Shown here in pieces: positions 1-64,000 of a stretch of 64,000 bases of DNA; position 1 is the stretch's first letter; each line of letters begins with the position of its first letter. The notes below the pieces were generated by a model, which was not told where the DNA came from, searched no databases, and saw only the letters and a program-made list of their open reading frames with translations. The translations under genes were made by a program, and so were the position numbers. The stretch lies in the NCBI GenBank assembly GCA_964035545.1, contig OZ037765.1, positions 8,566,698 to 8,630,697 of the forward strand. The letters are read 5' to 3'. The stretch comes from Bugula neritina. Taxonomy: Eukaryota; Animalia; Bryozoa.

Positions 1-247
1 GAGGTCGGAGCCCGAAGACGCGATATCGGAGGGGCCTGCCCGAGATCGGGCAGGTCTTCCTCCGATGTCGGTCGGCGGAACTCCGACGTTCGCGCGAGTT
101 TCGGTCCCTCATTAAGTGGCGGGAATTTCCCCCTATATAAGTACGAAGTTTTTAACAGAGCAATCAGTCTAACACTGGAGCTCACAGAGGAAACATCAAT
201 AAAGACTATTAGAATCAATATTTTACAAAGACTTTATTTCTATCACA
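1..247 (+). mobile_element. Probable LTR remnant (3' part), truncated by the window edge
   Basis: GC-rich block with a hairpin (cctgcccga-ga-tcgggcagg, 35-54), then TATATAA (134-140), Inr-like TCAGT (164-168), AATAAA (198-203) and a possible CA end at ~247. This is the U3-R-U5 signal order of an LTR. No second LTR or gag/pol is visible. Confidence 0.45.
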
Positions 248-516
248 ATAACTGGCATGCAGACTACTAGTCTATTCTTATAATCCACAAAATCACAACA
301 ATATGAATATCAAGCTCATTAACCAAATTCGATATTAATTATAATATTATATTAATATATTATATTAATATGATTTATTAAATTTAATACGTTTGAATTC
401 TTTTAAAGACATAGAACACTTGAAAACACTCAAAGTTATAGAAGTACCTCATTATTCATCAGTTTTACAGTGTAAACTTAATGTTAGGTGGTGATTGTGT
501 TGATTTTTTACTTTTT

Positions 517-1619
517 TTATATGGACCCTCTTGGGTCTCTCCGAGACACTGCTTTGATGATTGCAGCGTTTGTGGGTTCATCATTTATAAGTTCATCGTA
601 AGCAGATGTGATCGATTTGTGTTTTTCCTCATGGGACAGAAGGCGAAGCAACAGAGCATGTCTTATTTTTGTTCTTCTCTCTGTTAGGTTTTCTAGTTCT
701 AGCTGCTCACAAGCTGCTGTCACACTATCCCTCCCTTTGAGGGTTGATATAAATCTTATGATTCCGTGTTGCACCATCTCAATGCCATTTATTAGATAAT
801 TTAATGTGGTATCCCAAACAGAAGCTGCATATTTAATATGCGGTTTACATAGGCTTGTGTAAGCAAGGAGACAAGCGGAAGCAGGGGTATCATGCAGTGC
901 GCGTTTAATCATGCTCAACTGTTTTTTGGTTTTTCCAATTTTACTCTGAATGTGTTTGTTAAACTTCAAGTCCGAATAAAGAATGACGCCCAGGTAGCAA
1001 GTCTCCTGCACAATTTCTAGGTTTGTCTTGTTTAGCACATAGCTGGTATCAGAGAAGTTTATTGAACTGCCCTGAACATTTATCAGCATTGAAGGACATG
1101 CAGCACATATTTGCCCATTGTAAAGTGCTTACACATTGTTTTGAAATCTCAATTTATCTTGAGCATTGTTGACCACCTGATAAATGAAGGTGTCATCGAC
1201 AAATAGACTCATGTTGCAATCAACGGATCCGGCAAATCATTAATGTAGGCTAGGAAGAGGGTAGGGCCTAGCACTGACCCCTGACGAACCCCAAAAGTTA
1301 CAGGCAGCTCATATGAAAGTTGCCTTTTAATCCTCACTTTTTGTTTGCGGTCCATAAGGAAGTCATGAATCCATTTCACTATCTGTGTACTCACATTAGG
1401 AATGTTAAATAGTTTTTGCATTAGGGGTTTGTGTGAAACTTTGTCAAACGCCTTTCCAAAGACATGAACTACTGCATGAATATTATCACCTTTGTCTAAA
1501 TGCCTAGCAATGTCGTGATATGTGCCACATAATTGTGTCTCACATGACAGCCCCTTACGAAATCCATGCTGTCTGTTACACGAGATATTCTGCTTATTTA
1601 CGCCTTGTAATAAATGCAA
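517..1619 (-). mobile_element. Degenerate non-LTR retrotransposon (LINE, CR1/L2/RTE-like) reverse transcriptase fragment
   Basis: ORFs 1209-1619 and 517-1089 carry RT motifs QHGFRKGLSCETQL, KAFDKVSH, GVRQGSVLGPTLFLAYINDLP and YLGVIL..DLKFNKHI. The frame is broken near the expected ADD motif (VDDTF in another frame), and the element is 5'-truncated. Confidence 0.92.
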
Positions 1620-1719
1620 AGCTTGCCAAAATAACCATTTCTTGTTTCAGTAAAATAAATTTGCATTTATTTTAGGCTCTAAATTTTTAATCCCAGTTAT
1701 CGTATACATAGATGAAATT

Positions 1720-4700
1720 ATGTCTTCTGACAAAAAGAACAAGCGGGAGCGGGAGCTGCAACTTGAATGTGAGACACATATAAAAGGTGGGTATTGTATG
1801 CATTCCAAATGCCATGAGTTGTATTGCTAAAGTAAACTGATTATAAAGAAGTTGTGAAATTTGTAATTGCTATTTTCTCAACTGCTAAAATTTAGCTTAT
1901 CAACTTCCTTTCATTTTAGACCTTCATTCAAAGTTGGATCAACAACTGCGAAATTTAGAGGCGAAGATGGAAGGACAATGTTCTGCTGTAACTGAAATTC
2001 AAGACTTTTTAAAACGTAGAGGAGATGTTGAACAGGAGTACTCCAGACAACTAGACAAATTAGCTGGCACTTTCCAGTCTAAGATAAAGGGCTTTGAAAA
2101 TCAAAGGAAGTAAGTAAACGAACACTAATGAAGATTAAAACATACTTTGATGCAAATAGAATTTTAATTTACAACTAGTTTACTTTAGGCTGTTACTTTT
2201 ATGGTTACTCAGTGACTTAGTACAGTTGGGAAAACAACTTAGTTGAGATTGAGGTGTGCTTATTGTTAAACCAGCTTTTGGCTGTGCTGCCTTCACCTGA
2301 AGCATAAGTTATTATAATCCTAGTATCAAATGTTAGGTTTCAATTTCAGTCATCACTCAATGCCATATTTTAACAGTAACAGGCTAGTAATGCTAAGCTA
2401 CTAATAGAGGAAATTCAAATAGATGCTATAGTTGAAGGTAATTAAATCGTATAAGATTTAAATCTGTGACTGTCTTTGTTATTGTAGCTGATAGCTAATT
2501 ACCATTCCATTCTCTTATTTCTCTACTTTACTGAATTCAACCTTTTACTTAGTTTAATGATTTTTATATGTACCAAAGCTATATGTAACTGATCAGTGTG
2601 TGACTCTAAAGTGCTATGTTAAAGGAATAACTTGTTTAATTGACAGCTAATACACATAACCAATACACCGCCAACATTTAACATTTACACAGCATGTTTG
2701 GCATAGCAATTACTACTGCTTTTTGAAATCTCAATTCATCAGTTTTTAGTATAGCTGTTTTTTTTCAGCATACAGGAAGCATCATAAAAACTTGCTTATA
2801 AGGAAGTTTTAAAATCACTGCAACCAGTCCAAACACTTAGTTGTGCAAAGCAGTTACATAGACAAAACCATTTGTTTTATTTAGTCAAATTGATGTTCAA
2901 AAGGAGTCCAAGATTAATAAGGCGCAATAACAATCAATGATCAGCCTATTAAATTTAAACTTGTTTTCGAATAGCTCAGCTCCAACACAATTTATTTAGA
3001 AGTTAGAAATATTTCACCAAGTCTCTTCATAGTAGAAAATGTTATTTGAAAATTTACTAAGATATTATTTTGTTTAGTGTTGTGTGATTGGCTAGAAGCA
3101 TTGAACGTAAGATAACATAAATTGGTACTTCATAGATCAGTTAGATAATTTTTAGATATAGCATAGGTCATTTCCTCTTACTTATCTAATGGCTATGCAA
3201 ATGCCTAGATGCCTCACGCTAGGTCCCATTTAAAGGAAGTTGTGTAGAATATTTATGCTGGCCATTGGTTGTGTGTTATACATATGCATATACTGCGATG
3301 TAATGCATATACTGCTGTGATCACTGAAACAGTAAGTCCGATTATAGAATATTAATTTGAATGAAGCTGTGGTTCTTTCGTATAGCACCAACAGCTTGTG
3401 GTTGCGTATTATCTTGGCCCCTGACTCTTCAATATTTTGTAGGAAGCACGGAGCACCTAATTATTCCCACTCTGTATGTATACAGCATTTGGTAAATATT
3501 GCTAAAAATGATAGTAAAGACCACAGTGTGCTGTCAGAGGTTTATGGAAACAGAATGCACACTGGACTTCAGGATCTCATAGAGCATCACAGGAGAATGC
3601 ATGGCAATGTAAGTGAGCCATCTTCCAGGTCAATATGCATAGACTCTGGTCTTATTGGTCTCCTAATGTTATAAGGGCTGGCAACAGATCTTATCTTTCC
3701 ATCTGTCAGCACTTGTATTGTCTAAATTACATGTTGTTAGGGTGTTTTTGTAAGAGTCTAAAGTTTACAGTAGCAAGCTGTACGATCCTTACTTTCTGCT
3801 GTCTCATTACAGTGTAAAGAAACCATACGCTCTGCTCATGAAGAGCTTTTTAAAGCACTCCGGGAACTGCAAACTGTAAGTCAATATGTTACGTAAGTGT
3901 TGCAAGACAAACCTCACACAAACTTTATACTTTGCCAATCACGTCACTGCTAACAGTTGGAGTTATTACCTCATGGCCATGTATCTATTCAAACATGGTG
4001 ACTATCAAGTTACATGTGCTGAGCAGTTTATTGATGGTGTCATGGAACAAAAATCTACCCGACATGAATACAAATTTCGTGCTCCCTTACTTTAAAGTGT
4101 TGCAAAAAAAATCACTCTAGCTCAACAGTAATTTGCTAATGTATCTGGCCACACCTGCCCACACACTGTGTTATGGCTGCTGAAGTTTTTAACTCGCGTC
4201 ATTTTCACATCTATATCATTTTTAGTAAGTTTAACAAATTATTTTTCTTAATTCATTTTCCTTATTTCCCCTATTAACATTTCACTTATTCTTATGATAA
4301 GTAATAACACACGCTCTACTTCTATCAACCACACCAACATGTAATTTCCATATTGATTCTTGCTCTAGATTTCTATGGGAAAATAATTATTATTGTATAT
4401 TTTCTCTTAAGCATGTGTTGTTTAAGAGATTTATATTTCTTCACCTGCTCCATTTAATCTACTTACCTTACATGCTTGTTGTAAGCTGTCATTGTATTGG
4501 CTGCCTTTTCCATACATGCTTGATTCTCCCATAACACAATACTGTTTGCATTTGTCATAAACATGTTAATTTAGCTCTCGAATTGTACTTTAGGCTTTTT
4601 TCTCTTAGCTAATTACTGTCATTAGTATAAATAAGTGAGCATACTGATTAGGTCAAAACTATGTATCAGCTTTTAACCAATTCAACTGCAAGTTGCTGTA

Positions 4701-7700
4701 CAAGTTATTTAGTTAAAATGTTTTGGTCATGCATCAGTATAGAAATACAATTTTTTTTTATTTACCTTGCCTTAGCTTCAAGTAAGTTTGATAAGTAAAT
4801 AACCTAAAGTTTATCTGCTCTTAGATGGTAGTTAAATGTAATCTTGAAATATCTGGGAATTTGATAAGATTTGATCTTGAAATATCGTAAAATGAACACA
4901 TAAAAGTATTTCAATAATGCCATCTTTACATTAAAAATTTCATTTTTGTCATCAACAGTGATTTTATGAACACATTTTGTTGTTATATATTAGGAAATGA
5001 AGCAACATCACATGGCGAATGGTGAGGCATATGAGGCTGAGAACAAGTTGAAGAGTGCTCAAGAACAGAGAAACAAGCTTGAGAAGCAAGTAGACAAATC
5101 CTCAAAGAAACTGAAGAAGTTGGAGAGCACAGTAGGCAGGGTATGTGACAGTTGGTATTCAAATCTAAATAAAATATGATTATATATTTTAGAGGTATTG
5201 TGGTTTTATGCTAGGCTTTAATTTTGGACTTGTGTATTTTAGTTTCAATTTATTTAGTTGGTTGAGTTAAAGTTTATTTAGAAAGTCAGCTTTTTTATAT
5301 TTTAGAAAGAGGAAAAATACACGAGCCAGCAGCAGAAAGCCCTCAGAGCCAGAAATGAATATGTACTGGCATTGGCCACTGCAGACACTTCCACAACCAA
5401 ATATTTTGAAGAAGATTTATCTCTCACAGTAGATGTAAGTTTAGACAGAAGAAAAACTGTAGTTTTATTCTGCTTTTTCACCTAGTCATTATTGTTTTGC
5501 TATTAGCTGGCTTACAGTTGATTTGTAAAAAAAGTTTGTGTAGCACTTTAGTTTCTTATTCTCTAGTAGGCTGGAGATATTGTGTCTAGCATAGATGTCA
5601 CTGTGTTATTAATACCATATCGTAGGTTTAACAATTTATAGAAGTTATTTACTAAAATTTATGTATTTGCTAAGTACTAATATTTTGATTTTGTTGTTAA
5701 AAACCCCTAATCAAGCCAATTCGTATGTAAATGAAGTATATTTTGTTGTGCCCTTTTACATTTTTTACCTACTAATCTTTTGTATTTATATACATTGCAC
5801 ATTATCAGGCTTTGAAAAGAAATTACTGGATTTCGGAGCAATAATCACAGCAACTGCTCTTTTATGCAAATAATTACTGTTATAAATACTTCTTAGTGCA
5901 TGGATTTTGGATATCACAATGCTTTACAAAGAAATATGCTTCAATACGTATCCTGTCTGGAAAATCTTAGACTATCCAATCAGACGTCTTTAGATGCTGC
6001 CAATAAATGTGTGCAGGAAATTGATTTCAACAAAGATAAGCAACTCTTCTTTAAAGCATACAGGTTTGTTGCTTGTCTATAAACATTAAATTTTTTCTTG
6101 ATATATAGGCTACAAGAAAATTTTGTTTAAGGTCTCATTGTAACAAGTTGTTGAATTTTTCCTTTTTCTTTTAGTATAGTTTTTTAATTTTGTGAAGGTA
6201 TTGTTTTCAGTATTACTTTACTAAGAATTTTTCTTACGTTTTTTCAACACATGACTCGTGAAATTCTGCTATGACTAGAATATCTGACTATGACTGCTAT
6301 GCCTGAATTGTTTGTCAGAATTGTCGGTGTTTCTTTTCTCACTGCTTTGTTGATACCATAATTGTAACTTACCTAGTAGCATTATAACTTACCTAGTAGT
6401 ATTATAACTTACCTAGTATTATTATAACTTACCTAGTATTATTGTAACTTACCTAGTAAAATTGTAACTTACCTAGTATAATTGTAACTTACCTAGTATA
6501 ATTGTAACTTACCTAGTATTATTATAACTTACCTAGTAGTATTATAACTTACCTAGTAGTGTTGTAACTTACCTAGTATAATTGTAACTTACCTAGTATT
6601 ATTATAACTTACCTAGTAGTATTGTAACTTACCTAGTATAATTGTAACTTACTTAGTATAATTATAACTTACCTAGTATTATTGTAACTTACCTAGTATA
6701 ATTGTAACTGTATTTTACAGTGCAATCTATTCAGCTCCTAAAAAGCTGTCTCAATGCAACGAGAATTTAGACATGTCCACAGAAGATGAGTCAATCAGAC
6801 TGGGTTTACTGGATCGGTATCAGCAAACTCAAAACAGATTATCTGCTCTTAAAGTGGAAAATGAAGAGGTGCGTATCTTTATTTCTCATTCAAAATTACT
6901 TTTTCTGCATATAATTAGCTGTCACTTTTCTCTCATTGATGGTGTAAATCAGTATACATGGCCAGTTTATACTGTTGAACATAAATATTTGTCATTATGG
7001 TCTAGGTTTGTGAAGATTAAGTTGAGTTGAAAATACTATGTATTCTACGGTGATTCTGTTTCAGACATGGAAGTCGGTGGAAGATGCAGATAAAGCTCTT
7101 ATGCAACTACTGAATGCTCAAGAACATGACGTCTCTTCCATGTTTAGAGCCGATACTCCATCATCTCCATACAAGCCAGTCGTCTCTGCTGATGACAAAC
7201 AGAAAAGGCAGAGTGCTGAAGCTGATTACTTTAAAGTAACTCATCGTTTGATCAATGTTTCATTTAATATGTTGTATTATCTTTTGCTGTAACAAAGCAT
7301 TATTTGCAGTTAGATTGAATAATTTAGATTTTATATGAAAACAGATTGCGTAATCTAAAAAGAAACAGTGCTATACAAAAGTAGGAATATTCAAGTCTCG
7401 AGTTAACATCATTAATTTAAGTTTTGGACAGATAGTGATTCAATTTTAATTTACTCAAGTCATCTAATAACATTTTTTCATGTAAGTAAAATTTCCAAGA
7501 CTATCTTCTTACAAAATTTTAAGCATTGTGTAGCTATAGGTGCATTGATTTACCTTCAGCTAGTAGTTTCAGTTGAATACTATGCAATTCAGGTCAAACA
7601 ATTCGGTTGGCAAGTTTTAATTTATTTCAAGTCTTTAACAAGTTTTTTTTCCAAATGAAAACCTGCTGCTTATTTGAGACTTTGCTGCTGCTTCTGTAAT

Positions 7701-10700
7701 GAAGACTTTGTTATAGAAATTCCGGAAATATCTCTACGACAGCAACTCATCTGCCAGACTTCAAGCCAAGTACTTGTTGTTGAAAACAGCTCTGGGACCC
7801 GAGTTTCTTCGGTCAGCTGGTAGCACTATGACTCTACCTCGGCCATCTTCACTGGCACCCAAAAATAAACCAAAAAGAGTTGGCAAATCTCCAATGGTGG
7901 GACAGCCTAAGGTTTTTGGATGCTCTATCGATGACTATATTGAGGTGAGATTCGTGCATAATTATGTAATACTAGAACTTTACAAATCTGCAATTTGGGA
8001 ATATTATATTAACTAATGGAAACAACTTGGTGTCGGCTTACTTAAAATATGCAATCCAAACATTATAATCGGTAAGGAAGAGCAGATACTAATTTTTACG
8101 TCCTGAACTTGTTCTAGTAGTTTCTGCTAAATCTCTACCACTTTCAACTAATCAGCCTGTACAAATCAGAGTTAATCATGCTTTCAAAGTATTGCTTAAA
8201 CTTACCATTGTGTCATAGCATGTTGCAATGATGTTCATTTAAAAGAGCTTTAATAAATTATTTTGGAAACTTTTATGCAATGACGTCTGTTGCATACTTA
8301 GTAGAAGTTTCAACATATTAACTTGATGAGAAGTTATGTGCATGTACAGCAGTTATGCTATTTGTGTTTACACTCACCTGTTGGAATTGTATCCAATTAT
8401 TAAAGTTCAAATTTTTCTTAGATAAGTTAATATAACATATTTAAAGCCTTCTGCAAAATTTTAGATCTTTCAAATACTGTTGCTATTTCAACACATTTGG
8501 TTTGTGTGTTATTATATATCTAATGAGCATAACATTTATACACCTGTAGACTACAAGAGAAGCTATACCTCGAGTGATGGATAGCTGTGTCAGGGCTGTC
8601 AATCTGCATGGCATGACACATGAGGGAATTTTCAGAGTATCTGGTCTCCATGCTGAAATTCAAGAACTGAAGGCAGCTTTTGAAAAAGGTTTGAAAAAAC
8701 TAAATATGTTGCAAAATTTAAATAAACTAGAATAATAACGGCACACAGTATGTTCTGTCAGACTTGTGTTCAATTGGGATTCATGAAGTCATTTTCAAAA
8801 GGTATTTTTGTGGACATATTTATAGGCGAAGATCCTCTTGCCGATATAGTGGATGCCAACTCAATGAATTCCATAGCAGGAGTTCTTAAAAGCTTTTTCA
8901 GAGAACTTCAAGAACCCATGTTACCTGCCCACCTGTTTAATGAGTTTGTTGAAGCCAGCAGTAAGTAATTTGAAAGTGTCATATTAGAAGTCGACTAAAG
9001 TTTTTCCGTCTGATTATAATAGATTATATTCTGGCGGCTGAAACTTTTTGTATTACTTAAAAACGAAAGACCTACTGGTTTTACTCAACATGATGTTCTG
9101 TACACATTGCACTTATATTCTGCTGTTAGTGAAAGCAAAACTAGATCCCAAAAAAATCATATAGACTGCCTTCATGTACCATTTTTTTCTGATTCACATT
9201 TGGTATATTACGTAGATTCAGTAAAACTCACCATTTTTTAAGATGTAAAGCAGTGCTGGCGGTGGAAATTCTCTGGTTATAATATATAATAAGTAAGTGC
9301 TGTGTTTAGTCGATCATGTGCAGTTACTATTCATTCAGATGTATTCTCAACATTGACTGCATTTTGAATTATTTTTTTGCTTCAAAAATATTTTGATTTT
9401 ACTCAGTAAACTATTGAATCCAACTATTAGTCTTGACAATTATGTATCTACTGTATAGAATTCAACATGCATGTTATCTGTTGTTAGTGTTATCTGTTGC
9501 TAGTGTTATCTGTTTTTAGTGTTATCTGTTGTTAGTGTTATCTGTTGTTAGTGTTATCTGTTGCTAGTGTTATCTGTTGCTAGTGTTATCTGTTGATGTT
9601 ATCTGTTGTTGATGTGTTGAAGGAACTGATGATGATTCTTGTGAAAAGATGAGAAAATTGGTCTACAGTTTATCTTCTGCCAGAGTTGTTGTCTTGAGAT
9701 ATCTCTTTGCCTTTCTCAGTCATCTGTCACAGTTTAGTGATGAGAACTTCATGTGCCCATATAACCTGGCCGTGTGCTTCGGTCCTGCTCTCTTACCTAT
9801 TCCTGACGACAAGGAGCAGGTAACTCTCACAGTGTAGCCTCTTGGTGAAGTTTCATATTTGGATTTGATAATATTTTATACAAGTTTTTATCATGTCATG
9901 ACATGGATAGAATGTTATTGATATTTCTTTATTGTAAAATATTAATTCGAGAGCAGCCGTGGTCTAGGGGTTCGAGCGTTTGCCTAGTAAACACGGAGTC
10001 ATGGGTTCAAACCCTAGTAAAGGCCATTGGTGATGTTAGTCATAGTTGCTCTTGTGCTCCATCTGAATAAGTTCTCCTTTAAAAAGAGACCCTTCCATTA
10101 AGGGTTCTCACGGGAATAGTGACTATAAACTTGCTTGAGTTTTATTAACACGGTAAAGTCACTATCGATATTAAACACATTATGAACTCATCATTAACTA
10201 TATGACTGGGTATGTTTTGTTTTAGGATCAAATCATTCATCAGAACAATGTGAATGATATTATTAAAATTATGATTGTTAACTGGGATACAATATTCTCA
10301 TTAGATGACCCTCCAGGCCCACTCTATGAACGCCTTGCCACTAACACTATGTAAGTCTGTCTAAACTCTCCCTTCTGTTTACACACCAGCAGTATTTGTT
10401 GATAATTAATTATATTATATAGAAATCATAATACTTTCTATGTAATTGAAGATAGTTTTGTTGGTTGAAGACTGCTAAAGTTATTACCTCATAGTTTAAG
10501 TTAAGAAGCAAATCAGTATTTTTGTTTAAAAGTTTGTCAGCATTAGACATGATCATTTATTATCTACTAAAAAACACTTTCATTCATGTTGTTAGCAGAC
10601 TGTATTGGCTTTATCTAACCACCACTTGGGGTTTTAGAAAAGTGTTTGGTTTGGGTTAATTAAGCTGTCATTTCTTGAGTGCTGTGGAGTTTTCTTTACT

Positions 10701-12774
10701 CTTAGATGCTACATATACTCAAAATTTAAAGAGTCAATTTCAACAAGATGAAGTATGCCATCATATTTCATGTTTTGAGTCGAGTCTCTGTGTTGGAATA
10801 AAGCAGCAAAGGCTTCTATTTATTTAAACAATACTAATTGTTTTCAATAGTTTGGTGCTTTTGTTTTATTATAGACAAAAAAGTTTTTTCAGAACATTTT
10901 GTTTTCTCAACATATTGTTACATTCTGCAGAATCAGCATGACCCAGTTTTATAATCATATAGGACACGCTGGGTGACAGAAACCCCACTAAAAATGAATT
11001 GTGATGTTCTGAGTAATATTTATAACTACAACAGCACGTGGTTTTTATATAACTTTGTTTATATGCATCAGTTGTGTTGGTTCTTCAGTTTGAGTAGTGG
11101 TAATACCTGACTTTAGGTTGGACAGTAACACCGAGCATACAGACGAAGAAGACGAAGACGATGAAGATGAAGGTAATATTTATATTAATATCTATTTGCA
11201 TAAGTTTCTTGAACAGATATATGTGCGGTATTTTCTTTGGTATTTTGATATTTAAGTTTGGTGGTTGTTATGTAGAGACGGAGATAGTGGAGGCAGTTGC
11301 AGTCTACGACTTTGAAGGGAGGACTAGTCAGGAGTTGTCATTCAAAAAAGATGACGTGCTGATCCTTTACAATAACAAGTCTCCCGACTGGTGGGAGGGG
11401 GCACATAATGGAAAAGAAGGCCTTATTCCTGATAAATATATACGTTTGAAAAGGTAAAACACCAATATTAGAAATTATACTGTTTCGAAAGTGCACGAGC
11501 AAAAGTTGCGTAACATCTTGTAATTCCGACAGTTGACAATCATTGCTTTGTGGTTAAAAATGTTGAGCATGTTATTTCTTATTCAAATTTTCCCTCTTAA
11601 AAGCAGCAACTTTCTCTTGCAAGTTTGCTTTGTTGGACAATAGAGTTTGTCATGTGATATGTTGTTGTAGTTTAGCTCTTTCTGCACTGCATAAGCTACA
11701 CGGTCAACTTGCTCTTCTCTCTTCTGCAGCAGCTGTAGGATCAGTATGACTAGTTTAGGTAGTATCTAATTGATGTAAGTATGGAGAGTAGCTACACAGT
11801 CTCTGTGCCTCTCACCATTCACTCATCAGCTTACCTCATTGAATGCTTTCACTGCTGCTAATTTCTGCCAACTCATCAGCTATATTTCTTGGTAGCCGTT
11901 GTGTGCCCTCGGTTAAGGGATTTTGGTTTGACCAGTTCAGTTTGCCATTAGAATGTTTTACCAAGGTTGTTTTATGTAAGCATGTGTGGAAGTTTCTTGT
12001 GTTTATTGCATGTAGCTTCAGTTGTTACGTAGCTAGAACGAGTTTTGATCTAACCTGTTTTGTTTTCGGTTGTAGTGAGAGCAGTGTTTTATTATTTCTT
12101 TCGGAAAACCAAATATGCAGCCACTAGCTTGAGTACTTAGAACTAATCAAAAACATTTTCTAGCTATAGCTAGTGGCATACCAACTTAACATTCAATCAA
12201 CATAGTTGAGTCTTGAATATTTTCTGAATAGTTAAAAATGATGACAGCCATTATTATTATTAAAAGTTAAAAGTTTAAACTGACGGTTTAAAAAACTTAT
12301 GCTCTTCTAGGAATCATGTATTTGTTTTTCACCAGTCTGCTAAGATGATTTGCATCTCTTATTTTCTAGGCTATGAAACAATATCATGAGAGATTTTATA
12401 CTATTTTAATAACTTCATAGTCATTCATATTATACCAAACACCTTATAAAATATATATATATATGTATATATAGCGCATATGAATATATACACTCATTTT
12501 TTGATTAACAAGCTGCTCCACATTATTTTTTGCGCCCTATTTTGCAGTCCATTCATCAACCTTTATTTGTTTTATACTACCTACATGTAGATGATCCATT
12601 TTTTTAACCCAAGTTAATATATTTTGCAGCAACAGCCTGTCCTCAAGCGCCACAGACTCTTCTTTAAAGAAACGAGGAGCGAACTCTTTGAATCGCTCTA
12701 CAGGTGCTTCACCCAGGGTTGCAGCTAAGAGTGCATCTCTGCCCAGAACCGGTTTCAGTAATCCTCCGAAGTAA
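1720..12774 (+). CDS. SRGAP: SLIT-ROBO Rho GTPase-activating protein (srGAP family): F-BAR + RhoGAP + SH3, about 17 coding exons
   Basis: Exon 1 (1720-1786) encodes MSSDKKNKRERELQLECETHIK. Exon 2 (~1920-2109) encodes EIQDFLKRRGDVEQEYSRQLDKLA (F-BAR). RhoGAP motifs: HEGIFRVSG (arginine finger, ~8620), SIAGVLKSFFRELQEP and ENFMCPYNLAVCFGP. The SH3 exon (~11277-11453) reads AVAVYDFEGRTSQELSFKKDD..DWWEG..GLIPDKY. The last exon (12630-12774) is in phase and ends in TAA. Confidence 0.93.
6361..6709 (+). repeat. 20-bp minisatellite (ATTGTAACTTACCTAGTATA), about 17 copies, in an srGAP intron
   Basis: Directly visible contiguous tandem units with no spacers; the array ends ~10 bp before the acceptor AG at 6719-6720. 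Confidence 0.97.
9471..9610 (+). repeat. 16-bp minisatellite (GTGTTATCTGTTGTTA), about 8 copies, intronic
   Basis: Tandem units visible, ending just upstream of the acceptor at ~9622. Confidence 0.95.
9951..10140 (+). mobile_element. tRNA-derived SINE (Pol III A/B boxes)
   Basis: A-box-like TGGTCTAGGGG (~9960) and B-box GGGTTCAAACC (~10003) at tRNA-like spacing, followed by a non-tRNA body. No intact acceptor stem. The 3' boundary is approximate. Confidence 0.65.
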
Positions 12775-13554
12775 TATTTTTTTAAACCAACGTTTTATCG
12801 ATTTGAAAATCACTCATGATGTATCATTAATAGGTGGTGTTACTACTGTTTTATTCAATATGGTGCGAATTTCAATCATATACTCATTTAATCGTAAAAT
12901 TTTAATGTTGAATTGAAAGATTTTTTCCTGTGTATCATTAGAAAATTGTAAAAAAATATTATTTGCTGTCAAATTTTACAGCTTTGTAAGTGTAATTATA
13001 CCCATAAGAATTTTAGGAACAAAGTTATGGCGTTAAGCTGTATTTTTTCAAAGCATTTTTAATTACTTTTCTTTTAACTGATATATTAGACATGCACAAG
13101 TTTTTAGCTACTTTTTATTATATATGTTGGTTCTTTTGGCTTTTGTTTCTCACGGTTATAACTCGTCGCTTCCCGTTATAAGTTCATAACACGCTGAACG
13201 AGTTTATTATAATTTATATCCTCTTTGTAACAAATATCCCTGGCACGTTTTACTTTTGTGATTTACTGCTCAATTGGGTCCTATTTTCTTATATATTGCT
13301 GTATTATATTTACGTCGGCTACATACAAACTATTTTATCAGTTTTAAAAAAGCTGTGTAAGTTGATTTCTTTAATATCTCTTTAATAATAAATTGGTAAC
13401 GATAATAAAATAATTATTCTCTATTCATAAATAGCTCTATAAAATAATATAAAAGTTTCAAAATATATTCCTATAGTCATGAAGTGAGCAACTTGCCTGC
13501 AACAACCCAAAAATAAAATTAACATTATACGCGTTAGTTTATTGACTTAGATTG

Positions 13555-16043
13555 TCATTGGTTCAGCTCTCGTAGAGCTGCGTTTAACTTGAGTATATCC
13601 ACCATAGTCATTCCAAGGTCTTGTCTCACCATTGGATAGAAAGCATCTGGAGACCTGACCTGAATGGTCACCATCTCTGCCAGCAGTTTACCATTTACTT
13701 CACCAAGTCTAAGGAGAACGAAATTGAACATCATATTTAACAGGCGAGTAGCTGTTGAGATGTAAATACATTAAAGACATAATCTGAAGATGTGAGAAGT
13801 ATAAATGTGCTTAATACTTGTGCCTCTTTTAATCACAGTGCACATCTATATATTGTAAAATAATTTCATCCACTAGGGTTCGAACCGCAGACTTCCAGCT
13901 TGCAAGATAGCCTGCCAACTATTATACCACAGGGGCTAATGGGAAATCTCTAAACTACGTACCGTATATCAACATATATACCTAAATTTGGTAGTAATAT
14001 ATATTATATGCATTATACATACTTTTTAGCATATTTGTCCAAACCCATATTTTTTAACCAGGCATTAACTTGCTGGACTGACCAGCTTGCACATTTTAGG
14101 TGACTAGCATTCAACTGTGAGCCGTCGCTAAAGTCTGGCTTAGACATAGACATCGGTGCAGACCCTTGCAGAGGAAGTTCAGATGAGGGAACAATGTCTC
14201 TAGCTGGATCTTCAGCTGTAGTTTAAATTTTATGCAACGTTAGTAAATAAATTAATAAATGATACATACTAAGCACTGCACACATGTGCTGTGTGATACA
14301 GAAATGCAGCTTTAGCATGCAAAATGCAATTATATAATATTCATGGACTTAAATCATAATATTCAATACATTACATTATATTATAATACATCATATTTAT
14401 AAACAGCAAAAATTCATGGGCTTAAATCATAATATTCAGTACGTTACATTACATTACATCTTTTTGTAGATGAATATGCTAAATGATAGACGCAAGTTCT
14501 ATATAAGCATTGTGAAATAATTTTAAGCAAGCAAGTTCAAAGCTTACGTTCTCCAGGTAAAATTTTCGCTTCACTGCCAAGGGTAGTGATCAGTTCGGAT
14601 ATTTTTTGCTCATACTCTTGGCGCTTGGTGAGGTCATAAAAGAAGATTCCAGCAAGCATAAAACCAAGCCACCCCTCAGGTCTGTACTTAGGTTGTAGTC
14701 TCACTGGAACGATTGTAATTCCTCGTGTGTTGGCATAGGAAATTTCTAAAAATAGCAAAACTTCCTAATAATTTTAAAAAAAAAGTTTATGTGGTAGTGA
14801 ATGTAAGTGGATGCTCCTTGCTGAAATAAAGAAGTAGGCAGCTTAGTGTTCCTTTTCAAATGAATCTCCACATTTTACATAAAACGGAGTTAGAAAAAAA
14901 TTGGGGAGTTTAGGTCTAGTAAATTATGGCCAGTACCATTAAAATATATATTACATGAAAAGATACAGATTAATGGGAAGTCAAAAGCACTTGAGAAGCA
15001 TATTATTGATTATAAAATCTCGTTGCCTATTACCTTGCCTACAGGGGTTGCTGGCTGGATACTTTTCTGTCAGCACTGGTATGATGTGAGAAGAGTTCTC
15101 TACAGCCTTAGCCATGGCTACATTAGTGTCGCTATTCTTGTCTAAAAGTTTATCATTATGATGTGTTTATACTGATACAGAGATAGGTAAATGTGTATCA
15201 CGCATGCTGCATATATATAATCACTTCTTAACTTTATTCCAAGTCTTATTCTATTATGCTTAAAAGCAAATTTCAACAAATAGCTTATAGAATTCATTTC
15301 AGTCTTCGGATATAAATTCTTTTTCTGCAAATTGTTAAAAATGTTGCTGCATTTTCAAGTATAGGCTGTATACCATACACAGCTGTACATGTATGACCTG
15401 ATTTATTTTAATAAAGTGTCAAGAAAAGCATGTTTATGACTCACGCATTTGCTCCACATCAATCCAAACTCTCAGCCCAGCCTCTTTTAGTTTCTTTCTG
15501 AGCTGGAGCACTTCTTTCTGGACATCCCATTGATAACTTATCATTATGTGTTTAATTTTTTCTAAAACAGATTACCTCATAAACAACGTGTTCTTTATAA
15601 TTAAATTTAAACAGTTATCTACATGTAAATAGAAATAATCACAAACTCATTTGCTTTAAGTGAAAACAACCAAACAACGTTGCCATCATGCAGGTAGAAT
15701 TAAATGAGATGTTATAAATTATGATGATACAGTTGATTATATTTGTTTTCTTAGGTACTATAGCACTTATTTCAGTTGAGTTCTTGTTTTTAATTGTAGT
15801 GTTAAATAACACTTGCTTTTGCAACTATTTCCCATAACTTGGATTTTGCAAAAGATAGCAACTTTTGCCCATTTCTATGCTTACTGCTGGCTGCTTGCGT
15901 CTCTCCGCCAGTTTTCTTAGATTCTTGCAAGTATTTAGATTCTCCTTCAATTTTCCAAAGAGCACCAGTAGCAGCTCCTTTCACTTCAGCATCAGCTGAC
16001 TTGGAAAGCTTTTTCAAAGCTGAAACACACAAGCACCCACTAT

Positions 16044-16117
<74 letters not shown>

Positions 16118-19100
16118 GTATCTATATTTATTAACTCAATACAGAAACTTAAAAAGTAGGTACTATTCAAGAATACAAATACATTAGATCAACAATTTTT
16201 GAGCCAATGCTATAATTATGTAATTTGTTTCTTCATATAGTCTAATGCCTAAGCATATTCTTATAACTACACTGTGCATATTGATTGTGAACATTTTGAA
16301 AGACAGACATGCTTTATTAAAAGATTTGTGAATTCAAAAATATATACATTCATTTAGCTTTTACACCAACGTCTCTTTCTTTTGTTACATAAAATTCAAG
16401 TTTAAAACTAATAGCTGTTCCGTTGCTGATTTATTGAAGGCCCCATAGAATAAGGTGTGAGCAGATCACACATAGGCTTCAGCAGCATTAGCAGTTCACT
16501 GTAATTTTGGTTGACTTTGTCATTATTCTAACTCACATTTAGGCCCACAATATGATTTAAATTTTTCCGTTTATTACTTTTTTTTAAATGAAATGATAAA
16601 ATGCAATCAATCTATTGGATAGTGGTAGCTTATCAACTATTGGAATCCAAATATCACACGCTGCATATTTATTTACTTTCATCCTTACATTACACAGAAA
16701 TGCATAAGAATTAGAATATGATATAAATTATAAACAAATCACATGCAGAGCTCTATGTTGAAAATCGCTCAATATGCAGCTAATAACGCATATTGAATAT
16801 TGCTTAAGCTTGTAACTCAATTCATATATAACTTACTCTCTAGCAGATGTGGCTCGCTGCTAATTTTTTGTTTGCTGTTTTCATCAAAAGCTAAGGTCCA
16901 CACACCATGAGCTGCACATTCTTGGAGAGGGGGGTTGTCTTTCCTCATCCCATCAAGATAGTAAGGCAGAATACCAGCGTCTACGAGTCGCTGCTTGTTG
17001 CTATCTATCACTGCGATGTTATTAAGGCCTACAATCAGCTCTTCAGCATTGTATCCATACAGCTTAGAGCGTTCATTTGGTTGACTCAAAGCATCCTTCA
17101 GGACTGTAATAAGAAACTTGATATCGTCTTCTCCTAACTCTAACACTGATTTCTCTTTGTCGTTGTTTTCCGACAGTAAGTAAGAGTACGCCAACATAGC
17201 CTTAGCTTTCAGTGTAGCTGTTCCACTATTTCTGTATTTTCCGATTATTCTCAGGGCATCTTTTTCTCGAAGGTCACTTATCGAATTATCATGTTTGTTG
17301 CAGAAGTTATGTAAAATACCCAGAATTGCTTTCACAACTTTGTGTTGAGGATGGGTGGCTGCTACCTCAATGGGAAACAAGTGGCTATCTAATGCTTCTA
17401 AAAGAAACGGTATTGTGTTTTCATACAACGGTAGTAATGTTTCTGGAAGTTTCATGTCACTTCCGTTCCAAACAATAACAAGCACGTGGTAGCAGTTTGT
17501 AAGTGCATCGACGATGCAAGAGTTGTTCTTAGCAAGCTCCTGCCACTGTTGTCCATTGTCGCTACATCCACCAGGTTCCTTCTTGGATTTCTCAAAAGCA
17601 CTCATCACTTCTTTCCAATATTTTTTCAAAAGCTTAAAAATTTGGTCTTTGTTGATAAGTTCTTCTAAAACCAGTCTCCTATTTTTATGCTCCTTATTTT
17701 GTGATGGGTACAGGCCTTTGCTTAGCAAACTGCAAAATAGTCATGCTGACTCATTAAAATATGAGAGCTGGTATAACAGTAGACCGCTACAAGATCATGC
17801 AGCAACCTGCAATACTCAGTATACCTCTATATATACATCATACTGTATAAAAAGCAGTTGGTAATTTTTATCAACACACTTGAAATCAGCCAGCAAATAA
17901 TTTGACACCCGAACACTATCACCATCTCATAGTTAAAAATATATCTATTATGCAAATGTATAGTACTTAAGCTATGCACATGATTTGATAGAGAAAACTG
18001 CTGCCAACACCAGATATTTTAATTATAATAAAGGATGCAAGTATATGTATGTATGCAAATAATTTACGACAAACTTGTGACTCTAGAATTTTGGTTTAAT
18101 AAGAAAGAATTTTTAAAATGCACTTGGTAAAACATGACTTACAAGAAATCTTTTTCATAGTTGCTTGCATTTGTTACGAGCTCATCTACTGGCTTAGATA
18201 GCAACAGAGTTAGGGTGTATTTTAGCTCTTTTAGTCTTTGTTTTACGTTGCTATCTGTCACCTTCCATTTAGAAATATAATCATGAGGAATTTGTGCTTT
18301 GGACCCATCAGAAAGACAGGCTGGAGGTGGCATCTCTGGTTCTGTTGGTGGTTTAGGAACAAGTTTTCCATCAGCACCTTCTCCATCAACTGCATCCTTG
18401 TCAGCTGAGTCTGATTGGTTCCTGCCAATTGATGCTTTACCAGCATAACTTGGAGGGCCAGATTTTTTTGTTGTCAAATTTGTTTGTTGGCTCATTTCTG
18501 GTAACTTTTCCATCACACTCTAATAATATTCACATAATCAATAAACATAGTTGGTGCATTATATACGTTATAAGTTGCATTATCTACTGTCAGTGCATGA
18601 GTGATTTGAAGTTGTTAGTAAAATATAATCAATATAGTTAGAGGGCTGTGCAATATCAATATACTTTAGACCTGTGCAAAAATACTTCATACTCTACTAT
18701 TTTTTGGAGATTCTTTAACATTTACCCTCCCCCACCGTGTTGCTAGTATGATATTGATTATTATCATATATATAGGTATATGTAATATGTAATTGATGTG
18801 ATTGACAGTAAGTACTCATTATTGATGCTTTGTGATACTAGCTAGCTTAAACTCTTTTTAGTATGTAAAATACTTTTGTACAAGTGGTTTCTATAAAATA
18901 TAATATATTTATTTGAAATTTTTTTCTACAATTTCTAGTTTAAATACCAACTTTTGCTTCTATAAAAACATGCACTGTAGCTTTTGTGCTTTTTATTGAG
19001 TTTTTATATTTAGTTGTTGCAATGTCCTATTGACCAGAATATTGTTTATAACTTCTATGAAATGTTTTACTAGTGTACTTCAAAAGGCACTCTTGTCCTA

Positions 19101-19392
19101 TACCTAGTTCCCATTCTCAGATCAAAACATACTAGTAATAAATGAGTAGCCATGCAATGATGAAAAAGTTATTTGCACAAAAACATGCCACTAATAACCT
19201 GATCAGCAATGTCTTACAATTGCAAGATGCTGAATAAAAAGACACTAAATTATCTTTTCAACACTAAACCCAAAAGCTTAAAATAAAATTTTAAAAAATA
19301 TATACAATTTGGATTAAACATATTTTTATAATGTAAATTAGTAGCTGATATGAAACTACACACTTTCGTAAACTTACTGATGAACTTCCCAT
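13555..19392 (-). CDS. ARM-repeat + TIR + SAM-like domain protein, paralogue A (predicted N-myristoylated)
   Basis: Exons at approximately 19378-19392, 18143-18519, 16837-17729, 15885-16019, 15446-15561, 15034-15141, 14548-14745, 14023-14216 and 13555-13708; the junctions checked are in phase. ARM: GLNNIAVIDSNKQRLVDAGILP..AAHGVWTLAF, GAATGALWKI. TIR: HIMISYQWDVQKEVLQLRKKLKEAGLRVWIDVEQM..AMAKAVENS..SNPCRQEISYA..IVPVRLQPKYRPEGWLGF. SAM-like: WSVQQVNAWLKNMGLDKY..VNGKLLAEM. Confidence 0.88.
13866..13936 (-). mobile_element. tRNA-like (Ala-TGC loop) SINE head or tRNA pseudogene in an intron
   Basis: The minus strand reads GCCCCTGTGGTATAATAGTTGG...CTTGCAA...GCGGTTCGAACCC: A box, TGC anticodon-like loop and B box, with poor stem pairing. 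Confidence 0.55.
14340..14455. repeat. Short local duplication (~40 bp, two copies)
   Basis: ATTCATGG(A/G)CTTAAATCATAATATTCA(A/G)TAC(A/G)TTACATTA occurs at ~14340 and ~14412. Confidence 0.8.
16047..16112. repeat. (TA)n microsatellite
   Basis: Directly visible; it explains the IYIYIY run in ORF 15802-16170. Confidence 0.98.
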
Positions 19393-20057
19393 TGCTCAAA
19401 AGCTCAAATCGAGATTGTCCAAACTGATGATTGTAGTGTTACTAAGACTTTAGTTTCTAGCAACAGATTTTACTAATTTCTTTCACTAATATAGGATTAT
19501 TTTCTATTGAAATCTTTACACAGTAAAATCAAGTTAATCTAAACAGTTGTGGATGTAAGTTCTAAACCTTCTTACATATAAACAAATAATATAAACTAAT
19601 GGGCACGCAGCTACACACTACTTACTATTTAATAAAAGTAAAACCCTCTGTTTGTATTGCATATAGATCTATATCAAATCAAAATTGAACTAGCTTAGCA
19701 AGAGGTTACAATATGAATATTGAATTACTGAACTAAGAAGAAAATGCTTACTACTTACTAAGCTCTCAATAATAGACTCTGTTGCTAGCCAAGCTAAACA
19801 AACATTAGGCTAGAACAAAAGGTGTGCTAAGTTTGTTCACCAAGGAGATTGTGTCAAACATTATGAGTTCGTTTACTCAATGCAATATAAAAAGCTGCAT
19901 GTTATTATACTGAGTGCATCAGTTGCTTAGCAACAGCTTCCTGTTTACAAGAGAGGATAACTCTTTTATATTATACAGCTTTCTAATTTGCTGATAACCT
20001 GATACAAAACCTGTAGGCCCTACAGTAAAATAATTTCTAATAATTATGATTTAATTT

Positions 20058-20215
20058 TATATATATCACACACACACACACGCACACACACGCACACGCT
20101 CACGCACGTGCACGCACACACACATACATAATATAATTATGTGTATATATGTATATATGTGTATATGTATGCATATAATATGTGCATATATCTATATATA
20201 TGTATACATATGTGT
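20058..20215. repeat. (CA)n / (TA)-(TG) mixed microsatellite between the two TIR genes
   Basis: Directly visible. Confidence 0.9.
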
Positions 20216-21236
20216 ACAATGCTATTACATAATAATACTATTACACAATGTTTATAATAAAAACACATAATAGTTGATTATTAAACCAACATGGTATGCT
20301 TAAATGTTATGCAAATAGATGACAGCAGAAGGTATTCACAAAATGGCCCACAGTGCATTTTTGTCAAAGACTGCATTTAGTTAGGTCTTTAAAACAAGTT
20401 TACAAGTAAGAAAATATTTTATTTCCCAATATATGCATGTGATTTGTTCTAAGTTAGAGACAGTGTCATCAAATATTTTATAGGAATACAGGTTGCAGAA
20501 CATTCTACAGAATTATGTCTAGAACTTAATTAACGGTTTTATTTTGTAGTTGTACCTGATTGTTACAGTAAAATAACATTGACTTTCTACTATTTAGTTG
20601 TTAGCCAAAGCAACAGTATATGCAACGACCATAATGGTAGCCACGATAGTAAGTGGTAGAAAGTAGAATAATGACAGTGCTTATTGTGGTTCTTAATTCT
20701 TTACATGCTTACACCTACACTGCATACACTCTTATAGCTCATTAGCTAATAAAGAATAAATTGGTTATTAATTGGTCAACCCACCACTGCTCTTGAATCA
20801 GATAAAATTTATGGCAAGCTTGTAACTGCTTAAACTATTTCTTGGAAAATTATCAGAAATTTAGATAATGGTTAAAAATAGCGATTTGACCCCTCAGTTG
20901 CAATATTAATCAAAATATAGATAAATTATTCTAATAGCTAATATTGTTGGGGTAACACATAATTTTATATGCTATATGTATGTTACAGTTTATTCACTAT
21001 AAACTTACTTTATTATATCTACTTTTATGTTTTTTTATTACTTTACTCCTTTAATTTTCTTTTAAATTCAACATGCAAATACACCAATGTTTGTATTTAC
21101 TTTCCAAACAATGATAATGTTAAAACATTAATAAAATAGAACATAGTAAAAATTACAAAATATGGTGGCCAACGAGGCATATATTATATTAGTCATGAAG
21201 AGTGCACAAAACATTTTGAAAACAAAATAAAACACA

Positions 21237-24200
21237 TTACATGCAAATAAGTTTTCTAATGGCAAGGTTTAGTCTGAGTAAATGTAACAAAGGCATGTGA
21301 TATTCACTCTTCATTAGGTCATAATACACATCCGGGGACATAACTCTCATTGCTGCTAATTCTGCTAATAATGCACCATCAAAACCTGAAAACCTACAAT
21401 TACAGTAAGATATTTATACATATTTAACAAGCCTTATAGTTGTAATACACAATCATTTTATTATAGCTGCCAATGCCAAAATGCGTACATTTTATGTTTT
21501 AAAATTTATCTGCTGCATAATTATGGCTGATTTCAAACATTCATTAGCATAATAAAAACAGATGTGGTTATCTACTTCTACAATTTGTTTGCCAAACAAT
21601 GAAATTTTGTTTTACTCAATTAATTAAGTAAAAATTGCACAGGTAAAAATGGCACAGGTAATAATGGCACAAATGAAAAAATAGGTAAACATGGCACACT
21701 GATGTTAAATTCCCAAACCCAGACCCCAACCCAAGCCTCAAACCCAAACCTCTCACCCCAAACCCCAATATTGAAAATGTACCATCTTTACCTAATTTTA
21801 CAGTTGTGCTATTATTACCTGTGCCATTTTTATTGTCCCATTATCACCTGTGCCATTTTTACTGTCCCATTTTTACCTGTGCCATTTTACTCACTTATCA
21901 ATGTATTCACTGAGTTGATATTCCGTCAGCCATTGACCAACTCTTTCACTAGTCCAACCCTGACAATTAAGGCTGGCTATATTAAACTCTGCTTTGGACC
22001 CGGTGATTAGTGAGTCGGATCTCTGCAGCAGCGCAGAATATGGCTGTAGTTGCGCAGGCGCCACAGGCAGCGCTGCCGTATTAGCTGCTGACTGAACTAC
22101 CTCTTCTTCTTCCATCTCTATCACTGGGTTTTCATCTATAATTATTTTAGTGTAAAAGGAATGCATTAGGATAATTTTCAAAACATACTTCAAAGAAAAT
22201 ATTGTCACTGCATAAATTTTCAACAGTTCGAGTTTTTTGCTTAAAATTATACTCTTTAAAAACACTGTATATTACTGTGATACCACAATGTCACAAAGTG
22301 TTAGATATAATTAAGCTTATATGAAGCAAAAATTGGTAAAGGGAAAAGTCAGACCTATTATAAAGTTTAAATTAATAATTTGCTTTGTGTTTGGTGTTGG
22401 TGCAAAATCTCAGGTTATTTTATTTCAAAAGAAGAAAAAACAATGTCAAAACTTAATTTAAGGAAAAGCAAAAGTTGTCCATTTGTTTTCGAAAACTTAT
22501 TAATTTATTAATGAAAATCAGAAACAAGACTACCCGAAATATTTTACTACTCTTTGAAACATACCTTCCCCAGGCCTGATCTTCCCATCTTCACCAGCAG
22601 CTTGAAGGAAGCTTTGGAATTTATTTTCGTAATCAGCTTTCTTGGAGAGATCATAGAAATATGTGGAGCCCAAGAGAAAGCCCAGCCAGCCATCAGGGCG
22701 GTATTTGGGCTGAAGGCGAATTGGTATAATCTTCTTTTGTAAGTGGTGAGCATACTCTATTTCTGTTCAAGTTGGAAAATAAAATCAACAACATTTCAAT
22801 TAATATATATAGTAACTGCAGATAAGAATGTCTATGTATATACATATGCATGAGCATACCATCTGTAGGAAGTTTCTAGGCTTTGTATGAGCAAATATAG
22901 TAAACTATACTATGGTAAGTTCTGTATTCATGTATAAGCCATAAGATATTGGCTATAGCTGCTCGGCATGTAACAAATTTGCAATGAGTAATATTACATA
23001 ACTTATGGGCTTACCTTGTCTACCTGCGGAACTAGCTTTGTATTTCTCTGTTAAAATCGGCACAAACAGTGCTGAACTCTCAACCGCCTTGGCCATGGAT
23101 TGGAGAGTAGAACCAGCTACAACAAAGAATATACGTTAGTTAGTGTGGCAATCAAGCAGGGCCTCATAGTTGCATAGGTATAGCTGTTTATTAGTATGAC
23201 ACAGTTGCATTGTTGATTTACACTGCAATGCTGTAAATGACAAAGTATTACCATTAATAAAGTTGACCAACTTACATATAAAATTAAACAACTTTTATAA
23301 TAAATTTTATTGCTATTATTAGGATGCCTATTACATTTTATTACGCCATTATTATTGCAACTTGATTACAATTTGTATAAACCTTCTTGTAACTGCATCT
23401 CAATATACATGAAATGCATGCACTCTAAAAAATGCTACGTACATATTATGCATAAAACAGATTATAAAATGAATTAACTTATATTGAAATGACACAGATT
23501 GTGCAGAACTTGTCAAAATTTCTTATTTAACACCCATCAGTCATTTCATTCAAGTTTTATTTCTCAGTAAAGTTTTTAATATTATGATTATTTATATGAA
23601 TTGAAAATGTCAACCTTTTGAGAGTATAAAAAACTTTACCTAATATTTAATTAAACACACAACTATGTTAAAATATTATTATGTTCTGCATGTGCAATTA
23701 AATCACAAAGTTAAAAACCTTCTGTATATAATATGATACTATTTGCTGAATATCAGACAGGGTTCAGTTGAAGTCACAGCATCTCAAGTTGAATGAAACC
23801 AATTAATTGAGCAAGTCAAGTTGAGTCAAGCAAAGATTTACGGAAGCTTGAGAATTTTATTTGCTCCTGTCAGCAATATTCAAGTCCAGGTGACTTGAAC
23901 CCAACTCTGCTAACAGCTGTGATCAAGTACTTTCACATTTGATAGATTGAGTTGAAAAGAGAAATTAATAGTTTGAGTTCTCATTTGACAGCCTCAGAGC
24001 TATATTTTTAACAAACTTACACATGTGCTCTACATCAATCCAGACTCTGTATCCAGCTTCTTTTAACCTCTTCCTGATCTTGAGTACTTCAGTTTGCACA
24101 TCCCATTGATAGCTTATCATTATGTGTTGAATTTTCTCTAAAATTTAATTATTATACAGAGCAAGAAATTTCATACCTAAGTTTTGTTATTTACCGTGCA

Positions 24201-26370
24201 CACATATACTAAATATATTTGATGCAAAATTTACGATGATGAAAAATATATAATATGATGCTCGCTTTATTATATAATTTATAAGTAGCACCAAAGTCAT
24301 CACACTATCACATCCTCAAAAATATTATACTTTGTAGTTTACAGTGTTGAACTCTTTTTGAATTAAATTATGTAGGAAATTGTTCCTTTATTCCATGTGT
24401 ATTGCAATCAAACAATTTTTTAATTTAAAAACATTATTAGATAATAATCATGCTATTGCAGAGCTACTGTAAAGCCAAATATTTAGGACATTATTTATAA
24501 TACTTCACGTCTATATCTTATTGGAGACATTGAAAAATATCACAGCGTGTAGCTTACAGATTTTTTATGCAATATAGTATACACATGCAGCTTACTTTCT
24601 CCAGTTTCAGCTGAAGTATCGGTCTTTGAGCTAACTTTCTGAAGGCGCTGGGTTTCTCCCTCCACCTTCCAAATCGCACCACCAGCTGCAGATTTTAGAG
24701 CAGGTATTTGACTGTCAGCTAGTTTATGCAGCTCTACAACAAACAATGCAATGTACTAAAGTTGAGGTCATTCAACTATTATATTGATAAGGTTGAACTT
24801 TATGAATAGAATATCAAAATAAGTTGAAATCAATCTGTAAACTTTTACTTAGTAACAAACCTCCCATACAGCCTGGCTCCTGTTTGATCATATTCTTACT
24901 TTCCTCGTCAAAGGCCAATGCCCAGACACCTTTGGCTGCGGCTTCTTGCAACCCTGGTTTGTTTCTACCCAACGCTTCGACATACAGTGGCAGAACTCCT
25001 GCCTTGACTAGTTTACTTTTGTTAGCATCAACTACTGCAATATTGTTTAATCCAGCAATTAATTCGTCTGCATGATAGCCATATTTTCTAGAATGTTCAT
25101 TGGTATTGTTGAGAGCATCTCGAAGCACTTTTATGACAAATTCTATGTCAGTTTCGTCCAGTTCAATAATAGCAGTTGTACTTGAACCATCCTGTTCAGT
25201 TAACAGATAAGAGCAACTAAGAATACTCTTTGTTTTAAGAGTACTTGTTCCACATCGCCTGTACTGAGCTGCGATTCGCAGTGCTTCTCGTTGTCTCAGA
25301 TCTGGAAGGCATGTGTCATATTTATTGCAAAAGTTGTGTATGATCCCCAGAGCTGCTGTAACGAGCTTGTGCTGAGGATGGTTTGAATCCACTTCCAGAG
25401 GGCTCAAATATTTGTCCAAACTCTGAAGTATAAATTCAATGACTCCTTCGTATAAAACTTTCAACACTTCATCTATTTTCATATCACTTCCATTCCAAAA
25501 GATTATTAGCAAGTTGTACCAATTCATTAGCGAATGTACTAAATGCTTTTGAGTTTCAGTGAATGATTTCCATAACTGTCCAGCAGTAACAAGTTTTTCA
25601 TCGCAGTCTTGTTTTTTTAACTCAAATTCTTGGACAATAGCATTCCAGTAGTCTTTGGCTAGTTCTATTACACCGCCGTCTATTAGGGCCTGGAGAATCA
25701 GCTGTCTGTTTACATACTTGTTGTTGTGGACCTTGAAGGTTCCTTTGCACAGTAAACTACATGATAAAATAAACTGATATTAGGTGGCATAACATGAAAT
25801 ATTAAACTCTTTTTGTATTATATGTTTTTGTAGCTCACAATAATTATATTCTAATGAGAAGAAAGTTTATAAAGTTATTCCAGCTTTGACAGTTTGAAGT
25901 GTTATATTCCCACATAGTTTTTAAATTTGTGTAGTCAGTTTAAACTTCAACCCAAACAAAAGCCTACATTCAATAAACAAAATAAAACCAAGACAAAACT
26001 GCCAAAGTTATTTATAATATAATTTTTAATTGTGGTATTCCTACAAAAAGCCTAAATATTCAACTCAAAAGTTGCATGCAATAAGGTTAATTAATTACAA
26101 AAACCTAAACAACTCCAAAATTTATACTTGTCACCTTAATTTGACAACTTACTAGAAATCTCTTTCATATTTCTGAGGATTGGAAATTAGTTCTGCCATT
26201 CCCTTATTTTTTAATAGGTTTAAAGTGTAGAGTATCTCAGTAATTCTCTGCTCTTTGTTAGCCTCAGTCACTCTCCATTGGTGAATGTAGTCACGGGGTA
26301 TTTGCTCGTTGGACCCGTCTGTTAGACAACTAGGTGGGTCCCACTCTTCTGTTCTTTTAGGAGCCTTCAT
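21237..26370 (-). CDS. ARM-repeat + TIR + SAM-like domain protein, paralogue B (start codon tentative)
   Basis: Exons at approximately 26153-26370, 24861-25756, 24596-24733, 24021-24137, 23015-23116, 22565-22762, 21895-22136 and 21237-21393, with the same intron layout as paralogue A. TIR: HIMISYQWDVQTEVLKIRKRLKEAGYRVWIDVEHMSGSTLQSMAKAVESS..SSAGRQEIEYA..IIPIRLQPKYRPDGWLGFLLG. SAM-like: WTSERVGQWLTEYQLSEY..FDGALLAEL. TAA at 21237-21239. Confidence 0.88.
21627..21891. mobile_element. Non-autonomous foldback element (MITE or Helentron-like) with modular inverted repeats
   Basis: The left end has tandem GGTAAAAATGGCACA-type 15-mers, the right end has the inverse TGTGCCATTTTTACC-type units, and there is a central (AACCC)-like tract. 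Confidence 0.8.
23755..23911. mobile_element. Degenerate MITE-like element
   Basis: Imperfect inverted termini GGGTTCA..AAGTCAC / GTGACTTGAACCC and internal CAAGT repeats. Confidence 0.4.
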
Positions 26371-27396
26371 TCTCTTGAGCTTTGAAATATTATATAGTTC
26401 ATTAGCTATGAAAGTAACCTGCTTTTGGTTTGTTTTACTGTATTTTTAAGATGCTAGTAGTATGTCATACAATATAGACGTAGTATAATTTAACTGGCAG
26501 TAAATAAATTGTGCAATGCAATTTAATATCATTCAACTCCTACTCACTATTACTATTAGTACATCATATTTTATTCTTGTCCATCATTCTGACTCTTTAA
26601 AATAAACTTTGCTAATCATCAATATATATTCAGATAATTGTAATTAATGGAACATATATAATGTTATACAATAATTATAAGTAGAATCAGAATGTTGTAT
26701 ATAAATTAATAAGCAGCTACTTACAGCATTATAACTATTACTTTATTAGATGCAAATACTTACAATATATATGTAGAGAGAAAGCACCTTGCTTTCAACT
26801 TTCTAACCTGTCACCGTGTGTTGACCAGCAACTTGCTTACAACATAAAGTAGTACTTAAGCATTGCATGATATGACTTCCTAGTAATCGACACTAGAGTT
26901 GCTAGTTCTATTGCAATGCAAGAACGTTGTTTACATTTGCTCTGGTTGCTTAGCAACCCTGTGTAAATTATTAGTTGTACTCGCTGTATCTCGATGTAAT
27001 CGACTTGATAATTTTCCACGTAATGTAGCTCTTCCAGTGTGCTCTATGAACTTTAACCTTTTGAGTACTACAAGCATGCATTTAATTAAATAAAACGCTG
27101 TCAACACTGATAGATCATTGTTGAATTTCTTGGAAGCGAAGAGTTGTCATTTTAAAAAGCAGAACCATATTATAATCAACAGTAGAATAAACCAAGTCTA
27201 ACAAAATATTTAAACCACCACAACTTATTTTATAACTTATAACTGTCATTGTGGTTTCACAAGTCAACTGTAATTTGTGTTAAGATTCTTATTTTCTTTA
27301 TTGAAGTTTATTTTACGAAAGAAAAACAGTAACATAACAAAATAAACACAATAATATAACAAAATAAACACAGTAATATAACAACAAACTGAAAAT

Positions 27397-30300
27397 TTAA
27401 CAAACATGTTCAATGTTATATATATTTATCACACTAAAACTATCAGGGTCAGTTTTGCTGTTGCTATAGTTGGTAAGTGCCATGAGTGCCATTTCATTGG
27501 TAACTTGCAGTTCTTCCATTACACCGTCTTCACAAAAAAGCATGGCCTGTGTCAGCAACTTTCCTATAACATTAGAGTTTACATCTTTTCAGTTACATAT
27601 AGGCTATAATAAAACTTAACTATACTCATATATAACATACTTGATTAGCAATACAAGTTACAACTCAATAGCTTATAAAAGAAACTAAAACAATATTGTG
27701 ATCAATTAAAAATAGAAACAAGTGAAGAACATAAGCAAACATTGAGTTTAAATAATAACCCATTATAAGTTAATCTTTGACCAGCTGTCACTACACATTT
27801 GAAATTTGTGGGAAAGTTAACCAAATAGCCTATAATCTCAAAGCATAACTACCTGTCTCTGAGTTTAATACAGAAATGTGTGAAGGTTTTGTAAGCACGT
27901 AGACTCTGCCAAACTTGTCACAGGCTGAAGCTACGGGTGCCATAACTGAGGCGGTGGCCCAGATAACTTCTCCTGACTCAACGTCTAGTCGAACTACTTG
28001 ATTGGTTGAACAGCATGTCACGATAACTGATTTGGTTTTCCACAGAGGACTCAGTTTTCTGACGCATCTCCTACTTTGAAATATATCTTTGACATGCAAG
28101 CCATCTGAGGAATATACAGCCAGTTTATCTCGACTTGAAATGATCAGCTTATTCTTGATCAAAGCGATACTAGCACCAAGTACATTCGAGGTTTCAAGTT
28201 TTCTAACAAACTCCCCATTTGACTGATAAATGTGTATGAATCTAAGGTACTCCGTAACATCCATTACATGCACATAGATAATTTGTTTAGAAGCTGCTAT
28301 TCCAACAATAGTATAGGATGGGTCGATTATTATAAGCTGCTTCAATTTCTTTTCTCTATCTATCTTATAGATCATAGGCCCATAACTATCGACCACATAG
28401 ACATCGTCAAACTTGTAGCTGGTCATGTGGGAGCCAAATCCATCAAACCTGTAAGTATGGCAACTATCGTTAGAGAAGGACAACTGGTGATCCATTCTTC
28501 TTGAAGCTGGCAACTTTTCGCCATCTGACAATTCCTCAGCCAGACTCTTGTCTGTTAGGCTGTTGTCTGCTTCACTATAGATATCTACCCCATCTCTCTC
28601 TGCCGCGCTGTCCTCAGTCTCACTGTTTAGAGGGAAATTAACTCTGCCAGGTTGTGGAGAGTCACCATCACACCCTGAAATAGTTCAAAGTTAAACCAAA
28701 TAAGGTGCTATTTTGTGAATATCAATAACTATAGATTGTAACATTGGCTATAAGAGTTTGAATATGTGGATGCATTACTTTCATCTGCAGGGAGGTTACT
28801 GGACAGTGTTGAAGAATAAAATGGGATACTAGCAGAGTCAACCAGTTCAACTTCAGTCTGTCTGTGTCTCTCTCCTGCAGGTAATAAAAGAACTTAAGTT
28901 GCATAACATGCGAAACTGTTTAAGTTCTCTTGCACAAACATGCAGCGCTATAAAAATTAGTATTTTAAAATATCCATTTCTGTTTTACGAAAATGCAGTG
29001 GCATTATAATTGCTTTAAAAGCATCAATAGATCAATAACAAAAATTTGAAATTTATAGTATATTTTGTAAAAAAAAGTGTTTTTAAATATTTTCTTGACC
29101 TATTACTGCTATAAGATTTGTTTAATCTTGGAGTTTTATAGTATAAGTTGCAGACTAAACAATTACAATCGGACTTTGATCAGCCCTTTTCACCTGTTAC
29201 TTTGGGCTCCAGCAATTTTGTTAAGTATAATTCTGGTAGTTCAGCATTCACTATCATCATTAAACTTTCTTCTACATCTCCACCTATTTTCAGAATTCCT
29301 CCCTAGCAAAAAATATTTATATTCCTCACATCTAATTTTAATGAAACATTTAATTAAAAAAAGATTTTGCATGCACCACTGACTTTTATGGTTCATTGTG
29401 AGGTAAAAATCTATCAATAGATTTCAGTTGAAGCTATTATCTGGCATATATGATCAAGAAAATACTGCAAGCTTATTCCATCATAATAATTTTCTGTGTC
29501 AAATAAAGCCTAGTAATTCCATAACCATATAAATTTGGTCTATACAAGCATTTTAATTATGCAAATATGAAACTTATATGAACTAATGTTTGATTAGTAT
29601 ACCATATAGCAGATAGATATTACAGTGTAGATGACTAAAACTGATGCATGTAGACCTGAGAGCATGAATAATGAGTGTATGAGAGCAAATTATAGACCTA
29701 TGAGAGCGTTTTGTGAGCATATGAGAGAGAATAATGGTTAGGTACTTTATTATAAGCATGTGAGATACAATAATAAGTGAATTTTTGACCATTTGGCACT
29801 CCATATGTAGAATGTATTTGTCTATAATATTTCTTAAATAAATAATAAAATCTACATCGACTTACTGGTCTTCGAGCCGCCAAAGTTTTCTCTAACAGTT
29901 CATTTGCTCTCTCCACTTTAGCTCTTCGAGGCTTCACGACTTCTTCGATAAATCTTGTGAATTCATCTATTACATTTTCTGCACTTTTTGACAATTTGCT
30001 TTCCAACTTGTTATATTTTGTCAAAATTTCTTTAACCTGTTAACCGAATTAAAAAGTGAAATTTTTTTATAATTTATTTATTAAATTATTGTTGAAAAGT
30101 CTTAAAATTGTGCTTTTTTATCAACTATTTTTGCCCTCAATTTATTATGAAACTTAGGAATTTAATGCCTGCATAATGTTTAAAATTCTTCAGCACTGAA
30201 ACATTTCATTATAACAATAAACCTAATTTCATAATCTAGAAATTCAAATAAAAACACGCAACAGTAAAAATTAAATTTGAAAACCAAAAGTACCTGGTCA

Positions 30301-30479
30301 TCTCTTTGTGTGTGGATTAACTGCAAATTCTTTTTCAGGTCACAATGTAGTTTCTCTACAGACTTTTCACAAGCATTGATCAAATTATTCAAGTTTTTTC
30401 TTTTATCATTCAATAAATATAAGTATTTGGCGAAACTGTCTTTTGTAGAAGGGATATTTAGATGTTTTGCTGAGGCCAT
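27397..30479 (-). CDS. Coiled-coil + acidic linker + beta-propeller protein (TRIM/NHL-like; no RING or B-box seen)
   Basis: The ATG at 30479 (MASAKH..) leads to helical heptad-rich exons (~30294-30479 and ~29866-30037). A large exon (~27854-28675) carries short beta-strand repeats (VYVVDS, IVGIAAS, VYSSDG, VASACDKFGRVYV). The in-phase last exon (~27397-27563) ends in TAA. The middle small exons were not fully resolved. Confidence 0.7.
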
Positions 30480-31407
30480 GTTCCATGAGAACACTTCAAA
30501 ATAATACATAAAACAAATTAGCTACCAAAGATTACATGTGTTTATTATCTATACTGTCCTAGTTATTACTCCCACCAACACGTAATATATAACATGTGAA
30601 GATTTTAAATTTAAATAATTACTTGACTTTATTTTTGACCTAACTCATAATTCTTTTGTCTAGACTCTAGACTCTAGAGTCTAGACTATTATTTAATGAC
30701 ATGATTTATTAGTGCCTTGGTCTTGCTTCAACAATTATTATTGAACATAGCTGCTTTTTTCAGAAAGGGGTTTAGTATTAATGTAAAAGTATAGTTAGTA
30801 TGCATGCATGAACTTCTATTATATATTACAATAACACATATTTTAGCCTAGTAAATGAACTCTAGCACTAACAGATAATTTAAGTATAGTTATTAAAAAT
30901 ATAAGCTTACATTGTGGCACTTTTTGCTGTTCATTTATTTACATTGAAATTAGATTTGAATGAAAAGTTCTAAGAATAGGGCTTCAAATTAGGTCATCAA
31001 AATATGTGAAAGCATAGTTTTTTTCTTTTAACAATTTTGCCAATAAGTAAGACTATTCAACTTGCTTAGAGCATCTTCATATAGCACAAACCAAATAGAC
31101 TCACAAGATTTTGTTAAAAATCTGTGCCATCTATCAGAAGGCATAATATATACTATAAAGTACTCTGAAAAAGTATTATGTCAAATGACTCAAATATATT
31201 TTATACAATTGCAGACATACACAATATTTTTTATAGTATTTCATATACATTACTAATTGTGCTCAGATGAATGGGCTTCAGCTTTAAAGTGATATTTATT
31301 GTTTTTAAAGAATGGGAATGGAACAGGCATTTATTTCATTTCAATGTTCCATCCACTGATACATTATTGTATTCCATTTAAGTGGCTCCAACGCTGCTTG
31401 AAGCAAT

Positions 31408-31614
31408 ACTGAGTTGGGAGCATTGAAATAAAACATTTTCTAGTTTAGTGTTTGGGAAGGTCTCGAGTTTGGAGTTAGGACCATTGAGCTATAACTATTA
31501 TTAGAAAGCAATGAACTCAATAATATTAACCAGCTCAGTGTTGGAAAGTTTTAGTTCATTGGTTCAATCACCGATGTGTTTACAAAAACTGTACTTTGTC
31601 ACTCCCAACTCGGT
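31408..31614. mobile_element. MITE with ~13-bp terminal inverted repeats
   Basis: ACTGAGTTGGGAG (31408-31420) and CTCCCAACTCGGT (31602-31614) are complementary at 12 of 13 positions. Confidence 0.6.
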
Positions 31615-31924
31615 GCTGCTTCTAATGATCCTCTCAACACTAGAGCTCAAGTATGAAACCGTAGGACGTAGGTGCAGCGAGTCACTTAATTACCATTCTC
31701 AAGCAATGCTTTGTAAGAAATATCAAACTCAATCACGATGCCACTGTAACGTGAACTATTATAATTTATAACCCCTTTCATCTATGGTGTACAACTCAGT
31801 GTGAGTATAAGCTTGTATATAATATGTACCTAAAGCCATTGTAAATGTCCTCTGATTCTGTAAAAAATTGTGTAAACTCAATAGCCTTACATTTGTTACT
31901 GTTAGGAGTCATCTTCATCTTGAA

Positions 31925-32290
31925 CTGCTACTAGTACTACTACTAGACCAGACTAAGACTGACACTGACAGTGACTTACTCTAACTTTTACTGTTAGAGC
32001 TCTGCTTTTCACTTTCACTGAAAGTTTCAGTTTTACTTTCACACTTAAACTTTGACTTACAGTGTGAGTGTCAGTTAGACGTGGTGTTACCGGTAGTGTT
32101 ACTATTAGTATTACACTCGTTCAAGTTACTCACCCACTGTCAGTGTGAGTGTCACTGCCCTTGGCAGCTTACAGTTACGAAGCCGCATTACTCTTACATT
32201 TACAATTACTTTTAGAGTAACATAGTTGATGTTATAGTTATACTAAAAAGTAAGAGTAAAACTGAAAGTAATTATGACTCTAAGTATTAA
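31925..32290. other. ACT/AGT-enriched low-complexity tract between divergent genes
   Basis: Dense ACT/AGT/GAC/TTA words with no long ORF; boundaries are diffuse. Confidence 0.6.
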
Positions 32291-34298
32291 GCATAAAATA
32301 AAAAAATGGACATAATCATAATGCAATGATATAATTATATATGCTGACTATATTTAATATTTATTGTTTGAGATTGAACAATTTAAAATCATCAAGATTA
32401 TCTACTAGAGAAGCACTATTTCTATGATCACCATTATAATTATAGCTAGCCTATTACCCAAACTGAAACTAAGACTAATTTATATAAATCATATTGATAC
32501 GTTACTCGAGGTTTTAAAACCCTGTCATTAGTTCTGCCAGTATTACTCTCAAGATTCAGCATTGAAAAATCTAGTTTGTTGGTAAAACTAAGTCTAAAAA
32601 TAAATATAAAAATGGTTTAAATGCCAAAAATACTATAGCAATCTAGATCTTAAAGTCTCTTAATTTCCATTAGATTAATATTACTATATGAGTATACCTG
32701 TTAGTGTTGTTGTCACTCATCAATGACAATGTGTAACTTTATCAGTATGATTCAATAAGTGTATGACTAATACCAACACTATGTAAAACTAAAACCACAG
32801 CCCTTCAGCTCCTTAGGCTTAGAGTTAGTCCTTACACTTCTGACTTAATCTAAACACTTAGACTCAAAATGCTTGATAAGTTATATATTTTGTATGTGTT
32901 ACTTACCAGCTGGTCAATTACTAAGTGATCAGTAACTTGGGATTATCTAAATTCTAGGCTGGTTATAGCTATAATACTTAATAGCTATATTGCTATACAT
33001 ACTATTGTTAAGCTCTACATCTTCTATCAGCGCTTGATCATATAGACATAATACAGTAGACCATAACTATGTGCATAAACAACAGTATGCCACTACAACA
33101 ATGCTTTATGCCAGAAATGAATTGAATTTAAATGATAACAAACCTTAATAAATTATTTCCACTCTGGCTTAAATTAACCCTATTTAATTTCAGTTTTATT
33201 ATTAGGTCTTTAAATTGTCATTCTGAAATAAAGTTTTAATTTTGGAAAAATTGCTATTGTAATTTGTTTGTAATCATTATTTTTATATACCTTACCCACC
33301 CATTATAAATGAATGGTAAATTTTAGAATATTAATATTTACATGAGGTCTGGTTTAAGCCTCTAACAGTCTAACTTATAATACACCTTATTATAGTGTTA
33401 AGAATTTATATAATAAATTAGTAAAAACATTTGCTTCCATGCTCATTATAATTCAGATTTTACACCAAGCCTATGACTAGTCTACCTGTACCATTAGCCT
33501 GGTGTCACTATTTTTAACTTACTTGATTTAGTGCTAAGAAGAGAAGCACTGTTTTAAGATATGCATGTGGCTTATTAACTGATAGTGAAGCTTAAACTTT
33601 GCCGTAACAGTTATAGTTTCTATAATCATTTAAAAATAGGACTTTTGATTTTGTTGAAAGTTTGCTAAAATTTATATCGTTTTGTGTTGTCATTTTATTT
33701 TAGTGCAGCTACTGCATGGGTATATTTTTGTCAAGCTTTATATAAATATGAATTTTTATATTGGTTCTATTTAGACATCAAATTTCTATCAACTATATTA
33801 CTTGAAGTCATAGTCTTTTCAGTATGAAACTTTGCTGGTTTAAGCTGTTCACATTGACTGGCAAAACCACTTTACATCTAATTTTTAGGCTAAAAGTCTA
33901 TTCTCACCTCAAAGTTTAAGTCATTCTTTCTATCTCCGCTTTGTCCTGTTCGGGTAGCTGGGTGGAACATATGATTTTATTATTTGCTAAATTGTTCAGC
34001 CATGCTGAGTTGAGAATAAAATAATAAATTTCAATACTAGTTGTATATGATAAACTAGAAAGATATTAAGGAGAATTACACAACTTGTATAAACTGTTAA
34101 ATGTAAATGTAAATTACTTTTAATTTTCTGAGTAAACATTTGTGGTTACCTTTTTTTGTTTAATTAGTCTATTACTGAATTTTTAGCACTTGTAAGCTTT
34201 CTCTCTACTTGACTGAAGCAACCTTTTGTTTTATGTTTTTTCCAATTTTTTACTATAGAGTTAATTAGTCTATGTATCTTTAAATATAGATCCACAAG

Positions 34299-34479
34299 AT
34301 GATAATATCTCAAATACGGAAAAAAGGGAGCATCACCAGCAAATGTGAACCAGAGGTGGGTTAGTGAATGCAGTTGTGTGTTAGTCTTAGCATTCTTTCA
34401 CATTCACAGCTGAATAGTCAAAGTGAGAGAATCTTAAAAAAACTTGGAAGCTGCTAATCATAGCATTTCATATTATATT

Positions 34480-34532
<53 letters not shown>

Positions 34533-36655
34533 ATATTTATATTATATTATATTTATTCAGCAGTTGCATATTTTGTACATTTTAAATGTTTGAGCTCTTC
34601 TGATGCCTAATACTTGTCGATAGCTTTAAAAATTTTAAAATATACCTTCATCTACCTACTGTAAAAGTATGTAGGCTGCACCGCTAAATAATATTATATT
34701 ATTGTATGGGGAGGGGGTGGTGGTGATATATTTCATCTGAAATGTTTGGTTTTTAATATTTTACAATTTACTTGGACGCTGCAAAAAGCTTTATTTCAAG
34801 TGAATTCAAGAAATTTTAAACTTTTTAATGGGGCCACAAAGTTTCATATCTTTAAGGTTAGTATTTCAAGTAATAACTTTTATCAGGATGTCTTGCACTA
34901 TGTAACTCAGGTCCTTGTATCATTTAAATTGTTACCAATTCTATGTTTGTGTGATCTGTTTACTATAGGAAGTAGTTTTTCAAGAACCAGGTTTAAAAAT
35001 AACCAACAAGGCTGAAGGAAAAGGCCATTCTAGAAAATCTGCCAACAAGAAAGAAAAAGAGTTGAATAGACGAGTTCAGAAAATATTCAATAAAGAGAGA
35101 TCCGAAGGCAATGCTCTACCCTCTGTGATAAAAGATTTAGAACTTACTACTGCTCTAAGGTAGCTGCTGCTATAGATTCTATGTATCTACAAACAATACA
35201 TACATGTGAGATGGTGTGTTAGCTTCTAGTAATACTGTTGCTTAGATGCTCCATAAAATAAAATAGAACCAAAATATTATAATATAAGTGCTACTATATT
35301 TTAGTGCACTGGTTGTATTATTGCATTATTATAGACAATTTTCAACTAGTAATAGATGGATGTTATACAATAATAGATATGTGGTATAGGTGAGTAATAT
35401 AAGTATAGGTAAATGGTATAGGTGAGTAATATAAGTATAGGTAAATGGTATAGGTGCGTAATATAGGTATAGGTAAATGGTATAGGTGAGTAATATAAGT
35501 ATAGGTAAATGGTATAGGTGCGTAATATAAGCATAGATAACTGGTCTACTTGCAAGATCACTAACTAAACAATAAGACTCACAATCTAAATTCATTTGGT
35601 CCGTTTCACAGGACCCAGGTGTTTGAGTTGGGTGCCTCTTCCATTGAGCTGGATAAAAGGGGAAAGGCTCTGGAAAAGTGGAAGAAGCGTCACAGAGCTC
35701 CCAATGAAATGCTAACCAAGTGGAATTCTGTTCACAAGTCAACTTTAGCCTACCCTAAGTTGATGGATAAAGCATTTGAGGACAAAGCTGAATTGTTTGC
35801 GGCAAAAGTAAGTAAATTCTATTGCAACAAGCTAAGAGGGTTTTTAGAAAACTTTTTATAAAAACATTATTCCAAAGTTTGTTGACCTTAATTTTATATG
35901 TAGTTCATAATTTGATCTTGAGCATAAAATCATCATACTATGCTGCTTTTAATCAAGGAAATGCTCTTCTGTTACATGAAGGAGAACACAACTTCTTACT
36001 AGTTTTGTGGAGAATTTATTACGCTCAAATACGCATATCATCTTATTAATGAAAACCCAACTATTCCCATTTTCAGTTGGTTTAATACTTATGAAGCACA
36101 ACTTGCTGAGTGCAATATTGGTTGTACTAGCTTATGACAATAACTAAGAATAATACAAAGGGTTTTATTGTTCGAAAATTGAAAGAACTGCTGAGAGATA
36201 TTGTTTTCAATCAGTTCAATTTAAATAAAAATAAATATTTGTTTTCATAAAGTCAAGTTTACAGCCGCCAAGGAAAAGTTAGGTACATCAAGCCTATCAG
36301 TAGACATATCAATATAGTAACTTTACAAAGTTGAATATCAACTTTCCTGTAGCATTGAAGTTGTTTGTTGTTGAATTATCTCTACTGTACCTCCAATATG
36401 ATATACAAACTGCAAAAATTCATGCTTAATTTTTATTTTTTGTAGGAACGAGAATATTTTGGTGATGACATGGTAGATCAGCGTAGAGTTAGAAGAAAAC
36501 ATAAAAGTGGAATTGATGTGCCCTCTCACCTTTACGGCAAGCATTTGTCTCGAACTAAAGTAGGTAAATTCAAGAATGGTGTGTTGAAATTAACCAATCA
36601 AGATATGAGAAATATGAAGTATAGATCAGATAAACACAAGCCACACAGACGATGA
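34299..36655 (+). CDS. C1orf131: C1orf131/FSAF1-like (DUF4602) basic ribosome-biogenesis factor, 4 coding exons
   Basis: Exons at approximately 34299-34355, 34969-35159, 35612-35807 and 36446-36655 splice in frame. They encode PEEVVFQEP, RTQVFELGAS and a C-terminal VGKFKNGVLKLT that matches my recollection of the family motif VGKFKNGxLxL. Confidence 0.72.
34485..34535. repeat. (TA)n microsatellite
   Basis: Directly visible. Confidence 0.95.
35383..35535 (+). repeat. 32-bp minisatellite (GGTATAGGTGAGTAATATAAGTATAGGTAAAT), about 4.7 copies, intronic
   Basis: Units start at 35383, 35415, 35447, 35479 and 35511; they explain the repetitive ORFs 35329-35742 and 35346-35561. Confidence 0.96.
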
Positions 36656-37105
36656 CCGTAGCTCTTTAGTCTATGCACCACGCCTACACTGTTCAGCAAA
36701 CAAGTATTTGCTGTGTATAGTTTTATATGCATCGGACAAACTATTGAAGTTGTAGCAGCATTTTCTTTAATGTTGAAGTAATTTCTTTTTAATAGATTAT
36801 TTAATAGAAATTATGTATAAGAAATGAGTGACAGTCAGTAGTTGAGTTATCAAAAGATTTGCTGTTTGCTGATTAGTTTTAACTATTTAACTTGAAATAA
36901 TGATAGCATAGCTGTATTGATTACAAACATTTAGTTATCATGATTGTTCTGATAGCCATAAAGCTGCAACAATATTATTTTGATGGCATTTCATCTGGAA
37001 TCTGTAAAATGTGAAATTTTGAAATAATCTGTGAAGATAGTATTATATAGAGTATAGCACTGTAATTATTGTAATTCTTATATTTTATTGTACAAAATAA
37101 AGATC

Positions 37106-40100
37106 ATGAATTCTCTATTGTCACTTACTCAGCTTGTGAATTTAGCAATTGGTAGCCCCGAAGTTGGTGCTGTTAATTTCACTGCACTTCAGCAGCTGCT
37201 CCACGCTATAGTTAGAAAGCTGAGTCTACATCATACTGATAGGGGGTTTGAGAGCCCTGATGCACCAGCTTCAGGTAAAAGTAAACTAGCAAAAATATCT
37301 GGCGATGCTGAGAGTTTCGATACACAGGAAGTTTCACAAGAAAATCTGGAAAGTGATTCATCTTCTAGATCTAGTCACCATTTGAATGGAGGTCACGAAG
37401 AAGAGGAAAGTGCAAAAACTGACCCCAGGTGTATAGCTAGTATGTGGCAATACCTACTTCTCTCTAAGAAAGTTGAAGCCAATGAATCTGGCATTAAAGC
37501 AGTAAGTTGCTTTCCTCCTATCAAAGTTTTTGTTGGAGTTTTAACAAATGAATATCAACTCTTTTACTCTGTCTATACAGGCCATGGATCTGTTGCAAGA
37601 TCTTTTTAAAGATTCTGAAAAAGCTAAACAGAAGGACAATAAACAGGTATGCTAAGCCAATTCTTGCCAAATTTAATCCCAAACAAGAATTAGTCGAAAT
37701 ACTTCATCATAATATTTTATTGTGTTATAATGAATTATATTTTTCGCAAAATAATTTAATGAAAAATTAAGTGTAAAACTTTTTTTGTGGATTGAAAATG
37801 AGCTGCATGATCATGATAAATGATGATATCACGCAGGAATGCAACATAATTGTGAACCACTCTAAGCATCTCAGCTTTACATACTGATACATAAAAAAGA
37901 TCAAAGGGTCAGGTTGAGTTGGTTAAAATGTTATCGTAAATTTTGACAATTTGTTGGAAACAACAATAGTGTTAAACCTATTGAATGTAGCAGCATAAAT
38001 ATTTTTTAAATAATATCTTGTTATCTTGTGAACCTAGGTGGATAGTAATCCAATGTCAAATGATAAAGTTGCAAATTTGGAAGCACGATTGGCAGTGATA
38101 GAAAAGAAGTTGAAAAGTGTGAGTATTACCAGAAAACTAAATTACTTTTTATACTGATAAAGTTATTGCTTGCAGATTATTAGCTTGGAAATGGCAATAT
38201 TATTAGATATACTTTCTTATTTTGTCGTCTTCAATTCTAAAGGTATGGCTATAATAGTTGTGTACAACATTGTTGTATTAAAATTCAAAACATAGAGTAT
38301 AATCAATGAAGCAACCACAGTAGCTACTATATAAAAGATGTAGGCTAAATAAGGTGTTGTGGAAAGCATTTTTTAGTCATAGGCAAGTTTCCCAATTGAT
38401 TTTAGTGTATATTATATACTTTTTAATAGATGAATGCACTGTTGCAAGGTTTTTCATAGGTGCATTTTTACCTAATAATATAGGGTTCAGCCAAGAAAAT
38501 TAATTTACCAGAAAGAATGGCAGAAGAAAAGCCTCGACATATAGGACCAGCTAAAGAAGGTTTTTCAGATTTAGACATACCTACTAACACTGATACTGTA
38601 AAAATAATTCACTCAGTACCAGTAAAACCTCTCAAAGACAGTTTCTCAGAAATCCATGCGATTAAACGCTCATTTGAAGATTTTAAGGTGAGCCTAATGA
38701 ACAGCAAATATTTCACATGTTAGGTGAAGACAACTCCTTTCTAATACGTTTGCAATAAATTATTGTTTTGAAGGTTAAGTTCAATGATTACCCAACCAAA
38801 GAGCTTTTGGTAACTTGGCCTGATTTAGAAGCATCAATTAAGACATTACGTGGTGATCTTTTGTTGAAGGTAAATAGCCTATAATCATGGTCTTATATAC
38901 ATGTATATTTAAAAAGAATATTTTAGTGTATTACTGAGCTTTTTATTACAAAATCATCATCAACTTAAACAGCCTAAATTTTTCTGCTCTTGACTTGAAT
39001 TTGTGTCATAAAAGGTATATTTTATATATCTTTTATGTGTTTCCTAGTTTTAGTGTGTGTAACATTGAACTATAGCTGGGAAGTTTTAGTTCATTGGTGT
39101 GTAAAGTGTTTGATAATAAAGCCATTTGGCTTTGACAGCTGAAATATAATATTGGTGTGTAAATATACTTGGGAATTGTCATCTTATGGCTATGTGAATA
39201 CAGGCATGAAATTCTTATTTAAAACTTAGTCCTAGGTGCAAGGCCTACACTGGGTCTAATCAAGTGTTTCTTTTATTATATGAAATGAAGAAATGTAAAA
39301 TAAATATTATTAATTTTGGATATCACCATTCGCTTAACTGCATAAATGCTATAAGTTTTCACTAAAAACTTATTAAAGTTATAAAAATGAATATACAGGA
39401 ACAAGCAGCTGTACCTAACACTTCTAACATTCAAGACTCACATGCAAGTAAAATATCTGATGAATTGAAGCTTGCATTACAAAATATAAATGAAAATACC
39501 AAAAGAATAAGACAGTTAGATGGTAGGCTAACACGGTTTGATGGGCTGACAGAAGACAATACAAAACCTCATACAAGCTTTAGCAAAGCATCACTAGATG
39601 GAATTCACATACAAATTGGTAGAAATCATTGTTATACAAAGTTGTATATTTCAATGTGTAACATAATATTAGTTGATATGACTTGTGCACATACGATGAG
39701 AGGTTTTGTGCTAATTACTTATCTAGTAAATTTATTCAACTTCATACAAAACTACAATGTTCTTTATTAAATCTAATTTCCATTAGCATGAAGTATTGTG
39801 TTGATATTTTAGATAAACTTGCATACTATTAGTTATCTTCAAGTATCATCCATATCAAACTGTTTGTAGATAATATAGAGACCCTTTCTAGAAAGGTTAG
39901 TAGTATTTCAGCTCAAATGGAGAATCTGGATGAAATGAGACAAAGGGTTAGTCAACACATGTTGAAGCTTTGTAAAAGTTTCCAAACGATTAGTCAAGGT
40001 TTTTATAGTGCCCATGCAGCAATATACCATATTTTATCCACAAGTTTCTTTGATCTATGATTTTCTGTGTTGATCATTCTCACAGGTTTACAATTTAGAA

Positions 40101-43100
40101 GTGTTAACTGCCGATGTTCCAGTAAGTTCTAAGGAGCCCATCTCTATTGGTGACAGATCTGCACTTAGCAAAATGTCATTCTCAAATACAAACCTAGCAA
40201 ATATTTCTCGAGACATCACGCCTATTCAGTCATTAAATCATTTCAACAGGCAGATTAAACCTTACAACGAATTGGAAAAGCATGACAGCAATATCGCTAA
40301 TGATAGCCGTTTCGGGGTTACTAAAGACTGGATCAATTTTCGAGAAGACTTCCCAAAGAAAACTAGTTCATTGCAGGTGAAAAAGGAAATGAAGAAGTTA
40401 TCTGTCAATAAACAACTTCTTAACCCAGCAGATGACAATAAGCAGACTCGTGATTTAAAATCAAATAAACAAACTGGTGCTTCAGAATATTTTACAGATT
40501 TCCAAAAAGAAGAAATAAAATTAAATCCCAACAAACTAGCGATAGAGCCGAGACCATACTCGAACTCCACAAGGTTAACTAATGATCTGCGACTGGAAAC
40601 AAATACAAGCAACGTTGCTGACCATGATGAATCGTCAGTTTCCAGAGACTTACCAAATGATGACAGAAGCCAAGTACAAATGCAGAACAGTATGAAACAA
40701 CCTACAACATTAGTGGGAACTGCAGAGTTGAAGATAAGCCATTCAGAGCTCAATGAAGGAACTTATGCCGAATTAGTGACATCATCGGAACATAACGCAG
40801 ATGGTGAGATTTTTCCTTTCAAAGCTGCTTTAGCACACAATTTACACAGAGTTTAATACTAAATAGTGCAGTGAGTTTTGCAATAAACAATATGCTAGTT
40901 TTTCTCTTCAGATGACAGCATCGATCAGCCTCCAACATTGCGAGAAGTTCTATATCAGGACTATATGTCTGTAATAGAACCACTGAAGCTTCAACTTAAT
41001 CAATTAGTCACTGAAATGTCTGCATTTCCCAACAGACAATTCCCATATCAACAGTTGAGTGATGATGACGATAAGCTTCACAAGTTGCTTCAGAAAATGG
41101 ATAATCTTCAAGATAATACAAACAAAAGGATTACAGATATTGACAATGAGATGAGCGCCATCTTAGGGCAAAGCATAGAGGTTAGTGACATTATAAATAC
41201 AATACTAGCCTATAATACTAGATTGGTAGAGAACTATATTATATTACAACTTTACTTAAATACAATCAGGCCAAGCAGTAGACTAAAGTTTTACCACTCT
41301 CAGCATAATAATTTATGCAACAGCAAGTCAACAGATGAACATATCATACCATTCATTATACCGCATTATTTCCTTTGCATGTTTTTTTATTTGAAATTTT
41401 ATATAAATATATAGCAAAACACTAAACAAAAATCATTACCATCTTTCAATGAGGAATCAATGTTATCTGGTCCTAAAGCTTTCTTGTGCTATAGACAGCC
41501 ACTCCAACAGTACTTAGGGAATCATGGTATTTTCTACTTATAACAAACATGTAAACCTATTAGAATCTAAATGTACATGTGAATGTGCTTCACCCTTTTT
41601 TCGCCGTATCATAGGATGAAGAATCAATACGCAAGTTAAGGTTAGCCCTTACAGATCTTCTGGCACAACTGGAACACACTAAACTGGTCACTGTACAACT
41701 ACAAGCAGAAAATGAACTTAAAAGCATAAAAATGCGTGTGAGTCATCACCAATGACACTTCCTACCACTTATCAGTTAGGTGCAAATATTGAGTTCTGTA
41801 ACTTCTGATGGTCCTCATAGAGTGGCACTTTTTTTACAAATTGAAAGGCTTGAAACTCCAAGTCAAGTTTGAAGCATATTTTACATGTAAGCTTACTCAG
41901 AACTTATAACACGCCATGTCATTGTGCACAATTCACAATGTAATTAAATTTGAAGGAATTAGATGCTGGTATAAGGAAGTTAGATGAAGATAAGATGAAC
42001 AAACACATTGCTGAAATAGAGTTGAATTTGAAAGCAAACATGGCTGATCTGGAGCAAAAAACCAACATCTCAGATTTTGAGAATGTTGCACAAGAGTTAC
42101 AGGTGCTCATAAATGATCTGGTCAACAAGCTTCATGCTTTGGTAGGCAATACAAAAACTACAATGTTACGCAGTGTGAAGTCCAATCAACATGTGAAAAC
42201 TATTCTAGATTGTGTGTTAAACTTTCTTACATTTAACTTGGTTAGGAGAGAACCTGGAAACGAGCTCACACAAATTTAGAGACAAACTTACAACAGAAAG
42301 CAGGTAAAGAGGAGCTAGAAAAACAGAAAGAATATATCATGAAAAAGATGAGCGAATTAAAGCAAAAGCTTCGTCAACAGCAAGCTTTGGCACATCCAAT
42401 AGCTGATGAGGCTGCGGGACTCAAAAGAAGAATCAATTACAACTGTTTATCATGTGACAAGCCTGTAGCAGTTGATCAGTGTGGGCAAGTTTATCTTTTG
42501 CAATGCATACCTCACTTCAGTTTAAATGAAGACATTAGTTTACTCCAGCAACAATGTTATCATCTTGATTTTTATGGTGGTTTTATTTTCCAAGAGAATA
42601 TTACATGTTTTTTAAAACTTTGGATATGTTTGGGATTTGCATAAGCTTTACATTTATTTTTACAGAGTTGGAGATTGGAAGAGAAATTTAAACTTTTCAT
42701 CATCTGAAACAGAAATGCTGAGGAGCAATGGGAACAGGTAACTTATTTGCCTCATTGCTTGGAGCGATATCTGCTAAATAACCTGCCAACATCAGCATAC
42801 CGTGAATCTATCATATCACGTAGCACTTTTCAAATGTGCCAATAGTAACATCTGCAGCTGTAAATCTTATTAGTAGATAAAGCATATTAAATATCCTACT
42901 TTTGGCACCAATTCAGATTTTTTTAGCCCTGGTGCACATGTGAGTTATCGCAACAAGACTAATGTTGAGGGAGCTAACATCAAGGCATATATGGTGCATT
43001 TCGGAAAGAAGGAAACTCCTAAAGTATTTATTACCCGCTCTAAATCTAGGTGAATGTCAAATTTAATCGCTACTATTTTTTTCTTTCAATTGCATATAAT

Positions 43101-43703
43101 TTTAATTTCAACTATGGACAGAAGTAGAATTTTATGGTGCAAACTGAACCCTTTTGTTAGGCTAGCTGGAGAATGCCATGATGTGTACAACAGGCCAAGA
43201 TCTTGTGGTGGGCATCATACAGTCGCACCACATGATTTGCAAGACAAAATAGTTTACCCTGGAAAAACCCAAATGTTAAAGTAAGTTGACACAGTGCATA
43301 TCTTGCATAGCTGCTATACTTCAACTTTACGTAATAATTAGAGGAATTTAGATAAGAAAATGTTTACACAGGTATATGTTACGAGGTTTTGATCACGTAC
43401 TCTTTTAGACACCTGTTGAGCAACCAGGTGTTCATAGCTGCAGGAAGTCTTAAACAAGATGAAAAAATTTTAAATGGAAAAGATGGGCGAACATACAAGA
43501 GTCGTCAAGATACAATCCAAGTAGATAAGGAACTGACTGAGGCTATGCATATAACACGTGACCCTATTATGCCCCTAGTTGATGCACTCAAACAATCTGC
43601 AGGTAACACCGGCAACAACATACTTAAATCTTCCAAATCCAACAATTTCAGAAGAAAAACGTCATATTGTACTAAAAGCAGAGTAAAAAACCAAGAGCCG
43701 TGA
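37106..43703 (+). CDS. QRICH2: QRICH2/C16orf96-like (DUF4795) coiled-coil protein, multi-exon
   Basis: N-terminal LSLTQLVNLAIGSPEVGAVNFTALQQLLHAI, MWQYLLLSKKVEANESGI, LVTWPDLE, DEAAGLKRRINYNCLSCDKPV, PRSCGGHHT and ILNGKDGRTYK match hallmark motifs of the family. TGA at 43701-43703. The assignment is family-level; orthology is not established. Confidence 0.8.
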
Positions 43704-43979
43704 CAAATGAGCATCATAGACTGACGCACAGACACTAAGCTTCTGAATCTTAAAATAGGAAACAGATTAGATATTTGACGCATGATGATATGTATTGTAT
43801 TTAAAGGAAACATTTAAAAATACTTGTGTCGACTAACTATAGATTTTTTATTTAGTCTCAGAAAATTTAGGTAAAAATCATATATAAATATCAGCTATCT
43901 TTTCTATCCTGAGATATTTAAATAAAAAGTTATAAAAATCATCACATCAAACTTTACTAGTGCAAGTAGTAATCTAAAT

Positions 43980-45903
43980 TTACGAGGTCTTAGAATCATT
44001 AGCATAGACTGGAGCAATTATAGAAGAAGCCTTTCTTGGAGTTGGTAGGGCTATAGACTCGTGCTGATCATCAAGATTTTCACCGGATAGAAGCCTCTGA
44101 CCGCCGATAACATATTTAAAGAATTCGTAGACCGACCAAGATATAGCAGCAGAAGGCATCTGAAATATCATCCTAGCCTTGGCTCCCCTAAAGAAGCCTT
44201 GGTACCCTTTACACGCAATGACAGTCTTTACAGCCTGCACCATCCCCCGGTCTACCGACTTGCCAGAGTGACAGCACACTTCCTGCGTGTTTAGCAGTGT
44301 CTTACACACATCTAGAGGGTTGGTGATCAGCGCCGCCGTGGAGCCGGCTACAGCACCGGATACTATGTGACTAACCGGCTTATACTCTCGGTCATAGTTT
44401 AACAAATTTTGAGCTTGTTCGTATACACTGAAGTGGACAATTTGAAAGGGTATGTTCATCGCTAGCTGTGTAGAATAGCTGCGGAAAAGAGCTCTTACTC
44501 CTTCTGTTCTGATGATAACTGTGGCACATTCAAGACTGTTTTTGTATGGACTGTTGTACATCTGCATTCTTTGCTTGATCACTGAAATGCAACATGAGAA
44601 GCATCATAGCAAGGAAATACTTCTAGTCAACCACGAGCTACAAGGAATTGGCAAACGGAATAGCGAACAGTTCTTCAGTGTTGAGAAACAGTGTACCTAG
44701 TTAATGATAAAACCTGCTTCCTCATTCCTTATTATGCAAGCGCCTACATACTATAATGCACCACGTAATGTAGCTGCGAGGTGGTAGCACAGGCCTGTCA
44801 TATTACACTACCGTCTACATTCTACAGTATTACCTCAACTGACCCCACAAATAACTTCAATAAGCTTATCGTTTGTGTTAAGTTATCAAACAATAGGCCA
44901 GGCTACAAGCATAGATCCATGACCTATTATTGACAAGTGAACACTGAGTAACTTCTAGCAGTTTCAAGGGTAAAAACCCGAAATGTGGTAACAACTCTAT
45001 GCATAAGACATCAACAGATATAATAATGTATCAGGGAGATTATTCATGCATAATTTCTAATTCACCTAACAGAAATTTATTTCAATCATGATATAGGATC
45101 CCTCAAAGTGCTTAATCATTATGAGCTAGGCAACATTTTCAACTGCATTAAGTATATCAATAACATCAATAATGATGAATGAAGTTGTGAATAATTGCTA
45201 CTACCAGTCATTAGTGTACACAGATTAAACTGACTCAAAGTTAATAATAATAGCACTTACCATCAGCAGGCACCATCAAACCATCATGGAAGAGTGTGGC
45301 ACAGCTACCAGCTGCAACTAAAGAGAGAAATTATGAAGGGTTTATATTCAGCACTATACTGTTGTGACTTTTGATATATATTATATATATAATACTCAGC
45401 AGGGCTACTGTTGAAAATATTTCAAGACCATAAATAGGACTTACTGGTTGCCATGACATTGCTCTGCTTCCTTTCCGATAAGATCCACTTTACCTTTTCG
45501 TAACATGCGAAGTACATGGCATGAGCAGGCCCTGCGCCCGCTATAACTGCAGGCATACCATGCCAAGCACGCCCAAAACCTTCTTTAATTGTAATACTCC
45601 TCATAGCCTGGGTGATACTGTTGTAATTCGCAGAAGTATGGGGATTAAGTGCTTGCATCCTGGTCTGAATAAGTTGATAAGAAAATGTTTTATCAATGAG
45701 AAAAAGTGAAGTAAAAGATAACAATAACTAGTAGTAAAGTGGGATAGTATCATCGAGGATGTACTGACCTTAATACAATCTACTGGATACATGATACAGT
45801 GTTCTGTTATCCCAGCAGTGGCTCCAGCTATCATATGGGTAGATGCAGAAATATTGTCTGGTAACGCCTCATAGTCACCGATATCGAGCCCTCCACTTTC
45901 CAT
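43980..45903 (-). CDS. SLC25A37: Mitoferrin (mitochondrial iron carrier, SLC25A37/SLC25A28 family), 4 exons
   Basis: [76 protein letters not shown] and ISWSVYEFFK are diagnostic. Three carrier repeats are present. Confidence 0.95.
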
Positions 45904-46276
45904 TTTATTGTGAGCGCAAAAACTAAAATACAACCATATATGCTTAAAACCTCGGCAAAGAAAGAAATGCTGTAAATATTTCAAATTCGAAATTGCTTCG
46001 ATGAATGAAACAATAACAAATTAAAGGCATATCTTGAAGGAAGATCATTGTGGAGAGAACTTTAGAAACCAAAATTATGTCTGCTTTAGAATTGCAGCAG
46101 TTTGCATTCAGATACTCATAGTTTATGAACATGTATTCCATTAACATGTTATTAAGTTTTAATTATTGAATCATTTTACCACTGGTTTTGTATATAAGAT
46201 TTACATTTGTTACATTTCAAAGCAATAAAATATTAAAAGTTTAAACTATACAATGAACAAAGATTACACAAAAAAA

Positions 46277-46334
46277 GCTAAAGCTTGTATGAGGTTTTGT
46301 ATTGTCTTCTGTCAGCCCATCAAACCGTGTTAGC
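46277..46334 (-). repeat. 58-bp exact inverted copy of 39527-39584 (QRICH2-like exon sequence)
   Basis: Base-by-base reverse-complement identity over 58 bp; the match breaks on both sides. Confidence 0.95.
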
Positions 46335-46439
46335 ATAACAAAAAAAGTGTAATTCAACTTATATTTGCCAATTAATTAGCTAAATAATATAACAAGTCCT
46401 AAAATACATGAGAAAAAGGTGGCTTCATTAGTATGATCA

Positions 46440-46650
46440 TGTGTGCGAGGAGATATTGAGAATATTAGACATAAGACCAAAGAGAGCTAGGAAGAGAGAA
46501 AGGCTCAAGCCAGAAGATGTCAAGGACAAGGAAAGATGACAACCACTGAAGAAACATGGGAGCTTGCAGAGTGGTCAACAAACAGGATCATGAGGAGTAA
46601 AATTATATAAGAATTAACAAGGATGTTGTAACCATAAAGTAAGGTAGCAA
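46440..46650 (+). mobile_element. Possible decayed 3' end of an RTE-like LINE
   Basis: Purine-rich block translating to ..RARKR..EETWELAEWSTNR.., loosely like RTE ORF2 C-termini. Heavily degraded. Confidence 0.3.
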
Positions 46651-47208
46651 GTAAAATAGTGTTTAAACTTTATTATATGCATGTTTTGTCTTCCCATTAA
46701 TTTGGCTATGCATTATAAAATTGGAATAATATGGATGCAAATCTGGTAAGTACCATTTTCACATATTTCAATTAACTTCAAATATTATGGAAAACACAGA
46801 AAAGTTTGTGCATTACAGAAGGTTGTCAATGTTTAGTTTGTATTTAATCAAATAAGTCCTCGAAACTCATTTTAATATCACACACTTTATTAGCATTGTT
46901 GACTTTTATACATGAACATTTCTTTTGTCTATCAGATATTAAAAAACAGTTCTCTTGAATTTTTAGTAAGTTTTGACATCAAAATGTAAAAAATAAAAAC
47001 CAGTTTAATATCTAATCATAAATTCAAGTAAATCCACTATTTGTAGTTGATTTTGTTTCACCAAAATAATTTAATAAGTAATATTTTCCTAAAAAAATAA
47101 CATGACTCTGTATAACTAATTTATAATTGTAGCAGCAGTTGCACCCAAATTTACAAATTAGTAGAAACAATGCTATAAATTAAAGATAATTTGTTTAAAT
47201 AAGTAGTT

Positions 47209-47800
47209 CTAGACCTAGAACTAGTAGTAGCAGACGTACTAATACTAGAACACTGGTAGTACTACTACTAGTAGTAGTAGTAATACTAATAGTACTAGTA
47301 GTAGTAGTAGTAAAGTTAGCTTTAAAGTACGACTACTAATATTATTACTTACTATTAGTAACAGTACTACTACAACAACTAGGGCTAGTACTACTACTAG
47401 CACTACTGCTACTACTACTACTAGTACTAGTGTCTAATACTACTGCTACTACCACTACTACTACGTCTACTGCTTGTCTGCTACCAGTAGTAGTACTAGT
47501 AGTTATACTAATACTCATATTGTAATACTAATAGTAATGCTCATACTGTAATACTAATACTAACACTAGTAGTACTAGATCTAGTCCTACTACGTCTACT
47601 AGTACTACTACTACTACGTCTACTAGTACTAGTATTACTATTAGTATTAGACTAATTAGTAATAATACTACTAATACTACTACTACGTCTACTACTACTA
47701 GTAGTACTAGTAGTAATACTACTACTAGTAGTAGTAGTAAATAAATACTACTACTAGTACTACTATTAGTATAAGTATTAGTATTACTATAAAGTATAAA
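47209..47800. repeat. (ACT)n/(AGT)n low-complexity tract with repeated orientation switching
   Basis: Runs such as AGTACTACTACTAGTAGTAGTAGT alternate strand at ACTAGT/AGTACT palindromes. Confidence 0.9.
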
Positions 47801-48136
47801 GTTAATGCTATACTTAATCTTAGACTTATACTTATAGTTATTCTTATACTTGTACAGTTGTAGTTATACTCAGTCTTACTCTTATGACTTAGTTATAGTT
47901 ATTGAATTCATATTGATAGTGTATTTGTAATTGATATCGTAATATTATCAAATTTACTTACGCTTACAGTTACTGCTTTAGTACTATGCCTATTTAATGT
48001 ATTTTACATTGCAAATGCGGCTACTAATATATTTGCAAATGAGTATTACTGCAGTGCTGCACCTTTGTGTAAAGCCGTCCACGTTAGAAATGAGCAGAAA
48101 AACCGGATGCGCAAGCCATGCCTATTTAGCAATTAT

Positions 48137-48151
48137 CCAGTAGGGGGCGCT
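48137..48151 (+). promoter_or_regulatory. CTCF-consensus site
   Basis: CCAGTAGGGGGCGCT matches CCASYAGRKGGCRSY at all positions, in an otherwise AT-rich region. Confidence 0.6.
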
Positions 48152-48235
48152 AGTATTTTCTACGAGAAAACGGGAGGGGGGGGTAAAAAGTATAGAACAC
48201 ACCAGGAACTGTGATCTGTGGCCGTGAACATGAAT

Positions 48236-48390
48236 GATTCTATAAACAGCTCCAAGTTGGGGTGATTGCGTGCTATAGTAGCGGTTCTCGAGTTTAGAGT
48301 TGGAGTTATAAAATGGAACTTAGACTCTAAACTCCAAGAACCACCAACTACTGCGCGCATTCCCCCAACTCGGAGCTGTTTCTAAAACCG
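48236..48390. mobile_element. Foldback/MITE-like inverted repeat
   Basis: AAACAGCTCCAAGTTGGGG (~48243) pairs with CCCCAACTCGGAGCTGTTT (~48363-48381); the inner GAGTTTAGAGT pairs with ACTCTAAACTC. Confidence 0.7.
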
Positions 48391-48812
48391 TTTGTGCAAC
48401 TATGTAAAGAATTTTCGATCTCAACAGTATTCATGTACTAAAAAATAATTTACATAACAGTTACAGTTCAATGAATGCGTATTGAGCAAACCAATGCCGA
48501 TGATCAATGAACAGAAAAAATTCCAGTTCAGTCTAGAACTATTTGAGCAGGGTGCCATCCGTAAATAATAGTAATAATAATAACCTCTTTCAATTATTCT
48601 TTATGATTGTTAGCAATGTCCCACCTCCACATTTCATAGCTAGCAGCTTTCTGTAGCATCGTAATGGCACAGCATTGTTGTAAAATAATTAAATTGCCAT
48701 GTGCACAAACCTTTGCTGTTTTAGTAGCCAGTCAAAACCTAAGAAAGTAGAATCATTTTCCTCCCAACCAAACTTCGGGAACAGCTCAATTAATTTTGGA
48801 GCAACAAGCAGC

Positions 48813-51172
48813 ATGCCAGAAGTCCGAAAAATATCTACTGCTGTAAGTCATGAAGCATTTTAGGTATTCAAATTTTGCATCAAGTGGCATTCTTAATTAA
48901 TATGTAATGAGAGTTGGTGCAAGCAAAAACAAAGCAAGCACAATATGAATATGAACATGCATTACCAGGAAAAGTGGTCTACTTCCTAAAATAATAATTA
49001 TGTTCCTTTATAGAGCGAGTTTAAAATAGCACTGGATTCTGCTGGTGAAAAGAATGTTATAGTAGACTTTTATGCCACGTGGTGTGGTCCATGCAAAAAG
49101 GCTGCACCTCTTTACCAGGTTTATATTCTAATCAGCCATCAATTTGTTACTTCTTCTGCTGTTCAAAGAGCTTTTACTTACATTATGTGTCTTAATGTAG
49201 CAATTACCATTACAATTATTGATTTATAGTACAAAACTTTTGCCATCATACCTTAAAAACCTTGCTAATCAATGCCATCAGTCAGGGCTGTCCCAGGGCC
49301 GGATATGGCCTCCTGTCTATATTTATGTGGCCCTCAAAGACATAAAATGAAAATTACTTTACACAGCATACATATATTAAAATGAAAAACCACCTTTTAA
49401 ATGTCTTATTTTTATACATGCTAACAAACACAGCCTGCAGTAACTATTGGGACTTTATTGTGTAATGACTAATAAAACTTGGAAAAGATAATTTGAAAAA
49501 TACTGGCGCTGTGACCCTCAGCACAAGCTAAAGTTTACAAAGTGGCACTTGCCATGAAGTATTCCCTTTCAGTGGCCCGCACTCCGAAAAGGATGGACAC
49601 CTCTGCCACAAATGATTCAAATATCCCCTGCAACTAACAAAATTTCATTAATAGCTTATATAATGACTTTTACAATTTTGCAAATATCAAGTACTTCCAG
49701 TACCTATAATATGGTTGGAAGGTTTATCGTGCGAAATTAAAACAACTTAAGGCTTTATGCAGATCAACTACAAACTTGTTTATCTCTTTTTACAAATCTT
49801 CATTTATGTAAAAAGTCCCCTAATTTGCAAGTAAATTTACTTGAAAGCATTTTTGTTATTTGTTTATTGAGCAATGCTGCTGAGGAAGATGTGATATAGA
49901 TCTCATTTATTGTGCATGGTTGACCTGGTAGTGTAGCACTCACAGGGTCATTTTGCAGTATTATTTAACACCAGTTTTCACCCCTACAAATCTTAATAGC
50001 AAGATCTTTAGCTGTTATAAAAAAAGGGACTACCTTCACAGTAAAGTTGCTTTAAATACATTTGTAATAATTTTAATAAATTATAATTGAAATTTATGCC
50101 ATTAGCTGGTCTTCTACTGTTCTTTGGTCAAGAGGTTCCAACAACAAGCATGTTTTGTAGGAAATAGCAAAGAAGTACAAAGGTCAATGTGTGGCAGTTT
50201 CCGTAGATGTTGATGAAGCAGAGGTAATCTAATTTGACGTCTCACATAATATCATAAAAATAGCTAAATTCTAGGACCTCCCTAACACTATGATATTTGA
50301 CACAAAATATTACAAAGTATTAATTAGTATGTATAGGGTAACTGAATAAGTCAGCTAGACTGCATGGTTACAAAATGTTGTTGATTCTGAGTGAAATTCC
50401 AATGAATTAAGTTTACCAGACAGCATGCACTGCACTCAGAAGTCAACTTATTATCCTAGCCTGGGCTCTAGTCTAGTATTAGTTGATGTTGAATGCAAGA
50501 TAAGAATGTACTTGCTTAGTACATACAACTATAGAGAACTCTAATCAGAAAGATTTGCAAGTGATAAACAAAGTAGGAAAACAACTTTTAGCTAGACCTA
50601 TTACTGCCAGTTAGCACCACAGCTTCTGAGAAATTGATATATATTCAAGAATTTAACTTGATAAAAAGATGCATTGTTGGATAAGGCAGCTCTTTTAACA
50701 ATGCATGACATTCCAAATGCAGGGTTTACATTAAGTACTGCATAAGCGCAAATGAAGCACGCGGAGAAAGCTTTAGTCATTATACAAAGTTTGTTTTCTA
50801 ACACTCCAGCAGTATTAATATAAGTTTGCAAGGTGATATATTGAATAATCTATGCATATCAACATGGCTATCATGTAGTTATTGTAATTTAGGATTAACC
50901 TACGTAATTAAAGTTAAACAATTGATTGGTTGAATAATTATTCTTTCTTCCCTTAGCTGCTATAGTATTATGTTAACCAAATTAAAGTCACCCAAGAATA
51001 GTTCTTTTTGAATATCCTAGTCACATGTTTACAGGAAGTTGCTGAGAAATGTGGTGTCACAGCGATGCCTACTTTCCAAGTATATAAGACTGGCAACAAA
51101 ATTGGCGAGTTGATTGGTGCACCGAGAAAAGATCAACTGGAACATCTCTTTACAAAGGCTCCAAAGAAATAA
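48813..51172 (+). CDS. TXN: Thioredoxin (cytosolic Trx1 type), 4 exons
   Basis: Exons 48813-48842 ([10 protein letters not shown]), 49014-49118 ([18 protein letters not shown]), 50161-50223 (VDVDEAE) and 51035-51172 ([15 protein letters not shown]), all phase 0. Not present in the ORF track. Confidence 0.95.
49283..49605. mobile_element. hAT-like MITE in thioredoxin intron 2
   Basis: Termini CAGGGCTGTCC / GGACACCTCTG (9 of 11 complementary) with subterminal GGGCCG/GGCCCG motifs. The target-site duplication is not cleanly preserved. Confidence 0.55.
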
Positions 51173-51433
51173 TGTCTTGAATAAAGTAAAATGTTCTTTG
51201 ATAGTGTCAAGCCAAGTGAATGTTATTTTGTGAATCTCTAACATATACATCATTTATTTGTCATTTACTGAATGAATATGCACAACATTGTAATATAATA
51301 TATAAATTATATCATCCAAACCAGCTTTATAAGTAATTTCGTTGACTAAAACAAATGCAAAAATAAGCATATCAAATACATGTATGATAGCAAGGCAAGA
51401 TATGAGTTTTGTTACGAAATCCCACCAATGATA

Positions 51434-63824
<12,391 letters not shown>

Positions 63825-64000
63825 TAAATATCAAAATAAATTTTGGCTTCAGGTGCAGCTTGAGAGAACTTGACTTCTTTTGCGATAATTATCTTCTAGA
63901 ATGCCAATTTTTGAAAATTTCTCCATGATCACATTTAATTCTAAGATTTTTTAGCAACCAACCAAAAAGAAACAAATTAACAACTTACTTATATAATTTC

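Follow-up and report, generated by a model that had tools for sequence, protein, structure and literature searches.

The minus strand of the window, i.e., the whole 64,000-nucleotide stretch of Bugula neritina DNA that was analysed, carries two intact, co-oriented neighbouring genes, here called A and B, which are further members of an already catalogued family of ARM-TIR-SAM proteins. Both encode a canonical N-terminal ARM, a TIR_2 domain with the signature of the family and a glutamate at the alpha-C position, and a single C-terminal SAM, and both bear an intron within the codon of this glutamate. In architecture, TIR signature, C-terminal SAM and Glu-splitting intron, nothing essential differs from the ARM-TIR family of cluster A0A0B7AZE4_1; compared with its other members, A and B stand out as a lineage-specific tandem pair. 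Our main reading, to which we assign a probability of about one half, is that these tandem-duplicated genes encode cytosolic proteins whose TIR would be activated upon ligand binding by the ARM and clustering by the SAM.

Gene models and the split glutamate codon

The features of the locus are as follows.

13555-19392 (-), gene A: 9 coding exons, 729 aa, ARM-TIR-SAM; open model with exon-by-exon Pfam matches
19392-19378, 18519-18143, 17729-16837, 16019-15885, 15561-15445 (-), gene A coding exons 1-5
15141-15034, 14745-14548, 14215-14023, 13708-13555 (-), gene A coding exons 6-9; stop codon at 13557-13555
19378-19392 (-), gene A first coding exon, 15 nt: encodes MGSSS, is followed by GTAAGT and joins SVMEKLP...; inside the range 13555-26370
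16837-17729 (-), gene A large ARM exon, 297 aa: phmmer homologues and family ARM profile
14548-15561 (-), gene A TIR on three exons (15561-15445, 15141-15034, 14745-14548): collinear TIR_2 matches
13555-14215 (-), gene A linker and SAM on two exons (14215-14023, 13708-13555): SAM_2/SAM_1 matches begin on 14215-14023
21194-26916 (-), gene B: 5' UTR exon and 8 coding exons, 688 aa, ARM-TIR-SAM, without MG start
26916-26764 (-), gene B 5' UTR exon, just beyond the range 13555-26370
26370-26153, 25756-24861, 24733-24596, 24137-24021 (-), gene B coding exons 1-4
23116-23015, 22762-22565, 22135-21895, 21393-21237 (-), gene B coding exons 5-8
24861-25756 (-), gene B large ARM exon: 49% identical to the gene A ARM exon
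22565-24137 (-), gene B TIR on three exons (24137-24021, 23116-23015, 22762-22565)
21237-22135 (-), gene B linker and SAM on two exons (22135-21895, 21393-21237)

Frames, intron phases, identities between the paralogues and dN/dS values were taken from the joined gene models. All junctions of both genes are canonical GT-AG, and the two genes have seven introns in common, with identical phases (2,1,1,1,1,1,2). The proteins are 48% identical overall—60% in the TIR, 49% in the ARM and 33% in the SAM—and are hence clearly diverged paralogues, just as the first-pass annotation had described them: co-oriented, intact and matching in intron layout.

For gene B, the model is backed by a public transcript contig (L001), which encodes the entire protein (P0155; 679 of 688 residues, 98.7%, identical to the model), aligns to the gene as 9 blocks and bears an in-frame stop upstream of the ATG; the protein begins with MKAPKR. 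As L001 covers the full protein, it links the ARM, TIR and SAM exons within one RNA, and the splicing of ARM onto TIR exons, on which the initial interpretation depended, is thereby confirmed for this gene. For gene A, searches with the Watersipora protein P0001 and with the gene A ARM exon recovered no transcript or protein and returned only genomic or metagenomic exon ORFs.

The paralogues further differ at their N-termini. Gene A starts with MGSSSS, which fits the MGxxxS pattern of a putative N-myristoylation site with its small residue at position 6, and this start is absent from gene B. The MGSSS exon is conserved in the orthologous contig L002, Watersipora P0001 begins with MGNAAP at the homologous place, and an MG start is found in 26 of 60 family representatives. 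The N-terminal segment as such is bryozoan-specific, with matches in Watersipora only.

Gene B is under strong purifying selection (dN/dS 0.03) and gene A under moderate purifying selection (dN/dS 0.22, exons 2-8 against L002). Whether one or both copies might be decaying, functionless duplicates is mainly a question about gene A, which evolves faster, lacks a recovered transcript and shows a 56-nt frameshifting deletion within its exon 1 in L002. On the other side, the gene is open over 729 codons and nine exons with every splice site canonical, its dN/dS of 0.22 is still that of a constrained gene, L002 likewise keeps exons 2-8 open, and the deletion might stem from faulty assembly or be allelic. 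In addition, a Bugula neritina UniProt entry with its glutamate at position 549, listed in a recent preprint (10.64898/2026.04.20.719644), matches the numbering of our gene A model. We thus regard decay as quite improbable.

The glutamate itself is encoded across an exon border in both genes. In gene A, the codon of Glu549 (...NPCRQ-E-ISYA) is split G|AA by a phase-1 intron, with the G at 15034 and the AA at 14745-14744, and in gene B that of Glu491 (...SAGRQ-E-IEYA) is split in the same way and phase at 23015/22762; these are exactly the coordinates that the first reading of the sequence had given. The same intron position is present in Watersipora (L003, G|AA) and in Branchiostoma (L004, G|AG). 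Judged from these sequences, the intron within the codon of the catalytic-position glutamate is ancient, and this explains why raw ORFs and fragmentary gene models miss the residue.

The assignment of this glutamate to the alpha-C position holds as well. The family TIR profile aligns it with the glutamate of the CxxE motif of RPS4 and Cat1, and a structural table of this preprint (Hurieva et al. 2026, bioRxiv 10.64898/2026.04.20.719644, Table S2) lists family members including Bugula neritina with a glutamate at the active site and a C-alpha offset of 0.5-1.2 Å. The Bugula neritina entry of this table with Glu 549 is probably gene A, as the index is that of our model. Across an alignment of 46 sequences, Glu491 is conserved to at least 90%. 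The TIR of P0155 is 36-63% identical to 34 family TIRs, in whose alignment the glutamate is E77 and again at least 90% conserved, and the Cys-x-x preceding it is likewise at least 90% conserved across phyla.

Domain composition and relation to SARM1

Gene A exons were searched singly, and gene B was represented by P0155, the product of its natural transcript. In an exon-by-exon Pfam scan of both genes, three exons match TIR_2 in collinear order (profile positions 1-35, 35-70 and 71-122), weak Arm matches lie on the large exon of each, and SAM begins on exon 14215-14023 of gene A and on the seventh exon of gene B. For P0155, Pfam places TIR_2 at residues 423-541 (E 4e-21) and SAM_1 at residues 616-649. 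The full-length AF2 model of this protein (pLDDT 84, pTM 0.66) displays an all-helical solenoid at residues 20-410 with pLDDT around 90 and a helical bundle at residues 610-688 with pLDDT of about 75-95. The layout is thus an ARM solenoid, a short hinge, TIR_2, a disordered linker of ~45 residues and a single SAM. Together with the family profiles, these scans bear out the order originally proposed for both genes, ARM followed by TIR followed by one SAM at the C-terminus.

The same combination is widespread. A phmmer search with the gene A ARM exon yields 369 homologues (E<=0.001), and among the 157 proteins retrieved to that point the ARM-TIR-SAM order is present in 44 (40 being 50%-cluster representatives), as probed with the domains of P0155. 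Relatives that were looked up come from Watersipora, Owenia, Lingula, Branchiostoma, Ptychodera, Styela, Sinanodonta, Plakobranchus and Lineus. ARM-TIR-SAM is hence a conserved bilaterian family, found in bryozoans, brachiopods, annelids, molluscs, nemerteans, hemichordates, tunicates and amphioxus. In the preprint (10.64898/2026.04.20.719644), relatives fall into one TIR cluster, A0A0B7AZE4_1, where the Owenia homologue P0010 is listed as A0A8J1TRI6. Earlier surveys already hold an 'ARM-TIR' class in the Aplysia immunome (PMC9334734) and a 'TIR-SAM' combination in amphioxus (PMC2575513), and the family may also correspond to one of the ecTIR-DC families (Gerdol et al. 2017). The caution that the architecture might already have been catalogued was therefore well placed.

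A likeness to SARM1, dSarm and TIR-1 is evident in the domain types—ARM, SAM and TIR—and in the glutamate at the catalytic position. Hence the question arises whether A and B are bryozoan SARM1 orthologues with shuffled domains that sense NMN/NAD+ and execute cell or axon death. Human SARM1 is the top Foldseek match of the full-length model (E 1.5e-6), the SAM profile matches the SAM of SARM1 and of TIR-1, and some relatives are automatically named 'NAD(+) hydrolase SARM1' in UniProt. However, SARM1 is ordered ARM-SAM-SAM-TIR with two SAMs, whereas A and B are ordered ARM-TIR-SAM with one, and over the whole chain the TM-score to SARM1 reaches only 0.21.

The ARM argues against orthology as well. 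Against the PDB, the family ARM profile (P0155 included) finds Vac8 (1e-32), beta-catenin (4e-20) and ARMC4, and no SARM1 chain is among its best 60 matches. By profile, this ARM, in which Asn, Lys and Trp residues are invariant, belongs to the canonical armadillo solenoids (Vac8/beta-catenin/importin type) and is not the divergent, NMN/NAD+-sensing ARM of SARM1. The C-terminal domain, which had been called SAM-like, is borne out as a SAM by its family profile (liprin-beta 1e-13, SARM1 SAM 3e-6; also ETV6 and the TIR-1 SAM), while the tandem SAMs that form the octamer hub of SARM1 are missing from A and B. SARM1 also bears a mitochondrial targeting sequence, where gene A has an N-acylation motif.

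For the TIR, similarity to SARM1 in sequence is not close beyond the first half: human SARM1 aligns over profile positions 5-65 only (E 0.007). The family signature reads H-x-M-I-S-Y-Q-W ... C-R-x-E ... P-D-G-W-L-G, with a near-invariant alpha-C glutamate. The predicted structure of the gene B TIR (pLDDT 92) resembles Hydra TRR-2 (Z 17.7), the SARM1 TIR (Z 16.3, rmsd 2.0 Å over 126 residues), IL-1RAcPb (Z 16.2) and MyD88 (Z 16.1), and further the SPARTA TIR (TM 0.82) and Cat1 (Z 13.3). On the model, the TIR is therefore not specifically SARM1-like, being equally close to Hydra TRR-2, SARM1, IL-1RAcP and MyD88. The SARM1 TIR itself sits in a separate cluster, T1J6E6_2, in the preprint (10.64898/2026.04.20.719644) and forms group 24 of PMC7075850. 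Aplysia moreover has both ARM-TIR family and SARM genes.

Domain order, the type of the allosteric ARM (within the best 60 PDB matches) and, in the preprint, the TIR cluster thus all separate A and B from SARM1. The orthologue reading is already largely refuted, and we give it next to no credence. From the description of the proteins as SARM1 parts in a new order, the domain types remain; the ARM matching Vac8 and beta-catenin, the TIR without specific SARM1 likeness and the single SAM speak against the rest, and the proposal of a metabolite-gated ARM found no support.

NAD+ cleavage or scaffolding

A glutamate at the alpha-C position alone does not predict catalysis. The label 'TIR enzyme' from the first-pass annotation is unproven. 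Four isolated TIRs of the 40%-identity cluster A0A0B7AZE4_1 (Chlamydomonas, Branchiostoma lanceolatum, Lepisosteus and Phallusia) were assayed in E. coli with cADPR isomers, NAD+ depletion and ThsE activation as readouts, and not one of them scored as active (10.64898/2026.04.20.719644, Table S4 rows 149-152). The weight of these four results is limited, since no more than 12 of 61 animal TIRs showed activity in that assay and the known active plant TIRs RUN1 and RPP1 came out blank as well (10.64898/2026.04.20.719644).

An oyster protein of the neighbouring cluster K1QUY0_1, A0A8W8J0Z4, is reported to make cADPR in a Glu-dependent manner (10.64898/2026.04.20.719644). This mollusc protein of 639 aa, whose TIR_2-type domain spans residues 369-497, has in common with A and B the H-V-M-I-S-Y start, the glutamate in R-x-E-A-x-Y and G-W-L. 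It belongs to a different 40% cluster and was compared by its TIR alone, and its activity is not transferable to A and B. Plant TNL and TIR-only proteins and the bacterial NADases of Thoeris, SPARTA and Cat1 likewise bear an alpha-C C-x-x-E that aligns (RPS4, Cat1) and are structurally highly similar. These systems use NB-ARC/LRR, Argonaute or CARF modules where A and B have ARM and SAM, and there is no evidence of a recent common origin.

The principal competitor to an enzymatic role is a nonenzymatic adaptor, in which the TIR would bridge Toll- or IL-1R-like receptors or MyD88 to ARM-bound partners, with the SAM as scaffold and the glutamate structural or vestigial. The four silent TIRs would agree with this, as would the frequent occurrence of an alpha-C glutamate among TIRs without known activity and the model similarity to scaffold TIRs, whose Z scores are at the level of SARM1. 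For ARM-TIR and ecTIR-DC proteins, survey papers also suggest that they act as adaptors or regulators. On the contrary, the glutamate and its Cys-x-x context are kept across phyla, and by sequence the nearest solved TIRs are enzymatic: Cat1 comes first (3e-8), and RPS4 and TIR-1/SARM1 also precede MyD88 and TLR1. The E. coli assay, furthermore, yields many false negatives, and the oyster TIR of the neighbouring cluster is catalytically active. We consider the adaptor a possibility of clearly less than even odds. NAD+ cleavage with a cADPR-type product appears somewhat more likely than pure scaffolding, as both glutamate and CxxE are kept across phyla and a neighbouring oyster cluster is described as making cADPR.

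Proposed mechanism and significance

In our main reading of A and B as cytosolic family members, the ARM groove would bind a ligand or partner (a protein or a peptide), the molecules would then be brought together through SAM-SAM contacts, and the TIR domains would become active in these clusters. By analogy with SARM1, such oligomerisation would be needed for activity. A complex prediction for two SAM copies gave a score of 0.02, which carries no weight on self-association in either direction. N-terminal acylation (MGxxxS) might tether paralogue A to a membrane, as it might about 40% of the family, with paralogue B as the soluble form.

A more far-reaching version would make the family a second bilaterian-wide TIR enzyme system beside SARM1: an N-acylated membrane sensor whose ARM captures a peptide and whose TIR is switched to catalysis by SAM polymerisation of the full-length protein, with A membrane-anchored and B soluble. 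A TIR that is catalytic only upon such polymerisation would explain why isolated TIRs are silent in E. coli. As a whole, this version is tentative, and we deem it rather unlikely.

For a long time, NAD+ cleavage by an animal TIR was known from SARM1 alone. Several animal TIRs are now reported to produce cADPR (10.64898/2026.04.20.719644). Among the non-receptor TIR groups of invertebrates, ARM-TIR-SAM ranks with the largest. The general picture is left unchanged by this locus, because the family has been tabulated together with its glutamate and relatives gave negative results in the first activity tests. What the locus adds is a clean gene model—transcript-backed for gene B—, the ancient origin of the intron within the glutamate codon and a natural pair differing in the N-acylation motif. 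Its value lies in a well-defined test case, in which the full-length protein can be set against the isolated TIR and the glutamate mutant against the wild type.

Two tandem ARM-TIR-SAM genes in B. neritina

The window is AT-rich animal DNA, placed at G000:C1:8566698-8630697 of the 216 Mb source assembly, and carries two co-oriented genes, A and B, which extend a known family, already catalogued but functionally uncharacterised, by two new members.

Features of the window (coordinates, strand, description)
1212-1619, minus: reverse-transcriptase fragment near the window start (RVT_1, E 8e-15)
13555-26916, minus: two co-oriented genes, A (by homology) and B (by transcript mapping)
19392-19378, minus: first coding exon of gene A, 15 nt (ATG GGA AGT TCA TCA, then GTAAGT), encoding MGSSS, as read in the sequence
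43983-44582, minus: exon of a mitochondrial carrier gene, far downstream (Mito_carr, E 1e-34)

The model of gene B is based on L001, a 2272 nt transcript contig in public data (Logan assembly; source run labelled metagenomic RNA-Seq), which maps to the window in nine blocks at 92-97% nucleotide identity with canonical GT-AG junctions throughout. The model encodes 688 aa, 679 of which are the same in P0155, the protein product of L001. Gene A was modelled by homology, with the same intron phases and canonical splice sites, and encodes 729 aa over nine coding exons; the phases of all seven introns common to A and B are identical. The genes are clearly diverged, with 48% amino-acid identity overall (TIR 60%, ARM 49%, SAM 33%), as the first-pass annotation had described for a co-oriented pair with matching introns. 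The ARM-TIR-SAM order that it had read in both genes is likewise borne out by exon-by-exon Pfam scans, in which TIR_2 is spread over three consecutive exons (profile positions 1-35, 35-70 and 71-122) and the SAM domain starts on the seventh shared exon. Searches with gene A were made one exon at a time, and joined sequences served for the counts of frame, identity and dN/dS. In both, a phase-1 intron splits the codon of the putative catalytic Glu as G|AA (15034/14745 in A, 23015/22762 in B), again as first noted. Intron 2 of gene A harbours a long (TA)n microsatellite (window about 16040-16120, minus strand), which abuts the exon-3 acceptor on its upstream side and appears as YIYIYI... in ORF lists.

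For gene B, L001 joins the ARM, TIR and SAM exons in RNA and uses the very junction that forms the Glu codon, confirming the assumed continuity of ARM and TIR exons; its coding sequence differs between window and L001 with dS 0.20 and dN 0.0065 (dN/dS 0.03). No gene A transcript was found in searches with the Watersipora homologue P0001 and with the gene A ARM exon. The orthologous locus lies on a metagenomic contig, L002, with about 82-98% identity to the window; exons 2-8 of gene A are open in both copies (dN/dS 0.22), and the 15-nt exon is kept. In exon 1 of the L002 copy (L002:1778-2098), the 56 nt that encode ...IPHDYISKWKVTDSNVKQ are absent (homologous to window 18238-18293, minus strand), which would shift the frame; allelic variation, loss in one lineage and an assembly error are the possible causes. 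The most diverged exon is the third TIR exon (87% nucleotide identity; window 14548-14745, minus strand, versus L002:5442-5639), where several L002 residues agree with paralogue B and not with A (e.g., ...TYFYDL). The two tandem copies may therefore have undergone gene conversion.

The 15-nt exon of gene A joins SVMEK... and creates a myristoylation-type MGxxxS start (MGSSSS); the Watersipora protein has a homologous start, MGNAAP. Among 60 ARM-TIR(-SAM) family representatives, 26 start with MG, many of them with MGCxxS of the dual-acylation type. The gene B transcript bears no MG-type start; its protein begins with MKAPKR, preceded by an in-frame stop. Judged by these sequences, the contrast suggests a membrane-anchored form encoded by gene A and a soluble form encoded by gene B. 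For the non-MG representatives, gene models may be missing a tiny first exon such as that of gene A.

Domain folds and the comparison with SARM1

The family ARM profile matches Vac8 (1e-32), a designed ARM protein, ARMC4/ODAD2 and beta-catenin (4e-20), with no SARM1 chain among its best 60 matches. Asn, Lys and Trp residues are invariant and recur across the ARM repeats; residues of this kind form the lining of the peptide-binding groove in importin-type ARM proteins. The AF2 model of the gene B TIR domain (pLDDT 92) resembles Hydra TRR-2 (VIA-align Z 17.7), the SARM1 TIR (16.3; rmsd 2.0 Å over 126 residues), IL-1RAcPb (16.2) and MyD88 (16.1) with Z-scores that are effectively tied, and Foldseek aligns SPARTA TIRs at TM 0.82. 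By sequence profile, the top solved relative is Cat1, a bacterial CRISPR-associated TIR (3e-8), followed by prokaryotic SEFIR, RPS4, TIR-1 and SARM1, and the family Glu aligns with the motif Glu (W-C-x-x-E) of Cat1 and RPS4. The C-terminal domain is a SAM domain, as had been proposed: the family profile matches liprin-beta (1e-13), ETV6, SMS1 and the SARM1 SAM (3e-6), and the predicted model of the gene B protein shows a helical bundle at residues 610-688 after a disordered linker (562-605).

The top Foldseek match of the full-length model (pLDDT 84, pTM 0.66) is human SARM1, with a TM-score of 0.21. The idea of SARM1 parts in a new order thus stands for the domain types, which are shared, but not for their arrangement, and a reshuffled SARM1 was rejected as the identity of A and B. 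As a whole, the first-pass interpretation is partly supported.

An ancient and catalogued family

A full HMMER pass with the gene A ARM exon yields 369 homologous proteins at E<=0.001; among the 157 retrieved up to the stage of domain analysis, 44 are ARM-TIR-SAM and 19 ARM-TIR when probed with the domains of P0155. The names looked up include Watersipora (bryozoan), Owenia (annelid), Lingula (brachiopod), Lineus (nemertean), Sinanodonta and Plakobranchus (molluscs), Ptychodera (hemichordate), Styela (tunicate) and Branchiostoma; nearly all of these are annotated as "uncharacterized protein", and a few bear automatic annotations, for example "ADP-ribosyl cyclase/cyclic ADP-ribose hydrolase". 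Across an alignment of 46 sequences, conservation of the Glu (E491 of P0155) reaches at least 90%, as does that of S426, Y427, W450, Y494, P504, G515 and W516. The intron that interrupts the Glu codon in phase 1 recurs in Watersipora subatra (G|AA; L003:7902) and Branchiostoma lanceolatum (G|AG; L004:3586/3846). Hence, it is an ancient bilaterian intron, and the gene structure is older than the protostome-deuterostome split. The source genome holds five further, more distant ARM-exon paralogues (26-36% identity), four of which form two more tandem pairs on contig C2.

Distant ARM-exon paralogues in the source assembly
G000:C2:2127640-2136280
G000:C2:2825512-2833414
G000:C4:3483543-3484040

The suspicion that this architecture might already be catalogued was correct. 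The Aplysia immunome contains an ARM-TIR class of 11 genes apart from three SARM genes (PMC9334734), a TIR-SAM combination of amphioxus was cDNA-confirmed in 2008 (PMC2575513), and papers citing Gerdol et al. 2017 describe "ecTIR-DC" families that occur widely among invertebrates and are hypothesised to act as adaptors or regulators. Hurieva et al. clustered eukaryotic TIRs at 40% identity (bioRxiv 10.64898/2026.04.20.719644). Listed members of their cluster A0A0B7AZE4_1 include Owenia A0A8J1TRI6 (P0010 of our search), Lingula, Crassostrea, Strongylocentrotus, Clytia, Branchiostoma and at least six Bugula neritina entries; in all of these listed members, GLU occupies the active-site position as defined by structure, and most also bear an upstream "TPR" (ARM clan) domain. 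In one listed B. neritina entry, the TIR spans 477-604 and the residue is Glu 549, the number that the Glu also has in our gene A model, so that gene A probably corresponds to this UniProt entry. Table S2 of the same study also lists ARM(TPR clan)-TIR proteins of the green algae Gonium and Chlamydomonas, whose TIRs fall into the 40% cluster of the animal family, a hint of an older origin or of inter-lineage transfer.

Catalysis and signalling

In the same study, 154 isolated TIR domains were expressed in E. coli, and activity was seen for 12 of the 61 animal TIRs, in most cases as Glu-dependent cADPR production (10.64898/2026.04.20.719644). The "Active" column is blank for the four assayed A0A0B7AZE4_1 TIRs (Table S4 rows 149-152)—Chlamydomonas A0A2K3E7X5, Lepisosteus W5N735, Phallusia A0A6F9DHT8 and Branchiostoma lanceolatum A0A8J9W3M3 (ARM-TIR, 652 aa)—and the oyster TIR A0A8W8J0Z4 of a neighbouring cluster made cADPR. 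RUN1 and RPP1, known active plant TIRs, are blank in Table S4 as well, which argues that false negatives are common in this assay. NAD+ cleavage by the ARM-TIR-SAM family is hence plausible but unproven, the sole direct tests so far being negative and on isolated domains. A TIR acting purely as a scaffold would accord with the four blank entries and leave the conserved Glu without a catalytic part; we regard this as the less probable, still tentative reading. Ranked above it, at a probability of about 0.5, is NAD+-derived signalling by the ARM-TIR-SAM proteins. In the mechanism proposed here, the ARM groove would bind a ligand or partner, SAM-driven clustering would draw the TIR domains together, and the clustered TIR would then signal.
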